Source of the DNA: a virus
Length of the DNA stretch: 64,000 bases
IMG/VR virus record: IMGVR_UViG_3300046665_000434
Span: 64,001 to 128,000 of that record
Strand: one strand, 5' to 3'
Shown here: in pieces, positions 1 through 64,000 of the stretch
Layout: each line of letters opens with the position of its first letter
How positions within the stretch are numbered: the stretch's first letter is position 1
Translations under genes and position numbers: made by a program
Notes under the pieces: generated by a model
The model's input: the letters and a program-made list of their open reading frames with translations, nothing else
What the model was told of the DNA's origin: nothing
The model's database searches: none

Positions 1-152
1 CTGAAGGCTACACCTCCGCCCCGAGGTAAATTCCAGTGACGGTTTAATGTGCAAGGCGGATCAAGGCTGGCTGGCCGATGCTTCCGTTTTAGCCATTATC
101 CTAGGTACTGCGACAGGGGCGGTTTTATTTTCATAACCTGAGGTATTTTGTA

Positions 153-362
153 ATGGTAGATCATCCTGAAGACGCAGCACCGAAGCAATCCGATTCTTCA
201 TTGAAAGCAGGCGATCAAGTCTGGTTGAAAAGCGGGTCTCCGGCTCTTACTGTACGTGATGAAAGCTTGTGGGGCGTCGATGTCGTCTGGATGAACGGCA
301 GCGCACTGAATGAGGCGCGTTTCCCAGCGGCCTGTCTCACCAAATCCCCCACGTCTAACTAA
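153..362 (+). CDS. YodC/DUF2158-like small protein
   Basis: ORF with GAGGT SD; motif LKAGDQVWLKSGSPALTV...W resembles DUF2158. Confidence 0.7.
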   Translation: MVDHPEDAAPKQSDSSLKAGDQVWLKSGSPALTVRDESLWGVDVVWMNGSALNEARFPAACLTKSPTSN

Positions 363-369
363 GCATAAC

Positions 370-392
370 GCCGGTGGTCACCCACCGGCTTT
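370..392 (+). terminator. intrinsic terminator
   Basis: GCCGGTGG-TCAC-CCACCGGC followed by TTT. Confidence 0.6.
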
Positions 393-414
393 ATGTCGAT
401 ATAAGGATTGATCT

Positions 415-771
415 ATGAGCCATACCAACGAGAAAGGCAACGTTGTAAAGTTCTGCACTTGCGCCGATTGCATAGCTGCTGACCCAAAAACCCTATCGTC
501 CACCATGGTGGCTGGGGTATTGAATCGAATCTTCAATGACCTATCTGGCGCATTGCGCACGTTCGGTGTCCCGTACACTGAGGAGTATAACGTCAACGTC
601 CAGAAGTATCTCGACAATCAACTGGCCGCACATTTCCCGCTCCTTGGTGAAGCAAACCCTCAAGCGATTGTAGAGATCCTGGAGGATGGGTCAGTCAATG
701 GTTCTTATCGTTTCTCGATGTCTGCTTATTCAAATACAGCACATGTCGACTATTCCGTGAAGAGGGTGTAA
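415..771 (+). CDS. hypothetical protein
   Basis: ORF with AAGGA SD, in operon. Confidence 0.7.
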   Translation: MSHTNEKGNVVKFCTCADCIAADPKTLSSTMVAGVLNRIFNDLSGALRTFGVPYTEEYNVNVQKYLDNQLAAHFPLLGEANPQAIVEILEDGSVNGSYRFSMSAYSNTAHVDYSVKRV

Positions 772-773
772 TA

Positions 774-1250
774 ATGACTATGGAACTTCCACCGATCGAT
801 CCTAGCGATGTTAAGGAATTTGTAGGATTCTTGCTGTGCTGCGGGTTAGCCCTGACCTTGTCGTTCTGGGTAGTGGTTTGGTCTTTCGACGCTTGGCGCC
901 ATCTCTGGGCATGGATTGATGATAATCCAGAGCCCAAAACCAATCCGATGGTAGCGGCAATCATGCGGGCGTTTGGCTACACCGAAGTAGGTCCTCGCTA
1001 TATCTGGCAGACAGGGACAATCTTCTTAAACAAACGCGGTGTATCGGCTACCCTCCCCTACATCGAGATTTCGATAGGTCTATTTATCTTACCGACAGTG
1101 GTGTACACCATCATCTGTTGGTGGGATGTGGTATTGTCGGGCATTGCGCTGGTAGCTGTGGCATTTCTGGCGCGGTATAATCGACGGTTGTTGAAGAAGA
1201 TCGATAAACACGCCGCTGATACTTCGGCGCATGTTCAGAAGGATGATTGA
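774..1250 (+). CDS. hypothetical membrane protein
   Basis: three hydrophobic segments; coupled to upstream stop. Confidence 0.7.
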   Translation: MTMELPPIDPSDVKEFVGFLLCCGLALTLSFWVVVWSFDAWRHLWAWIDDNPEPKTNPMVAAIMRAFGYTEVGPRYIWQTGTIFLNKRGVSATLPYIEISIGLFILPTVVYTIICWWDVVLSGIALVAVAFLARYNRRLLKKIDKHAADTSAHVQKDD

Positions 1251-1251
1251 A

Positions 1252-1542
1252 ATGGGGTTGTTTAGTTTTCTCAAGGCATTGTTCTTCCCGGCGAAAGCAG
1301 ACGCGGTTGGGGCGCAGCGTATCCCTCTCGAAGCGTTCGAAGACATGAGAGTCAAGTTCGGCCTGGATTATGAGATCCATGTCGTGACGATCACCGGATC
1401 ATCAGGTTCTGTACAGCGGTTGTTCAGCAACGGCGATGTTGCCTACCGCACCAAACTTGATCGGATGGTCATCGTTCAATACCACGACATCACCGAAGTG
1501 CGGTACACGCCACCGGTCGATACCAACGGACATGCAGTATGA
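1252..1542 (+). CDS. hypothetical protein
   Basis: ATG 1252 directly after upstream stop, AAGGA SD. Confidence 0.6.
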   Translation: MGLFSFLKALFFPAKADAVGAQRIPLEAFEDMRVKFGLDYEIHVVTITGSSGSVQRLFSNGDVAYRTKLDRMVIVQYHDITEVRYTPPVDTNGHAV

Positions 1543-2057
1543 ACAAACTCTACATCTTAGGTGAGGACCACAACAGCCTTAAAGAGATAGCTCGTATCAA
1601 CGAACGTATAAAGGCTATCAAGCCTGACTACCTGTTGCACGAGCTGCTCTACACGGATCTGTGTCTGACTCGCGAAGAGATCAAACAACGGCTCGACGCT
1701 TGCTCAGAAGGCGGTATCTGTGATCCTCGCCTCAATAAGGATATCTACGAGTTGGGGTATGCTGAAAACATTCCACTTGTCGGTATCGATCTGGATCTGT
1801 CTGGTAGTGCGCGTATGACGCTGCGTAAGCAGTTTGAACTGCGCGAGAAGCAGATGGTGAAGATGATCGAACAGTACCGCACCAAGGGTACGGTAGTCGT
1901 CGTGGTAGGGGATGCTCATCTGAGGACACAATCCACAACCGAGTTAGGTCAGTCATCACCTATCCCGAGGATCTTTGCGGCCACGGCCACTATTGAACGT
2001 AGCCTTACTGCGAAGTATTCGGCAGAGGCGTCAATCCCATCCTGGCTTAAATGGTGA
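1539..2057 (+). CDS. TraB/ChaN/EreA-superfamily-like protein, possibly virion-packaged
   Basis: LGEDH ... HE ... GIDL ... REKQM ... VVVVVGDAH motif pattern; C-terminal SAE...W tail. Confidence 0.5.
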   Translation: MNKLYILGEDHNSLKEIARINERIKAIKPDYLLHELLYTDLCLTREEIKQRLDACSEGGICDPRLNKDIYELGYAENIPLVGIDLDLSGSARMTLRKQFELREKQMVKMIEQYRTKGTVVVVVGDAHLRTQSTTELGQSSPIPRIFAATATIERSLTAKYSAEASIPSWLKW

Positions 2058-2061
2058 GACT

Positions 2062-2433
2062 ATGAACGAGTTCTCGTACAATAGCTTCAATACGTTCCTG
2101 AAGTTTCCAGACCCTACCCCGGAAGAAGTCCGGAAGATGTGCGTCAAAGTCCTCGATGAAGTGATGACGAAAGTCTCCGACTATCTGGCGACAACGATGG
2201 TGCTTCCGAACAAGTCCCGTGTTATGGCACAGCAGAACAAACGCAAACTCGCCAATTATTACCGAGCTCTGCTGAACCATGATGTCGAGAAACAGTTCGA
2301 CATCTATTTCCCGTTCGTAGGTAAAGGTCCTCACTGGCGAGTCTTTTGGACAGCTGACAAATCCACCATCTATATCTCTGGTGTTTATCACGATCACCAG
2401 AAGACGTATGCGGTGGAAGCGGTTGAAATGTAA
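2062..2433 (+). CDS. hypothetical protein
   Basis: ATG 2062 after GGTGA, follows upstream stop. Confidence 0.65.
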   Translation: MNEFSYNSFNTFLKFPDPTPEEVRKMCVKVLDEVMTKVSDYLATTMVLPNKSRVMAQQNKRKLANYYRALLNHDVEKQFDIYFPFVGKGPHWRVFWTADKSTIYISGVYHDHQKTYAVEAVEM

Positions 2434-2550
2434 AAAGTTACGGAAGGTGATAAGGTTATGTAAAACACCGACTGCCGCACTCATGCAGCCAGGTTGGTGA
2501 ATTACGAGGGATACCCGGCAATCCCAGCGCTCTGCGCTAAATCCGGCTTC

Positions 2551-2627
2551 GCAGTATTAGCTCAGTTGGTTAGAGCGCAGCACTGTCACTGCTGAGGTCA
2601 CCGGTTCGAGTCCGGTATATTGCGCCA
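2551..2627 (+). tRNA. tRNA-Asp(GTC)
   Basis: full cloverleaf; CAGCA-ctGTCac-TGCTG; G73-CCA. Confidence 0.95.
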
Positions 2628-2634
2628 CTTTCAT

Positions 2635-2710
2635 TCCAAGGTAGCTCAGTCGGTAGAGCAGCACGCTGTTAACGTGTTGGTCCCTGGTTCGAATCCAGGT
2701 CTTGGAGCCA
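2635..2710 (+). tRNA. tRNA-Asn(GTT)
   Basis: cloverleaf; ctGTTaa loop; GCCA end. Confidence 0.95.
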
Positions 2711-2716
2711 CACAAA

Positions 2717-2792
2717 GGGTTAGTAGCTCAATTGGCAGAGCACCGGTCTCCAAAACCGGTTGTTGCAAGTTCGAGTCTTGCTTAGCCCGCCA
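2717..2792 (+). tRNA. tRNA-Trp(CCA)
   Basis: cloverleaf; CCGGT-ctCCAaa-ACCGG; GCCA end. Confidence 0.95.
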
Positions 2793-2798
2793 TGTTTT

Positions 2799-2885
2799 GG
2801 ATGATGTAGAGACAGATGGCTACTGTCAGCGGACTGTAACCCCGCCGCTTCATGCTAGAGGTTCAATTCCTTCCTTCATCCACCA
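2799..2885 (+). tRNA. tRNA-Tyr(GTA), somewhat divergent
   Basis: ctGTAac loop, variable arm, TTCAATT T-loop, ACCA end; some stem mismatches. Confidence 0.8.
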
Positions 2886-2892
2886 CTTTAAT

Positions 2893-3016
2893 AGTCTTGT
2901 AGCTCACTGGTAGAGCGCGTCCTTTCGGTTCGACTCCGAACATGCCTCGGCTTCGGCCAACGGCGTGATCTGGATACACGGACGAGGTAGCAGGTTCGAT
3001 TCCTGCCTAGACTTCC
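2893..3016 (+). tRNA. interrupted tRNA-Val(TAC)-like gene with 50-nt insert (2925-2974) after U33
   Basis: acceptor AGTCTTG/CTAGACT, canonical D and T arms, anticodon stem CGTCC/GGACG; TT + TACAC rebuilds a 7-nt loop. Confidence 0.75.
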
Positions 3017-3023
3017 TAGCAAT

Positions 3024-3191
3024 AACTCTGTAGCTCAGTTTGGATAGAGCGTCCTCATTTTTCCCCTAGGGGGATTGCAGGTTCAAGTCCTGTCCATTGC
3101 AAGTCCCCTAGGGGAGCCTTGGCTTTGGTGGCGGAATTGGTAGACGCGAACACGAGGAAGGTCACGGGTTCGATTCCCGTCATGAGTTACC
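3024..3191 (+). tRNA. interrupted tRNA-Val(AAC)-like gene with 90-nt insert (3059-3148) that is a permuted Leu-type tRNA
   Basis: acceptor AACTCTG/CA(T)GAGTT, stem TCCTC/GAGGA; AT + AACAC rebuilds the loop. Confidence 0.75.
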
Positions 3192-3198
3192 TGTTAAT

Positions 3199-3295
3199 GA
3201 TCCCCACTCCACTAAATCCCTCAAGGCGTTCTCTTAGGAGTTGCTGAGCGATGGTGGTGCGAGTAATAGCAAGTTAAAACCTTGTGGGGGTCACC
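3199..3295 (+). ncRNA. tRNA-framed RNA (acceptor stem + long rod + T-like arm)
   Basis: GATCCCC/GGGGGTC-A-CC; GCAAG-TTAAAAC-CTTGT; long imperfect hairpin between. Confidence 0.55.
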
Positions 3296-3303
3296 TTTTC
3301 AAT

Positions 3304-3380
3304 TGGGGTATAGCCAAGTTTGGTTACGGCAACGGGCTTTGATCCCGTCATCGCTGGTTCGAATCCAGCTGCCCCTTCCA
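3304..3380 (+). tRNA. tRNA-Gln(TTG)
   Basis: ACGGG-ctTTGat-CCCGT; T arm GCTGG-TTCGAAT-CCAGC; CCA end. Confidence 0.9.
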
Positions 3381-3385
3381 TTTAC

Positions 3386-3465
3386 GATCCTTTGCGACAC
3401 GGTTGCGGTGCCGATCCTGCGATAGTGAAGCATTAGTCCCGGCACTCGACGCCGGGAGGATCACC
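3386..3465 (+). ncRNA. degenerate tRNA-like RNA
   Basis: GATCCTT/GAGGATC-A-CC; CCGGC-ACTCGAC-GCCGG T-like arm. Confidence 0.5.
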
Positions 3466-3475
3466 CTTTCGTTAT

Positions 3476-3564
3476 ACTAGGTTCCTGCCTCGGGCAGGCC
3501 AGCTGTAGGTGACTGCGCGCAACTCCACCTCGGCTGTATGGATAATCGCCATGACCTGGTCACC
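3476..3564 (+). ncRNA. cloverleaf-shaped tRNA-like RNA with long central arm
   Basis: ACTAGGT/ACCTGGT; CCTGCC/GGCAGG; CAGCTG-AGGTG/CACCT-CGGCTG; TATGG-7nt-CCATG. Confidence 0.5.
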
Positions 3565-3570
3565 CTTTAT

Positions 3571-3658
3571 AGTCCTCTAGCTCAGTTGGTTCAGAGCGTC
3601 CCCCTATCTTGCTAACGACATGGGGAAGGTCGTAAGTTCGAATCTTACGAGGACTTCC
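3571..3658 (+). tRNA. interrupted tRNA-Val(GAC)-like gene with 11-nt insert (3606-3616)
   Basis: perfect acceptor AGTCCTC/GAGGACT, stem TCCCC/GGGGA; CT + GACAT rebuilds the loop. Confidence 0.8.
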
Positions 3659-3665
3659 TATTTAT

Positions 3666-3809
3666 AACTCTATAGCTCAATTGGTAGAGCGCCATCATCT
3701 TTAGGTTGCGGGTTCGATTCCCGCATGATCCGCATGGATCATTAGCTCAATTGGCAGAGCAGAAGATCACGCGATGGAGGTTGCAGGTTCGAGACCTGCT
3801 AGAGTTTCC
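3666..3809 (+). tRNA. interrupted tRNA-Val(CAC)-like gene; 69-nt insert (3699-3767) is a complete circularly permuted anticodon-less tRNA
   Basis: outer acceptor AACTCTA/TAGAGTT, stem CCATC/GATGG; inner T arm, acceptor ATGATCC/GGATCAT and D arm; AT + CACGC rebuilds the loop. Confidence 0.85.
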
Positions 3810-3811
3810 TA

Positions 3812-3929
3812 ATGCTAGACCCACCGGGAAGCGGGTAAAACGCCGAGGGGTTGAAATTGGCGTGATGGCCTAGAGGCTCATGTTGGCCCGAATGAGAGTG
3901 AGCGCATTGAAATAATCGGGCCCCCGCAT
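3812..3929 (+). ncRNA. candidate structured RNA
   Basis: non-coding; stems ACGCCGA/TTGGCGT and GGCCCGA/TCGGGCC; possible pseudoknot. Confidence 0.35.
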
Positions 3930-3962
3930 CAACTACTACTACTAGACTAGATGGTGATGCTA

Positions 3963-4493
3963 ATGTTCATGTTGAAAATTATGTCCGGTGAAGACCGGCC
4001 AGATTCTGATGTCTCGAAGTCGTTCAAGGGCGTTATCCTTGGCGATGGGATGTCGTTCGAGTTCTCCCGTAAGGTAACGACTGAAACGGCTCTGCTGACA
4101 TTGACGAGCCCAGATGGCTCTCACGTCACTATGGACCTCGCCGGTAACGCTTACATCGTAAGTAACACCGGTAAGACCGTGGCGTCATTCGCTTACAGTA
4201 ACACCAAGCTCGTTGACGCTGAGGTAGCTAACAGGCCTACGTTCAGCGAGCACGAAGATCGTCGACAGCGAGCAGCTGCGAAGCCGCTCAACTCTGTCTC
4301 AGTGAGTGCTGAAGCGGAAGCACTTACCAGTGCCCGCATCCTCTGGTTGAGATTACACGAACCTAAACGCCTTGACCGGTTGCGTGTATGTCGAAGAGCG
4401 GACGGCAGTCTCGTAGTAAATGATCAGGTCGACACGGTCCGACAATTGGATCAGTGGGGTGTCCCAAACACCTACGGCGAACTACTGAATTAA
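3963..4493 (+). CDS. hypothetical protein; C-terminal domain paralogous to 8371..8685
   Basis: WLRLHEP..RRADGSLVVN vs WLELNDP..RRDDGSLVIN. Confidence 0.7.
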   Translation: MFMLKIMSGEDRPDSDVSKSFKGVILGDGMSFEFSRKVTTETALLTLTSPDGSHVTMDLAGNAYIVSNTGKTVASFAYSNTKLVDAEVANRPTFSEHEDRRQRAAAKPLNSVSVSAEAEALTSARILWLRLHEPKRLDRLRVCRRADGSLVVNDQVDTVRQLDQWGVPNTYGELLN

Positions 4494-4502
4494 AGAGATT
4501 TG

Positions 4503-4664
4503 GCTCCAAGCGGAATCGGGGGATTTCTAACTTGGGGCGTTGTCAGAACAGACGTTGGGCGCGGTTGCTTGAAAGATAGCGTGCTAGCCCATCGAGTTAT
4601 GCTTCCTCCGGCGGCGTTCTGATAACTAAGTGACGGGCTTCAATCCTAAGCAAGCCGGGGACCA
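4503..4664 (+). ncRNA. candidate multi-hairpin RNA
   Basis: GCTCCAAG/CTTGGGGC; GTTGTCAGAAC/GTTCTGATAAC; ends in ACCA. Confidence 0.4.
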
Positions 4665-4685
4665 AATTCTATTGGAGATAACAAC

Positions 4686-5024
4686 ATGGCGTTGGTAAAA
4701 GTACGGGTTGCGGTGACTCGCGAAAGTCTGCTGGGTCGTCTTCTGCAACTCGATCCAGAGATGGATCTCACTGACAGTATCAAGGCGGTTGAAGTTGAGG
4801 CGGTTATCGATGAAGCTGGCGTGAATCATCCCGATTGGGAATTCAACATCAGCACCATTGCTCCGTTCATCACCGGCGTTGGTACTGTCGCAGGCCATGG
4901 CAAGATCAGCTTTACAGTAAACATGCAAGATGGCGCCCTCACCATTGAGTCTACAGAGGCTGCTAAAGACCTGCTGCTGGTTCTCAAGGTTACGACCGAG
5001 AATCATAACCACCGTCCGGTCTGA
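4686..5024 (+). CDS. hypothetical protein
   Basis: GGAG SD, 112 aa. Confidence 0.7.
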   Translation: MALVKVRVAVTRESLLGRLLQLDPEMDLTDSIKAVEVEAVIDEAGVNHPDWEFNISTIAPFITGVGTVAGHGKISFTVNMQDGALTIESTEAAKDLLLVLKVTTENHNHRPV

Positions 5025-5036
5025 CAAGTTTTTTTT

Positions 5037-5111
5037 AGTATCGTAGCTCAGAGGTAGAGCGCGGCCCCGATAAGGCTGAGGTCCGTGGTTCGAAACCACG
5101 CGGTACTACCA
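5037..5111 (+). tRNA. tRNA-Ile(GAT)
   Basis: CGGCC-ccGATaa-GGCTG; ACCA end; C33 is unusual. Confidence 0.88.
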
Positions 5112-5334
5112 TGTGTGCTGATGCGCCGATGTCTTCGACTAGCAGCCTTTGAGCGGGTAGGTCGTGAGCATTGGCGCATTGGCGCCTCTTTTCCCCTCCG
5201 CAGGGGGAGACTTGAGACTATAGGGTATCTTGGTATCACGCCTGAGAATGTGTGCTGGCATATCCTGAAACCTCTGCTGGGAGGTGTCTTTCGTATGTAG
5301 GGGTACTCAGCTCCGGCATCCCGCGACTAATTTC

Positions 5335-6042
5335 GGATAGATAGGGAAGTGGCCAAACCCATCGGATTGACTTATTCTATGTATTTAAACATGGGATACG
5401 TCAATGAACTGCATCCACTGTCAGCGAGAATGTGTTAATTGGAATTCTCGGCGTGCACACGAGTGTCGTTGTCCGATGAATCCCAATCGGAAAGTCTTTA
5501 GCCCCAATCTAGGCAACCGACATTCTGAAGCTACTAAGGAGAGATGTAGGGCTGCCGCTCAACAGCAACATCGGCAAGGTTTAAGTGCCGGTTTCCCTAA
5601 CTGGGAAGGTAGAACTCATCGAGAAGAAAGTAAGTTAAGAATATCCCAAGCGCTGATGGGTAACAGGAATGGTAACCATCGAGGGGATCGACAGTCCTAC
5701 TATCGCGGGATCAGAATGGATTCTAGATGGGAGGTTCGTACTGCCGAGTGGTTAGATGACATGGGTTGTTATTGGAGATATTCTCCGAGGGGATTCCAGC
5801 TATCCGACGGGCGACACTACTATCCTGATTTCTTTGTCTATGATGATGAAGGTTGTTTAGATTACCTGATCGAAGTTAAAGGTTATTTTAGAGAAGGTAA
5901 TCGTTTGAAATTCGAAACGTTTAAACGAGAATATCCTGAAATAGAAATACGGTTGTGGGAGAAACCTCAACTTAAAGAATTGGGTATCCTTTAGAGTCCG
6001 GTCTCTATGAGTACGTCGGTTCGAATCCGACTCTGTCCTCCA
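5335..6042 (+). tRNA. type II tRNA (Leu TAG-like) interrupted after U33 by a 623-nt endonuclease-encoding insert (5369-5991)
   Basis: 5' half GGATAGA..GGG-AAGTGGCCAAA-CCC-A-TCGGA-TT; 3' half TAGAG-TCCGG, variable arm, GTCGG-TTCGAAT-CCGAC-TCTGTCC-T-CCA. Confidence 0.8.
5404..5994 (+). mobile_element. putative homing endonuclease (Zn finger + NUMOD3 repeats + PD-(D/E)XK nuclease) inside a tRNA anticodon loop
   Basis: CxxC..HxxxC; HSEATKER and HREESKLRIS NUMOD3-like motifs; SRWE..YYPDF..IEVKG. Confidence 0.8.
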
Positions 6043-6060
6043 ATTGATGGAAAGGTAACC

Positions 6061-6489
6061 ATGTCCACTACGCCTCATGTTCGAGTTGGTGTCGCAGTCC
6101 TTATTCGGAGGGCTAACGGTAAGCTTCTCGTTGGTCGTCGTCAAGGAAGTCATGGCGCTGGTACTTGGACTGTCCCTGGTGGACATCTGGAGTTCGGTGA
6201 ATCGATCGAAGACTGTGCTCGACGTGAAGTGGCTGAAGAGACTGGCCTTACTCTGCTGAGCGTATCGGTAGGTTTTGCCGTAACCAATGATATCTTCACC
6301 GAAGTCAACAAGCACTACATCACCGTCTGGGTGGAAGCTACCGTCGGTGAGATTGACGAAGCCGAAAACCTAGAGCCTGAGAAGTGCGATGGTTGGGAAT
6401 GGTATCATGGACCAGAGGTTCCCACACCTCGATTCCTAGGTCTCCAGAACTTGATAGATCAACGTCCAGCCTACTGGAGTTATACTTGA
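6061..6489 (+). CDS. Nudix hydrolase (MutT/NUDT15-like)
   Basis: Nudix box GGHLEFGESIEDCARREVAEETGL; EPEKCDGWEW; ATG 6007 lies inside the tRNA, so 6061 is preferred. Confidence 0.9.
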   Translation: MSTTPHVRVGVAVLIRRANGKLLVGRRQGSHGAGTWTVPGGHLEFGESIEDCARREVAEETGLTLLSVSVGFAVTNDIFTEVNKHYITVWVEATVGEIDEAENLEPEKCDGWEWYHGPEVPTPRFLGLQNLIDQRPAYWSYT

Positions 6490-6498
6490 TACCATATT

Positions 6499-6627
6499 TC
6501 CATGATAGCTACTCGGAAAGGCGCCGTCAATGGGTTCGACTCCCGTTACCCTTAGGGGTATGTTGCCACCCGTACGGGTGGCTTGGCATAGACGGAGATT
6601 GTAGGTTCGACCCCTGCTCATGGAACC
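6499..6627 (+). ncRNA. tRNA-like RNA with a 62-nt structured anticodon-loop region
   Basis: TCCATGA/TCATGGA-A-CC; CCGTC/GACGG; a second T arm inside the loop. Confidence 0.7.
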
Positions 6628-6669
6628 TAATCTTCAGCACAGTAGCCTATTCACGTTAGGAGTATTTTC

Positions 6670-6819
6670 ATGAGTATCGAAAACGAAAAGATCGTAACCG
6701 AACGGAAAGCTTCCGGGCCAAATCTCTCGATGCCGAAATGGAAACCCAGTCAGAAGCTCGCTGATGAGATCGGCGATGAACTTGCGGAACTGATGGCGAA
6801 AGAAGCCTCGGCCAAGTAA
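6670..6819 (+). CDS. small hypothetical protein (49 aa)
   Basis: AGGAG SD; MSIENEKIV...KEASAK; below ORF-track cutoff. Confidence 0.6.
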   Translation: MSIENEKIVTERKASGPNLSMPKWKPSQKLADEIGDELAELMAKEASAK

Positions 6820-6834
6820 GCACAACTCTTTAAT

Positions 6835-6938
6835 CCCTGGTCGACCATGCGGGGTTGGGCCTATACCCACGATACGATACGATCTAGCTACACGTCCGTC
6901 GTGGTTATTTGTCGGGAGTTCGATCCTCTCACTCGGGG
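6835..6938 (+). ncRNA. degenerate tRNA-like element
   Basis: GGGAG-TTCGATC-CTCTC T arm; CCACGA/TCGTGG long arm; weak acceptor stem. Confidence 0.35.
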
Positions 6939-6955
6939 CTGTATTTGGAGTCGCT

Positions 6956-7159
6956 ATGCTTGACAACGTTGAAGAAAATGTTGAGTACAGGTCTCCATCA
7001 GGGATCAGGTTCAAGGTAACCAGTATAGCGAGACATGCTCAGGATTGTTCCTGGCCCATGATCGTATACACTAATCTCGAACCTACCAAAGACGCACCTA
7101 CCGGTACAGTCTGGGTTATCGCTGAGTCGATATTTCTGAGAACGTTTTCGCGGATATAG
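6956..7159 (+). CDS. DUF1653-like protein
   Basis: V..IARHAQD....IVY..L....VWV...F motif. Confidence 0.6.
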   Translation: MLDNVEENVEYRSPSGIRFKVTSIARHAQDCSWPMIVYTNLEPTKDAPTGTVWVIAESIFLRTFSRI

Positions 7160-7223
7160 TTTAATGGTAGAGCCTCAGCCTTCCAAGCTGTTGACCCGAG
7201 TTCGATTCTCGGTATCCGCTCCA
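7150..7223 (+). tRNA. tRNA-Gly(TCC)
   Basis: GCGGATA/TATCCGC; ctTCCaa loop; TCCA end; overlaps upstream stop codon. Confidence 0.93.
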
Positions 7224-7232
7224 ACACAGGTC

Positions 7233-7277
7233 GCCACCTACCCTTCGGGTAGGTGGCTATACCTTCTTCTTTTTTTT
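7233..7277 (+). terminator. terminator of tRNA cluster
   Basis: GCCACCTACCC-TTC-GGGTAGGTGGC and long T run. Confidence 0.8.
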
Positions 7278-7345
7278 GTTAACGTAAGTTGCGTTTATTA
7301 TGTAGATAAATTCTTCAATACAGTTTAGCAGTAAGAGAGGTACTG

Positions 7346-7627
7346 ATGTCCTCAACCGTTCACGAACTTAATGATAACGTGTTCAGAAAGTATCTGATCT
7401 ACGCAGTCGTCGAAGACAGTGATTGTCGGCCACTTCAGCTACAGCTCCACCTGATGATGGAGCACGTCTATACCCGTAAGGGCTTGCATCCTGACGTTCA
7501 GAAAGAGGAGTTCGAGAAGTCTCTCTTTTCGTGGGCGCGTAATAACCGGTTGTTCCCTGCCCGCATTACGCCGACAGTAGAACGGTTCTTGAAAGCTAAT
7601 AAATCTAACGGGAGGATTGCAGCATGA
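7346..7627 (+). CDS. hypothetical protein
   Basis: GAGG SD. Confidence 0.65.
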   Translation: MSSTVHELNDNVFRKYLIYAVVEDSDCRPLQLQLHLMMEHVYTRKGLHPDVQKEEFEKSLFSWARNNRLFPARITPTVERFLKANKSNGRIAA

Positions 7628-8328
7628 CTCAAGAATACGCAAGCACCAAGATCGTCACCGCCTGGCACGCACAAGCGCCTAACTCTGGCGGTAAAGGTGA
7701 AGACGGCTATAGCGTCAAGTACAAGAATGGCTACGTCAGCTGGTCACCGACCGCTGCATTTGAAGAGAGTAGCGTCGCTCTCGGTAACATCAGCCACTTC
7801 CCTCCATTCCTGCAACGCCTGATTGCAGAACACGCCATCTTGAGTGACAAACTCACTAAGCTCCAGGACTTCATCGATTCGTCTGATTTCCAGATACACA
7901 TCGACGATCCTGATGAGCGTGCGCGCTTGAATCTGCAAGAGTCCCTGATGGCCCGGTATGCCGAAGTGCTGGCTGTCCGTATCGCCGTCCACAAAGAGAA
8001 AGTCGTTAATGCACCGCCTGCGACCATCACTCCAGTCATCGTGAGGTACGCCGGTAAAGGCCCGCATGAACTCCAGGAGCAAACCGTCGCTTTGGGCGAC
8101 ATGCCTGAATCGTTTGATCTCGAGAAAGTCAGCGAGGCTGTTGCAGCAAAGGTTGGCGATGTCGTATATCAGGAAGACGTCTATGAACTCGACGGCCAAG
8201 GTAGTCCTGTCGTGAACGTAGGCCATGATGGACAGCAGGTGTTTGTGATCAAGCACCACAAAGGCACGCCCGTTATCCAGGAACCGATGAAGTTTGGCGA
8301 TGAGTTCAACTTCAACAAAAACGACTGA
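7624..8328 (+). CDS. multidomain phage protein (GYxVxYxxGYxSWSP domain + crAss001_48-like helical domain)
   Basis: TKIVTA..GYSVKYKNGYVSWSPTAAFEE; RLIAEH..L..KL..L..FI...Q..LM..Y..VL..RI. Confidence 0.6.
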   Translation: MTQEYASTKIVTAWHAQAPNSGGKGEDGYSVKYKNGYVSWSPTAAFEESSVALGNISHFPPFLQRLIAEHAILSDKLTKLQDFIDSSDFQIHIDDPDERARLNLQESLMARYAEVLAVRIAVHKEKVVNAPPATITPVIVRYAGKGPHELQEQTVALGDMPESFDLEKVSEAVAAKVGDVVYQEDVYELDGQGSPVVNVGHDGQQVFVIKHHKGTPVIQEPMKFGDEFNFNKND

Positions 8329-8370
8329 TATGGAATTGTTGTTAATTCCAAAACCTATCGGGAGAGTACC

Positions 8371-8685
8371 ATGACTAAAAAGTCCGATGCCGCTAAGGTG
8401 AAAGAAGTGGAGAAACGGTCAGTCTGGCAATCCGTTTCGAAAGAGGCGGAGACCCTGGCAGAGAAACGGCTGGAATGGCTGGAGCTCAATGACCCGGCGA
8501 ACGCTGCTCGCATCCGTACGTTGCGCCGCGATGATGGCAGCCTGGTAATCAACGAGTTGACCGGCACAGTCCATGACCTGGACGTTGCATTGGTTCCCCG
8601 GACTCTCGATGATCTGCAAAACACTGATCCGCTGGTAGGGCGTAAGTCCTATAAGCTGCAACCGGCTGATCAGAAAGCAGAGTAG
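8371..8685 (+). CDS. hypothetical protein
   Basis: GGAG SD; paralog of C-terminus of 3963..4493. Confidence 0.7.
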   Translation: MTKKSDAAKVKEVEKRSVWQSVSKEAETLAEKRLEWLELNDPANAARIRTLRRDDGSLVINELTGTVHDLDVALVPRTLDDLQNTDPLVGRKSYKLQPADQKAE

Positions 8686-8691
8686 CTGGAC

Positions 8692-8721
8692 ACAGCGTAG
8701 GGCTTTCGCCCTACGCTGTTT
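8692..8721 (+). terminator. hairpin terminator
   Basis: ACAGCGTAGGGC-TTTC-GCCCTACGCTGT. Confidence 0.65.
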
Positions 8722-8736
8722 ATGCCGGAGATATAC

Positions 8737-8997
8737 ATGGATAATACACAGTGGCTCTTGGAACGTTACGAGAAGGCTTTGAGAGCTATCGCTAAGGGTT
8801 TGTCAGGACATAACGCTAAAGCCGTCGCTACAAGCGCTCTAGGCTGGCCTGACATACCTGCCGATCACCACGTTTGGGTTCTGTTCGACATGGCTGAAGG
8901 TGGGGCGTTCATGTGTGAGCGTTGTGCGGACTGTCAGCTCGGTTATAACCACGCCCCTCCCCCTAAAGAAGGTTGTACTGGAAGGAAAATCGAGTAA
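8737..8997 (+). CDS. hypothetical protein, possible Zn ribbon
   Basis: GGAG SD; HVW..CERC..C. Confidence 0.6.
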   Translation: MDNTQWLLERYEKALRAIAKGLSGHNAKAVATSALGWPDIPADHHVWVLFDMAEGGAFMCERCADCQLGYNHAPPPKEGCTGRKIE

Positions 8998-9068
8998 GTC
9001 ATACATTACCTAACCGCTAAGTCTATGTAGGACCGGAGCACACCAATCTTACAGCGAGGAATATCCTT

Positions 9069-9227
9069 ATGTCTATTGGACTCTTGCTCCTCATCATCCT
9101 GATCGTACTGCTGATCGGAGGTCTGCCTACTTGGGGATATTCGAGAGGATTCGGGTACGGGCCATCAGGGGTGGTTGGAGTGGTACTGGTTATCGTTGTG
9201 GTCATGCTGGTACTTGGCAGGCTATAA
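9069..9227 (+). CDS. DUF3309-family small membrane protein (52 aa)
   Basis: MSIGLLLLIILIVLLIGGLPTWGYSRGFGYGPSG...LVLGRL; not in ORF track. Confidence 0.8.
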   Translation: MSIGLLLLIILIVLLIGGLPTWGYSRGFGYGPSGVVGVVLVIVVVMLVLGRL

Positions 9228-9238
9228 CGAACTACACT

Positions 9239-9266
9239 GCCGAGGGGCTTCGGCCTCTCGGCTTTT
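9239..9266 (+). terminator. intrinsic terminator
   Basis: GCCGAGGGGC-TTCG-GCCTCTCGGC-TTTT. Confidence 0.75.
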
Positions 9267-9291
9267 ATGCCGCATTAACGAGGAAATATAA

Positions 9292-9972
9292 ATGACATCA
9301 CCGCAAGATGAACTCAACAAGAAACATATCGAAACACCAGAACCTGGAGATTACTGGCACGAACGTATGGTTCCGTACCATCTGGTGCTGGCGGTTCTGG
9401 AAAATGGGAACATCGTTATTGCTGAAAGCGGGGATTATTCCGGCATCAGGCTTGATCGTTGTCGCGAAGTCACCAAGGCAGAACAGAACAAGCTCGTATG
9501 TTATCATGGACATACTCAGGCGTTCTGTGCCGATGTGTTAGTAGGGTCTGAAAATGGCTTGAAGGGCGTGGATGTTTGGAAGATGCATTACCGCGGGGAC
9601 TATACTTCCATCGACGAAAGTAAGGTCAGTAAAGAATCCCCAGTGGGCGTATCTGTTGAGATCATTGGTCCAACACCGCGCATCGATCCGATGATCCCTA
9701 ACGTCATCACCGGACGGTATATCCAAATGCTGGGTAGCCGTGGATTTGAGCCCGTCCAGAATGAAGACCCCGACCAATTCACTTGTCCTGATAGCTTCGA
9801 TGGAAATCATCTTCTCTGGATGCTAATCAAGATCCGTAAAGGTGAACTCTCCGATGTAGGTAAAGCCAACCGCTGGCTGGCCTTCGTACAAACCGTAATC
9901 ATCTTCAAGGGATGGACCACGATCAAAGAAGAACGTGACTTCACCCGCCCTTATTTCAACAACACTAACTAA
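9292..9972 (+). CDS. hypothetical protein
   Basis: GAGG SD, 226 aa. Confidence 0.75.
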   Translation: MTSPQDELNKKHIETPEPGDYWHERMVPYHLVLAVLENGNIVIAESGDYSGIRLDRCREVTKAEQNKLVCYHGHTQAFCADVLVGSENGLKGVDVWKMHYRGDYTSIDESKVSKESPVGVSVEIIGPTPRIDPMIPNVITGRYIQMLGSRGFEPVQNEDPDQFTCPDSFDGNHLLWMLIKIRKGELSDVGKANRWLAFVQTVIIFKGWTTIKEERDFTRPYFNNTN

Positions 9973-9984
9973 AGGAACATTGCC

Positions 9985-10353
9985 ATGAAAGTACTCACTT
10001 ACGAGCAATTCCTCGCTACCGATCGACCAGTCATCTACGCTACGATCGATCCAAAGACCGGCGAGATGTCTAACGATCTTTGCTTGAAATACAAAACGGT
10101 CGGTAAAGGTTGGGAATACACTAGCCTCTCCCCCGATTTGTCGGTAGGTACTGATTACAACAAACTGGCCACTAACTCCGACCTCGTCAAGGAATGCATC
10201 GCTAGCGGAGAAGACGTCCCCATGAACTTCGACGACAATGGTCGCCGTGAAGACGGCTCCTTTCAAGACCAATGTTTGTTTGGCGTCTTTACAGAAGATG
10301 AAGTTAAATCAATGGTCAGTGTCTTGAGGGCAGCGGCGGATTTGCCCGGTTAA
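9985..10353 (+). CDS. hypothetical protein
   Basis: AAGGA SD. Confidence 0.7.
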   Translation: MKVLTYEQFLATDRPVIYATIDPKTGEMSNDLCLKYKTVGKGWEYTSLSPDLSVGTDYNKLATNSDLVKECIASGEDVPMNFDDNGRREDGSFQDQCLFGVFTEDEVKSMVSVLRAAADLPG

Positions 10354-10413
10354 AGTTTAACGCCAAGCACGAACTATATAAGACAACCACGCAATATAAG
10401 GAAGCGTAGTAAG

Positions 10414-10845
10414 ATGTCCATTAGACCGCCAGTGTTGGCGATTGATCGCCAGAAACATTATCGTGATGCATTTACCGATAAAACGATGCGGCTCTATCTG
10501 CCCGTCAACGATCGGGACGAGGTGGTCGAGCACACTAACGGAGAGTGGTTGAAGTGCTGGACCTGGACCGATGTTGAAGGTGAGGTCCCGGTTGCGCTGT
10601 CATCGACAGCGGTGGGTATTTCCCACGCTCTGTTGTGGGCTCCTCGAGAAGATGCCCGTTTGACGCCAGATGGCGTGGTGATCGTCATGGCGCCATTACC
10701 TCGCAGTGTGGCATTCAATAGCCTCAGTAAGCTCGACCAATGGTCACGGCATCTGGAGCGGTCACCTGAATTTGATATCGAGTATCGAGTCGAGACAAAA
10801 CCGATATTCGTCGTTAATGACCCTGAAGAAAATCCACGTAATTAA
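10414..10845 (+). CDS. hypothetical protein
   Basis: ORF in operon. Confidence 0.65.
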   Translation: MSIRPPVLAIDRQKHYRDAFTDKTMRLYLPVNDRDEVVEHTNGEWLKCWTWTDVEGEVPVALSSTAVGISHALLWAPREDARLTPDGVVIVMAPLPRSVAFNSLSKLDQWSRHLERSPEFDIEYRVETKPIFVVNDPEENPRN

Positions 10846-10861
10846 TAAGGAGGGTATTCCC

Positions 10862-11953
10862 TTGGCTGAGAAGAAACCTTTGCTGCTGTTCTCCGGTGGT
10901 CTGGACTCCACGTACATCGCGTACAAACACTTCATTAAACAAGAACAGTTCGATATTGTCTATATCGATGGTCGCCAATCTCGTCGTAAAATCGAGGTCG
11001 AGGAGGCTGTTCGTGGTGAGATCCTCAATTGGTTACGTAAGCATACTGAGTTCTCCTGCTATCCTCGCCAACACTCCGCGGCGTCTACCGTGGACTGGTC
11101 TAACGCTACCAGCGCCGGGTTTCGTCAGGCTATGGCTTGGTTTGTATGCGCTCTGGAAGTGGTCGATCCACACGTACACTCTTGCGTGGAAATCGGCTAT
11201 GTTGCAGGTGATCAGATCTCATCCAATCTCGATACCCTGATCGCCGCTTGGAACGCGCTCTGGCCGGTAGCTAAAATCAGCGACAGCGTGGTCCCATTGA
11301 AATTTCCTCTTCGTTATACGACGAAGACTGAAATCATGAACCATATGCCGAAGGATCTGTACGAACTCACTTGGGTGTGTGAGCTTCCTAAGGGTGATGT
11401 TCGTACAGGGTATAAACCTTGTGGTGACTGTGTTCCATGCGATACCCGAGGAATGCTCGAGTACTCCAAAGCTCGTCGGAAAATGACTGCTGAAGAGCAA
11501 AGTCAGCTCGATGCATGGATCGGAAAAACTCTCGATCTGCGCCAACTGGCGAAACCTGAAATCGTGGCAGCGACTGCAAAGGACGCATATAGCGTTACGG
11601 ATAGTGTACAGGAGATCGTCGAGATCGCCAAGAAACTTTCCGAACCTGCCGATGAGAAGCCGGTCACTTACCAACTTGACTGGTCGAAGGTAAAGCAGGG
11701 AGGTACTGATGTCGCCAATGCGTTACAACAGCTTACCGATACAGCGCTGGCGATCAATAAACTCCCTCCTTCGGAAATGGCAAAACTGTTTGTGCTCGAT
11801 GATCACGGCGACCCTCTTCCAGTTGCAGACGGCGCGGTAAAATGGGTAGATCCGATGACATCTGTGCTTAAACGGGATCTTGAGGAACGCGGGTATATGG
11901 ATGCGATCCCATCGGGGCCGGTCAATGACTTACGGAAGGAGGCTGACCTGTAA
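10862..11953 (+). CDS. QueC-like PP-loop ATPase with C-terminal extension
   Basis: LLFSGGLDST PP-loop; TWVCELP..PCGDCVPC Zn site; TTG start after AGGAGG. Confidence 0.75.
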   Translation: MAEKKPLLLFSGGLDSTYIAYKHFIKQEQFDIVYIDGRQSRRKIEVEEAVRGEILNWLRKHTEFSCYPRQHSAASTVDWSNATSAGFRQAMAWFVCALEVVDPHVHSCVEIGYVAGDQISSNLDTLIAAWNALWPVAKISDSVVPLKFPLRYTTKTEIMNHMPKDLYELTWVCELPKGDVRTGYKPCGDCVPCDTRGMLEYSKARRKMTAEEQSQLDAWIGKTLDLRQLAKPEIVAATAKDAYSVTDSVQEIVEIAKKLSEPADEKPVTYQLDWSKVKQGGTDVANALQQLTDTALAINKLPPSEMAKLFVLDDHGDPLPVADGAVKWVDPMTSVLKRDLEERGYMDAIPSGPVNDLRKEADL

Positions 11954-12705
11954 TGCTGCAATCTATCGATAGCCTCGCCCTGAAGACCATGTTCAAAGTC
12001 AGGCTCGAGAAATTGGGCCTGTTGTTCGTACATGACTTCATCAGGATTCACAACCCTGGACGTAACACGTACCACAACACCACCCACATGCTCGGTGTCG
12101 CTGAGATGGCTACTCGTCTGTGGGATATCGAAGTAGGTCCAGCTGAGCACGATGAGGCCGGTAACTGTCTCGAAGAGCTCGTGGTGGCTGCGTTATTCCA
12201 CGACTTCGACCACAGTGCTGGTGAACTCCCTGACAAGGAGAACATAGCTGACGCCAAGCTTGGCATCGAACAGATGCTGGATCGGAAAGAGTACGACGGT
12301 CAAGTCGGCCTTTACATGATCATGGACGACGGGTTTATCCCGGCCGTTCATCGATTGATGGATGTTACGGAATACCCGTTCGTACATGAGCCAGTCAGTA
12401 CGTCTGAGAAGATCATCCGCGATGCGGATATCCTCTATACGTTCCAGAGCCGTACAGGGCCGATCGTACATGGCCTGTATCGAGAGCTGATGAAGTCTGG
12501 ACGTCTGACTATCGGCATGACGTTCGGACAGTTCCTGGAAGGTCAGCAAGGCTTCCTGGATGGTGTGCAGATGTTCACCAAGACGGGGGCGGTGTTGAAG
12601 GAAGCGTTGACTGCTAAGGTCATTGCCGAACAAAAGCGTTTCGATTACGAAGTCCTCAATGAACGAGGACAGATCCTCAAAAACCAGTTCAGGAATAAAC
12701 GATGA
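11953..12705 (+). CDS. HD-domain phosphohydrolase
   Basis: YHNTTH..ALFHDFDH..IIRDAD. Confidence 0.8.
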   Translation: MLQSIDSLALKTMFKVRLEKLGLLFVHDFIRIHNPGRNTYHNTTHMLGVAEMATRLWDIEVGPAEHDEAGNCLEELVVAALFHDFDHSAGELPDKENIADAKLGIEQMLDRKEYDGQVGLYMIMDDGFIPAVHRLMDVTEYPFVHEPVSTSEKIIRDADILYTFQSRTGPIVHGLYRELMKSGRLTIGMTFGQFLEGQQGFLDGVQMFTKTGAVLKEALTAKVIAEQKRFDYEVLNERGQILKNQFRNKR

Positions 12706-13493
12706 GTCTACTATCCGATCGGCAGATCAGGGCACGCTGTACACCGCCTGAGTTTTACGCAGTGACTACCCATCAGAAGACTAATCAGCAACTGGTCTTC
12801 CCGTATGGTCGGGATCAACTGATCAAGAATTCGAGAGATCTTGATCAGGCCCGTGGGGATGGTGCGACCATGGTCGATTGTCCCCGGACAATGGGGCCGG
12901 TTACTCATTCCGCCACGGCTGAACTGTTGCGCAAGTCAGGCTGGAAACCAATGATCTCGCCCTTCTCACCAGAGTTGGTCAGGTATCACGGGAAGACCAG
13001 AATCATCAGCTGGGGTCTGAGCTCCTACGGGTACGACATTCGTATCTCTGGGGTTGACCTCAAGCTCTTCAACAACATCGGTGGACAGATCGTTGACCCG
13101 ATGCGGATCCAGACTGGCCGCTACGCAGTGCCGGAAGTGATGCACGATGATGAGTTCGATCTGGACTACTTCATCTTACCGCCTAACAGTCTGGTGCTGG
13201 CTCACACGGTTGAAAGCTTCTGTATCCCACGGGACATCCTCGTGACGTGCATTGGCAAGTCAACCTATGCCAGAGTGGGTGTGCACCAACTGGTGACGCC
13301 GCTGGAGCCTGAATGGGAAGGCGAATTGGTGCTCGAGATTGCATCGACTACCAACTATCACACCCGCGTCTATATCGGCTGCGGTATCGCTCAGCTGATG
13401 TTCAACAAAGCTGATGAAATCTGCGAGGTCAGTTACAAGGACCGTGACGGTAAGTATCAGGGACAGACGGGTACTCAAGATGCGCTCGTTTAA
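12702..13493 (+). CDS. dcd: dCTP deaminase
   Basis: LSSYGYDIR; GKSTYARVG; TPLEPEWEGELVLEI; GKYQGQ. Confidence 0.93.
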   Translation: MSLLSDRQIRARCTPPEFYAVTTHQKTNQQLVFPYGRDQLIKNSRDLDQARGDGATMVDCPRTMGPVTHSATAELLRKSGWKPMISPFSPELVRYHGKTRIISWGLSSYGYDIRISGVDLKLFNNIGGQIVDPMRIQTGRYAVPEVMHDDEFDLDYFILPPNSLVLAHTVESFCIPRDILVTCIGKSTYARVGVHQLVTPLEPEWEGELVLEIASTTNYHTRVYIGCGIAQLMFNKADEICEVSYKDRDGKYQGQTGTQDALV

Positions 13494-13520
13494 GATGGGA
13501 CTCTACCAGGATCATCGGTT

Positions 13521-13802
13521 ATGAGAACACTGTGTGTAATTCTGTTTGGCGTGTTCTTCAGTACTGGGTTATTCTATATCGCTGGTGCGTTCGTGGCCGG
13601 TGATTGGAACTCTGGTCATTGGGATGTCGTTTCCAAGCTCTTCTTGGCGATATCAATAATCATCGTCCATTTCGTGATGGTTATAGCTGGACTTGTCCAT
13701 CGTAAAGAAATTGAGACCTGGTTCAGGACTAAGCGAGCCCAAGTATCGGCAGCTAACGTAGTGCCGATTGTAAAGGAACAGGACAATGCCCGGAAAGGTT
13801 AG
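13521..13802 (+). CDS. membrane protein
   Basis: two TM segments. Confidence 0.65.
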   Translation: MRTLCVILFGVFFSTGLFYIAGAFVAGDWNSGHWDVVSKLFLAISIIIVHFVMVIAGLVHRKEIETWFRTKRAQVSAANVVPIVKEQDNARKG

Positions 13803-14193
13803 ATCTCGTAACTTCGATCTGGTGGTGGCGCAGATGCAATCCACCATTCTTCCATCGATTGGGTTATACCGCACCCAGGGCTGGAAGAAGTTCAGTTATC
13901 GAGTCAGTCGTGAGGATGCGGGGATTGGCCGCATCCGTGAAGAGCTGGTGGAGAAGGTTGTCGCCTATGGCAAGAAGGTCGGCATGATCATCTTCTACGA
14001 CAATCTCCACCACAGTTTCCACTTCGATTATGACCTCTTTTCGGTAACACTAACTGTAGATGAGGCCAAAGCGTTCAATGTAGCTTTCGAGGAGAGACGT
14101 CTTGGAACTGTGGACAATACAAATAGCCAAACACCGGTTAGCCAAAAGCCAAGGGATAGTGTTCCTCGACACAACAGTCAAGAGCGGCGATAG
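13786..14193 (+). CDS. hypothetical protein
   Basis: AGGA SD; overlaps next gene. Confidence 0.55.
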   Translation: MPGKVRSRNFDLVVAQMQSTILPSIGLYRTQGWKKFSYRVSREDAGIGRIREELVEKVVAYGKKVGMIIFYDNLHHSFHFDYDLFSVTLTVDEAKAFNVAFEERRLGTVDNTNSQTPVSQKPRDSVPRHNSQERR

Positions 14194-14470
14194 ATGTTTT
14201 GCTCCTGGGTGGGGCATGGTAATGGCCCACAAGGCTGGTGAGATCTCGGATGAGGACTATACTGAGCGTTATATCGGGATGATGCGATACACCTATCACT
14301 TTCGCAAAGAACGTTGGTTGGAGGTATTGGCTAACGAACGGCTGGCTATAGCGTGTTATTGTACGCCCGGTAAGTTCTGTCACCGCCATCTACTGGCGGA
14401 CTACTTGGTGAAGGTTGGCCAACGAAACGGTATACTCGTAACGTTTAATGGCGAATTGACATCTGTATGA
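14102..14470 (+). CDS. DUF488-like protein
   Basis: FAPGW..K..CYC..FCHRHLLA; TTG start after GAGGAG. Confidence 0.7.
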   Translation: MELWTIQIAKHRLAKSQGIVFLDTTVKSGDRCFAPGWGMVMAHKAGEISDEDYTERYIGMMRYTYHFRKERWLEVLANERLAIACYCTPGKFCHRHLLADYLVKVGQRNGILVTFNGELTSV

Positions 14471-14486
14471 GAGAAGCGTAGTTAGG

Positions 14487-15125
14487 ATGACTGTCATGAT
14501 AAAGCACATGTTCAAGCTGTTCAAGTGGCTGAGTGACAAAACCGACCAGGAACCCACACCTGAGTCCGTAGAAGAAACACCCAAGACTATAGAACCGCCT
14601 ATCTTGCTGAGGATCGATAAGATCGATTCCGATCAGGAGAACTCACGGCAGTTCTTGGCGTATGGGTGGTGTCATGGCATCCAGACTTACCTGACTAACT
14701 TCGTTTTTGATTGGGTAGAATTCATCAATCGGCAGATAGGGCCCGATGGGCACTACACTACCCGGATGATGCACGTCCCTGTTAATGACGAGTATCAGGT
14801 CAGAGCAGACTGGATCGATTCAGTAGATGGCCGAGCTCTAAACTTTACTGGCGATACTCCGTTGTTTGTATTCATGCCGTATCCTCGTTGGGGAGATGAG
14901 GTGGCATCTACAGACATGCTGTTCGGAGGTCCTAGTCACAAAGCGTTATCTATCCTGCATGCCGTAGCACTGAGGCTGGAATGTCGGATCAATACGATCG
15001 AGACCAGCCCTAACGGCGACATGCTGGTGATATTCAAACCGCGCGATAAAAACTTCGACTTAAAAGAAGTGGTCGGTCGCATCAAAGCGGTATTAGAAGA
15101 AACAACTCAAGAAAATAAGGGGTAG
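14487..15125 (+). CDS. hypothetical protein
   Basis: 212-aa ORF in operon. Confidence 0.7.
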   Translation: MTVMIKHMFKLFKWLSDKTDQEPTPESVEETPKTIEPPILLRIDKIDSDQENSRQFLAYGWCHGIQTYLTNFVFDWVEFINRQIGPDGHYTTRMMHVPVNDEYQVRADWIDSVDGRALNFTGDTPLFVFMPYPRWGDEVASTDMLFGGPSHKALSILHAVALRLECRINTIETSPNGDMLVIFKPRDKNFDLKEVVGRIKAVLEETTQENKG

Positions 15126-15127
15126 TC

Positions 15128-15838
15128 ATGGAACAGAAAGCTGCTAAGAAGCCTCGGGCCCGTACGATCGTAATCCCGATCGACCCTAGCCTCTCCCTGC
15201 GAGAGGTCGCTACGAGTAACTGTCAGGTATTCCATGCATTGAGAAAGCGCACCAATGCTGATATCTACCACTATGCCATTCCTGATAAAGAAGGCGGTAT
15301 CTTTCTGCGCCGTATCAGAGTGGTCAAGTCTGCAAAAGCCGACATAGGCTTCGAATTGGAAGACCTCCCGGATATCTCGGATCTGCACGATACCAATATG
15401 CCCTGGGCTGGACACTGCTCGCTCAAAGACGGAAGCCGTCAGTTTAACTCCAAGTACGTATTGTCCACCGTGATCGATACAGTGCTGGAGTTTGAGAACA
15501 TCCTGTACAACCTACATGTCTACCATGACCCGTCGGCGGGTCCTCTGCAACTGTTCGATCTACATCGAGCCGGGCGGATGGATACTTGCCATACGGTAAG
15601 TGTGCGGGACGATATCCCAGAGATCGATCGGCTACCTTTCTATGAGGAGCCTGAAGCGCTTCCAGAGGCTCTTGTGGAGTTGTTGGCGACGTACGGATAC
15701 CGTCACTCAGGAGGCACGTTGTTCGAACACCCTGACTGGTCTCACAATGCTAACGGTCGCATCAACTGCGTACCTTACGGCGTCATTCGCGAAGTCATCA
15801 TTGGTGAAAAACATGTTCAAGTTAGAACTGGTTCCTAA
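15128..15838 (+). CDS. hypothetical protein
   Basis: 236-aa ORF, coupled. Confidence 0.7.
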   Translation: MEQKAAKKPRARTIVIPIDPSLSLREVATSNCQVFHALRKRTNADIYHYAIPDKEGGIFLRRIRVVKSAKADIGFELEDLPDISDLHDTNMPWAGHCSLKDGSRQFNSKYVLSTVIDTVLEFENILYNLHVYHDPSAGPLQLFDLHRAGRMDTCHTVSVRDDIPEIDRLPFYEEPEALPEALVELLATYGYRHSGGTLFEHPDWSHNANGRINCVPYGVIREVIIGEKHVQVRTGS

Positions 15839-16256
15839 GTGGGCCTGGGTGTTGTTGGCACTGGCATTGCTGGGTGGCGTGTATCTGGGTGCCAAGCATC
15901 TTGTCGATACCTACAACGCAGCGATCGAAAATGCGGCTACGTTGAAGTCGGCCAACGACAGTCTCCTGTTCGTCAACAACAATATCAATAACGAGCTCAT
16001 CAGTCAGATCGACGATCGCAAGACGGTCAACGACATGAACGTGAAGCTCGATACTGATAAGCAACAGTTGGCCGGACAGATTGGTGATATCTCCTCTCAG
16101 CTGGATCTGGAGATAGCCAAGCGTAAGTCCCTTGAGCGTGCTGGTAAACTCCAAGTGTGCGTCGACCCAAATCCAGGACCGCCTCCTGAAGCAGCGCTGA
16201 CTTGGAAAGCTTATTGCAAAGCCTCCAAAGACCCTAAATGTAGTACCGGGAGTTAA
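15813..16256 (+). CDS. inner-membrane spanin (Rz-like)
   Basis: N-terminal TM, coiled coil, C-terminal Cys; upstream of a lipoprotein. Confidence 0.7.
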   Translation: MFKLELVPKWAWVLLALALLGGVYLGAKHLVDTYNAAIENAATLKSANDSLLFVNNNINNELISQIDDRKTVNDMNVKLDTDKQQLAGQIGDISSQLDLEIAKRKSLERAGKLQVCVDPNPGPPPEAALTWKAYCKASKDPKCSTGS

Positions 16257-16262
16257 CCACCC

Positions 16263-16595
16263 ATGATTCGTCCACTGTCGTTACTGTTGCTGCTGGGTCT
16301 ACTCGCGGGCTGTACCACCACTCGCGATGTTGTTGTTAAAGAAACCACCGTTCGTTATGTTACGCTTGACGATCAGTGGTTGGCTGATCTGCCGTTGCTG
16401 GTCACTCCAGCGTACGGTGAAGAGTATCAGAAAGCTACCCTGCAAGAACGTATCGACATGTGGTCGAAGTTCTACATCAAGTACGTAGAGCAGGGCGGTA
16501 GTCACAACCTGACGTTGGAAAACGCAAGGAAGTACAACGCATTGAAACGCGATGAAGTGCAGACCACCACTTGTCGCGATGGAGCGTGTAAGTAA
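16263..16595 (+). CDS. outer-membrane spanin lipoprotein (Rz1-like)
   Basis: lipobox LLAGC after signal peptide. Confidence 0.7.
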   Translation: MIRPLSLLLLLGLLAGCTTTRDVVVKETTVRYVTLDDQWLADLPLLVTPAYGEEYQKATLQERIDMWSKFYIKYVEQGGSHNLTLENARKYNALKRDEVQTTTCRDGACK

Positions 16596-16891
16596 TGGAG
16601 CTGGTTTATTTCTACGTGATAAACGCGATGCTGCTGTCAGGTAACGATGCGGTTAAAACACCCTCAGGGCCTGTACCGCCGTTTAACATTGGTTATATTG
16701 CCATCATCGTCTGTTTCATGGTGTGGTGCGTAATGAATGGTACATTAATCGTCAGGCAGGTCAAAGGTAAACCGATGACGGCTACTACGTGGGTTATCTT
16801 TGGCGTAGTGACTATCCTCTGTTTTGCCGGGGTTTGGGTTGGCGGTGAGTATCACACCAAGTTCTTGCAACATTGGTACGCAACACACTGA
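16595..16891 (+). CDS. membrane protein
   Basis: two TM segments; coupled to spanins. Confidence 0.6.
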   Translation: MELVYFYVINAMLLSGNDAVKTPSGPVPPFNIGYIAIIVCFMVWCVMNGTLIVRQVKGKPMTATTWVIFGVVTILCFAGVWVGGEYHTKFLQHWYATH

Positions 16892-16925
16892 CATAGAGGG
16901 CGGGGAAACCCGCCCTCTATGCTGC

Positions 16926-16953
16926 TTCATTGAAAACATTTACAGTCATACAT
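16926..16953 (+). promoter_or_regulatory. putative early (virion RNAP) promoter
   Basis: TTCATTGAAAACATTTACAGTCATACAT, identical 28-mer at 48602-48629. Confidence 0.6.
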
Positions 16954-16996
16954 TGTAAACTTGCACCACCCAACCAACTATTAGGAAGAGCTAAGT

Positions 16997-17890
16997 ATGA
17001 AAGTCCCGAAAACTTATACCAAATCTGACTTCGGTCCAGAGATCGCACGCAGCTCCGATAAACATCGCGTTATCGACATCCTAACCTCGGTCATGGAAGT
17101 CATGGCTGCCGAATTCCCGGCACAGTTGGGCTTCCCCTTCACTATCAATCGTGCTGGGCTGTATTCCTCGCTGCTGAAATTTACACCAGAGGCTTATGAC
17201 CTCTATATCGCTGATGGTGACGGCCTGGCCAACACCGAGGCGTACGAGCACTTACTCAACGAGATGGTGGTACATGCATACAACCTCTCCTGGTCGCATG
17301 TGTGTTTCACTAATCGTGTCCCGTTACCCTCCGATGCTGAATATACCGTAGGGTTATTCCTGGCCAATACGGATCTTCTGCACAAACAGGCCAGTCAATA
17401 CAGTCAGCTGACTCGCAGCTTCGACCATCTGTCTGTCACGGCGGGTGCGCCTGATCCTCTTGATGTCCTCGACCAGAAGGTTAAAGACATCACTGGAATC
17501 CGAGCAGAGGACATCGCAGGACTCATCGAATTCGAAGGGTTCCTCGCGAAGAATCTGGAGGATGGGATGGTGACGATCCACAATCTCGCAAATGTGAATG
17601 AATGCATCCGTGAAGTCATTCTCGATCTGATGCACAAACGCCTGGCAGAAAAACCTCGCCAGTCTCGCGCAACGCTCGAAGACCTGACCGACATGAGCGC
17701 CGCTCGTGAAGAGATGGACCAGGACCGCGCTGGCTATACGCCCAACCGCCCCGGCCGTACTCTGGGTCGCCAGCGCAGCACTGACCTTGAAAATATCCAC
17801 CAGACGCTGGAGATCATGGAGAAACAACTCCATTTCGCAACAGACCTGCTGCTGGGTATTGCGCGGCCTAATCGTAATAAGCAATACTAA
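16997..17890 (+). CDS. hypothetical protein
   Basis: 297 aa, after promoter motif. Confidence 0.75.
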   Translation: MKVPKTYTKSDFGPEIARSSDKHRVIDILTSVMEVMAAEFPAQLGFPFTINRAGLYSSLLKFTPEAYDLYIADGDGLANTEAYEHLLNEMVVHAYNLSWSHVCFTNRVPLPSDAEYTVGLFLANTDLLHKQASQYSQLTRSFDHLSVTAGAPDPLDVLDQKVKDITGIRAEDIAGLIEFEGFLAKNLEDGMVTIHNLANVNECIREVILDLMHKRLAEKPRQSRATLEDLTDMSAAREEMDQDRAGYTPNRPGRTLGRQRSTDLENIHQTLEIMEKQLHFATDLLLGIARPNRNKQY

Positions 17891-17930
17891 CACTGATGCA
17901 CCCCACTAACCGAGTAGGTAAGGAAGTAAG

Positions 17931-18227
17931 ATGTCCCAAGTCAATAGCGTGCAGTACGACGAAAACTTCATCATGACATCCAACGGATATTATGCGGAGG
18001 TAGAAGCGTTACGGATGGCTCGGTCAGCACTTGACTCGAAGTATTCCGAACTCTCGTTGAAGCGCCAAGCTGCACTCATGGCGCATGACGATCTGGCTGA
18101 GGTCAACCGCAACATTGTTGAAGTTCAGATGGCTCGCCGCGACATCAACGACAAGATCGATGAAGCCCTTCAGAAACATCTGGGGTACATCCATACCAAC
18201 ACGCACCATCGCAACATGGTCGGCTAA
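17931..18227 (+). CDS. hypothetical coiled-coil protein
   Basis: AAGGA SD. Confidence 0.7.
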   Translation: MSQVNSVQYDENFIMTSNGYYAEVEALRMARSALDSKYSELSLKRQAALMAHDDLAEVNRNIVEVQMARRDINDKIDEALQKHLGYIHTNTHHRNMVG

Positions 18228-18317
18228 CTGACCTGATGGGTAGATAGGGGAGGGAGACTTAGGTCTCCTTCTTCTATTCTTTCTTTTTTATCAGTACGTT
18301 TTGAAAAGGATAGCAGC

Positions 18318-18887
18318 ATGAATTTCCAACGCACGGATACTGCTCCGGTGCCAGCAATCCTCTTGCTGGTGAGTTCCGAAGATCTGGTAACCCCAGCTCT
18401 GGAACGTCTGGGCATTTCACCGGATGAAACGATTACCCTGGATGCTGCAACCGTATGGGATCGCCGGTGGCGCGAAGCAGACAAACAGAAGGTGTACGTA
18501 GCCGTTCTCACTGAACGTCTCTACACGCAATACACCAGTCAGGTATGGATCACGGCGAGTGGCATGCCTGATCTTGACTGGTCTGGTCTTGATGATATCC
18601 CTGAATACCATCGCCAGTTCCTGGCCCTGCGTGCTCTGGGTTACTTCTTCGGCAATACGCTGATCGATGCAAACGGCGATACTCAGTCGCTGTATCAGCC
18701 TGACGTCATCAACGAGTTCGATGTCATCCTGACTGAAACTGCAATCGATGCCTATTTGAACAAGTTCGAAAACGCATTGCTTGTCGATCCGTACGATGCT
18801 AAGAACCCAGTACCGCCAGGCGGTGGCGGTGGTCTGTTGGATCAGATGGTAGCCACTCCACCTGATGGCGACGATAACCTCATCTAA
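18318..18887 (+). CDS. hypothetical protein, tandem paralog 1
   Basis: RLGISPDETITL..WDRRWREADKQKVYVA shared with next gene. Confidence 0.8.
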   Translation: MNFQRTDTAPVPAILLLVSSEDLVTPALERLGISPDETITLDAATVWDRRWREADKQKVYVAVLTERLYTQYTSQVWITASGMPDLDWSGLDDIPEYHRQFLALRALGYFFGNTLIDANGDTQSLYQPDVINEFDVILTETAIDAYLNKFENALLVDPYDAKNPVPPGGGGGLLDQMVATPPDGDDNLI

Positions 18888-18947
18888 CCTCAAGTCGAGG
18901 GACTTCGGTCCCTCGGTTTATGCCGTATCTATAAATAAGGAAGCCGT

Positions 18948-19394
18948 ATGCAATTCAATCTGCTAAGCATGATTAAGCCGCACGCCACGTTACTCATCGT
19001 CAGTGATTTTGAACAGATCGGCAAGGCCATTACCCGCCTTGGCCTTCATCCAGACGAAGTGATTACGCTTGAGCCAAACACAACCTGGAATCGGACTTGG
19101 CGAGAAGCTGAGAAAGAAAAGGTATTTGTGGCTACGTTGGATGAACATCTCTACGACCGAGCAGTTGCCAAAGAACTGTTCGACCGCCTCGAGGACTATC
19201 ATCGCTATTGCTTACAAGACATTATCCTTCCCCACTTCTTCTCTGAAGATACCGTTAACTGCACCGAGACCATTTCAAGACCTGCTAGGTTCCGGGATGT
19301 TGAATTTGACATCATCCTCATCGAAACTGATACCCACGCTTATCTACACAAGTATCGGGCAGCCACGATTCTTGATCCAATCGAGGTCAAGTGA
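18948..19394 (+). CDS. hypothetical protein, tandem paralog 2
   Basis: RLGLHPDEVITL..WNRTWREAEKEKVFVA. Confidence 0.8.
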   Translation: MQFNLLSMIKPHATLLIVSDFEQIGKAITRLGLHPDEVITLEPNTTWNRTWREAEKEKVFVATLDEHLYDRAVAKELFDRLEDYHRYCLQDIILPHFFSEDTVNCTETISRPARFRDVEFDIILIETDTHAYLHKYRAATILDPIEVK

Positions 19395-19456
19395 CATACT
19401 CCAGAGACAGCCGCAAGGCTGTCTCTGGATATATTCTTTTTTGTATTTAAAAAGAT

Positions 19457-19469
19457 TACAGTCATACAT
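19457..19469 (+). promoter_or_regulatory. putative early promoter motif
   Basis: TACAGTCATACAT after terminator, before operon. Confidence 0.6.
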
Positions 19470-19520
19470 AGTTAGCCTGAAGGGTTGTACAATCAATTCA
19501 CTAAATGGAGAACTATCGTG

Positions 19521-19700
19521 ATGCTAACCCGCCTCTTTGCTAAGAAGAAGTCACCCGACGAGATCGAGATGCTTCGCCGTCAGGCGGGTACAGCTCGGAA
19601 GTTGTTCGAACGTGCAATGAAAGAACAAGGTATCAACAGTGAGGCCGCTACCTACTGGGCCAATAAACTCGATGATGCAGAAGATCAACTCAACGCTTAG
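19521..19700 (+). CDS. small hypothetical protein
   Basis: GGAG SD. Confidence 0.6.
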   Translation: MLTRLFAKKKSPDEIEMLRRQAGTARKLFERAMKEQGINSEAATYWANKLDDAEDQLNA

Positions 19701-19712
19701 TGGGATGACGTA

Positions 19713-19922
19713 ATGGCTAAATTCACACCGAGTGATCTTTCTAAAATACTACTCCCAGAGGGTTGGAATTCTTCTGAAGAACGATTGGCCTTAGAGATGG
19801 CGATCAAAGCCACGACCAAGAAAGTTTTCGTTGGGGGCGTAGGTAACCACATCTCGGGAGGCTCAGTAATGGATACGGATATCACGTTCAAACAAACTGG
19901 TCAAGTAGGTGTCGAAGAATAA
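19713..19922 (+). CDS. small hypothetical protein
   Basis: ORF in operon. Confidence 0.55.
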   Translation: MAKFTPSDLSKILLPEGWNSSEERLALEMAIKATTKKVFVGGVGNHISGGSVMDTDITFKQTGQVGVEE

Positions 19923-19975
19923 TCGCCGACATCTACAGCAACACTCTTACATCTTAACGTCCGAGGAGGACTGCC

Positions 19976-20575
19976 ATGCCCCGTACCAACGAACAAACCC
20001 CAAACATCCTCACTGCCCCAGACTCCATAACCAAATCCGCAGCCTGTTACTGGAATTCGGTCACCAAGCGGATGGAACCTTTCATCGGCCTGGGTTATGG
20101 CCGCCGGGTTTATATCTCGGTGCCTAAATGCGATCTGTGGGTTCGTCCAACCGTTCTGACTTTAGGTCTTGTCGAGTTCAACAAAGTTCTCGCTGACCTT
20201 CGTTACGACACCATCGATCCAGTCGACTGGGCAAAAATGGAACAGGCCGATCAGAAGATCGATCGCCTGACTGTGACTTTCGATAACCTGTTCGACAAAC
20301 AAATGATCACCGGGCTGGGAACTCTGGCAGAATCTCTCAGCCTGCGTTATCCGATACCTGCCAATGTATTCCAGGAGATGGCTTCAACAACATTCGCAGA
20401 GATGATTGTTGAGGTAGAGAAACTTCTGCGCGGTATTCTTTCCATCCCGTACAACGAACAGATCGCAACTCAGGCGTTCGATCCTGAACTGCCTGAGATC
20501 AAACACATTCTCGATAACTATAACCCCATCAGACATCGTGCATTGGTGTATCTGGCGTGGTTACTTTCTGAGTAG
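19976..20575 (+). CDS. hypothetical protein
   Basis: preceded by GTCC-GAGGA-GGAC SD hairpin. Confidence 0.75.
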   Translation: MPRTNEQTPNILTAPDSITKSAACYWNSVTKRMEPFIGLGYGRRVYISVPKCDLWVRPTVLTLGLVEFNKVLADLRYDTIDPVDWAKMEQADQKIDRLTVTFDNLFDKQMITGLGTLAESLSLRYPIPANVFQEMASTTFAEMIVEVEKLLRGILSIPYNEQIATQAFDPELPEIKHILDNYNPIRHRALVYLAWLLSE

Positions 20576-20585
20576 GTAAACGCCC

Positions 20586-20963
20586 ATGACGTCGTTAAAA
20601 CCTTGCATGTACCCGTACGAGCGTAAAGAAATTCACGATGCTTACGGCTGGCTCTTCACCCGTGAAGAGTACGAGTCGATCGTGACGCGTAACAAAGAAG
20701 TAGCTTGGCACATCGTAAGGAATAACGACGTCGCCGTATCTGATGTCTACATTCGTGAGTATAACGCAGATGGCGGCATTTGCCGCTATATGTCGCTCGA
20801 GTTTTTCGTGACGACAGTTATCCACGGTAAATTCAGCCTTAGTGAAAACATCACTCGTGACTATGAGAAGATGAGACTCGCTTATGCCGAGTTCCTCGGC
20901 GAGCGTATCAGAGATCTCCACTGGCACGAGCGGTTATTGAAACATTTACGCAAGCAGCAGTAG
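20586..20963 (+). CDS. hypothetical protein
   Basis: ORF in operon. Confidence 0.7.
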   Translation: MTSLKPCMYPYERKEIHDAYGWLFTREEYESIVTRNKEVAWHIVRNNDVAVSDVYIREYNADGGICRYMSLEFFVTTVIHGKFSLSENITRDYEKMRLAYAEFLGERIRDLHWHERLLKHLRKQQ

Positions 20964-20971
20964 GAGGTTTC

Positions 20972-21322
20972 ATGGCTGATGATGCGCGCGAAGAGGTCCA
21001 TCTTTGCGTCGAGACTTTCTCGAGGCCTTACTCAGATCGCGCAAAGATCCTGGTATCTGAGGAGTTCTTCCACAAGCGCGCTAAGCTCTTGCGGGTGATG
21101 GCCACAACTGTAGAGCAACGGGGCGAGGAGTGGGTAATGGCTACCTACTCCCCGACTGGCCTCAGGTACGAATACGCAGAGGCCCTGCGAATGTTTACCG
21201 ACGGGGAGTTACCGCCCCTGAAACCCGAACAGAAATGGTGTATCTTCGATGGCCCTACCATCAAGTACATCTTCGACCCGTCAATCCCTGATCGGGCTGT
21301 CAACCTCGCCATACCTACCTAG
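20972..21322 (+). CDS. hypothetical protein
   Basis: AGGAGG SD. Confidence 0.7.
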   Translation: MADDAREEVHLCVETFSRPYSDRAKILVSEEFFHKRAKLLRVMATTVEQRGEEWVMATYSPTGLRYEYAEALRMFTDGELPPLKPEQKWCIFDGPTIKYIFDPSIPDRAVNLAIPT

Positions 21323-21335
21323 GAATACTGAGACC

Positions 21336-21782
21336 ATGAAAAAGAAAGAACAGAAGATTGCAATCAAGTTCCACCATCGAGACCAAGGTTCGCACGGTTA
21401 CTCCACGTACGACAACGTCGTCTACAAGCGCCTGGAACTTGCGAAAAGCAAGCGCGGCTTCCTCCATCTGGAACGCAAGGGTAACACCTGGATCCTGCTG
21501 GATGGCCTTGGCCGGGATTCCGATCTCATCGAACAACTGACGTTCGTACGGGAGGAAGATAAAGCCACGGTCATTGTCTGCGATGACGCTCGTTTGGAGA
21601 TCAGTACCCATACTGAGCTTCACCTCCCCAGCCACCAATTCTGGCATCTCGACGAGTTGCCGGACCGTAAGTGGCGGTTGGCATACACCACCGGCCATGA
21701 TATCTGGAATAAACGCCTGACCTTGATTGAGTTTCTTGAGAGCGGGACTCTTGAGGAACTGGGGAAGGTGATGGGTGAGTGA
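21336..21782 (+). CDS. hypothetical protein
   Basis: ATG 21336 after AGGA. Confidence 0.65.
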   Translation: MKKKEQKIAIKFHHRDQGSHGYSTYDNVVYKRLELAKSKRGFLHLERKGNTWILLDGLGRDSDLIEQLTFVREEDKATVIVCDDARLEISTHTELHLPSHQFWHLDELPDRKWRLAYTTGHDIWNKRLTLIEFLESGTLEELGKVMGE

Positions 21783-22092
21783 AGACACCTTCAAACGCGT
21801 TCCAGGCAGGGTAGGTCCGAAAGGATCTACTCTCATCCAATCTCGGGTCACCTATGTAAAGGAGGCCTTCATCAGCGGCTACATCGACGTCCGAGAAGAT
21901 TTGATCGCACTCGGCATTCCTCACGTAGACAGTGCGATCATCACTTTCGAGTGGGAATCCATGGGGATTGAGAACAACGGATTCCGGCTGGACTCAAAAC
22001 CTGGACTCGTTACCTACTCTCGTATCAGACGAGATGACAATGAGGAGGATGCTATCACCATCATCGTTAACCTGAACTACCCCAAACCCTAA
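21775..22092 (+). CDS. hypothetical protein
   Basis: GTG start overlapping upstream stop. Confidence 0.6.
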   Translation: MSEDTFKRVPGRVGPKGSTLIQSRVTYVKEAFISGYIDVREDLIALGIPHVDSAIITFEWESMGIENNGFRLDSKPGLVTYSRIRRDDNEEDAITIIVNLNYPKP

Positions 22093-22119
22093 CACACCCA
22101 ACTACCGATAGAGGTACGT

Positions 22120-22896
22120 ATGAAAATTGACATCATCCCCCACCTGCTCACTGAGCGCACCCTCCGTCGCAACCCCATAGCGATTAAGATTAACCTTGCT
22201 GTAGAGGGGAAACTCTGCCTGCATTATAAATATCCGAAGCAGCGTACCGTTTACCATGTCTACAAATGGCTGGCGAACAAAGACTTCATCGCCGAGGAAG
22301 AACGGAGCACTGACGTCGGTGAGTTGATCTGCGACATCATGCAGATCGATGATGATACCTCTGAAGACATTGAGGTGAATCACACTCTGGCCGGTCAGTT
22401 CCCTACGGTCTGGAATCTCATTTCAGAGTTCGATTCCAGAAATCTCAGCCCTTCGGCGTTTCTGTCGGAAGCTATCGATCGCCTCTACAACGCCACTCCT
22501 GAAGAGATGATTGCTGTCCCTTCGCCAGAGAAGGCCGACGAGTTTACTCTCTTCTGCACTCGTCTGGAATTGGAAGAGCTGCGTCTTGAGAAGAACAACC
22601 CCAAAGGCCGTGACCTCAGCGACCGGACTCTGGAAGATGTCTGTGCAACGCTGCACGACATTCGCCGTTTGACAGAGGAGGCGGGTGACCTTAATCAAAA
22701 GACCTGGGTGCCTAATATAAAACTGGCCATTCAGATTCTCGAAGAGTATAGCATCACAGCCTTTTCTCAGCGTGATAACCGCAGTGAACGAGGTCGTGAT
22801 ACCCGCGATGAGCGCGATGAGAATCAACGTGACCGAGATCGTAATGACCGAGATCGCGATCGCGTTGAACGCACTGCTCGCCGCCGCGACCGTTAA
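22120..22896 (+). CDS. hypothetical protein with Arg/Asp-rich C-terminal tail
   Basis: GAGG SD; RDRDRNDRDRDR tail. Confidence 0.75.
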   Translation: MKIDIIPHLLTERTLRRNPIAIKINLAVEGKLCLHYKYPKQRTVYHVYKWLANKDFIAEEERSTDVGELICDIMQIDDDTSEDIEVNHTLAGQFPTVWNLISEFDSRNLSPSAFLSEAIDRLYNATPEEMIAVPSPEKADEFTLFCTRLELEELRLEKNNPKGRDLSDRTLEDVCATLHDIRRLTEEAGDLNQKTWVPNIKLAIQILEEYSITAFSQRDNRSERGRDTRDERDENQRDRDRNDRDRDRVERTARRRDR

Positions 22897-22956
22897 TCCG
22901 CAACCTTCTCATCATCCTGTCGCCAGATAGTCTGGCGGCATTCAGGAGTAGTTATA

Positions 22957-24420
22957 ATGAGCGAAAACCTCGGTAGCCCTATCCACCTGTCCTTCTATTC
23001 AATGGAAGGTTTCTCCAAACCAACTGGCTTTGCATTCGGACCGTTTCTGAATGAGTCGCTGGTTCAAGACCTCCGCACTGCCTCCTACCCAGCGATCGCC
23101 AATGACTCCCTGCGTCATGCGATCGCTGCCGCGATGACTCGTGCTGAGGCATTCGAGATCGATGGCGGTTGGGAAGCTGATCGGTTCTTCTTCTCCGGCG
23201 TCATCGAACTCCCTTCCCGCAGCGCCAGTCAGCGCCGCTTCGAATCGGTGATGGGCTATACGTCACCGGCCAAAGCCATCAGTGAAGATATCAAACTCTA
23301 CGTGACGCAAATCCGTGAGTATGAGATCAACACAGCCATCGATAAAAACGGTGAGCTGGGCATCTACCATCAACGTTCGGCCTCTCTGATCAATGCCGAG
23401 TCGATCCACCCAACTAAACTGACGGAAATATTCAGTCCAGACTTCGGTAATGTTGTCCGCCGTGCTTTGGGTGAACGGGCGTTCGGTTCGATGGTAGGGT
23501 TGGTCGGCATGGACCGGTCCATGGTACGTAGCCATGTTGGCACCCAGGCCCGTACTGATGGGTTTGCGCTGTCCGGCATCAGTCCCAACGCGCTGGTCGA
23601 TAACATCGCTACGACCCATCGCCGGATGAACATCGACCAGCGATGTGTTGGCTGGGGCGGGGATGAGTTGGAAGAGGACCGGCTAACGGACCTGATCCAC
23701 GAATACGTGTTCTACAACAATAACGATTTCAAACAACGTCTGCGTTGCCGGACTCACTACCAAGGCCAGGGCTATGTAACCCTGGCTGAGTTGCGTGAAG
23801 TTATTGGCGTGTCGTCCAACCACAACGACGGCGCAGGTTGCGTTAAAAGCATCAACGGTTTCTCGTCACCGGCAACGTATGTCGACGATATCCAGGAGCA
23901 GGTCGACAAGATCATCTACCTGGCTACGCTGGCGGTCGCGGCAATCATGCCGCAATATGGTCTTCGTCGGCTGCGGTTCGATTACAAGAACTTCTACCAC
24001 AAAGTGAACCTCACGTATCTGGTAAACAATTCGGACCTGCGAGTAGCTTCTGGTGACCGCATGGACCAGATGACTGAAGACCAAGTGACACTGATCCTCG
24101 GCGATGCCATGAAAGCTGTAGACGGTTTGACTGATCGCATGTACACCCTGAATATGGATATCGTCGACGGCGCAGCAGCGAACATCATGTTTGCATTCGA
24201 TGGCGAGAAAGCGATCTCCAAGTCGCTCCCTCTCTTCGCACTGTCTGCGTTCCATCCGGGTTGTAATGCCGATACTGCGCAGTATGACCAGTTCTGCCGG
24301 GATGTCTACCAAATGGTAGTCGAACCGTTTCTGACTGCGAACGACCCCTCTGTCAACCCACTCACCGTCGATGATCCGGACCTCAATGTCGACAATACCA
24401 AGCTTCCTTGGAACGAGTAA
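22957..24420 (+). CDS. hypothetical protein (487 aa)
   Basis: AGGAG SD; long ORF ending at terminator. Confidence 0.8.
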   Translation: MSENLGSPIHLSFYSMEGFSKPTGFAFGPFLNESLVQDLRTASYPAIANDSLRHAIAAAMTRAEAFEIDGGWEADRFFFSGVIELPSRSASQRRFESVMGYTSPAKAISEDIKLYVTQIREYEINTAIDKNGELGIYHQRSASLINAESIHPTKLTEIFSPDFGNVVRRALGERAFGSMVGLVGMDRSMVRSHVGTQARTDGFALSGISPNALVDNIATTHRRMNIDQRCVGWGGDELEEDRLTDLIHEYVFYNNNDFKQRLRCRTHYQGQGYVTLAELREVIGVSSNHNDGAGCVKSINGFSSPATYVDDIQEQVDKIIYLATLAVAAIMPQYGLRRLRFDYKNFYHKVNLTYLVNNSDLRVASGDRMDQMTEDQVTLILGDAMKAVDGLTDRMYTLNMDIVDGAAANIMFAFDGEKAISKSLPLFALSAFHPGCNADTAQYDQFCRDVYQMVVEPFLTANDPSVNPLTVDDPDLNVDNTKLPWNE

Positions 24421-24424
24421 CACC

Positions 24425-24463
24425 GCAGGGCCTTCGGGCCCTGCATCATCTTTCTTTTTTTTT
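24425..24463 (+). terminator. intrinsic terminator
   Basis: GCAGGGCC-TTCG-GGCCCTGC and T run. Confidence 0.75.
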
Positions 24464-24504
24464 GTATGAAATGGTATGCCATCATCTTAACCTGAGTATG
24501 TACC

Positions 24505-24957
24505 ATGTCCGACTCCTTCAACTATCTCGATTCTCGCGAGATCTCCCGCCGGGAATACCTGATCGGTTCAGACTTCCAGTACCGCGATAGTGTATTCGGA
24601 ATCATCACTGCCCGTAAGGGCTTCAGTACCAACTACGCCAGTATTGATGTGTTGCACAACATCTGGCTGTTCATCTTTTACGCACTGCTTGCGTCTTATG
24701 GGGATAAGGGCGCTACCATCCATGACTGGATCTACAGCGGCTACGGGATCATCAAAGCAGATGGTACGACTTACTACCCTACCCGTAAGGAGTGTGACGA
24801 TATTCTATACCGCGCTCTACGGGCAGAAGGGTTAGCCAGATGGCGAGCGTACATCTTCTACGCCGGCGTTCGTCTTGGCGGTAGTGGAGCCTACACCGCA
24901 GGTCCAGCCCTGTTCACCCCAACCCCTGTCGAACCGAACTATCTATTGGCCGCTTAA
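24505..24957 (+). CDS. DUF1353-family protein
   Basis: GFSTNYASI..IHDWIY..RKECD.I...AGVRLGG. Confidence 0.8.
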   Translation: MSDSFNYLDSREISRREYLIGSDFQYRDSVFGIITARKGFSTNYASIDVLHNIWLFIFYALLASYGDKGATIHDWIYSGYGIIKADGTTYYPTRKECDDILYRALRAEGLARWRAYIFYAGVRLGGSGAYTAGPALFTPTPVEPNYLLAA

Positions 24958-24966
24958 AGGTATTCC

Positions 24967-25263
24967 ATGAATCGCATACACCTGAAGAAAGAGACTGCAA
25001 CGACTGGGTTCTACTATCTGGATCATGAACCTACCGGTAAGGTATTTACTGGGACGGCCAAGAATATGCAAGCAGGTATCCTAGGGATCCTCGGTGAGCT
25101 CAAAGCCGGCACTCTCGACTATCCGGTCATGTTGCGGCTCTGGAAGGCCGAGCCTTTGTTTACAGCTAAGTGCTTCCCAACGAAGACCATCAGAGAAGCC
25201 CGAGCGCTCGAGAAGGAGTTTCGTAAAGATAAGCAGCATCTGTTGCTCAATACGTATCCATAA
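24967..25263 (+). CDS. degenerate GIY-YIG-like protein
   Basis: GFYYL..TGKVFTG..EARALE..LLN; catalytic Arg not evident. Confidence 0.5.
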   Translation: MNRIHLKKETATTGFYYLDHEPTGKVFTGTAKNMQAGILGILGELKAGTLDYPVMLRLWKAEPLFTAKCFPTKTIREARALEKEFRKDKQHLLLNTYP

Positions 25264-25265
25264 GG

Positions 25266-25295
25266 CATACAGCGGGGCTAACGCCCCGCTGTATG
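25266..25295. terminator. bidirectional hairpin between convergent genes
   Basis: CATACAGCGGGGC-TAAC-GCCCCGCTGTATG. Confidence 0.7.
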
Positions 25296-25301
25296 TTGTA
25301 C

Positions 25302-26396
25302 TTACGCCAGAATGCGCGTGAGGTCTTTGTGAACCACTACCGCCAGTGCCATGATTCGGCCTAGGAAGTGAGTAGCTTCGCTGAGGTTCTGGAGCTCCAG
25401 CTTGGCATCTTCCTTCAACTGGGCGACAGCTTCCTTATCGTTCGCTTTCTTGACTGCCCGTTCGAGATTCTTCTCGATAATACCCCGATGCTCTTCGAGG
25501 GACTTGGCCTTGTTGGAGATCAGCAGGATCGTCCGATAGGCTTCAGTAATAGCTTTGGTCAGCTGAGGTACGTCGACCTTATATTCCATGGTCTTGGTCC
25601 CGCCCTGAGGGATCTTCTGCCAGACCCGTTGGGCTGCTTTCTTGTAGCCATTGTCATTCAGGAACTGTTTGAGGTTGCTCGTATCCTGCTTGCCGCCGTA
25701 AGCTTTCTCACCATCGGCGTAATCCATGACTTCTTTCGAAGTGAGGATACCGAGTACAGAAGTGATCTTGCTGTACTCAAGACCGTTGTTCTGCACCATC
25801 CACGTAGGGATTTTCGGCATGAGTTTCTGCTTCTCGAACTTCTTGTCCGCAGGAGCAACAAACTTCTCATGTCCGATGGTGGTGAACCCTTCGGTCTTGT
25901 ACTTGGCAGCGCTTGCAGCAGCGGCCTTGGTATCTTCGTCAGCCTTTTTGGCACGTAGACCAACCGCCGAGAGGAAACGATTGAGCAGTTTACCAAGTGC
26001 CGCCAGGCGCTCACGAATCCATTTCAGAATGGCGTCGATAGTACCTTTGATTTTATCGCCGATCGACTTCTTGTCCTTCTCGGCTTCTTCAAACGAAGGT
26101 ACGGCCACCGATACTGGAATGTCCAGGCCGCTGACTTTGATCAGCTGAGACAGAGTGAAGGTGTAGCTCTCCATCGATTCGACCGTGAATTCGGCCTTTT
26201 CGAATCGAACGTACATCGACTCAAGAGACTCTGCCAATGCGCACGCACGATTGACTTCGTCGTTGTTATTGCCGACGAGTTCGACAACATCATCGAACTC
26301 CTGTTCAGGATCACCAAGGTGTTCGCCGGTCAGGATCAGAGGCCGATCGATCTCACCTGCTTCTACCGCATAGTCGAACAGCGGGTTATTTAACAT
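25302..26396 (-). CDS. internal head (virion) protein, phiKZ-type propeptide paralog family
   Basis: acidic N-terminus with SLE/SME/SFE sites, then IKGTIDAILKWIRE helix. Confidence 0.7.
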   Translation of the reverse strand: MLNNPLFDYAVEAGEIDRPLILTGEHLGDPEQEFDDVVELVGNNNDEVNRACALAESLESMYVRFEKAEFTVESMESYTFTLSQLIKVSGLDIPVSVAVPSFEEAEKDKKSIGDKIKGTIDAILKWIRERLAALGKLLNRFLSAVGLRAKKADEDTKAAAASAAKYKTEGFTTIGHEKFVAPADKKFEKQKLMPKIPTWMVQNNGLEYSKITSVLGILTSKEVMDYADGEKAYGGKQDTSNLKQFLNDNGYKKAAQRVWQKIPQGGTKTMEYKVDVPQLTKAITEAYRTILLISNKAKSLEEHRGIIEKNLERAVKKANDKEAVAQLKEDAKLELQNLSEATHFLGRIMALAVVVHKDLTRILA

Positions 26397-26423
26397 GGAT
26401 TGCTCACTTGTGCTGAGTGTTGG

Positions 26424-29117
26424 TTATTCCGTAGTACGTTTGATATCGACTCGCATCGATGCCAGCGTCTTATAGATATCGATCGGCTCACACTTGAGGA
26501 TATACTCCTCGATCGTGTGTTGTGTCTTGTACTCGTTCTGAATGCCGTTCTGCTGATTGAGATTAGGAAACCATCCGTCTTCCGCTTCAGCTTTGATGGT
26601 GTACAAGAACACCGGCAGGCGCAGAACATCGTTCAACGTGAAGCTGTCTGGTGTTTCGATCGTGATACGTTTTGTCTTCTGATCGTAGTGATACCGATCC
26701 AGACGCCATTTCTTTTCGATCGCAGACGAGATACCCAGCATGATGGCTTCATGCCGATCCGATGAACTATACAGCCATTCATTGGATTCAGTACCGTCCC
26801 ACTCAACCAACTTACCTGAACGCAAGAAGCCAGGCATCAGCTCCTCTTGTTTATACATCGACCCGTGGTACAGGTAGTGCGGCAGCTCAAACCCTGAGGA
26901 TTCTTTACTGTAGCTACGTTCCTGTCCCCAACCTTGGCCGCTGTGGCCGCTCTGGTCAAGCGTATTGCCGATACCTAAGATGTCAGCCAGCAACTGACCA
27001 AGACCTTGCAGGAACGAGAACGTGAAGCCTTCTGACGAGTATTCGGATATGTCCACCGACTCCAGAGACAGATACGCGCCCAATGGATCAGTGACCATTC
27101 GTTTCTCAAGCGCCAGCGTGTCGAGGTCGACGTTCTTCACCGACATGATCGCAGCTACCTGAGCCTGACTCCACTCCAGGATCTCGTTACTACGAGTACT
27201 GATGTTAGGCTGACTGCCGGTATCGAGCAAGAACGAGAACACATCCACGTCCTCATCCTGACCAAGGCGCGCAGCACGAGCGATGGTCTGGATCTTGATC
27301 GCTTCACGGAATGCCTGATTGAGCAGCAGGATACGGTTGGCTGCCGTCAGCGGAACCCCGGTCGACAGGGACTGGTAGGTCGCAATCAACGGATTGAGGT
27401 CTTCGTCCTTATAGAACTTAGCCACAATCTGAGGCAGGTCTTTGTTAGTAGCGCCAAAGATACGAGCAGGGGAATACCCGTCCTTGAAGACCTTCTCAGC
27501 AACAGCCTCGACGACCTCTACCCAGCTGGTGAAGATCAGCGTCTTCTTCTTGGCACCATCGATGTATTTCTCAAAGTCGATGTACTGCACCATTTCGACG
27601 TGACACTTGGAACGCATGCCGCCAACAATCGAGCCGAGCGCCTCACCCATCACTTTGAGTGGTAGGTACTTCACGACACTCTTAGCCGATCTGAACTCAG
27701 CCTTCATTGCAGAAGGTAGAGACGGGATGATCTGCTTACGCTCGTACTGGTTGGCGAGCATCGCCTCTTCTTTCATGGTCCGTGGATCGAATCCAGAGGA
27801 CACGATCTTCACTGCCTTGTTGTACTCGACGAATTCTCTCCGTTGAGCATCATTGGTTAGTGTCTTCTCGAACCAGTCAAGACCTGCCTGATACTGGCGT
27901 TCGTAAGCCTTACGGTTGAGTTCGTAATAGTGCGTACGCTCATCGATGAATTTTCGCAACACCGTACTGATGTTCTCAAGCGTGTACTTGTCGCCGTCCG
28001 GCATCTTGACGAGAACTTGCTCTTCGGTAACGTTGGTCTTGACCACGTCTTGTTTAGGGACATGGTACTTGAGGTGCCCCATCCGGTTACGCAGGATATC
28101 GTTGGCGCGCTTTGCATCACGGCCGTAGATCTTCCTGAAGCGTTCTTCCGTATCGTTGTCAAACAACGGGTCGATACACTTGAGGAATGGGATACACTCA
28201 ACGCCCAGCGCCAAGATAGGCGTACCGGACGACCAGATGGAATAACTGACAGCCTTCATCTGGCACAGTTCGATCAGCAGTTGCGCACGGTCGGACTGGA
28301 TACGGTTGAAGTTGTGGGACTCATCAAGAATAACAAACGTGTTGTTAAACTCACGGCTGTTGGCCTTGACGTAATCCAACATTTCCTCAAGCGACTCGTA
28401 ATGGCAGATGTAGTAGTGCTTGTCCAACGTCAATGGTTGTCCGCTGGTGCTGTACCAGTAAGGACGGCGCTTGGTCAGAATACCATCGATGGTATCTTTC
28501 CAGACGGTCTCAGTTACTGGTTTAGGGCAGATCACGATCACCTTGTTAGGGTGAGTAGATTCCGCACACACCAACGTACCAACGGTCTTACCGCTACCAG
28601 CGCCTGCATCGAGCATGTAGCCCTTCAGCTGGAAGGCTGGGACCAGACGTCCAAAGATCTCGATGAACTCGCTCTGGAACGGTTTGAGAGGGAATGGAGC
28701 CAACCCGACAATAGAGTCAGGGTCAGTCGCCATCTTGAAACTCTTACCGTTAGGATTGCTGAGCTTACCGCCCTTCTGCTGAGACTGGATTTCAAGAGCT
28801 TGTCGATCAGCATCACCCAGCCAAGTGTTTTCCTTACACTCGTCAATGATCTTTTGCAGTACACGTTTTGGCGTACGTGTTTGTCTGTCGTCGTAGATAC
28901 GTTGACAGATATACAGGAAGTCAGGGCCGAAGAAGTGACGCATGCGGATCTCAGACGACCGCACCACCGAGAACATGTATTTGAAGAGGGTGTTGTTACC
29001 CCAAAGCCGATACATGTCACGACGTAGCAATTCGGTACTGATCCCTTCAATAATCAGAAAGGTTGGGGTGGATTCAACTTCGATCAACCCTAGGCGACGT
29101 TTCAATCCTGCAAACAT
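26424..29117 (-). CDS. SF2 (SNF2-like) helicase with C-terminal YHGS domain
   Basis: Walker A GAGSGKT, DESH, SGTP, QTIARAARLGQ; extra C-terminal domain. Confidence 0.85.
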   Translation of the reverse strand: MFAGLKRRLGLIEVESTPTFLIIEGISTELLRRDMYRLWGNNTLFKYMFSVVRSSEIRMRHFFGPDFLYICQRIYDDRQTRTPKRVLQKIIDECKENTWLGDADRQALEIQSQQKGGKLSNPNGKSFKMATDPDSIVGLAPFPLKPFQSEFIEIFGRLVPAFQLKGYMLDAGAGSGKTVGTLVCAESTHPNKVIVICPKPVTETVWKDTIDGILTKRRPYWYSTSGQPLTLDKHYYICHYESLEEMLDYVKANSREFNNTFVILDESHNFNRIQSDRAQLLIELCQMKAVSYSIWSSGTPILALGVECIPFLKCIDPLFDNDTEERFRKIYGRDAKRANDILRNRMGHLKYHVPKQDVVKTNVTEEQVLVKMPDGDKYTLENISTVLRKFIDERTHYYELNRKAYERQYQAGLDWFEKTLTNDAQRREFVEYNKAVKIVSSGFDPRTMKEEAMLANQYERKQIIPSLPSAMKAEFRSAKSVVKYLPLKVMGEALGSIVGGMRSKCHVEMVQYIDFEKYIDGAKKKTLIFTSWVEVVEAVAEKVFKDGYSPARIFGATNKDLPQIVAKFYKDEDLNPLIATYQSLSTGVPLTAANRILLLNQAFREAIKIQTIARAARLGQDEDVDVFSFLLDTGSQPNISTRSNEILEWSQAQVAAIMSVKNVDLDTLALEKRMVTDPLGAYLSLESVDISEYSSEGFTFSFLQGLGQLLADILGIGNTLDQSGHSGQGWGQERSYSKESSGFELPHYLYHGSMYKQEELMPGFLRSGKLVEWDGTESNEWLYSSSDRHEAIMLGISSAIEKKWRLDRYHYDQKTKRITIETPDSFTLNDVLRLPVFLYTIKAEAEDGWFPNLNQQNGIQNEYKTQHTIEEYILKCEPIDIYKTLASMRVDIKRTTE

Positions 29118-29181
29118 GGTGACTCTCACTTAGAGCCTGGGGCCCCTGAATTCATGGAACCCCAGTCAGTGTGGGGATTGA

Positions 29182-30513
29182 CTACTTCTTCTCTTCTTTC
29201 TTTTCAGCTTTCTTGAAGATGGTGTAACACTCGACGTTGGTTCTGAGGATACGAACACCGCAACGTTGGAAGTTGTCGCACTCTTGGGCGATTTCATTGT
29301 AACCCATCGACATCTTCATGAACGCATTGATAACGTACTTATAGCCTGCGTATTTCGAGATGCGTTTCTTGTAAGTGGCAAGCGCCACATTACGTGCGGC
29401 TTTCCAGTCGTCTTTCCGCTGCTGCTCGTTGGCGCTAAGGTGTTCGCCCCGAAGATTCGCCAGATCTGCACTGCCCAGACTCCAGCCGTATTCCCTGTCA
29501 GTTTCTCTCAAAATTTTATCGAGAGTATCACCTTCGGTCTTGGTGGCCTTGTCCAAGATCTGTTGGTAACGCTGACTCATGCCGGTGAATCTGCCAATGG
29601 TGGCCTGGATCGAATCGTTGATCGTCTTCTGCTCGAACGAGAAGGCTTCCAGCGCATTGACTGCCTCGACCAGATCCTTGATTTCCATCGGAGCAGTTTC
29701 GGTGACTTGGTGCGTACGATTATGCCGCTTGACGGACAGGGCGAAATGCTGCTTGGGATCGAACACCGCTTTACTGTCTTCGATGAACGGCATCTCGGTG
29801 ACCCGGTTAAAACCGATCTCGTGATAAATATCTTCAGAGCTAGTCACGCCCTCGAGAGTCGCAGGATCAAGGCGAATAACGTCTTCCTGGATCTTGGACA
29901 GTTTACGCGTGGTGTCTTGGATATGGCGAACGGCTTCATGGATGTCAGACATCTTGATGGCGAACTTACCACTGGCGGTGAATCCGTATCCAGGAGCCGC
30001 CATCGAGAACGCTCTGACCTTCTTGTCAGACAGTGTCGGAATGATCTCTTTGATCGCGCGCAGATCGTCAGCGACTTTAGCAGCGTGGTGGATACGCATG
30101 CCTAGCAGCTTTCTGAGGCCCTCCATGAACTTTGCAGCAGCTTGCTTGATCCATTCCCAGATCTTGGCGAGGAAGCTTTTCTGCTTATCCTCAGCTTCGG
30201 TAGAGTAATCCGACGCCGACTCGAACGAAGGCGCAATCAGACTGATCGGCAGATGTGCGATACCGGCAGACTGGATCAGCGCACCTACCGCTACCTCGTA
30301 CTGTTTAGCAGTCGCCGCAGTAGCTTCTATCGACAAGAAACGCAGAGACAGACTCTCCATGCTTTCGACGAAGGAGATTGCTCTTACCAAGTCATGACCA
30401 TGCTGACGGATTGCATGGACAGCCTCTTGGGAATACTCGATTGGAACTAGTACTGGCACCGCACCGGATTCCACGGCATAGCCCATCAATAGGTTATCTT
30501 CACGCATGATCAT
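29182..30513 (-). CDS. internal head (virion) protein, paralog of 25302..26396
   Basis: YAVE..SMES..PSFESAS.STEAE..LAKIWEWIKQ. Confidence 0.7.
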   Translation of the reverse strand: MIMREDNLLMGYAVESGAVPVLVPIEYSQEAVHAIRQHGHDLVRAISFVESMESLSLRFLSIEATAATAKQYEVAVGALIQSAGIAHLPISLIAPSFESASDYSTEAEDKQKSFLAKIWEWIKQAAAKFMEGLRKLLGMRIHHAAKVADDLRAIKEIIPTLSDKKVRAFSMAAPGYGFTASGKFAIKMSDIHEAVRHIQDTTRKLSKIQEDVIRLDPATLEGVTSSEDIYHEIGFNRVTEMPFIEDSKAVFDPKQHFALSVKRHNRTHQVTETAPMEIKDLVEAVNALEAFSFEQKTINDSIQATIGRFTGMSQRYQQILDKATKTEGDTLDKILRETDREYGWSLGSADLANLRGEHLSANEQQRKDDWKAARNVALATYKKRISKYAGYKYVINAFMKMSMGYNEIAQECDNFQRCGVRILRTNVECYTIFKKAEKKEEKK

Positions 30514-30542
30514 GTCCCAAATAAGGAAGTAGTTTCATAAAA

Positions 30543-30857
30543 TTACGCTGCCGGAAAGCAGGTCTCTGGAATGTCTGGAAGATCGACAGTAATCCCAGCT
30601 TTGTCGTGCGTACAATCGGCACAATAGATGATGGTGTTGTTCGTCACGAAGCTGTGACAGATTGAATTCAGCCAGTCTTTGGAGACCTTGACTGACGGCG
30701 TAAACGTGATCATTGAGGCATCCTGATTCCAGCCCCAGTTATAATCAGGACGGACATGGTAGACCCGTATCCAATGCAGTTCATCGCATGCGGGGCAATA
30801 GAAAGCTACTCCGTCACCGCGCTTTACCAACTTAGATCCTAACCGTTCCATAATCAC
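30543..30857 (-). CDS. DUF6527-like Cys/His protein
   Basis: FYCPAC..H..W.W..TFTPSV..CHSFV..DCTH..G.TVDLP. Confidence 0.65.
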   Translation of the reverse strand: MIMERLGSKLVKRGDGVAFYCPACDELHWIRVYHVRPDYNWGWNQDASMITFTPSVKVSKDWLNSICHSFVTNNTIIYCADCTHDKAGITVDLPDIPETCFPAA

Positions 30858-30906
30858 ACCTCTCGTTAAAAGTTATTATATAGCCTAATCTTCTTGGACA
30901 GTCATC

Positions 30907-31704
30907 ATGCTAGCGGTCATTATTAAAGGCAATCCGAAGTTCATCAACACTCCGCTAGCTAAGTCGTACTATAGTGATATCGAGACGTTTCTAAAATCTC
31001 TCGGTTACACAGTTGAGTTTAATGCCGGTAAAGACTACACTCGTCCTAGACAGGATGCGGATCTCTATATCGGACATTCTCGTGGTGCCGACCGTTATGA
31101 CTTCATGGACGCTAAGAACAAAAGCAAGTTCTTGAAGTTCGGTGTCCTTGAAGGCTATATCCATCCGGTAGATGCCGCGTGGCAGAAAGTAACGAAGCCT
31201 GGAACCGGCGTTCCCCCAAACGAACACTTCATCTTCACTGATGAGCAGAAAGAAGCTATCCGAAGTAAAACGGCCGAGCTCTCTACGGAATCGAACTCAA
31301 CTGTCGATACGTTGATTGCTAACGCCATGAAAGAAAAGTTCCTTGGCCCAGCCTCTCTTAATAAACACATGGAGAATCTGGTTGTCATCGAGTCTAATGG
31401 TAAACCTGTAGGCTTCTATATACCGTTCCAAGAAAAGGACGGTGTCTGGCGTACGGGATCGATTTACCTGCTACCTGAATATCGTGGACGTGGGATCGCT
31501 AAAGACGTGATCGCCAAGTTCGCGAAAGAGCGGAGAGTAAGGGCATGGATAGAGCGTGGAAATACAGCCAGCGTTCGGGCCTTTACTGCGGCAGGGTTGG
31601 CGGGGACTGGACGACGCTTGCTGGTGAACGGTAAGCACTTTGATGAGTACGTTACTCTTGAAGAATCGTTAGAGCGCAATACGCGTATCCTGAGCTGGGA
31701 CTAA
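30907..31704 (+). CDS. two-domain protein with C-terminal GNAT acetyltransferase
   Basis: IYLLPEYRGRGIAK and NTASVRAF acetyl-CoA motifs; N-terminal IGHSRG domain. Confidence 0.75.
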   Translation: MLAVIIKGNPKFINTPLAKSYYSDIETFLKSLGYTVEFNAGKDYTRPRQDADLYIGHSRGADRYDFMDAKNKSKFLKFGVLEGYIHPVDAAWQKVTKPGTGVPPNEHFIFTDEQKEAIRSKTAELSTESNSTVDTLIANAMKEKFLGPASLNKHMENLVVIESNGKPVGFYIPFQEKDGVWRTGSIYLLPEYRGRGIAKDVIAKFAKERRVRAWIERGNTASVRAFTAAGLAGTGRRLLVNGKHFDEYVTLEESLERNTRILSWD

Positions 31705-31710
31705 TCATTA

Positions 31711-31991
31711 TATGCAAGCACCGGGTAGGGTGTAAGCAGACGGTGGCGGTTACGCCTGATCGAGTGACACACTCCTCGGTTAGGTAACCAGTGGTCAGGA
31801 TGTCCTCTCTGACCTAAGACGTTATTGCTGTGGGTGCGATAACGTCTGCTGAAGCGAATGCTCAGCCTACAACGTTTGGTAGCGCGGGGACATGCCAAAC
31901 GTTGTGGGGTGGACATACATACCCCAGTGTGACCACTACCGTACATCCCTCGATCCTTCCACTCCTAGGGATCGAGGGATGTACCTTTCTT
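31711..31991 (+). ncRNA. candidate multi-hairpin ncRNA
   Basis: starts at TATG; several long stems; ends in 16-bp terminator. Confidence 0.5.
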
Positions 31992-32025
31992 TATGCCGCA
32001 TCCATACTTTTTCAATGAAATTATC

Positions 32026-32038
32026 TACAGTCATACAT
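32026..32038 (+). promoter_or_regulatory. putative early promoter motif
   Basis: TACAGTCATACAT. Confidence 0.6.
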
Positions 32039-32078
32039 AACGGAGGTGACTAAACAAACCAATGTCCGAGGAGGACTC

Positions 32079-32420
32079 ATGTCGTATTCTAATGCATTGA
32101 AAATCGGTGGTGTGCTGGTATTGGCTGCAATCGGTGTCGTAGCTGCTGTCAAAGCGTACCACGAGAAAGAAGCCGCTTCTGAAGAGAAGCTAAAACCTCT
32201 CCAGACACTGGCCATGAAAGTAATGCTCAATAAACTCCTGGTGGAGATCAGCGAGCTGATCGTATCCAAACAGGTGATGCCGGATGACGATCTGTTTATC
32301 AGAGTCAGGGTGTTCAGGGATCTCGCCAAGGCCGACTATGTAGATCTCAGCCATCTTGACCTGTGTATGCTGGTTCAGGAAGCGCAGGGCATACTGTCCA
32401 CACTCAAATCCATGCCTTAA
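32079..32420 (+). CDS. membrane-anchored hypothetical protein (N-terminus like 33464..33814)
   Basis: SD hairpin; N-terminal TM. Confidence 0.7.
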   Translation: MSYSNALKIGGVLVLAAIGVVAAVKAYHEKEAASEEKLKPLQTLAMKVMLNKLLVEISELIVSKQVMPDDDLFIRVRVFRDLAKADYVDLSHLDLCMLVQEAQGILSTLKSMP

Positions 32421-32431
32421 TAGGAGGTTAC

Positions 32432-32887
32432 GTGAAGAATCCATTCAAACGTTACGCAACTATATTCGATCGGTTGGCAGATAGTTTTCGAATCCGTACC
32501 TTTTCTCCTAAGGACGAGGTGAAGGACGTTGTAGAAATAGGCTTCGTTGAGGCATTAGGTATATATCTTCACCACATCACGCGTGACCTTATTCGTCAAG
32601 GACATTCTGTAATGAGTGTCGTCGGTAAGGTCAAAGCCGCCAGAAGTGACGGTTGGGAAGATGATATCGCCGCAATGATCAACGAGTATACCAGTCGCTC
32701 TACGGTCACGTATCAGCGCTATCCGGCCGGTGTCATGTCGATAGGTATCCCTCAACAAACTTATCGCTTGAAGCTGGTGCGTACGGTGAAGAAACCGGCT
32801 TCGGATTTCGCGGGAGATATGACCCGCGGAAAAGTAGAACTGTCGGAACAAGTGCTGACCACTATCAAAAATTATTCGTCGGACTGA
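32432..32887 (+). CDS. hypothetical protein
   Basis: GTG after AGGAGG. Confidence 0.7.
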   Translation: MKNPFKRYATIFDRLADSFRIRTFSPKDEVKDVVEIGFVEALGIYLHHITRDLIRQGHSVMSVVGKVKAARSDGWEDDIAAMINEYTSRSTVTYQRYPAGVMSIGIPQQTYRLKLVRTVKKPASDFAGDMTRGKVELSEQVLTTIKNYSSD

Positions 32888-32914
32888 TCCGACTAAAGAC
32901 CGTAGGAGGTCATC

Positions 32915-33433
32915 ATGTTTCTTGTTTCTCGCAGTATCTTCAATCAACTCAAATCTGATTATCTCGACCTCCCTCTCGGCGCCATCGATGAAGGTCTGCG
33001 TAACAGCATCCGTAAGATCAACATGATGAACGGTATAGTGACGTTCGCTTGCTGTGAAAGCCATTTGGAGACTGAGGAGTTTCCAGAATACGGTAGTCAA
33101 TTCTACGTCGCCTTCCGGGCTAGCACTAACTACGGTATCCTTAAAATAAAGAGCATCTACAAAGGCTTTGCAGGACAGCTGGAGTTGATGGTCCCAAACC
33201 CTTATCTTGAGAATGAGTTATCGTGGACCAACCCGCGACTCGAGATCGATGAGACCTGTCAAGTTGATGGTACTGATCGACAATGGTCATTAGTGATCAG
33301 AGTAACCGTATTCAGCCATTCTTTCAAGGAAGTAGTCCTTAAAGCTTTCGAGAATGCTGTCAATAAAGAGCTGGTGCGGGACATCCCAAAAACAACTGCG
33401 GCTAAGCCGCGCCGATTCAGGCCGTCTTTCTAA
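32915..33433 (+). CDS. hypothetical protein with TYW3-like N-terminal motif
   Basis: IDEGL..IN...GIVTFACCESH. Confidence 0.45.
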   Translation: MFLVSRSIFNQLKSDYLDLPLGAIDEGLRNSIRKINMMNGIVTFACCESHLETEEFPEYGSQFYVAFRASTNYGILKIKSIYKGFAGQLELMVPNPYLENELSWTNPRLEIDETCQVDGTDRQWSLVIRVTVFSHSFKEVVLKAFENAVNKELVRDIPKTTAAKPRRFRPSF

Positions 33434-33463
33434 ATCTTACTGTCATCGACCGAGGAGGTCATT

Positions 33464-33814
33464 ATGTCGCTTTATAACGTATTGAAAGTTGGTGCTGTAC
33501 TGGCAGTTGCTGGCGCTGCCGGCTACATTGGTTACAAAGCCATAGTGGCCTATAAAGAAGAACAGGAGTATCAGGCAAAGCAAGAAGAAATCAACGACAT
33601 TAAAACACAGTTAGTGTTAAAAATGATGTCCATCCGCCTGATCGTTTCTTTCAACGGTTCTGAATGGCTGGAGATTAAAGATCCTCAGGCTTACAGTTAT
33701 TACGTAGATCTTGTCAACGCCCGCAGCACCGGTTACCGTGGATTCAGCCATGCTGACTTCAAGCTCCTCTTGTACAAGCTGGAATACGTGTACGCAGTAG
33801 TTACTGCACGGTAA
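33464..33814 (+). CDS. membrane-anchored hypothetical protein
   Basis: SD hairpin; N-terminal TM. Confidence 0.7.
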   Translation: MSLYNVLKVGAVLAVAGAAGYIGYKAIVAYKEEQEYQAKQEEINDIKTQLVLKMMSIRLIVSFNGSEWLEIKDPQAYSYYVDLVNARSTGYRGFSHADFKLLLYKLEYVYAVVTAR

Positions 33815-33816
33815 TA

Positions 33817-33858
33817 TACAGGAGAGGCGTAAGCCTCTCCTGTACTCTTCTTTTTTTT
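33817..33858 (+). terminator. intrinsic terminator
   Basis: TACAGGAGAGGC-GTAA-GCCTCTCCTGTA and T run. Confidence 0.8.
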
Positions 33859-33888
33859 GTTGTAATAGCTTACATTTGGTTTCAATAC

Positions 33889-34191
33889 TATGTAGAAGTA
33901 CCCGTGGCTAATAGCCATTACAGTACAGCCATGCTCTTTAACAACTCGGTGTCAGTCACAGTAAGTGCTATCTCAGTACAGCTCCCTGATAATGACTCTC
34001 TAGCATAGCGGGTATCCAGCCCTGCATCTTAGCGCCTTTCTGGAACGATAAGCGCGCTCCATTCGATCATGTACGAAATATCAAGTCGTTGAGCAGTAAG
34101 GGCGCTGCGCTCTGGCGATACACGACAAGGGTTGAGTCGGGTCTTTGGAAGAAACAAAGAAGTCATACGGCCCGGCCTTGCGCCGGGCTTT
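33889..34191 (+). ncRNA. candidate structured ncRNA
   Basis: TATG start, no credible ORF, long-range stems, terminator 34170-34191. Confidence 0.4.
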
Positions 34192-34252
34192 ATGCTGTAT
34201 GTAAGTATTTATAATGACGAAGTACTTATGAACATCAGTGTAGACTTCCGCC

Positions 34253-35041
34253 ATGACAAAGATCAACTACCCTATCCTTGGAGCAGAATCCATGAACCCA
34301 GACATCGATCGTCCTACACGGCCAACTTTAGCTGAAGCTATCGCAGCGATCACAAAGCCAGCGCCGTATTGGCCACAAGACCTCATCGTCAAAGTGGTAT
34401 CGCTACCGTCGAAGATGGCCGCAGACGAGCAGTTGCGTGATGCGTTTATCAACGTAATCGAAAACTTGGCAACCAATATCAGTTCGTTCAGTACTGAGCG
34501 TGTATTGCGGCCAGCTAGTGTCGGCGATGATGTCCTTGAATTCTCCAATAACTTTAATGGCATCACTGTCCACGCGCCGGAATACGAGAACAAACCCGTC
34601 CTGCGCATGTTGCGCCAGATCCAGAATCAGTACATGGTAGGTCGTAGTCTGTCCCAACTGGCAAGGGACCCTTTCGCACTGATTGCGTTCGAGCCGAACA
34701 AGACTCGTACCGACGTGATCGATGCCTGGTTCATTCCGTCGTTTTTCATCAGCACCCTGCCTGCACATATTTGCAGTAAGAGTATCAGATCCGCGGCCGA
34801 TACCGTCATCGGCGGTGAAATTTATTCGTTCGATCTGTCCGGTGAAACCCTCCAGAGTGATCTGATCAGCGATGTCGCGTCGAAGATGTACAAGTCTATG
34901 ATGCTCACTCCGGAAGGTGAACAGACCAACTCTGAGTTCTCATGGCCAGGTGCGTTGAAACAGCTGCTGCCTAACGGTAGTACTGATGTACTGAGTAACC
35001 GTATGCAAGGTTATTCGGAAGTCATCAAACAGGCAGAATAA
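34253..35041 (+). CDS. hypothetical protein
   Basis: 262-aa ORF between hairpins. Confidence 0.7.
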   Translation: MTKINYPILGAESMNPDIDRPTRPTLAEAIAAITKPAPYWPQDLIVKVVSLPSKMAADEQLRDAFINVIENLATNISSFSTERVLRPASVGDDVLEFSNNFNGITVHAPEYENKPVLRMLRQIQNQYMVGRSLSQLARDPFALIAFEPNKTRTDVIDAWFIPSFFISTLPAHICSKSIRSAADTVIGGEIYSFDLSGETLQSDLISDVASKMYKSMMLTPEGEQTNSEFSWPGALKQLLPNGSTDVLSNRMQGYSEVIKQAE

Positions 35042-35138
35042 CCTGATCCCTGCATAGGTCCGGCTACTGCCGGACTTTATGCCGTGTCATTTCTCACCAA
35101 ACCGACTTATCTAATAGACAACTAATCGAGCATCTGAA

Positions 35139-36128
35139 ATGACTACATTTATCGTAATGACTTATGAACGTTCTTATCATGCCCATCACCGTCACGCCAG
35201 CAGTGGCTTTATCGCGTTTGCTGTAGCTAGCGCCGATATATTGGACTATAAACGAACCATAGTCGATAGCCCTAGCCCTCACCTTACGAAACCTGACCAT
35301 TTTATCGAGATGGAGTTAGGGTTTCCGCATGCGGTAAGACCATTTTTGAGTGAGCTGGTCGACTCGTTCTTTCATCACAAAGACAGTGAACTATGGAAAA
35401 TGTCGCAGTTCTTGGTGGTTGCTCAGTACGACCCGCAGAAAGACAAGATCGTCAATAAGCAAATTATCCCGCTGCGCGATATCAAGAAAGCATTTCTGCC
35501 GGAGCAACCGATTGACGATAAGTTTTCCAAAGTGGGGTTGGAGTTCCGTAACAACTTGAACGAGGAAGATATCTCTATCGTAAAAGAGGTGGCGTTGAAC
35601 CTCGACCTGAACGAACGGCTGCTCACAAAAGCCAGACGCTGGAATGCTGGAGATAACAAACGCCTCGGCCAATTTCAGCTGGTGAAGAACCACTGCAAAA
35701 TGATCGGTATTCGTCAAGCTCCATTCTCGGTCCACTCTTTAGATACCGATATCCATATTGATCGGTTCAATTCGAAGAACATCGAATTGATGGAGACGTT
35801 CTTCAATAAACACGTCACTTCGATCGAATACGGTATCGGTGATTTGAGAAGCGCGAAACTCTTTTACGCCGGCCCTCTTACGGCAGAGATGGTCACTGGC
35901 ATGGTGGAGTTGTTTAAACGTTCTGAATTCGACATCCTCTATTATCAAACCAATACCCTCGGTAATGAGGTCGTCGAAGCTGAGGTTCTGAATCTTAGTT
36001 CCGGTAGTTTTGGGATCCATGAACAGGCTGGGATGCCAGAGCGTGGCTTTGTTGATTTCCACGCCCTCAGACATCCAAAAGGCGAAGGTGCGCTGCGATT
36101 CGCCGAACAACTCCACAACCAGCTGTAA
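35139..36128 (+). CDS. hypothetical protein
   Basis: 329-aa ORF. Confidence 0.7.
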   Translation: MTTFIVMTYERSYHAHHRHASSGFIAFAVASADILDYKRTIVDSPSPHLTKPDHFIEMELGFPHAVRPFLSELVDSFFHHKDSELWKMSQFLVVAQYDPQKDKIVNKQIIPLRDIKKAFLPEQPIDDKFSKVGLEFRNNLNEEDISIVKEVALNLDLNERLLTKARRWNAGDNKRLGQFQLVKNHCKMIGIRQAPFSVHSLDTDIHIDRFNSKNIELMETFFNKHVTSIEYGIGDLRSAKLFYAGPLTAEMVTGMVELFKRSEFDILYYQTNTLGNEVVEAEVLNLSSGSFGIHEQAGMPERGFVDFHALRHPKGEGALRFAEQLHNQL

Positions 36129-36151
36129 ATAATTACATGATGTCACCGTGA

Positions 36152-36546
36152 TATGTAAAAGGTCTATCACGGATCAGTTACCTCCTTTGGGGAGCGGTGT
36201 TGTAATTCCCCGTCTGGCCGACAACCGCTCTCACTTTTTATTCCTTGGGATCGTATTACGGTTCCTCAAGAACCCCGCCGCGTAGCGTATTTGCCCGCGC
36301 GCGGCTAGGTACTGCACCGCCTCACCCTATAGGTTGCAGTTACAGCCAGCGAAGGCTGGTGGACCTCGTATAGCGCTGTCGAATGCTGTTAGTTAATGGG
36401 GTGGTCTCTCACACTGAGCCGCCAGTTGTCGGTAGGCCGGGTTAAGGCTTGGTCGCCCAGTTCACCTTGACCTGATCTTGGTGTTCTACCTGAATCTATC
36501 GACAAGTCCTGCCTCTCCTGCCTCCTTAGGGAGGTGGGGGAGTTTT
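36152..36546 (+). ncRNA. candidate ~390-nt multi-hairpin ncRNA
   Basis: TATG start; about 8 hairpins; terminator at end; no credible ORF. Confidence 0.5.
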
Positions 36547-36613
36547 ATGCTGTTAGGGATATGGTATGCAGTGGTAGCCTCCATTGTACCGCAACACTTT
36601 AAAGGACTGTCAC

Positions 36614-37138
36614 ATGAAACTCAATATCGCTCTGTCTGCTGTAGCGAACGTGCTGGGTGCTATCAACGCTGCCAACACCGCTGTTAGCCTGGCCCTCACC
36701 GAAGCCCAGGTTACTTTCGCTGCACCAGCGGTAACTGCCGGCACTGCTGGCCGTAACACCTCCATTACCTTGACCGGCGTCAATGGCCAGGGCGTCGAAG
36801 GTTCTCGTACATTCTCCTACACCCGCCAATCCCTGGCTGCTGGTGCCGTGGCTTCGACTGCTCCGGCAAGCGTTACCACAGCGCCTGGCGATACCGAAGC
36901 AGCTTCGCTGACCAAGGTCGCTACTGCTCTGGGTCTGCTGGCTGGTGAGTTCACTTCGAGTGCGTTTACCGCTCCTGCGGACATGACCACTCCGGGCACC
37001 ATCACTCTGACCGCCAACGCGGCCAGTCTGGTGTACACCGGGGCTCGTACGGTGGCTTTGAATTTTCCTGACTCCGACGTAGACTTCGCCACCCTGGCGC
37101 CGACTACTGACCTGGACGGTTTCGATGCTGAAGCCTAA
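36614..37138 (+). CDS. virion structural protein (tail/baseplate paralog family)
   Basis: Ala/Thr-rich; RNTSITL..G...YTR..L..S.VYTG motif; AAGGA SD. Confidence 0.7.
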   Translation: MKLNIALSAVANVLGAINAANTAVSLALTEAQVTFAAPAVTAGTAGRNTSITLTGVNGQGVEGSRTFSYTRQSLAAGAVASTAPASVTTAPGDTEAASLTKVATALGLLAGEFTSSAFTAPADMTTPGTITLTANAASLVYTGARTVALNFPDSDVDFATLAPTTDLDGFDAEA

Positions 37139-37155
37139 GGCAGTTAGTTGATACA

Positions 37156-37189
37156 GCATACAGCCCCGGCGAAAGCCGGGGCTGTATGC
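37156..37189. terminator. bidirectional hairpin
   Basis: GCATACAGCCCCGGC-GAAA-GCCGGGGCTGTATGC between convergent genes. Confidence 0.75.
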
Positions 37190-37202
37190 CGTTCGTGTTA
37201 CA

Positions 37203-39041
37203 TCACGGGTTGTAATGCAGAATCATTCGATTCTGGAACCACGACCCTACCGTCGGCTCGATACAAACGCATCGAGTGTACTTGGTCGAGTTAGCCTCAG
37301 GAACTGACGTACTCGGCAAGACGAAACGGAACCAGTTACAACCTCCGATACCGCCATCGACCTTACTGTCGTTCATCGACCAGTTGGTCCTGTCAGTGTT
37401 GGCGTTCAACCAGTTGATAACCGCCGCTGCGGTAGTCGACGGATCGTTAGGCTTCCACCAACCTCCAGTACCGAGTGCTTCGAGGTTGGTCTTGATAGCA
37501 CTGGCATCGTACGCGTACAGGATGTCTCGGCCGATACGGAATACCGAACCTGGAACAAACAACGAACTGGTCGACAATACCGTCAGGTTAAAACCAACCA
37601 GACCTGTGATAGTTGCATCAGCAACATCGAGAGTAGTCAGCGACAACCCGAACTTACTGTTGATCGCAGCCAGCGAAGTCCAGATGGTAGATCCCATCCC
37701 GCTGCCCGGAAGTGTCAGATCAACTTTGTTTATGAACGCAAGGTTGATCGGGAACCGTTTGAATTTAAGAGTTACAGCATTCTTAAACCCAGATGGCCTC
37801 AATGCCCTCACACTCACGGACGAGTTATACGTAGCATCTCCGGTAATTGTCTGAACCGACTCGAAGACTACACCGTTTGACTTGAACCCAGTACCGTACT
37901 GTTTGTTCAGCTGGGCCAGGAACGATGCCAGAGGCGTCAAGGAGAACGTCGGTTGGATAGGCGGTTTTGTGATCGCATAAGCCTGGACGTTACGAAGACG
38001 CATGATCTTACCAGCAGTGACTGGAGTGAACGTCAATGTGGTGGCGTCGACACTAGCAGCAGTCCATGCCGCACCATCAGGAGATGTCGGGAAAGTACCC
38101 AACGGCAAGTTGTACGTATATGCCGTAGGCATCGCTGTGGCTTTAGCCGTAGACGTCGAACCATTGGTGGTCAACGTTGTGTTAACCGTAATCCCCGTCG
38201 AATCACCGGCCTGACCGCCCATGCCGAGGACGAGTGCATCGATCGTGTGGTTGGGTGGCAGGAACGTTGCCAAACTGACTGCCAGTGCTCCGGTATTCGT
38301 AGACTGGACAGCGGCTCCTGACGAAGGGAGTACCCAATTCAACGTGTCCAGAAGGGTCGTTGTATAGATGCCCGTCAAGGGTGCCCAAGCGGAACCTACT
38401 GCCGAATCAAGACACAGCGGAACCAGACGACGTGGTCCAATGCGACCGTTGAAGGTATCGCCAGTCACGTTGTCGTACAGCATGATATCTCGGAAGGAGC
38501 ACCCGCCTGCATAGTTCGATGGTGAGAGCCTGAAAAACACACCGAAGTTACCAGCAGCGAAAGCGGTCTTTAGAGTAGCCGACAGTGCTTTACTGCGGAC
38601 AAACACGTTATTGACGTATACCGAAACCGTCCCCGCTACCGTATCAAACACGTCTTCAATGTACGCGGTATCACCGACCGCGATGTTAGGACTGAAGTCA
38701 GAAACGATCAGGCCGCCATCCGCACTCCCAGTACCGTTGAAGTTCTGGTCAACCGACACCATCGTGTGCGCTGGCAACAATGGCACAGCTTCGATGGTAA
38801 CCCGATACGCCAGAGTGAAACTCGTAGGGTTAGTCATCAACCCCGTGAAGAGGATCGTCGCGTACGTATCGGTGGTCGAAGTTCCGGGCGGGGCGGTAAT
38901 CGCCCCTCGGTTGTTAACCTGGAATCCTTTCCCGTTGCTAGGCTCTTGGGCATAGCGAGTGAATGCATAGCCGCTGGTTGCAAGCCAGGTATCCGTAACG
39001 TTCTTGACGCAATGGTCAAATTGAATTGCTGCACGTAACAT
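37203..39041 (-). CDS. tail fibre/baseplate virion protein (beta-sandwich + adaptor + C-terminal ...LHYN domain)
   Basis: paralog-family motifs; C-terminus similar to 42647..43582. Confidence 0.7.
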   Translation of the reverse strand: MLRAAIQFDHCVKNVTDTWLATSGYAFTRYAQEPSNGKGFQVNNRGAITAPPGTSTTDTYATILFTGLMTNPTSFTLAYRVTIEAVPLLPAHTMVSVDQNFNGTGSADGGLIVSDFSPNIAVGDTAYIEDVFDTVAGTVSVYVNNVFVRSKALSATLKTAFAAGNFGVFFRLSPSNYAGGCSFRDIMLYDNVTGDTFNGRIGPRRLVPLCLDSAVGSAWAPLTGIYTTTLLDTLNWVLPSSGAAVQSTNTGALAVSLATFLPPNHTIDALVLGMGGQAGDSTGITVNTTLTTNGSTSTAKATAMPTAYTYNLPLGTFPTSPDGAAWTAASVDATTLTFTPVTAGKIMRLRNVQAYAITKPPIQPTFSLTPLASFLAQLNKQYGTGFKSNGVVFESVQTITGDATYNSSVSVRALRPSGFKNAVTLKFKRFPINLAFINKVDLTLPGSGMGSTIWTSLAAINSKFGLSLTTLDVADATITGLVGFNLTVLSTSSLFVPGSVFRIGRDILYAYDASAIKTNLEALGTGGWWKPNDPSTTAAAVINWLNANTDRTNWSMNDSKVDGGIGGCNWFRFVLPSTSVPEANSTKYTRCVCIEPTVGSWFQNRMILHYNP

Positions 39042-39051
39042 AGTTCAGCTC

Positions 39052-39582
39052 CTAGGACCAGTCGAGGGTCGTACCGGTAATCACGGCGGTGATTGGTTTC
39101 AGCGCCATGCCTAGAACAATCGTCAGGCCGGGAATGAAGAAACGGCTGGTCGTCGCTGCGGTGAGCGTGATACTCTCGTCCGTACTGGCGATGGTAATGG
39201 GATTGATGTCATCAGATGTCAACGTCATCCCACTGGCCGTATTGAGCAACGGCAGCAATGAAGTCAGGTCTGTTGCAGAACTGAAATCGAAGTGAGATTT
39301 ATCGTCGATGATCCGGCCGATGTCAACCCGATTGTACGGCAGCGTAATAGAGCCCTGGAGGTTCGATGTACCTGTAGCCGTCACCAACACCTGGCTGTTG
39401 TAGTTGGCATTCCCGGTGAGCACTGTAGGGGCTCCCAGCGTGAAGTCAGACGATGTCCGCGGAGACTTAGCCGCAGCAATGACCAAGTTCATCAAAGCGA
39501 CCTGTCCAGTTACCCCTTTTGGCAGAACGGCTGGAGGAATACCGATGGCATAACCAACGATGCTTCTGATGGCGATTGTCAT
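39052..39582 (-). CDS. virion structural protein (adaptor domain)
   Basis: YNRVDI..LLPLLN..G..LTSDD..SRFFIPG. Confidence 0.7.
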   Translation of the reverse strand: MTIAIRSIVGYAIGIPPAVLPKGVTGQVALMNLVIAAAKSPRTSSDFTLGAPTVLTGNANYNSQVLVTATGTSNLQGSITLPYNRVDIGRIIDDKSHFDFSSATDLTSLLPLLNTASGMTLTSDDINPITIASTDESITLTAATTSRFFIPGLTIVLGMALKPITAVITGTTLDWS

Positions 39583-39594
39583 TTTTGTACCTCC

Positions 39595-40608
39595 TTACGC
39601 GTCTGGGGTCATGGTGAGGGTAGTGGCAAGGATCTTACGATCCGTCCATTTACCGCCGTCTGGAGCAAGTGGGATGTTCGGCAACTTCTGCCCGTAAGTC
39701 AACGTGGTAGGAACGACCAGCGTAGTAGAAGTACCCGCAGTAGCTCCCTGCTTCACATCAACTTTGAGGTTGGCCGCAGTAGCTGAGGTCGTACGGCCAG
39801 ATATTGCCAACGATACACCGTCGATCTTGAACCCTGTCGGAATCGAAGACCCAAGACCCACTACTAATGGAGTCTTATCCGCAGGGCTGTTGAGCACCGC
39901 GGCGTTGTTGTAGTCATTGGTAAGAACTGTCAGCAGATCGGGACTAGCGCCTGACGTCGGAGTCCATCCCGCACCACTGGCGGTTGCAGCGTAGATAGGC
40001 AGAATCTTTCGATCACCGAGCCGAGTCGTGATACCGTCACCTGCCACATCGTCAGCACTGTGGAAGTCTCTGATCTCCATGACGCCAGCTGAGTTAGCGC
40101 TAGACAACATGGGGAAAATATAAAGTCTCCTTGTACTGGCCATCTCGGTCTTAAATGCGGCCGCCAATACGATTGGTGTTTTTGCCACGCCGTCGTAATA
40201 CGGAGTGATGGTCCCAGCCGCGATGTCGTAAACGTAATCGACGAACATCGTAGTCCCGACAGTACTCGCTGGGAAGAAATCCGTAAACGACCCAAGAGAA
40301 ACTGTATTCGAAGATAACACAGATGGGGCCATGGCAATTGCGAATCCGCTACTACCCGCTGCCGTTAGTGTCACTCTGAGTCCAAAGAACACTTTAGTCG
40401 CAGTAGCACCAAACGTACCCCCGTCGATCTGCATCAACGTGCGGTTAGCGTTAGTGCCAGTAGGGCACGTCATCGCACCAGCAGTAGTGACGAAAGCACC
40501 TTTCCCGACTTCACCGTTATAATGACTAACCGGAATGCCTGCCGTTGTAAACCACGTATCGACTACGTTTTTAAGGCAGTGGTCGTAGTTGAAAAAACTG
40601 AGTAACAT
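39595..40608 (-). CDS. virion structural protein (lectin-like beta-sandwich)
   Basis: DHCLKNVVDTW..APDGGKWT, paralogous to N-terminus of 37203..39041. Confidence 0.7.
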   Translation of the reverse strand: MLLSFFNYDHCLKNVVDTWFTTAGIPVSHYNGEVGKGAFVTTAGAMTCPTGTNANRTLMQIDGGTFGATATKVFFGLRVTLTAAGSSGFAIAMAPSVLSSNTVSLGSFTDFFPASTVGTTMFVDYVYDIAAGTITPYYDGVAKTPIVLAAAFKTEMASTRRLYIFPMLSSANSAGVMEIRDFHSADDVAGDGITTRLGDRKILPIYAATASGAGWTPTSGASPDLLTVLTNDYNNAAVLNSPADKTPLVVGLGSSIPTGFKIDGVSLAISGRTTSATAANLKVDVKQGATAGTSTTLVVPTTLTYGQKLPNIPLAPDGGKWTDRKILATTLTMTPDA

Positions 40609-40620
40609 ATCGACGCCCTC

Positions 40621-42120
40621 TTACAGGAACCCGTTGAGAACCGGGTTAGGGAATTCAGTGCTGATGTTCGGGATGTCACGACCGACCAGGAATGTAGAGC
40701 CTGGGATAAAGAAGCGACTAGTCGCAGCAGCAGTGAGTGTCACCGATGTGGAACCGGAGACGATGTCCCCATCTACGATATCATCAGCGTTGATGGTCAT
40801 TCCGCTCGCCGTTACCAACTTAGGCAACAGATCGAGGATCTTCACTTCAGAGCCGATGGTCAGTGAGAGTGGGTCGTCGAACATCCGGGTAAGATCTACC
40901 CGGTTGTAGAACATGGTCCACGAGCCACGAAGACCCGACCCTACAGTTGAACCTACCACTACTTGAGTGTTAAAGTTCGCATTACCGGTCAACACGTCCG
41001 GCGCAGCAGCCGTGAAGTTTGCAGGTACTCGAACCGGCTTAGCGGTCGCAGCGATCAGGTTTAGCAACGCTTGACGGCCAGTCACGCCCTTAGGCAGTGG
41101 AGGCAGTGCGTAGGTAACCGCATAGCCCTGGATGTTAGCGACGTTCACTACCCCGGCCGGAGTCGTAACCAGATCGATGTTTCCGATCGATGTCTTGGTC
41201 AGCTTCTCGCCCAGAGGACCTTTGTGGAATACACCAAGAGATCCGCTGTAGGAGTACCCGGTTGCTGCGGCGTTGGCCGAAGTACCAGCGAGATCAGTAC
41301 CGCCTTCGTTCAACTTACCGGCTACGGCGATCACCGCACCGGTGGTCGATCCGAGACCTGCGTTCAGCTCAATCGCATATGCTGCACGAGATGCAGGGAT
41401 GGCGCTGAGAAGACGTGTAGTCAACGGCATCACTGGACTAGGAGCTACGGCGATCTTTGTAGTCGGAACAGCTCCAGGCTCACTCAGAGCGGCTACAAGA
41501 GATCCTCCAGCTGGGTTGGTCGTCCAGTTGGTCCCTGTTGCAGCATTCAGAGTAACCGGATAGTTCTTCCAGCTGGTGTATGGCCCAGTAGGTTGACCGA
41601 GGCTTGCTTGATCATCACTGATGATGATGTCGGACCAGTCGATCTGGTTGGCCACACTACCTTTGGCTTCCAGGCCGAACGAGAAGCTGCGCAGACCTGC
41701 GCCGACGTTGAGGCCGCCGATACTAACCCCATCGCACAGACATTCGACGTTACCCGTTGCGAAGGTATACGAGAACTCGAGGCAGTATTCTTTGTTGAGG
41801 ACAAGGTTCGTGATCGCAGCAGCGCGAATCAGGAACGTACCACCGAAGTAAATGATCCCGGCCTGGTTGTTGACCAGCGCCGTAACGCGAGCTTTTACAC
41901 TCACCCACAGCTTGGCCGTAGGAGCAGCCAAGTAAGGGTCAAGCGGGATGGTGATTCGTTCCAGGCCTGCGGTGGTGCTGTTACTGACGATCCAGCCGTT
42001 GACGATAGTGTTCGACACAGATTGATCTGCGCCGCGAGTCAAGCCGTGAGTAGCGTAGTTGGCCCAACTCGTATCGTTCTGCGGTAAATGGTTGACTGCA
42101 ATAATTGCTCTGACGGCCAT
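40621..42120 (-). CDS. virion structural protein (beta-sandwich + adaptor fusion)
   Basis: C-terminal part near-collinear with 39052..39582. Confidence 0.7.
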   Translation of the reverse strand: MAVRAIIAVNHLPQNDTSWANYATHGLTRGADQSVSNTIVNGWIVSNSTTAGLERITIPLDPYLAAPTAKLWVSVKARVTALVNNQAGIIYFGGTFLIRAAAITNLVLNKEYCLEFSYTFATGNVECLCDGVSIGGLNVGAGLRSFSFGLEAKGSVANQIDWSDIIISDDQASLGQPTGPYTSWKNYPVTLNAATGTNWTTNPAGGSLVAALSEPGAVPTTKIAVAPSPVMPLTTRLLSAIPASRAAYAIELNAGLGSTTGAVIAVAGKLNEGGTDLAGTSANAAATGYSYSGSLGVFHKGPLGEKLTKTSIGNIDLVTTPAGVVNVANIQGYAVTYALPPLPKGVTGRQALLNLIAATAKPVRVPANFTAAAPDVLTGNANFNTQVVVGSTVGSGLRGSWTMFYNRVDLTRMFDDPLSLTIGSEVKILDLLPKLVTASGMTINADDIVDGDIVSGSTSVTLTAAATSRFFIPGSTFLVGRDIPNISTEFPNPVLNGFL

Positions 42121-42140
42121 GTGTTTTCTCCACCGTTGGG

Positions 42141-42638
42141 CTAGAAGCCAGGCAACGTATTGTCGACGAAGGCATTGTTGATCAGGATCGAATCAGAGAA
42201 GTCGATCGTGACGTTTCCGATCCAGCCGTAACTGTCGGACTTAGCCTCCATCTGGAACGTGATAGTGCCGTCCGAGTTTGCTGTGGCCGTATGGTCAACC
42301 AAGTCATCGGCGCCGAACGGGATGCCTGAGATCTTCTTCAAGAAAGGAAGCATACCGGCAGTGTTAGTGCCATCGACTGCTTTGTTGCCTTTCTTGTTGA
42401 CGAACGTGAACTCGCTCAGATCGATCCGGTTATACCAGACCACGCGCTTGCCAGTACCCACTGTCGACGACGGAGTGAACTCGACCGTGATGCGAGTGTT
42501 GGCGTTGTACGTAGTCTGTTCGCCGGAAGTGGTCGCTCTCGGGACACCGAGCGTAACATCAGCAGCAGCGACAGTAACACCGGCCGCGACTGACAGGTAC
42601 GCTAAGACGTCTTGCTTACTTGTCAAGTAAATGCTCAT
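42141..42638 (-). CDS. virion structural protein, paralog family
   Basis: YNRIDL..DDL..SYGWIG..LPGF. Confidence 0.7.
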   Translation of the reverse strand: MSIYLTSKQDVLAYLSVAAGVTVAAADVTLGVPRATTSGEQTTYNANTRITVEFTPSSTVGTGKRVVWYNRIDLSEFTFVNKKGNKAVDGTNTAGMLPFLKKISGIPFGADDLVDHTATANSDGTITFQMEAKSDSYGWIGNVTIDFSDSILINNAFVDNTLPGF

Positions 42639-42646
42639 CGTGCACG

Positions 42647-43582
42647 TTACCTGTTGTAATGAAGATAGATTTTACCGGTGAACCAACTATCGGCCGCGGC
42701 GTTGAGAACGATCAGCTGGTTGTAGTCCGTGGAGTTGGCTTCTGGATAATTGGCGTTTGGCAATGCCACGTTGTTCCAATTGATGTTACACGTACCGCCG
42801 TCGGTAGACGCTGCACTATTGTTCCAGTTAGTTCGACCGGTGTTAGCATTCAACCAATCGAGTATCTGGATAAACGGTCCGGTTGCCTGCCCTGCCGGAG
42901 AATACCACGGATTCGGGATGGTTGCGAACACCGCTTTAAGTGCAGACGCATCAAGACCATAAGTCTGAAATTGTCCAAGCGGCTTCTTACCGACCAGAGT
43001 CAGGCTACCATCAGGGAATACACGCCCCGCCAGCACTTGCTTAGCATCAGGGATCAGATCCGTGATCTTAGGCTTGGCAGCAATCCAACGCACAGCGAAC
43101 GTGCCGATGTATCCGACACTCGTCTCTTTCGCGGTAACTGTCAGTGTTTGAGAAGGACGGCCTTTGATCAACGGATCGCTAGTCGAAATGGTGAACTGGA
43201 TGTTGTTGAAGTCATCCGTGGTAAACGCTGTGCCATTCTGACTGTTGATATCCGCCAGAAGCTGGTACAGCGTAAACGTGTTCTGCGCAGCGCCGTTAGG
43301 CACTACCGGACTTGGCTTCATCACGGTCAGCGGGTTACCGCGGAACAGGACAGCCAAGTCGATACGACGATAGCGAATTGGCTTGCTGTTGATCCAGGTG
43401 GTGTGCGTACCAGGACCTACTGTCAGCGCACTGTTAAGAGTCGGCTTGGACGAGACGCTAACTTTGGTCACAGGCCCCAACCGACAGTTGTCCTTAGACA
43501 CTGGTGTCGGAAGAGAACCCGAGTTGTTAGCGTTGATCAAATCCAACACCAGACTGGTTGAATCTTCGGTGATGATCGGCAT
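42647..43582 (-). CDS. virion structural protein, paralog family
   Basis: YRRIDL..IN..G..FTTDD..SVGYIG; PEANS..LHYN. Confidence 0.7.
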   Translation of the reverse strand: MPIITEDSTSLVLDLINANNSGSLPTPVSKDNCRLGPVTKVSVSSKPTLNSALTVGPGTHTTWINSKPIRYRRIDLAVLFRGNPLTVMKPSPVVPNGAAQNTFTLYQLLADINSQNGTAFTTDDFNNIQFTISTSDPLIKGRPSQTLTVTAKETSVGYIGTFAVRWIAAKPKITDLIPDAKQVLAGRVFPDGSLTLVGKKPLGQFQTYGLDASALKAVFATIPNPWYSPAGQATGPFIQILDWLNANTGRTNWNNSAASTDGGTCNINWNNVALPNANYPEANSTDYNQLIVLNAAADSWFTGKIYLHYNR

Positions 43583-43587
43583 GGTGA

Positions 43588-44382
43588 CTAGACCTTATCG
43601 AAGGTGTTGTAGTGGAAATACAAATCCCCCGACATTCCTGAGGACTGGATCGCACTTTGGATAACCACCCGATCGAACGCCTGATTGCTATCAGGGATTG
43701 CCGAGGTAGCGTTATCGCTGCACGGACCTTTAGTCCATGGTGGAATTTCCAATGCGCCGCAGGCAGTGGAGAACGCTGCGTAGTCCTTGTACGTCCCGGT
43801 TGCGATATCCGGCAGCATCGAATCACGCAGAGAAGTGAAGTCCTTACCCCACGTCAATACACGCGCCGATTTCTTGCCGAGCTTCGGATCAGTCGGATGG
43901 GTCAGTACCGGCAGATACCGCAGACCAACGATGCTGTCGAGCAGAGTCCTGCCGTACATGAACTCAACATCAAACGATCCCAACCAGCCGAGACTTTCAG
44001 GTTTTGCTGTCAGAGTCAGTGATGCTGTTTCGTTCAACTGAAGAGTCGGAGGAGTAAAGTCCTCCAGATCCTCAACCGACAGGAACATCTGAAACGTCGC
44101 ATTGAGCAACGAGATGATCGATTCCTTGGTGAACGGTTCGGTACTACGCACCTGAGCATCGGGGGCGATGTCTGCAAGTACGATACGCTTATACAGCACA
44201 TCGACTTGGTTGATGTACGTACGACCAGGAACCGCCAGCACTGTTACACGGGTGTTGTAATCATCCCCAGTTTCAGCCGTCGGTACATCGAACGTCACGT
44301 TGAGCGTGTTCAAAGGGCGCAGTGGCGTGTTAGCCAGGTTGATCTCTTTGAGCAGTTCGGTTTGACTGAGAGTGGTCGCCAT
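43588..44382 (-). CDS. virion structural protein, paralog family
   Basis: YKRIVL..SLGWLG..FHYN. Confidence 0.7.
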   Translation of the reverse strand: MATTLSQTELLKEINLANTPLRPLNTLNVTFDVPTAETGDDYNTRVTVLAVPGRTYINQVDVLYKRIVLADIAPDAQVRSTEPFTKESIISLLNATFQMFLSVEDLEDFTPPTLQLNETASLTLTAKPESLGWLGSFDVEFMYGRTLLDSIVGLRYLPVLTHPTDPKLGKKSARVLTWGKDFTSLRDSMLPDIATGTYKDYAAFSTACGALEIPPWTKGPCSDNATSAIPDSNQAFDRVVIQSAIQSSGMSGDLYFHYNTFDKV

Positions 44383-44384
44383 GA

Positions 44385-45218
44385 TCAGTCCTCAACAGGT
44401 GCGTTAAAGTGCAGGCACAAGTCCCCGGTGAGTCCCAGAGAGGCAGTGGCAGACAATGTAACCACGATACCGAACTGGTAGGCCGGGTTCAGACGAGGGT
44501 GACCGGAAGCCGCTCCCACGTAAGCCACGGTAGCCCCGTCCAGAGAATAACGACCGTTACCCGTCACGATCCACGAATCACCTGTGTTAGCCGCAAGAGC
44601 AGCCTGCAACAAAGTGAACCGATCAGCACCGTCTACGGTCACTGCATGCAGACCGGTGTATTGGTCAGACATGTCGCGCCAGTAAGAGTAGAACACCGCG
44701 AATGGTTTCGTGGTATCCGTCTCTGGGTAGTAAAGGCCTGGAAGATCAGTGTTAGTGATCGAGGTGGTCAGATCGTAACCGCCCGCAGTGACGGTAAAGG
44801 TGACTTGGCCTACCCAACCCAGGCTACCTTCGGCAGCTACGAGGGTGACATCGCCAGCACCGTTGGTCAGGTTGACTGGAGAGGTGACTACGTCGGATAG
44901 CAGAAAGCCAGTACCGTACAACTGGTTCAGACGCTGAGCGAATTTCCAAGTGTCGGTGATACCGCTGGCCAGAAGACCGGGTTTGGTCAGAGTCACCAGA
45001 TCTGCCAGATTGCGACGCTTGTAGCGAATGGTCACAGCGCCATCGTAGGTACTGTTGACGTCCTTACTGGTGATGGTAAGGCTGGTGTTCGTGCCGGAAG
45101 CATCTGGAGTTACAACCGTCGGAGCACTGTACGTGTATTGCTCACGGATCAGTTGTACCAGACTGGTGGTATTGATAGAGCCCAGGATGTCCGTGATCGG
45201 ATCTTTATACAACGACAT
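44385..45218 (-). CDS. virion structural protein, paralog family
   Basis: YKRRNL..LNQLYG..SLGWVG..LHFN. Confidence 0.7.
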   Translation of the reverse strand: MSLYKDPITDILGSINTTSLVQLIREQYTYSAPTVVTPDASGTNTSLTITSKDVNSTYDGAVTIRYKRRNLADLVTLTKPGLLASGITDTWKFAQRLNQLYGTGFLLSDVVTSPVNLTNGAGDVTLVAAEGSLGWVGQVTFTVTAGGYDLTTSITNTDLPGLYYPETDTTKPFAVFYSYWRDMSDQYTGLHAVTVDGADRFTLLQAALAANTGDSWIVTGNGRYSLDGATVAYVGAASGHPRLNPAYQFGIVVTLSATASLGLTGDLCLHFNAPVED

Positions 45219-45228
45219 AGTGACAACC

Positions 45229-46026
45229 TCAAGCCCGGTTATAGTGAATGTAAGCCGTTCCGTGGTACGTAGCCGATGACACAGCTTTCTGAACGACCAC
45301 GTTAGTGAAGGCCTGGTTGGCTTCAGGGACGTCCTTGGTCAGGTAGTCGAAGGTCGTGCCAGGCAACGGTCCCGGATAGTTAGGGAAGCCGTTTTCAGCC
45401 ATCATGCCTTGGATATATTCCCACTCAACCCAATAACCGTAACGGGTCAGGAAGTGAGCCTGATAGTCCGAGAAATCAATCCCCCAAGACAAAAGATCGA
45501 TACATTTCAGAGTCGCATCCGGAGTTTGTGGATGGACCAGCACTGGAAGTTCGGTAGTCGTCACTGCCGTAGCCAGCATAGGCCGCAGCCGAGTGAAGCG
45601 TACTACAAAGCTGCCGGTATAGCCGAGGCTGTTCTGATCGGCTTTGAGTTCGATGTTGAGCTGCTCATTACCGCCCAGCCAACTGACACTGGTGTTCACC
45701 ACGTCATTCGTCGTCAGATTGATGCCGACGGCTTTGTTGATGGCGGGCAAGAGACTCCAGACATCCAACTGACCGAGCGCTTTGACGACAGGGCGTACAC
45801 CGCCAAATGCTTTCGTCAAGTCGATCCGTTGGTATTGGAAGTTGGCAGAGCCTTCGTAGTTCTGGCTATTCCACATGGCCGTAGTTGGAAGGATGATTTT
45901 ACCGGTATCCCCTGGTCTCATCTTTCCGAAATACAGATCGGATGCCACCAGCGCAGCAGGTAGTGTATTCTGAAGATTGATGAGCCGTAGGATCTCATCG
46001 ATCGGTTTCCCATCGAAAAGCTGCAT
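45229..46026 (-). CDS. virion structural protein, paralog family
   Basis: YQRIDL..LLPAIN..SLGYTG..IHYN; ATG 46026 after AGGAG. Confidence 0.7.
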   Translation of the reverse strand: MQLFDGKPIDEILRLINLQNTLPAALVASDLYFGKMRPGDTGKIILPTTAMWNSQNYEGSANFQYQRIDLTKAFGGVRPVVKALGQLDVWSLLPAINKAVGINLTTNDVVNTSVSWLGGNEQLNIELKADQNSLGYTGSFVVRFTRLRPMLATAVTTTELPVLVHPQTPDATLKCIDLLSWGIDFSDYQAHFLTRYGYWVEWEYIQGMMAENGFPNYPGPLPGTTFDYLTKDVPEANQAFTNVVVQKAVSSATYHGTAYIHYNRA

Positions 46027-46120
46027 GGTTTTCTCCTGCGGTGACACGCGTTAACGCAATAAAGAATGAAGAGACAGGCCGAAACCCGTCTCTTCATCCG
46101 TTTGACCAGGATACCGGGTA

Positions 46121-46678
46121 TTACGGAGTAACAGGTTTGGCGCGAGGAACCACGGTCAGACCATCCAGAGTTTGGTTGGTGATCACGGTTGCCAGGTCGA
46201 TATCTTCGGCCTTCAGAATGAACGTCAGGCTGCCGCGATATGCCAGGGAATCAGCATCGGCCACCAGCTGTACAGCGTGTTCTTCGTTCAACTCACCGGT
46301 GAACGTCGGCAGAGGGCCGTCGACGATTTCGGAAGGGTCGATGTTGGTCAACAGCTGGGCGTTGATTTCCGGCAGCATGTCGGCGATGTTCACCGCGTTA
46401 CCGACAGTGAAGACCAGTTCCATGTCGGTGCCATCAGCCCACTTGGTGTGCTCGGCCAGATTTGGACGGTTGTACTGGACAGTCACCGCGCCAGTGTAGC
46501 CAGAACCTTCTTTGGCTGTGAAGGTAATGGTGGTGTTCTTCGGCGGATTAGTGCCGGTGGTTTCGATAGGTAGACCAATGTCGACCAGACCTTCGGTCAG
46601 GACTTTGCCATTGGTGATACCGGACGTGTTGACCAGATCGAGCAACAGCGCCTTCGAGGCTTTAGTGAAATCACTCAT
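46121..46678 (-). CDS. virion structural protein, paralog family
   Basis: YNRPNL..LPEIN..SLAYRG..LDGL. Confidence 0.7.
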   Translation of the reverse strand: MSDFTKASKALLLDLVNTSGITNGKVLTEGLVDIGLPIETTGTNPPKNTTITFTAKEGSGYTGAVTVQYNRPNLAEHTKWADGTDMELVFTVGNAVNIADMLPEINAQLLTNIDPSEIVDGPLPTFTGELNEEHAVQLVADADSLAYRGSLTFILKAEDIDLATVITNQTLDGLTVVPRAKPVTP

Positions 46679-46749
46679 GGTAGATAGACTCGCATGGTTA
46701 CAGTGAGGTGCCGCCAGAAGTGACGGTGTCTATTAGGTAGGCATAGGAT

Positions 46750-47292
46750 TTACGTCGGAGAAGGGGCTTCTCGTGGAACGTAAGTCAGGCCGTCCAGATC
46801 CAGGTTGGTAATGACAGTGCTCAGTTCGATCAGATCAGGTTTGATCGTCACGGTCAACGAACCGATGTAGCACAATGAACCCGGTTTCGCAGTGACGGTC
46901 ACATCGATCGGGGTATCGACATACGGAGGTACGTCACCGTCGGTGTAATCGTCGGAAGTCAGATTGACGCCGAGACGCTCGTTCAGAGTGACGACCACGT
47001 CGGCAATCTTCTTGTAGCTGTTCGGGTTGAGGCTGAGGGTGTTATCCGGAATCGCCAGATACACATCGGCAATATCAGTAGTCAGGTCGAGTCGGTCGTA
47101 ATTGACGTCGACAGTACCCTTGTACTTGGTCGAATCAGGCTTTGCAGTGACGGTCACCTTGGAGTTCTTGGCTCCGGTAGTTGTCGCCACGTTACTGTAG
47201 ACCAACTCGGTGTCTTCGATAGTTTTACCGTTGACGCGGTTGATCATGTCAGTAATGACGACGTGGGGGACCTTCGTTAGATCATCAGCCAT
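46750..47292 (-). CDS. virion structural protein, paralog family
   Basis: YDRLDL..LNERLG..SLCYIG..LDGL. Confidence 0.7.
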   Translation of the reverse strand: MADDLTKVPHVVITDMINRVNGKTIEDTELVYSNVATTTGAKNSKVTVTAKPDSTKYKGTVDVNYDRLDLTTDIADVYLAIPDNTLSLNPNSYKKIADVVVTLNERLGVNLTSDDYTDGDVPPYVDTPIDVTVTAKPGSLCYIGSLTVTIKPDLIELSTVITNLDLDGLTYVPREAPSPT

Positions 47293-47388
47293 GATGCAGC
47301 TCTCGTGTGGGTTTTAGTTAGGGGCGGTTATATCATCGTGAAGCGCATAGAGCCGTATGGAGAGGTACTCCTCTCCATACGTTAGGGC

Positions 47389-47925
47389 TTATGCTGGCGG
47401 GGAGTACGTCAGGCCAGACAGATTCGGAATAGTGATCAGTGTTGCCAGATCCACCAGACTCCTGGTAACCTTGAGTGTCAGCTGACCCAAGTACACTACC
47501 GAGTTCGGCCGCATCACCAAATCAACGCTTACGAAGTCTTCATCATCGCCACTCAATGCAGGCAATGTTTGTTCGATGATCTTGTCAGCGGTGATGTTGG
47601 TGTTCAGACGTTCATTCAACTCAGGCAACAGATCAGACAGGACCGTGTACTCGCCTTTATCGAACGTCAGGATAGACGGCGCATTAGGCGGTATGAAGTC
47701 TATCAACCGTACGCGGTTATAATAGAACGAGGTGCTGTCCCGAAAGCCTAAGCCTGGGATAGCAGTCGCCATGATCACCGTGTTGCGATTCACAGTCGGA
47801 AGCGGATTGAACGTGGTCGGCGTACCGAAGGTTACCTGCGCAGAACTTAGGGGTTTGTTGCCATTGTCGTTACGGATGAGGTCGATGAGAACATCCACCT
47901 CACTTCGTGTGTAATCGATATCCAT
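47389..47925 (-). CDS. virion structural protein, paralog family
   Basis: YNRVRL..LLPELN..SVVYLG; start MDIDY at 47925. Confidence 0.7.
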   Translation of the reverse strand: MDIDYTRSEVDVLIDLIRNDNGNKPLSSAQVTFGTPTTFNPLPTVNRNTVIMATAIPGLGFRDSTSFYYNRVRLIDFIPPNAPSILTFDKGEYTVLSDLLPELNERLNTNITADKIIEQTLPALSGDDEDFVSVDLVMRPNSVVYLGQLTLKVTRSLVDLATLITIPNLSGLTYSPPA

Positions 47926-47962
47926 ACACGCATACTCAGCTGAAGGGCATATAGGAAGAGGT

Positions 47963-48559
47963 CTACGCCGGGTCGAATGCGGAGAGGTTGGTGACAGGCG
48001 CGAGGTTCGCAAAATCTCTGGCTACCAACTCATCATAATTGCCGCCATCAGTCGGCTCGGTCGCCCCAGGCGCTGTAAGGCCATTCAGGACGTTGTTAGG
48101 GAATTGGGCTGCCAACGATAGCGAACCTTCCACAACGTTGATCTGAAGCGTCCCTATCCAGACGTAGGACTGATCGATAGGTGTGATCGTTGCAACACTT
48201 CCATCGAAGGTATAAGTCTTGACCTCTTCATAACCCAAGGGTAGGTTGTACTTAGTGCGCAGAGCGTACATGATGGAGGCGTAAGTAGGCTCGCCGTCGA
48301 GTTCGACAGTTACGTCATCGACACCGATTTCATGAAACGCTTCAGTGAGGTCATGGCGTTTGTAATAGTAGACTTGGGAGCCTTCTATCTGTGTGCCAAA
48401 CGCGGTGCCCATCACGGCGGTGTTCATGCCATCATCAAACACTCCAGGATATAACTCCGTAAACCTGAGGTTGGAAGCATCTAGAAAGACGCCGTATTCC
48501 TCAAGTATTGCGCTATTCGTTGTACGAATCATGTCGTACAGTAGTTCAACACCTGCCAT
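47963..48559 (-). CDS. virion structural protein, paralog family
   Basis: YKRHDL..SYVWIG..FPNNVLNGL. Confidence 0.7.
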   Translation of the reverse strand: MAGVELLYDMIRTTNSAILEEYGVFLDASNLRFTELYPGVFDDGMNTAVMGTAFGTQIEGSQVYYYKRHDLTEAFHEIGVDDVTVELDGEPTYASIMYALRTKYNLPLGYEEVKTYTFDGSVATITPIDQSYVWIGTLQINVVEGSLSLAAQFPNNVLNGLTAPGATEPTDGGNYDELVARDFANLAPVTNLSAFDPA

Positions 48560-48601
48560 ATCGACACCTGTTCTGTGGGCTGATCCCTACATTATTCGTT
48601 A

Positions 48602-48629
48602 TTCATTGAAAACATTTACAGTCATACAT
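48602..48629 (+). promoter_or_regulatory. putative early promoter
   Basis: 28-mer identical to 16926-16953; at divergence point. Confidence 0.65.
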
Positions 48630-48670
48630 AGTGAAGGTGAATCCACAACCAGCGACCGTAGGAGGTCATC

Positions 48671-49267
48671 ATGGATTATTCAGCAATCAACCACGTCATC
48701 TATCGGATCAAATTGCCGAAAGAGATGTTCGTTATCGGTGGCACATTCGCTGCCGGTCTGACGGAACCTAGCCTGGCAAAGGCGATGGGTGGTGGTGGCG
48801 AGCAGATTAAACTGTTCGTCTCGTCGAGCAACTTCGAAGTGTTGAAAAACTACACTCCGGATGTTCCTCGAGCTGTTCTGACCGTGGAGGACGATCAGAT
48901 CAGTTTGCGCGATGGACACATGCACATTGTGTTCCATCGGGGACTTCCTCAATCCTGGGTTAACGAGAGTGGTTACCAGGTCCAACATCCAGTGCCTCTC
49001 AAGCACTGGCTCGACACCAACGGCTATGAAAGCTGGGCGGTGTTGATGCAAGACACTCCATTCGAAAAACGGATGGAGGGTTGGGTGTTGACGGAGGAGG
49101 AGGCTGTATTCAAGGAAGAATGCTCCCGCCATGACTGGTATTCCGATTACTCCGACGACTTCAGTGTCGTCAAGAACGGAAAGGTAGGACTTAATGTTCT
49201 ACTGGCCCGTCGGGATGTAATCGGCGGTAAGGCGCGCGAGATCTTCGCGCACTACTCCAACCGGTAA
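48671..49267 (+). CDS. hypothetical protein
   Basis: SD hairpin; C-terminal HDWYSDYSDD motif. Confidence 0.75.
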   Translation: MDYSAINHVIYRIKLPKEMFVIGGTFAAGLTEPSLAKAMGGGGEQIKLFVSSSNFEVLKNYTPDVPRAVLTVEDDQISLRDGHMHIVFHRGLPQSWVNESGYQVQHPVPLKHWLDTNGYESWAVLMQDTPFEKRMEGWVLTEEEAVFKEECSRHDWYSDYSDDFSVVKNGKVGLNVLLARRDVIGGKAREIFAHYSNR

Positions 49268-49331
49268 GGTGGGGAAGGAGGGAGTGAAAGCTCCCTCTTA
49301 TTTTCTAACAGAATCCGAGGACGATAGATCA

Positions 49332-49826
49332 ATGAATATTGATAGTAAATCAAATATTAAGTTCAGCCGTAATTTACAATTTGTAGGCATCGATCATCCG
49401 TGCGTCTACTCTCGACTCCATACTCCGCCGGCGAACAACATTCCGGTGACTCTGGAAATTACCGACGACAGGGATGATCAGATATCTGTGAAGGGTGAAC
49501 TCTGGGTTTCTTTGGATTTCATCGGGGACGATGTGTTAGATTCGGTTGCAGTTAGGCAACGTATCTACATGTCAGTGCAAAATTTCTTCGGCGCGAGTAA
49601 ATTTCTCGGCCGGGTAAAAATACGGTACGCTGATCAGCATCAATCTTCCAGTCAGCCTGACGACGCAGATGATGAGTTCTGGGACCACCGCAGCACCTAC
49701 GAGTCCATCGCTCTACTGGCGGCGCAGCTGGCTAAGGTCGATCCTAAAGACTTCCTTAAAACGGAAGACTCGAAGATCTTAAATAAAGCGCTCGGCGAAC
49801 TCTGTTTCCACGCCGCGTTGTCTTAA
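49332..49826 (+). CDS. hypothetical protein
   Basis: ATG 49332 after GAGGA. Confidence 0.65.
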   Translation: MNIDSKSNIKFSRNLQFVGIDHPCVYSRLHTPPANNIPVTLEITDDRDDQISVKGELWVSLDFIGDDVLDSVAVRQRIYMSVQNFFGASKFLGRVKIRYADQHQSSSQPDDADDEFWDHRSTYESIALLAAQLAKVDPKDFLKTEDSKILNKALGELCFHAALS

Positions 49827-49852
49827 CTCAATAAACGACCGAGGAGGTCACC

Positions 49853-50227
49853 ATGCAACTCAATAATGACAGCGTCATTCAAATCGCTGATAAGCTTTGG
49901 TTCGTTATGGGACCAGACGATAAATGTCGAGAATTCACCAAATCGCTTAGCGGCGCTGAGTCGATCTACTGCGTGTCCGGTTACTTCGGCGGTTTGTCGT
50001 TAGATGTACCGCTTGGCCTGTATCGAGCTATTGGTAATTTCGTGATCGCGGATGTTGTCGACGAAGTTGACGCATCGATCCACTTCGCCAACCTCAAGCT
50101 GATCAAAAGCATGTTGGGAAATAAGTTGATTGAAAATACAACTACCCGAATGACCGTTGATTATCTTTTCGTCAGTCGTGACTGTCCTGTTTTAGAGCGG
50201 GGCGAGCCTGGTTTCTATTGTTCTTAA
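49853..50227 (+). CDS. hypothetical protein
   Basis: SD hairpin. Confidence 0.7.
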   Translation: MQLNNDSVIQIADKLWFVMGPDDKCREFTKSLSGAESIYCVSGYFGGLSLDVPLGLYRAIGNFVIADVVDEVDASIHFANLKLIKSMLGNKLIENTTTRMTVDYLFVSRDCPVLERGEPGFYCS

Positions 50228-50244
50228 CGTCCGAGGAGGACATG

Positions 50245-51072
50245 ATGAAAAAGTCACAACGCAACAAACCCAATGCTTCTCAAGGTACACCATGTCTCGT
50301 CATCTTTGACGAGTTTGCTAAACTACAGGCGAAGATTGCTGCCTTCCAACCGAAATACATTGTGGCGTATGAACTGCTGAGCTTCTTGCCGCACAGCTTG
50401 ATCGAGCGTATCCACAACGAATGTAAGGGAAATGATCTCGCTCACCAGCCTGATCATGTCTTCGGTGTTGTCCGTCAGGTGGATCGGATTCTCACTACCT
50501 TTCCACAATACGAGCATTATCGCAAGGTGTTGCTCGGCGCGGCGCTGCTCCACGATGTCAAGTGTCACGTCAACCGTGATATCCATCACGTCCTGGCTGC
50601 GCAGTCTGTCGATGCGTACTACGGCAACATCGGCGTCTACGATATCCATGAGCTGGAGTTGATCAAACTCTGCATCCTGGAACATCGTGCGTCGTTTAAA
50701 GGCGTACGTACTGGCCCGATTACTGAGATCATGGCTGCTGCTGATCGAGGTATTCCTGACGTGATGCGCTTCTTGCAGCGCGCTGTGTTGTTTCGCATCA
50801 GTAACGAGGGGATCACTCCCGATAACGTTACCGATGTAATCATTGAGCGACAGGTCAATAGTGCTGTCGAGCACTTGATCGATAAGTACGGTTCAAACGG
50901 GTACGCTTGGAAAAATGAATCCAAGTTCACGACCTGGGTAATGCGTGATCACATCGCCTCGTTTATCGAGACGCTTACGGACTTTACGCCTGAGGTTATC
51001 GCTAGCGGTATTCAGCGGTATCCCGGTTGGCTTAAAGAAGCCTATAAACCCACACACGAGACTCCATCATGA
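50245..51072 (+). CDS. HD-domain phosphohydrolase
   Basis: AHQPDH..ALLHDV..HH..EH..AAAD; SD hairpin. Confidence 0.8.
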   Translation: MKKSQRNKPNASQGTPCLVIFDEFAKLQAKIAAFQPKYIVAYELLSFLPHSLIERIHNECKGNDLAHQPDHVFGVVRQVDRILTTFPQYEHYRKVLLGAALLHDVKCHVNRDIHHVLAAQSVDAYYGNIGVYDIHELELIKLCILEHRASFKGVRTGPITEIMAAADRGIPDVMRFLQRAVLFRISNEGITPDNVTDVIIERQVNSAVEHLIDKYGSNGYAWKNESKFTTWVMRDHIASFIETLTDFTPEVIASGIQRYPGWLKEAYKPTHETPS

Positions 51073-51422
51073 GTAGCGTCAAAATTGTAGTAATGGGTAA
51101 TCCACTTATCCTGACTCTATCTACCGTGACTCCTGTTGGCCAGCACCGGATTGGTTCGGTGCGGGTGGAGTTTGATCATGGCGAACCAATCCATGTCCGT
51201 GTCTACGGACATGTGCGTATCTTTGAGAACGCCAAACTCCGTGCTCGCTTTGAGACGGACCTGCGCAAGTACTGCGAGAACCCGGCAGTGCTCGAACAGA
51301 TCATCCCGTACAACGGTAGCCTCGCAAAGGCTCGTCGATTCAATCCATCCAAAACCCAAGTAAATGAACGTGACTGGTATAAAGGCACAAAGAAGGGCCT
51401 CGCAGCCGTCATCGTTAGCTGA
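51069..51422 (+). CDS. hypothetical protein
   Basis: ATGA coupling. Confidence 0.6.
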   Translation: MSSVKIVVMGNPLILTLSTVTPVGQHRIGSVRVEFDHGEPIHVRVYGHVRIFENAKLRARFETDLRKYCENPAVLEQIIPYNGSLAKARRFNPSKTQVNERDWYKGTKKGLAAVIVS

Positions 51423-51453
51423 GCATAACACCCGAAAGACCGAGGAGGTCACT

Positions 51454-51912
51454 GTGTCGTATCGAATCTCTCCAGCAACAGCAGAACTTTTGCTTTCAAT
51501 TAGTCAGAAAGGTATTCGTCTGACTAACAGCGCTGACATTCAGTTAGCTGGGAACGCAGAGGTGATCCTTAAATCAGGTAAAGAGTTTATCGTCGGTGTC
51601 GATAGCGGCACTCTTTACCTGATCGATATTGTTGACGATCAGCCGTTCTTCATCTCTGACGCGACTCACTGGGGTGAATTGCAGGGCGTCTGGTCGCATT
51701 ACTTTAATTTAGTCGCTATGACTAATTCGTCCGATCCGTTAGGACCTATCTGGTTCGAGTACGATGATCCTGAGATCTGCCGATTTGACGGACTATCTCA
51801 CGCCGAAGCCATACGTCAAGATCAATTGGTGATGTCGGCACACAAACAAATCGAACCGCTGCCTAAACAGGTTCACCGTCAAGCTGACAAACTGTCTATC
51901 CAGCATCACTAA
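51454..51912 (+). CDS. hypothetical protein
   Basis: GTG after SD hairpin. Confidence 0.7.
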   Translation: MSYRISPATAELLLSISQKGIRLTNSADIQLAGNAEVILKSGKEFIVGVDSGTLYLIDIVDDQPFFISDATHWGELQGVWSHYFNLVAMTNSSDPLGPIWFEYDDPEICRFDGLSHAEAIRQDQLVMSAHKQIEPLPKQVHRQADKLSIQHH

Positions 51913-51943
51913 TCGGTATACCCACATCGACCGAGGAGGTCAC

Positions 51944-52447
51944 ATGAACATCATCAAACTCAATGCCCGTCGTGTAGTAGTCAGCGAAGCTGGCGTCACC
52001 AAAGTGATCAACCTGCCGTGTGGCGTCAGCTATTCCGAAGATCACCAGCGCTTTTACGCCTGGGTAATCGATCCTCAAACTGACAGCTGGAAGGGCAAGA
52101 GCTGGGGTGCCAAGAAGCATGGTGCTATCGAAGCCTTTGAGAACGCCGTAGAGGCTCGTGAAGAGTCGTTGTCGTATCTCTTGACCCGTCGTCTGCTTCC
52201 GCGCATTCGTCGTCCCTACGAGATCCGTGAGATCAGCGGGCTGTTTTACGTCAGAGATCCGTTGGCGAAGAAGTATCGGATGTTCTCAACGCTTGCACAA
52301 GCTGCGAAGTTCAACATCGATATCACTAAAGAGTGGATCGGTGAATACACGTTTGACAAGTTGACCATGATTCAGATCGAACGTAGCGGCTATGGCGTAA
52401 AAGCCGTCCTCGCTAAATACGACCATCGGCATGAGACTCGTCACTGA
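51944..52447 (+). CDS. AP2-like DNA-binding domain protein
   Basis: GVSY..QRFYAW..KSWGAKKHG..EAFENAVEARE. Confidence 0.6.
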   Translation: MNIIKLNARRVVVSEAGVTKVINLPCGVSYSEDHQRFYAWVIDPQTDSWKGKSWGAKKHGAIEAFENAVEAREESLSYLLTRRLLPRIRRPYEIREISGLFYVRDPLAKKYRMFSTLAQAAKFNIDITKEWIGEYTFDKLTMIQIERSGYGVKAVLAKYDHRHETRH

Positions 52448-52644
52448 TGACTCACTTCAGCACGAACCAAGGTAATCACGGCTCAGCTGATGCACATCGT
52501 GAGCTCGACAATATCCAAGACCGTAAACGGAGAGAGCGCTTTGAACAGAAAGCAGTCATCGTCCTCAGTGTTGTCATCGGTGTCTTCAGTCTCCTCGGAG
52601 CTGTTCTCATCATCCAAGGCCTTCCTATCCTCTTCGAGGGGTAG
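52447..52644 (+). CDS. small membrane protein
   Basis: C-terminal TM; coupled. Confidence 0.6.
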   Translation: MTHFSTNQGNHGSADAHRELDNIQDRKRRERFEQKAVIVLSVVIGVFSLLGAVLIIQGLPILFEG

Positions 52645-52654
52645 ACGTCGGGAG

Positions 52655-52828
52655 GTGTTACCCATCCTGGCTTTGGCTGCGGTGTTTGTGGTAGCGTTGG
52701 ACTTCTGTCTGATGCGAGACATCTCTGCGGCTAATACGCCTCCCTGCTTCGATTACAAGGGCCAAGCTGAAGCAGGGGTGATTGTAAACACCGAGGCTCT
52801 TCGAAACGTAGACCTGTGCGGGAAATGA
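52655..52828 (+). CDS. possible small secreted/membrane protein
   Basis: hydrophobic N-terminus; start uncertain. Confidence 0.35.
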   Translation: MLPILALAAVFVVALDFCLMRDISAANTPPCFDYKGQAEAGVIVNTEALRNVDLCGK

Positions 52829-52895
52829 GTCATGCCAAAAGTAATTGAACCGGGTAAGCGCTAGTTAATTACATCACCGACCGTAGGAGGTCACT

Positions 52896-53276
52896 ATGAG
52901 TAGTAATGAAATCGTTATAGGTCGAGGTGGCATCACCCGACGTCAAAATGCCGTAATGGCGTATGAACTGTTCCTTACTGCGAAGCATCTGGAAGTAATG
53001 GAAGCTTTGCGGCCTCACTACAACGATAACTACGTCGACACCTTGATCTGTTCTGAGATCCTGTTGGAGTGGTTCGAGATCGTATCGTCGAATACGGCTG
53101 GATCTTTCGACGAGCTGTGGTGGGCATTTTACTACACTCGCATTGCGATGACCGATCCGAAGCTCGGCAACCTTTTAAGTGTTAGGGCGAGCGACTACTG
53201 TAATTTTACGGCTAAGGCTAGTGAGATCATGCGTTTCATCGCAAACCTTGACAACCGTATCTCTCAATACTGCTAA
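52896..53276 (+). CDS. hypothetical protein
   Basis: SD hairpin. Confidence 0.7.
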   Translation: MSSNEIVIGRGGITRRQNAVMAYELFLTAKHLEVMEALRPHYNDNYVDTLICSEILLEWFEIVSSNTAGSFDELWWAFYYTRIAMTDPKLGNLLSVRASDYCNFTAKASEIMRFIANLDNRISQYC

Positions 53277-53297
53277 CCAACGACCGAGGAGGTCACT

Positions 53298-54275
53298 ATG
53301 AACCGTCATGCCAGTAAGTTTGATCATGTACCGTATCCCGAAGTCAGTCCGTTTACTAAGGAACATGTCGTCGCAGGATTCCTTCCTGGAACTCGTCCAG
53401 TCGTTTTGGAAAGCCAACTCGCCGGCGGTGTTCTGAAGATCACCTACACTGGGCTGTTCGATCTTTACCGTAAACACATCGCTTCGACCATCATGCGCCA
53501 CCGCGGCACAAGTATCACGCCAAGTGATAAACTGGTAGATTCGATGCGACTTCTGAAACCAGCCATGGAGCCGGTGCTGATCTACATGTTGCAATGCTGG
53601 TCGCCAATTGTTAAAGGTAGTTTCGAACCATTGGGACGCTTCGCCTACGAAATCATTGATGAGCCTTACGACGTGAAGGCGAACATTGAAAAGGCAGTGG
53701 GGTATGCTGAGGAGCTGTATGCGCTGGCTCAGGCCATGGAAGATCCAACGATCATGGAACAAGCTGCGCTGAGCGGGGTGACGTTTGATGAGTTCCGTGC
53801 TTCGGTGACAGCGGCAGCCAAGAAAGCTCATGGCTACAAATGGAAAGAAGGGGTTCCGATTACGCAGGGGCAGAGCGATAACGATACCCCAACGACTCCG
53901 TTCAAGTCTAAGCTCGCCGGACTGGGAGAACTGAATCCTGGCCTCGACGACTCCCTCACACGCCTGATGTCAAAAGAACAGAAGATCGGCATTAGTCTTA
54001 CTAACCTGCGCACGGTCTACGAGTGTCTTGATGACCTCTCGGGCGTTGACGATGCGTCCGGTATCAACATCACCTATCCGATTGCAGGCGGCGAGTCTGT
54101 TACCAAGTGGGTGCCGTTCGACACGCTGGCAGATGTGTTTGCCGAACCTCTGGGAATGCGGTCCATCAAGATGATCCTGAGTATCAATCCTGAACTTCGG
54201 AACATGGCCATCGTTTCCGTAGCGTCTCGGATCACCACCATGTTTGCCGAGGCTGTAAAGAGAGGCGAGATGTAA
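53298..54275 (+). CDS. hypothetical protein
   Basis: SD hairpin, 325 aa. Confidence 0.75.
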   Translation: MNRHASKFDHVPYPEVSPFTKEHVVAGFLPGTRPVVLESQLAGGVLKITYTGLFDLYRKHIASTIMRHRGTSITPSDKLVDSMRLLKPAMEPVLIYMLQCWSPIVKGSFEPLGRFAYEIIDEPYDVKANIEKAVGYAEELYALAQAMEDPTIMEQAALSGVTFDEFRASVTAAAKKAHGYKWKEGVPITQGQSDNDTPTTPFKSKLAGLGELNPGLDDSLTRLMSKEQKIGISLTNLRTVYECLDDLSGVDDASGINITYPIAGGESVTKWVPFDTLADVFAEPLGMRSIKMILSINPELRNMAIVSVASRITTMFAEAVKRGEM

Positions 54276-54308
54276 TCTCGCTAACCCCACACCCACTAGG
54301 AAACTGAA

Positions 54309-54635
54309 ATGAAGAGTTACGATCTGAACGAAATCGAAGAAGCCATCAAGCTCAACTCTGCCCGGACTGTTCCACCAGTAACGCGTATTGTTGATGATGC
54401 GCCCCGCCCGGTGCGCTGGTACACTCGTGAAGAACCTCGCGGTACTGTCAGCCGTCCTTCTAAGGAACGGGTGAACGAGATCGTCATCGAGCGTCATCTG
54501 ATCGAACTGGTCGATTACAGCAATGCCGGTGGTGACCATGTCTGCTTCGGCATCAAGGAGGGTACTGCATATCGCAAGATCCACCTCGATACTGAAACTG
54601 GTGACCTGCACGTTGGTCTTGATCTGATCTTCTGA
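54309..54635 (+). CDS. hypothetical protein
   Basis: AGGA SD. Confidence 0.7.
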   Translation: MKSYDLNEIEEAIKLNSARTVPPVTRIVDDAPRPVRWYTREEPRGTVSRPSKERVNEIVIERHLIELVDYSNAGGDHVCFGIKEGTAYRKIHLDTETGDLHVGLDLIF

Positions 54636-54646
54636 TCAGTGCGGCA

Positions 54647-54690
54647 TACAGCTGGGGCGTGAGCCCCAGCTGTAGCTTCTTCTTTTTTTT
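54647..54690. terminator. terminator between convergent units
   Basis: TACAGCTGGGGC-GTGA-GCCCCAGCTGTA and T run. Confidence 0.8.
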
Positions 54691-54693
54691 GTC

Positions 54694-55038
54694 TTAGCCA
54701 CGAACAATTTGAAGTGTCGTCGAGAAGTTCTCATGCGATAAGTGGGTGAAGATGCCGTTCTCCAGCCCTGCTGCGAAATCTTCGCCTGACCGGTAGTGGA
54801 GTCTTCCACACTGGAATCGCATCAACCACCCGCCTACTTCAACATCGTAGATATCATGCCAGACTCCGGCTACATACACACACCGCCCATCACTTAACAC
54901 AAGGATCAGCGGCACTTTACCCTGCTTGTCAAATATGCGGTAGTGGTTAGTCGACCACGAACACTCGAAGATCGTAGTTACCGTAGGGGCGTACTGTTTG
55001 ATCTCTACGATCTCAAAAGCCTTTATCACTTCACGCAT
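54694..55038 (-). CDS. hypothetical protein
   Basis: GAGGT SD downstream of helicase. Confidence 0.65.
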   Translation of the reverse strand: MREVIKAFEIVEIKQYAPTVTTIFECSWSTNHYRIFDKQGKVPLILVLSDGRCVYVAGVWHDIYDVEVGGWLMRFQCGRLHYRSGEDFAAGLENGIFTHLSHENFSTTLQIVRG

Positions 55039-55048
55039 GAGTTACCTC

Positions 55049-56593
55049 TTAGTCGAAGTCAGTCCAATCCTGACCAGGTTCACCGGCTGTGAGTCGGCCA
55101 CCTACCTTCTTAAAGGAAGTGTCTTCTTCAAGATCGATATCCCACTTCACGCCCATCATCGGGTGAGGTAGGAACTTGACAGCGAAGTATTTATCCTCTT
55201 CTGCTGTACTGCCCATCTTCCGGTGTTTCTCCCACTGGTACTCGAGATATGCAAATCCGTTATGCATGGTCTTGGCAATCAGCTTGGCAAAGTCAAACTC
55301 TGTCTCAAGCTTCTTACAGCTCTCGTAGTACCCGCCGCCAGGGAGGCGTTTAATGTAGTCGGGATAGTTACGTGCCAGCTCTTTTGCCTGAGTAGAGAGT
55401 TGGTGTACGCCATAGACCGCAATGTTGTTAGGCGAGGTGTAGCGACGAATGATCCGTACGACGAGCTGTGCTTCTTCACCAGCCACAGACGCGACGATAT
55501 CAGACTTATCCATCAGGTGAGGGTAGTCGATGCCCAGAGAGAAGATCTCGAAACCTTCTTTCTTGATCTCTTCCAGATCAGCAATCAGATCAAATGGAGA
55601 TGCGCCAGTGGTGTAGTCGAGGATGCGAACGTTCCAACCGTTCTCGGTCAGACGCTTACTGACATACGACGCCATCTCATCAGCAGGGACACCCTTCGTT
55701 TTGATGGGCATCTCGTACTTGGTTTCGTGCTGCTTCAAGCCGACATACAGCTTCTGGAGGATCAGCTCAGGCTTATCTTCCAGTGTGGCCAGGACGTGCA
55801 TCGGCTTCTTGGTCTTATCAATCAGTGTAGGACTGTTGAAGATACACATGGCCATGAAGTCATCGAGCAGATCACCAGATTTGTTATTGCCTGGCAACGC
55901 ACTGGTATTGCCCCACTCGCCTCGGCGTACACCGTACTGTTCCCCGTACATCCTGTTCTTGGCTTTCAGGCCCAGTTTCAGAATGCTGTTAGGATCGATG
56001 GCAGCCTGGGCCATCTCGTACGCTTGGGTGATGTTTTCAATGTCATTGAAGTCAAGGCTACGTACCGCAGTAACTGCACGACGTTTACCTGCCAGAGGGA
56101 GTTCCTGGAGTTTCAGGATGAGCTCATCCCGCCACTTGCTCAGGTTCTCGATCTTGTCCCTGTTGAAGCCTACCCGATGGCTGGCTTTCTTCAACGTGTC
56201 AAACAGTTCCTCAACGCCAATAAAGTCGTAGAGTTCGTGAGAGACTTCTTTCACTTTCTCGGCAGCCGCATCAGGATCATCGACTACCAGCAACGTTCTG
56301 CAAAAGAGATCATATAGGCGATCATTGTCCCCGCAGGCGAGACGTACTCGCACCATCATGTCGTTCAGATCGTACGGATGAGCAATACCTTTCTGCTTCA
56401 TCCAGACCAAATGTCCACGCAGTCGCTGGATTGCGTTCTGCTCTCGGCCTGATCCATTGGGATCATCGTTGACGACGATGTGCACTAACGCACGATCCAG
56501 CATGAACGTCAAAGCGTCCGCGTCGTGGTTAGGGATGTAGCTTGCGTAATAAACGGCACTAATGGCCTTGGCTAACAGTAGCTTGATTTCCAT
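55049..56593 (-). CDS. DnaB-like replicative helicase (phiKZ gp118-like)
   Basis: GVRRGE..ALPGNNKSG; TLED; GIDY; HQLS; KHR; divergent from capsid gene as in phiKZ. Confidence 0.85.
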   Translation of the reverse strand: MEIKLLLAKAISAVYYASYIPNHDADALTFMLDRALVHIVVNDDPNGSGREQNAIQRLRGHLVWMKQKGIAHPYDLNDMMVRVRLACGDNDRLYDLFCRTLLVVDDPDAAAEKVKEVSHELYDFIGVEELFDTLKKASHRVGFNRDKIENLSKWRDELILKLQELPLAGKRRAVTAVRSLDFNDIENITQAYEMAQAAIDPNSILKLGLKAKNRMYGEQYGVRRGEWGNTSALPGNNKSGDLLDDFMAMCIFNSPTLIDKTKKPMHVLATLEDKPELILQKLYVGLKQHETKYEMPIKTKGVPADEMASYVSKRLTENGWNVRILDYTTGASPFDLIADLEEIKKEGFEIFSLGIDYPHLMDKSDIVASVAGEEAQLVVRIIRRYTSPNNIAVYGVHQLSTQAKELARNYPDYIKRLPGGGYYESCKKLETEFDFAKLIAKTMHNGFAYLEYQWEKHRKMGSTAEEDKYFAVKFLPHPMMGVKWDIDLEEDTSFKKVGGRLTAGEPGQDWTDFD

Positions 56594-56625
56594 ACCGCCT
56601 CACCGCAGGCATTGCTAGTTGATGG

Positions 56626-57159
56626 GTGCATCTAATGAACAGACCTATTGAACTCAGGTTCATTCCGAAATGGTTGGGTGGTGCAATCACTCATTATAAA
56701 ACGGACTACAAAGACTTCGAAAGCATAGTATCGAGTCATGATGTGGATCTTTACCGCCTCGCTAACACGATGCTGAAAGCGGCTCTGTTTCGGCTGGGGA
56801 TTCGTGACTTCGTGATGCCTGATGCACTGGTCTCGTTCAAATATTCTGAGGAGGATGCACTCTTCGCTTTGTTTGGCCCAAACGCCGGTGACAAGAAGAT
56901 CGCTGAGTTTGCTTTGAGTAGTTTCTCCATTGTTCCTGATAAATATGACGGTATCATCATCGTCGAAAAGGACAACACTACTGGTAAGCAAGACTTCTTG
57001 CGTGAGTTGCTTAATGCCGTCGCCTTGTACCGCGGCAAGGAAGCAGCTTACTCGTCTGACTCTTTCAGACAGTTTCTTATCCGTATCGATACCAGTGCTG
57101 GTGAAAGTCACGCAGTTCATGAGAAGCTTGAACTCGAGAACGACACCGAAAAGAACTGA
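56626..57159 (+). CDS. conserved hypothetical protein (phiKZ gp119 position)
   Basis: lies between helicase and capsid genes. Confidence 0.65.
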   Translation: MHLMNRPIELRFIPKWLGGAITHYKTDYKDFESIVSSHDVDLYRLANTMLKAALFRLGIRDFVMPDALVSFKYSEEDALFALFGPNAGDKKIAEFALSSFSIVPDKYDGIIIVEKDNTTGKQDFLRELLNAVALYRGKEAAYSSDSFRQFLIRIDTSAGESHAVHEKLELENDTEKN

Positions 57160-57334
57160 TTGATGATATGGAAATCTGTTATGCGCGTGCGCAGATAGAT
57201 TTGATAGTTTTGTGAAGTAATACGCCTTGCTGGACAAGGGTTGCTAATTGTAGTCGACTATAGTTAGACAGGCGTCAATCCTAAAATCGAAGCTTCGTAT
57301 ATTTAAGTTACCAAATTGCAATTTGGAGCAACAC

Positions 57335-59590
57335 ATGAGTCTCATTAAACTCAACAATGCCGGATCGAATTTCGAAGACAAGAAACTGTCTGCGCCGGCA
57401 CTGCGTCAAGCTCTGGCCGATCCGGCTCAGAACTATACCACCGAATCCAACGACATGCTGAAGTGGCTGGAAGACGGTAGCTTCGAAGGCCGTGCTGACC
57501 TGAACGGCGCCGCCAAGACCCTGCAACAAATCCTGGAACCGGACCACGTCGGCAAGGCTGCCTATGGCAACCCGAACGGCATGAAGATGGCTTCGTTCGT
57601 TGCCTCCTTCGCCAACAACCTGCCTGCTCTTCTGCGCATGCAAACCTCGGTTGAAGCCAAAGGCCTGGCTGACGGCGTGCGTTACGCACCTGCCGACGGT
57701 TCGGACTTCGAATCCGAGTACTCGAAAGAGTCCTTCGACAACCAGGAACTGAACGACTTCTTCGCCGTCTCCATCGGCCTGAACTACAAAATCGCTCGCC
57801 AGGGTCCGGCGATGGAAATGGTGTACCGCACCATTCCTCTGACTCCTGAGCAAGGCGGTTTCGACATCGTCGTTCCGAACCTGTTCGTTGAAAACACCCT
57901 GCGCCACGAACTGGACGGTTCCGAGTCCGACTTCGGCTTCCGCCGCGTCATCGACTCCTCGATCGACTACACCGTTCTGAACGACAACAGCACTCAGATC
58001 GTTCCGACCTACAACGACACCACCAAGGACAACTTCGTTTCGACGACTGTCCTGGCTCCGTTCGAATACGAAAACGGTCGTCGTAAGGTTCTGACCAGCG
58101 GTCTGAAACTGGGTCAAACCATCCAGATCTTCGGCCTGGGCCAAGCTGACAGCGTGCAACGCGTTGGCCAACCTGACTACACCGAAGCCCTGGACCGTAA
58201 CATCGGTATCGCTACCGTCTTCGTTGCCCTGGGCGGCGAAACTGTCGGCTTCGACACCAAAGGTCTGCCATTCAGCCGCTACATCAAGATGCCAGAACAA
58301 GGCGGCCGTCAAATGTCGCTGAACTTCAACGTATCTTCGTTGGAGATCTCGCCGACCACCAAAGCGTGGGATGGCGATGCACTGACTGGCGCTACCTTCA
58401 AGCTGATCCAGGATGGCAAGTACACCGTCCGTCTGAAAACCCGTCTGAACGGTCAAGTTGACGTTGAGCGCGGTACTATCGACGTGACTGCTACCAGCCT
58501 GACCGTGATGTACATCACCAACGAAGCCAAAGAGCGCATCCCACTGGACAGCGGCGTTGGTCAACAAATCGTTACCGGCCTGGCCGGTCTGGCGACAGTA
58601 GCCTGGTGGCCGGACGCTCGTCTGACCAACAGTAACCACCGTCACCTGGGTCTGATGCTGAACGTCCGTACCGTTGCCGAGCGTCTGCTGACCCGTCAAC
58701 GTTCGCCGTTCTTCGTTCCGTACCCGCTGAACGAAAACCGTGACCAGTCCGTAATGGATTGGCTGACTTTCGCGGTGAGCCAGTACATCAACAACGAAGG
58801 TGTTGGTACGCTGATCAACTACCACGAGCGCCTGATGCGTCTCACTGGTGGTCTGCGTGGCGACCTGACCGTCGGCGACTTCGAGATCAACGCCCTGCCT
58901 ATCGAAGGTATCGGCCGTTACCTCGTCAACCCGTACGTCCAGGAAGTCGAGATCGACCTGCTGAACAACACCCAGTCGCAGAACACTGCCGACAACGTTG
59001 AAAACGGTATCGCGGTTCTGACCAACGCCCTGCGTTCGGTTGGCTTCGACATCCTGCAACGTACCAACTACGAAAACGCCGCCCGCTACATGGACGGTGG
59101 TGAAGTAGCCAACAAGTTCAAGTTCGGCCTGGTAACCAGCCCGATCATCGAACGCTTCCTGACCATCACCGGTGACAGCCGTACCCTCGGCGCGAACCTG
59201 ACTTACCAGCTGGAATCTGACGTCGACGCCCGTCTGACCGAAAGTCTCTACATGGTAATGATCCGTGATGGCGACGGTGTTGACCCGCTGAACGCTGGCG
59301 CAATGCTGCTGACCCCAACGCTGGTATCGACCATCTCCGCGACCCGTGACAACCGTCCGGTCAACGAAGCAATCGTACAGCCGCGCTTCCAGCACTACAA
59401 CTTCTGCCCGATCGTGGTGAAGTTCGTCGTGAAGGGCGTGCGTGAGCTCCTGGAGCAAACCATTCCCTTTCGTGTCAAGGTCGAACCGGCTGATGTTGAA
59501 GACGGTGACACCGATCCAGGTACTGGGACTGGCACCGGTGGTACTGGGGCCGGCGCAGGTAACATCGACTCCGGCGCCGGTGGCGCTTAA
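57335..59590 (+). CDS. major capsid protein (phiKZ gp120-like)
   Basis: ~750 aa, strong codon bias, SKE/SF propeptide site, synteny with DnaB and RNAP subunit. Confidence 0.88.
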   Translation: MSLIKLNNAGSNFEDKKLSAPALRQALADPAQNYTTESNDMLKWLEDGSFEGRADLNGAAKTLQQILEPDHVGKAAYGNPNGMKMASFVASFANNLPALLRMQTSVEAKGLADGVRYAPADGSDFESEYSKESFDNQELNDFFAVSIGLNYKIARQGPAMEMVYRTIPLTPEQGGFDIVVPNLFVENTLRHELDGSESDFGFRRVIDSSIDYTVLNDNSTQIVPTYNDTTKDNFVSTTVLAPFEYENGRRKVLTSGLKLGQTIQIFGLGQADSVQRVGQPDYTEALDRNIGIATVFVALGGETVGFDTKGLPFSRYIKMPEQGGRQMSLNFNVSSLEISPTTKAWDGDALTGATFKLIQDGKYTVRLKTRLNGQVDVERGTIDVTATSLTVMYITNEAKERIPLDSGVGQQIVTGLAGLATVAWWPDARLTNSNHRHLGLMLNVRTVAERLLTRQRSPFFVPYPLNENRDQSVMDWLTFAVSQYINNEGVGTLINYHERLMRLTGGLRGDLTVGDFEINALPIEGIGRYLVNPYVQEVEIDLLNNTQSQNTADNVENGIAVLTNALRSVGFDILQRTNYENAARYMDGGEVANKFKFGLVTSPIIERFLTITGDSRTLGANLTYQLESDVDARLTESLYMVMIRDGDGVDPLNAGAMLLTPTLVSTISATRDNRPVNEAIVQPRFQHYNFCPIVVKFVVKGVRELLEQTIPFRVKVEPADVEDGDTDPGTGTGTGGTGAGAGNIDSGAGGA

Positions 59591-59613
59591 CAGCTGATGT
59601 TGCTAGCTGAATA

Positions 59614-59645
59614 ACATACAGCGGGGCGTGAGCCCCGCTGTATGT
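59614..59645 (+). terminator. hairpin after capsid gene
   Basis: ACATACAGCGGGGC-GTGA-GCCCCGCTGTATGT. Confidence 0.7.
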
Positions 59646-59747
59646 CGTTAATGTAAGTAAAGAGATTACAACAATACATTATTAATTCTGACGAGGCGAA
59701 ATACAAAGAGATGCTTGGAGCGTTGTACTTTTTAACTACGGGGATAT

Positions 59748-60869
59748 ATGAGTATGAATAGTGGAGATCGTACGCCCACTTTCACGAAGTACTCTGTGCT
59801 GACTAACATGCACGTCATGGAACTGGTAGATGGTCATGCGTGTTCATCGATGACTCAGTCTGTCAGGAACGTTAGTTCTCGCGAGGTGAGAATAAAGGAT
59901 AGGTTTGGTGTGAACCAAATCCTCCACGCCTCGAAGAATGCTCGACCGCCGGAATATATCGATATCTTCTTGCGTTGGGAAATGACGGAGCAGGCTTACA
60001 AAGACACATGCAGGGATTTCAGGAGACGTTACGGTTCTGGAGCACCAGTTACCGCAGCGCTACTGGCTGCGTGGTACGATGGGGAAGCATTGAACCATCG
60101 ACGCGATATGATGCGCACTTACGAGATCCAAGTGGAGATCGTGGTTGCGGATGTAATTGCCGCAGGCGGTACTGTTTATATCGAGGAACTCGATTTGACA
60201 GTCTGTGTCAACGGTGCAGATCGTCGCGAGGAGGAGCATCCTTTTAGTCCGAGCAATCGGGTAAGAAGGGGCTTAGCTAGCGAGATCCCGCACATGGGGG
60301 AGGAAACTTTCGTTATGTCTATTCGTGCAATTGACAACAGTTCGTTGAAGTCAAGGCACGACAGGTTTCTGAAGATCGGTGATTTGGTTTACCATGTTCC
60401 GATTGAAAGAGACCACATGTGTGATAATGGCGTATACATCACAACGAGATATGACGCAGATACAAAGAACGCCACAGGGAGAACTCAAAGGGTGGTTACT
60501 CGCCGGATGGGTTTCGATGAAGCTGACAAACTGTTTCAGATGTACGATACAATCGAACAGGCCCGTGAAGGCCTGACCACGGAAGAGCTTCGTAAAGAAG
60601 AAATTCTAAGGCGACAGTATGAGCAGAAGATTGCTGATCTGGAGCGGCAAAATGAGAAACTCGAACGGGACCATGCGCATTGGCGTGAGCGGTCTACTCA
60701 TGAACAGCAATCTAGCCGAGAGAAGGAGGAGAGGAATCAAAAACGTAACTCAGAGGAAAATGTGCGGGAACAAACTCGCAGTTTCACGGAATGGATGAAA
60801 CTTGTGGGTGGCTTTATGACTGCATTAGTGGGTATAGCCGCGACAGTCGCGAAATTGAAACCTACTTAA
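59748..60869 (+). CDS. conserved hypothetical protein with coiled coil and C-terminal hydrophobic helix (phiKZ gp122 position)
   Basis: synteny; coiled coil. Confidence 0.7.
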   Translation: MSMNSGDRTPTFTKYSVLTNMHVMELVDGHACSSMTQSVRNVSSREVRIKDRFGVNQILHASKNARPPEYIDIFLRWEMTEQAYKDTCRDFRRRYGSGAPVTAALLAAWYDGEALNHRRDMMRTYEIQVEIVVADVIAAGGTVYIEELDLTVCVNGADRREEEHPFSPSNRVRRGLASEIPHMGEETFVMSIRAIDNSSLKSRHDRFLKIGDLVYHVPIERDHMCDNGVYITTRYDADTKNATGRTQRVVTRRMGFDEADKLFQMYDTIEQAREGLTTEELRKEEILRRQYEQKIADLERQNEKLERDHAHWRERSTHEQQSSREKEERNQKRNSEENVREQTRSFTEWMKLVGGFMTALVGIAATVAKLKPT

Positions 60870-60892
60870 CAACTAACTAGCAGGGCTGACAA

Positions 60893-62617
60893 ATGCCGGA
60901 TATCGAACTGTTTTTAGAAGCTCAGGAGGATATGCCTGTTTTCTCTCAGGACATCCTGGATGGCTTAGCCGTCAAGGGTCTCCTCTGGGCAAAAGAAGAG
61001 GTTGACACTCTCATCGAATGCGCTGAGAAGGCTTATCCCGAAGGCTTTGAGTTCGCAAGGTCTCGTATCTGTAGTCCAAAAGAAGCCATCATTGCGATGT
61101 CTTCGTTACTCTCCAAGTCCTCGGACCGTGATCCATCCATCGATCTGGCCCCAACGGATGTCTACTTGGTTGAGTATCAGTTCACGTTCAATGGCCAGGA
61201 CCTGATCAAACGGTATCTTTTCTTGCCGTATGCTCGTACTGCCGGTTTGATGATGATTGCTGCAAAGTTCTTTTCCATCAGTCCGGTAGCTTCTGACCCT
61301 GGCTTGTCGATTGGACCTGATTATGTCTTCGTCAGGTTCAGCCGGGCACCCGTCACGTTTCGTCAAACATTGGCAACCCTCAACGTCAACGGTGAGGAAG
61401 TCTCTGAGTATCTCGCGTACTCGTGGTTGCACAACCGTGGCGGTGCCAACAACAAGACCAATCAGAGCGACACTCTGGTAATTGGCGGCGCTTTGGCTAC
61501 ATTGCCGCACTATCTGTTTGCAAAATACGGTCTCGAAGAATCCTTCCGCAAGTTTGCGGGTACGGAGTTTGAACTGACCAAGATTGATATTCCCTACGGC
61601 GGTGAAGAAAAAGACCGTTGGGAACTCACTCGCGAATGCCTGATGGCTCAGGGGTACGATCTGAGCTCGTGGACGGTGTATTCCTCCGCACACTACAAAC
61701 CCACCGCGTTGAAGATGAAGACGCCTTACAAGGCTATCGCTACAAACGTGGTGATGTTGGTGCCAACGCGTAACGTGAGCAAACTGACATCTGCATTCGT
61801 CAGGGCGTTCTTTTACATGTTGGATCATTTCCCTGAACCTACATCAGGTATTAGCTTCGAAGAATACTTGGTGGAATTGCGGGGAGAAGAGCGGTGGAAG
61901 ATCTGGATGGGATATATCCAATTCGGTGATCAGTATGGCGTTGGTAAGCTGACTGAAAACATCAACCACCATTTAGCGAGTCTCGATCAGTACGTCGACA
62001 TCGAGGCTCGTCGGATGTTCATGGAAGAAGAACGTCTGGATATCGACGATATCTATCAGTTGTTCTGCTACATCCTCAACAACATTGAGGAATTGATCAA
62101 CAACAAGGAAGAAGATATCGGGACCATGTACGGTAAGCGGTTGCAGACTTCGCAGTATGTTCTTCGGGATATCACTGCATCGATCTTTCGTTGCTTGTTC
62201 GAGATTACCAACAACAAGAAGCGCAAGTTCGAGAAAGAGGACTACAACAAGACGCTCGGCAAGTACTTCATGCCGACTATCATTTTCAATCTGAGGAAAA
62301 CCAGCCAGAAGCCTTTCATGTCGTCCGTCTCTACCCCAGGCGACAACATGTATCCAAAGATCACTTCTCGGCTCGTTATGCAGGCGCAAACCAGTAGTGG
62401 CAGAAAGCCTTCTAACCTCAATGTGAATGATCCGACATCCTGGCTTCATGCCTCCATTGCTGAACTGGGTAACCATCTGGTACTGCCCAAGAACACGCCG
62501 CTGGGCCGCATGACGTTAAACCCTACGGCGAGGCTCGATGATAAGGGCACTACTCAGCGAAAAGAATCGATGGCACCCACAGTCGAGTATATCGGCGACG
62601 CCATTAGCCGCAATTAA
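60893..62617 (+). CDS. non-virion RNA polymerase beta-like subunit, N-terminal part (phiKZ gp123-like)
   Basis: YLFLPY..G.M.I...F.ISPV..D; MYGKRL; LHASIAELG..LPK..P.GR..LNP; synteny. Confidence 0.75.
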   Translation: MPDIELFLEAQEDMPVFSQDILDGLAVKGLLWAKEEVDTLIECAEKAYPEGFEFARSRICSPKEAIIAMSSLLSKSSDRDPSIDLAPTDVYLVEYQFTFNGQDLIKRYLFLPYARTAGLMMIAAKFFSISPVASDPGLSIGPDYVFVRFSRAPVTFRQTLATLNVNGEEVSEYLAYSWLHNRGGANNKTNQSDTLVIGGALATLPHYLFAKYGLEESFRKFAGTEFELTKIDIPYGGEEKDRWELTRECLMAQGYDLSSWTVYSSAHYKPTALKMKTPYKAIATNVVMLVPTRNVSKLTSAFVRAFFYMLDHFPEPTSGISFEEYLVELRGEERWKIWMGYIQFGDQYGVGKLTENINHHLASLDQYVDIEARRMFMEEERLDIDDIYQLFCYILNNIEELINNKEEDIGTMYGKRLQTSQYVLRDITASIFRCLFEITNNKKRKFEKEDYNKTLGKYFMPTIIFNLRKTSQKPFMSSVSTPGDNMYPKITSRLVMQAQTSSGRKPSNLNVNDPTSWLHASIAELGNHLVLPKNTPLGRMTLNPTARLDDKGTTQRKESMAPTVEYIGDAISRN

Positions 62618-62643
62618 AAACCCGCGCAACTTAGGAGTGTGTA

Positions 62644-64000
62644 ATGAGTCGACGCGATGAACAACTTTGGGAAGATGTGTCTCAAGAGGTTATTGACTAC
62701 ATCAAACGCAAAGATAACGATCGTGATCTGAAAGGCACCTTGGTCGGCGAGCTGCGCTCTAAGTACTACGATGCAATGAGCGAAGATCGTTGGCGTTCTC
62801 GTGAGTTTGGTGATCTGGTTGATACCGTGGTCGCTTCCTTGCGAGAAGTCGAGGACAACTATGCCCGTGAGGGTGACCGTAAGCGGGATATCATTGCGCA
62901 AGCTGCGCAGCTGATCGTTGATGGTCACTTTGCGGTACAGGTTCTCGATTCCAATGTGGCTCGTGAGCTGAAGAACGAGGTCTACGATGCGCTGCTCGAT
63001 GCCAAGGATGAAGCTATCCGCATCGCTCGGCGCAGTTCTCGTGGAGATCGTGATGATGATCGTGACCGGGATCGCGATGGCCGTAACCCCTACGACGATC
63101 GACGCGATCGGGACAGGGATCGAGACCGTAATCGGGATCGCAGCAGTCGTCGCGATACTGGTACAAGCGGCCGCCGGCGTGAAACTACTGATGATGGCTG
63201 GGATATCCTGTCTGACATCGGTGATGACGATGATGACGATCGTCAGCGCGAGAAAGATCGCAAGTACCAGGATGAGATTCGGGAAGTGGATCTGCGGGAT
63301 GATCGCAGCTATGCTCCAGAGCCTCTGCGGGAAGAACCGGTACGTCAGCCTCGGGTTACTATCTCGACTGACGTGGACGGTCCAGATTACAGCCAGGCGA
63401 GTCCTTTCGAGGACTTCATTGAAGGTGGCGAGCGGTTTCGTGCAGCTCACCTGAGTGACTGGCAACTGACGCCTGATTTCGATCTGGATACTCCAGAACA
63501 GATCCGGCTCAGCGCTATTCCAACGCTGTACAACATCAACACCCACATCAAGTACTACGTGATGGACGCCGAAGGTTGCGTCCGAGAGGAGTTTGAAAAA
63601 GTGACTGACGAAAACCGCCGTCTTGCTCATCAACTGCGCGAAGATCCTCGCGTAGAAGAAGTCTCTCGTCCACGTTCGGCCCGCGTTACTCTGACGCGTG
63701 ACGACAGCGACCTCAGCCAACATCGTGAACAACGCCAAGCCGGTCAGTCGCTGGCTAAGCAGTTGGACGAAGTAGATATCAGCGAACTGAAGTTCTCGGC
63801 CACCAACATGGCTGACAGTTTGCCAGGTATCGTCTTCTCCGGTCAGATGGACATGATCGACGGCGGCAACAAGCCGCGGGCTGGTCTGTACTTCCGTCGT
63901 TCGCCATTGGTCATCCGCGGTGAAGGCCAGCTGGACCTGATCGATCAGGTAAATGATACCACCACCCTGACGGCTGCTGCTGACCGTATGGTCGAGCTGC
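62644..64000 (+). CDS. large hypothetical protein with Arg/Asp-rich disordered region (runs off window)
   Basis: AGGAG SD; open frame MSRRDEQLWEDV... to window end; absent from ORF track because it has no stop. Confidence 0.8.
   Translation, partial: MSRRDEQLWEDVSQEVIDYIKRKDNDRDLKGTLVGELRSKYYDAMSEDRWRSREFGDLVDTVVASLREVEDNYAREGDRKRDIIAQAAQLIVDGHFAVQVLDSNVARELKNEVYDALLDAKDEAIRIARRSSRGDRDDDRDRDRDGRNPYDDRRDRDRDRDRNRDRSSRRDTGTSGRRRETTDDGWDILSDIGDDDDDDRQREKDRKYQDEIREVDLRDDRSYAPEPLREEPVRQPRVTISTDVDGPDYSQASPFEDFIEGGERFRAAHLSDWQLTPDFDLDTPEQIRLSAIPTLYNINTHIKYYVMDAEGCVREEFEKVTDENRRLAHQLREDPRVEEVSRPRSARVTLTRDDSDLSQHREQRQAGQSLAKQLDEVDISELKFSATNMADSLPGIVFSGQMDMIDGGNKPRAGLYFRRSPLVIRGEGQLDLIDQVNDTTTLTAAADRMVEL

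Follow-up and report, generated by a model that had tools for sequence, protein, structure and literature searches.

An endonuclease gene inside the anticodon loop of a phage tRNA gene: a probable mobile-element scar rather than a new intron

Introduction

When an endonuclease gene lies inside the anticodon loop of a phage tRNA gene and no known ribozyme accompanies it, is the tRNA restored by some form of splicing, or is the split gene a scar left by a mobile element? We address this question at a locus in a 64,000-nucleotide stretch of viral DNA (the window; positions 64,001 to 128,000 of IMGVR_UViG_3300046665_000434, a virus record of 154 kb in IMG/VR that is estimated to be 62% complete). 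A first-pass annotation of the window, made from its letters, had proposed that a homing endonuclease gene occupies the anticodon loop of a type II tRNA gene, that the stop codon of this gene is also the anticodon, and that the insert would be harmless if it were removed in trans as in archaeal introns. The searchable literature holds no description of ribozyme-free endonuclease genes inside phage tRNA anticodon loops. The locus offers a test of whether any bacterial system splices ribozyme-free tRNA inserts.

Anatomy of the split tRNA gene

The locus belongs to a tRNA cluster that occupies positions 2500-7300 of the window. Joining positions 5335-5368 to 5992-6042 of the plus strand yields an 85-nt type II cloverleaf with an encoded CCA and the anticodon TAG, which ARAGORN labels tRNA-Leu(TAG); with its intron option, the program also calls the interrupted gene (5335-6042) directly. 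The rebuilt anticodon loop has 7 nt with U33, and both halves are perfect. The 5' half (5335-5368), recovered by ARAGORN from the joined sequence and with the intron option, comprises the acceptor strand GGATAGA, a 3-bp D stem with a AAGTGGCCAAA loop, the anticodon-stem strand TCGGA and then U32 and U33. A phage tRNA-Tyr at another locus (L183) has a nearly identical D arm. The 3' half (5992-6042) begins with TAG-AG, its first three bases being the stop codon of the ORF, and continues with the anticodon-stem strand TCCGG, a 13-nt variable arm, the T arm, the acceptor strand TCTGTCC, U73 and CCA.

Between the halves lies the insert, a mobile cassette of 623 nt (5369-5991, plus strand), whose junction could shift by 1-2 nt within a TT/TTT repeat. 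It consists of 35 nt followed by an ORF of 196 aa (5404-5994, plus strand) and is almost entirely endonuclease gene; no non-coding base of the insert follows the last sense codon. These parts of the anatomy first described are confirmed: type II tRNA halves that ARAGORN folds into a cloverleaf flank a 196-aa endonuclease ORF, 35 nt separate the 5' half from the ATG, and the stop TAG stands at 5992-5994. No other tRNA-Leu and no canonical tRNA-Tyr is called in the record, itself 62% complete. A NUDIX hydrolase gene (6061-6489; Pfam E 1e-23) starts 19 nt past the tRNA 3' half on the same strand, and a protein with a crAss001_48-related domain is encoded at 7624-8328.

Join register and tRNA identity

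The anticodon of the rebuilt tRNA is ambiguous because of the repeat at the junction. TT stands before the insert and TTT at its end, so that three registers are available, and these give TAG, TTA or GAG. ARAGORN with its intron option reads the interrupted gene of the window as Stop(TTA) with a 621-nt intron, and it reads a 97.6% identical copy at another locus (L087/L088) as Leu(GAG). The earlier statement that the stop codon is the anticodon holds in one of the three possible joins; as a general property of the gene it does not stand, being dependent on the register.

The body of the tRNA is more informative. It shares 75% identity with the intact phage tRNA-Tyr of L183, against at most 64% with any tRNA-Leu and at most 63% with any tRNA-Ser, in a sample that is biased towards Tyr. 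In bacterial tRNA-Leu the discriminator is A73. Here it is U73, and the D loop, AAGTGGCCAAA, is unlike the Leu-type D arm (GG..TAGAC), so that neither of these two marks of tRNA-Leu is found in the split gene; the Leu hallmarks of 15 phage tRNA-Leu in the surveyed loci are likewise all absent. On sequence grounds we assign the split body to the tyrosine type. Because the endonuclease family targets tRNA-Tyr and the body is Tyr-like, the TAG is most simply the ORF's own stop: it more likely sits where the anticodon used to be than represents the native anticodon.

The same cluster contains, at 2799-2886, a tRNA-Tyr(GTA)-like sequence with a 5-bp D stem, an ACUGUAA loop and a terminal ACCA. It is called by neither ARAGORN nor Rfam and folds no more stably than shuffled sequences do; a degenerate or unusual tRNA-Tyr is one possibility.

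The endonuclease and its leader

The encoded protein (5404-5994) combines an N-terminal Zn finger (C3, C6, H19, C21/C23), two NUMOD3 motifs and a C-terminal PD-(D/E)XK domain like that of T7 endonuclease I, with E110, D142, E157 and K159 as its motif residues. NUMOD3 (PF07460) is matched over two stretches at 26.9 bits, above the Pfam gathering cut-off of 20.4. DUF1064 and Phage_endo_I are matched weakly in Pfam, and the PHROGs label is 'endonuclease / Holliday junction resolvase'. Residues C3, C6, W109-E110, P141-D142 and E157-V-K159 are invariant in 33 sequences; the block GNRNxNHRGDRQSYY and the extended motifs P141-D142-F and E157-V-K159-G are invariant or nearly so across the 33 homologues.

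In a PDB profile search, the family profile aligns with T7 endonuclease I over the catalytic residues (E 3.6e-5). The AlphaFold model (pLDDT 86.4) matches PD-(D/E)XK folds, among them Bax1, TT1808, Hjc, T7 endonuclease I and the catalytic domain of I-Bth0305I. Motif and fold together place the protein in the PD-(D/E)XK superfamily, near T7 endonuclease I, and the initial reading of a Zn finger followed by NUMOD3 and a PD-(D/E)XK nuclease is confirmed by Pfam, by the invariant residues, by the profile alignment and by the fold. Compared with the L087 copy, to which it is 99% identical, the ORF carries nine synonymous changes and one conservative non-synonymous change. This ratio argues that the endonuclease gene is live and that its protein is under purifying selection.

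A local RNA hairpin of 16 bp forms at 5366-5405 of the plus strand (-17 kcal/mol, z -5.8, matched by 0 of 200 shuffles). It covers the SD-like GGGA and reaches into the ATG, and it also forms in the folds of a mini-precursor and of the full precursor. In these models the hairpin is likely a translational control element of the endonuclease gene, similar to those that govern the translation of endonuclease genes in other phages.

The first-pass annotation had proposed another structure, in which GGGATAC (5393-5399) pairs with GTATCCT (5984-5990) and loops out the ORF. The pairing is possible, but as a device for looping out the ORF it does not rise above chance: a helix of this length or longer arises in 27% of shuffled 5' leaders, and a duplex energy at least as good in 16%. 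We rejected this long-range end-joining helix since it lies at chance level and the same bases are taken up by the far stronger hairpin at 5366-5405. Directly past the junction, many cassettes of the family carry a TATAAATA-like box, which we take to resemble a T4 late promoter; its presence fits a self-contained expression cassette.

Search for ribozymes

At E <= 10, Rfam returned no group I or group II intron and no small ribozyme in positions 5000-6400, and the group I model (RF00028) had no match in the whole 154-kb record. The same model finds all three ORF-bearing introns of T4 (105, 40 and 36 bits). It also finds a group I intron in the tRNA-Pro of L003 (93 bits), where the adjacent endonuclease-split tRNA-Tyr gives nothing. 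A negative result with group I and group II models had been predicted for the window, and it was obtained with working group I positive controls. No Rfam match to small self-cleaving ribozymes flanking the insert was found in the window and eight related loci.

The ends of the insert agree with this result. Group I introns have a terminal G, and the insert ends in C, T or T in the three registers. In the tyrosine case of L003, a terminal G appears only in the register whose 5' exon ends in G. These data support the first proposal to the extent that the anticodon loop of a type II tRNA gene in a phage has been invaded by a homing-endonuclease gene that has no ribozyme.

Family survey

To place the locus among its relatives we collected homologues of the endonuclease, which amounted to 74 proteins, 177 viral matches and 50 metagenome matches; the counts of arrangements are drawn from 32 distinct full-length homologous ORFs. 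Nearly all of these (29/32) lie among canonical tRNA genes. A complete tRNA-Tyr(GTA) starts no more than 15 nt from the stop, or overlaps it, in 9/32, and a complete tRNA-Tyr ends no more than 20 nt upstream of the ORF in 3/32. The family is widespread and without a description in the searchable literature; its members are predicted PD-(D/E)XK/NUMOD3 homing endonucleases specialised for the anticodon loop of type II tRNA genes of phages, mostly tRNA-Tyr. In phage tRNA clusters its genes show three arrangements: beside a complete tRNA-Tyr, frequently behind an orphan 5' half, in a broken split or, rarely, in a precise split.

Precise splits are those of the window and L087/L088 and of L003/L004/L089. 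In the latter group a tRNA-Tyr carries a 680-nt insert, with 37 nt before the ATG and 70 nt past the stop, and the halves rebuild a 7-nt loop with U33. Broken splits (L007, L010, L011, L020, L098, L138 and L139/L140) keep the 5' half and a complementary 3' acceptor but have lost or displaced the 3' anticodon-stem strand, the variable arm or the T arm. The stop TGA of L007 falls inside the anticodon stem, and a 7-nt loop cannot be rebuilt there; in L139/L140 the ATG comes 4 nt past the 5' half. Further loci (L005, L012, L016, L090, L091, L100 and L141) have an orphan 5' half (...GACTGT or ...GACTA), then the ORF, then a complete and different tRNA-Tyr. Other members of the family stand free beside tRNA-Tyr or another tRNA, many of them without matching halves.

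The family forms a natural series from precise split through broken split to orphan half with a spare tRNA. Decay of the halves in relatives, which the first-pass annotation had named, together with the lack of a mature tRNA, as refuting its reading, is in part observed, in the broken splits.

In a maximum-likelihood tree, the window protein falls into a supported clade (96/93) with those of L140, L007, L144, L138 and L004. Within it, the precise splits each have a broken one as sister: L004 pairs with L138 (99/93), the window with L140 (81/95). L004 and L138 have leader and ORF in common and differ in their tRNA genes. A common cassette in different tRNA genes indicates that the cassette is the mobile unit and that the tRNA genes are its targets.

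We also looked for insert-free alleles. The one match to an exact pattern spanning the rebuilt anticodon arm, in L137, is a chance one and not a tRNA, and a 24-nt pattern from the 3' half found nothing in viral contigs. The anticodon-arm pattern of the L003 tRNA-Tyr occurs in 43 phage tRNA-Tyr genes that are intact but differ in their bodies and contexts; for this reason we rejected these genes as empty alleles and regard them as possible targets only.

Recent transfer of the cassette

The copy in L087/L088 (contigs ERZ1463033 and ERZ1463036) bears on how the cassette moves. These contigs and the window phage have only 5334-6050 in common, at 97.6% identity, a segment that corresponds precisely to the tRNA gene, insert included, and about 8 nt more. 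The context is otherwise non-homologous, and neighbouring proteins are 43-50% alike. Read from the alignment, this shows a recent transfer of the cassette between divergent phages. Different contexts, homology to the target gene at the bounds and purifying selection are found together here, as for a free-standing homing endonuclease.

The tRNA halves of the window and of L087/L088 differ in a D-loop base, in G43>A (G-U to A-U) and in the variable loop (TAT>GAAA). Each of these differences leaves the structure intact; by a hand estimate, the odds of this by chance are about 1 in 5, so the structure-preserving changes are not evidence of selection on the tRNA. We also considered co-conversion as their source, but they cluster close to the junction between identical outer parts, the reverse of what a simple co-conversion gradient would give, and we base nothing on this reading. 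In L088, a second copy of the first 8 nt of the split tRNA gene (GGATAGAT) stands 19 nt upstream of it (1113-1139, equal to L087 38-64); this repeat may be a microhomology footprint of the break repair that brought the cassette.

Interpretation of the locus

Taken together, the best explanation, to which we assign a probability of roughly 0.65, is that a homing endonuclease cassette of the free-standing type disrupted a dispensable phage tRNA gene and is not spliced, the locus being a mobile-element scar and not a new intron. The cassette would consist of its own leader hairpin and the Zn-finger/NUMOD3/PD-(D/E)XK nuclease gene, and would have inserted into the anticodon loop of a tyrosine-type tRNA gene, probably at or next to the site that the enzyme cuts in uninterrupted genes. 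We infer that the protein cleaves DNA at the tRNA gene and that the cassette spreads by homing: an active enzyme under purifying selection would allow it to move between phages by double-strand-break repair, with the short tRNA halves serving as homology arms. The transcript is most likely unspliced, and the split tRNA would be a recent, undecayed scar. Its perfect halves could be accounted for by this recency together with repeated homing, which would re-sample the arms from working tRNA genes.

Against this scar reading stand the perfect halves, which rebuild a 7-nt loop with U33 here and in the independent tyrosine case of L003/L004/L089. A rival reading is a protein-dependent, ribozyme-free intron. 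Such an intron would be removed by an endoribonuclease and an RtcB-type ligase, of the host or of the phage, and a working tRNA would be restored. We consider this unlikely, even though precise, rebuildable splits occur in two different tRNA genes (those of the window and L087/L088 and of L003/L004/L089) and the differences between the halves of the window and L087/L088 preserve structure. The precursor fold retains the acceptor and T arms, and in the window no spare copy of the tRNA lies past the ORF, as this reading would have it; many relatives, however, do possess a spare tRNA-Tyr, which would be unneeded were splicing available, and sister cassettes occupy splits from which no tRNA can be built. 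Spare tRNA-Tyr genes and sisters with broken arms argue that the family has no general splicing route.

We enumerated both arrangements of the bulge-helix-bulge (BHB) motif in each of the three registers and obtained no candidate with intact flanking helices. Genes for EndA, RtcB, RNA ligase (Rnl) and LigT (PF01974, PF01139, PF09414, PF13563) are absent from the record; this is a weak point, as the record is 62% complete and the host may supply an RtcB-type enzyme. The identity of the rebuilt tRNA is also mismatched, combining a Tyr-type body and U73 with a register-dependent anticodon. The proposal that the insert is harmless through archaeal-style removal in trans is thus unsupported: no BHB forms at the insert in any register, no splicing gene is found in the 62% complete record, several relatives have broken splits, many others keep a spare tRNA-Tyr, and the tRNA body is Tyr-like. 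Were the ribozyme-free intron reading true, phage tRNA genes would tolerate such cassettes as archaeal genes do.

It is also improbable, in our estimate, that the tRNA halves are retained in a role outside decoding, either as a tRNA-shaped frame for the mRNA or as homology arms selected via the selfish element. In the frame version, the acceptor, D and T arms would fold around the ORF, which may give the mRNA processing by RNase P and at its 3' end as well as stability. The acceptor strands are fully complementary, and the D and T arms intact, even where the anticodon arm is destroyed. The acceptor pairs themselves vary (GGAGAGG/TCTCTCC in L007, GGAGAGT/ACTCTCC in L011, GGAGAGG/CCTCTCC in L138 and GGAGAGA/TCTCTCC in L139), but this variety is equally explained by repeated homing into different functional tRNA alleles. 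With the ATG only 4 nt past it, the 5' half in L139/L140 must be mRNA leader, and other tRNA bodies in the window phage carry foreign RNA modules at the anticodon-loop position; a frame is nevertheless dispensed with by the many free-standing members of the family that have no matching halves.

A cryptic self-splicing intron, with a degenerate group I or unknown ribozyme core overlapping the coding sequence, is very improbable: related phage contigs do have group I introns in tRNA anticodon loops (the tRNA-Pro of L003) and homing endonucleases commonly reside in them, but the insert offers only 35 nt before the ATG and none after the last sense codon, Rfam gives no match at E <= 10 where the controls score 36-105 bits, no register has a terminal G, and equally conserved homologous ORFs stand free beside intact tRNAs, so that the coding sequence appears unconstrained by a ribozyme.

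Comparison with known systems

The locus has partial counterparts among known elements. SegB of T4/T6 is a free-standing GIY-YIG homing endonuclease that is encoded in a tRNA cluster and recognises a tRNA-gene motif (PMC2330249, PMC13096335). It spreads with flanking tRNA DNA in co-infections and is linked to tRNA-Tyr (PMC2330249; PMC13096335), and phage tRNA-Tyr genes, which SegB reshapes, act as counter-defence genes (PMC13096335). The window gene resembles SegB as a selfish endonuclease gene in a phage tRNA cluster, with no intron and with a link to tRNA-Tyr. It differs in its protein, PD-(D/E)XK with NUMOD3 and a Zn finger as opposed to GIY-YIG, and in its position: SegB lies between tRNA genes and targets a T-arm motif, whereas the window gene lies inside a tRNA gene and splits the anticodon loop. 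A second nuclease family, unrelated to SegB, is thus tied to tRNA-Tyr, which makes it relevant to the evolution of phage tRNA clusters.

Archaeal BHB introns, some of which carry LAGLIDADG endonuclease genes in rRNA, need the BHB motif, EndA and a ligase. The window insert is like them in being an ORF-bearing, ribozyme-free insert within a structured RNA gene. Unlike them, it has no BHB, its record holds neither EndA nor RtcB, and it is found in a tailed-phage-like genome with bacterial-type tRNAs. Introns of tRNA genes are reviewed in PMC4090602.

The nuclease I-Ssp6803I is encoded in a group I intron of the Synechocystis tRNA-fMet gene (mentioned in PMC3239194 and PMC3943268). Both cases place a PD-(D/E)XK homing endonuclease gene in a tRNA anticodon loop, but the I-Ssp6803I gene sits in a self-splicing group I intron and the window insert has no ribozyme. 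In the PDB profile search, I-Ssp6803I gave no sequence match, the best alignment of the catalytic domain being to T7 endonuclease I.

In 'fractured genes', a free-standing endonuclease gene splits a host gene, and split inteins restore the product (PMC2677866); the homing endonuclease I-Bth0305I (PMC3239194) is a further counterpart. The likeness is that a homing endonuclease gene of the PD-(D/E)XK type divides a gene in two. The difference lies in the outcome: intein trans-splicing or a group I intron restores the product in those systems, and no such mechanism is evident in the window.

Other unusual RNAs in the tRNA clusters

The tRNA clusters of the window phage and its relatives contain further RNAs of unusual form. 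In the window, ARAGORN in intron mode reports four tRNA-like genes (2893-3016, 3024-3192, 3571-3658 and 3666-3809) that end in N-CCT and have oversized anticodon loops; Rfam tRNA scores among them are 49.5, 27.9 and 55.3 bits. In the last of these (3666-3809), the anticodon stem leads into an inner tRNA body that is circularly permuted and made up of a T arm, a closed acceptor hairpin and a D arm. This inner body is similar to the tRNA-like domain of the Rfam family YrlA (Y RNA-like), with 41.8 bits and E 2e-8, below the gathering score of 69. No Ro60/TROVE partner for YrlA-like modules is present in the record. The four genes look like structured RNAs on a tRNA scaffold rather than interrupted tRNA genes. 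Similar nested tRNA-like genes lie at 837-1014 and 1198-1323 of L007 (IMGVR_UViG_3300048924_000090), with a YrlA-like match of 40.8 bits at 864-976, which indicates that these odd RNAs are conserved between phages.

Unusual tRNA-Tyr-like RNAs are found directly past the endonuclease ORF in L009 (2119-2210), L019 (2014-2104) and L025 (2117-2206). A 7-bp helix (e.g. CCTAACA/TGTTAGG) encloses their GUA anticodon arm, they have no normal D arm, and ARAGORN does not call them.

Two types of mobile element share one tRNA cluster in L003. There, a tRNA-Pro(CGG) at 194-506 carries the 238-nt group I intron (RF00028, 93 bits) in its anticodon loop and is followed by an HNH_3 endonuclease gene (575-1012) and then by the endonuclease-split tRNA-Tyr.

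Finally, clusters that hold members of the endonuclease family in L005 (3385-3459), L006 (956-1030) and L017 (3077-3154) contain tRNAs with the anticodon CTA, labelled 'Pyl' by ARAGORN. These tRNAs are of the amber-suppressor type and hint at TAG recoding in the phages concerned.
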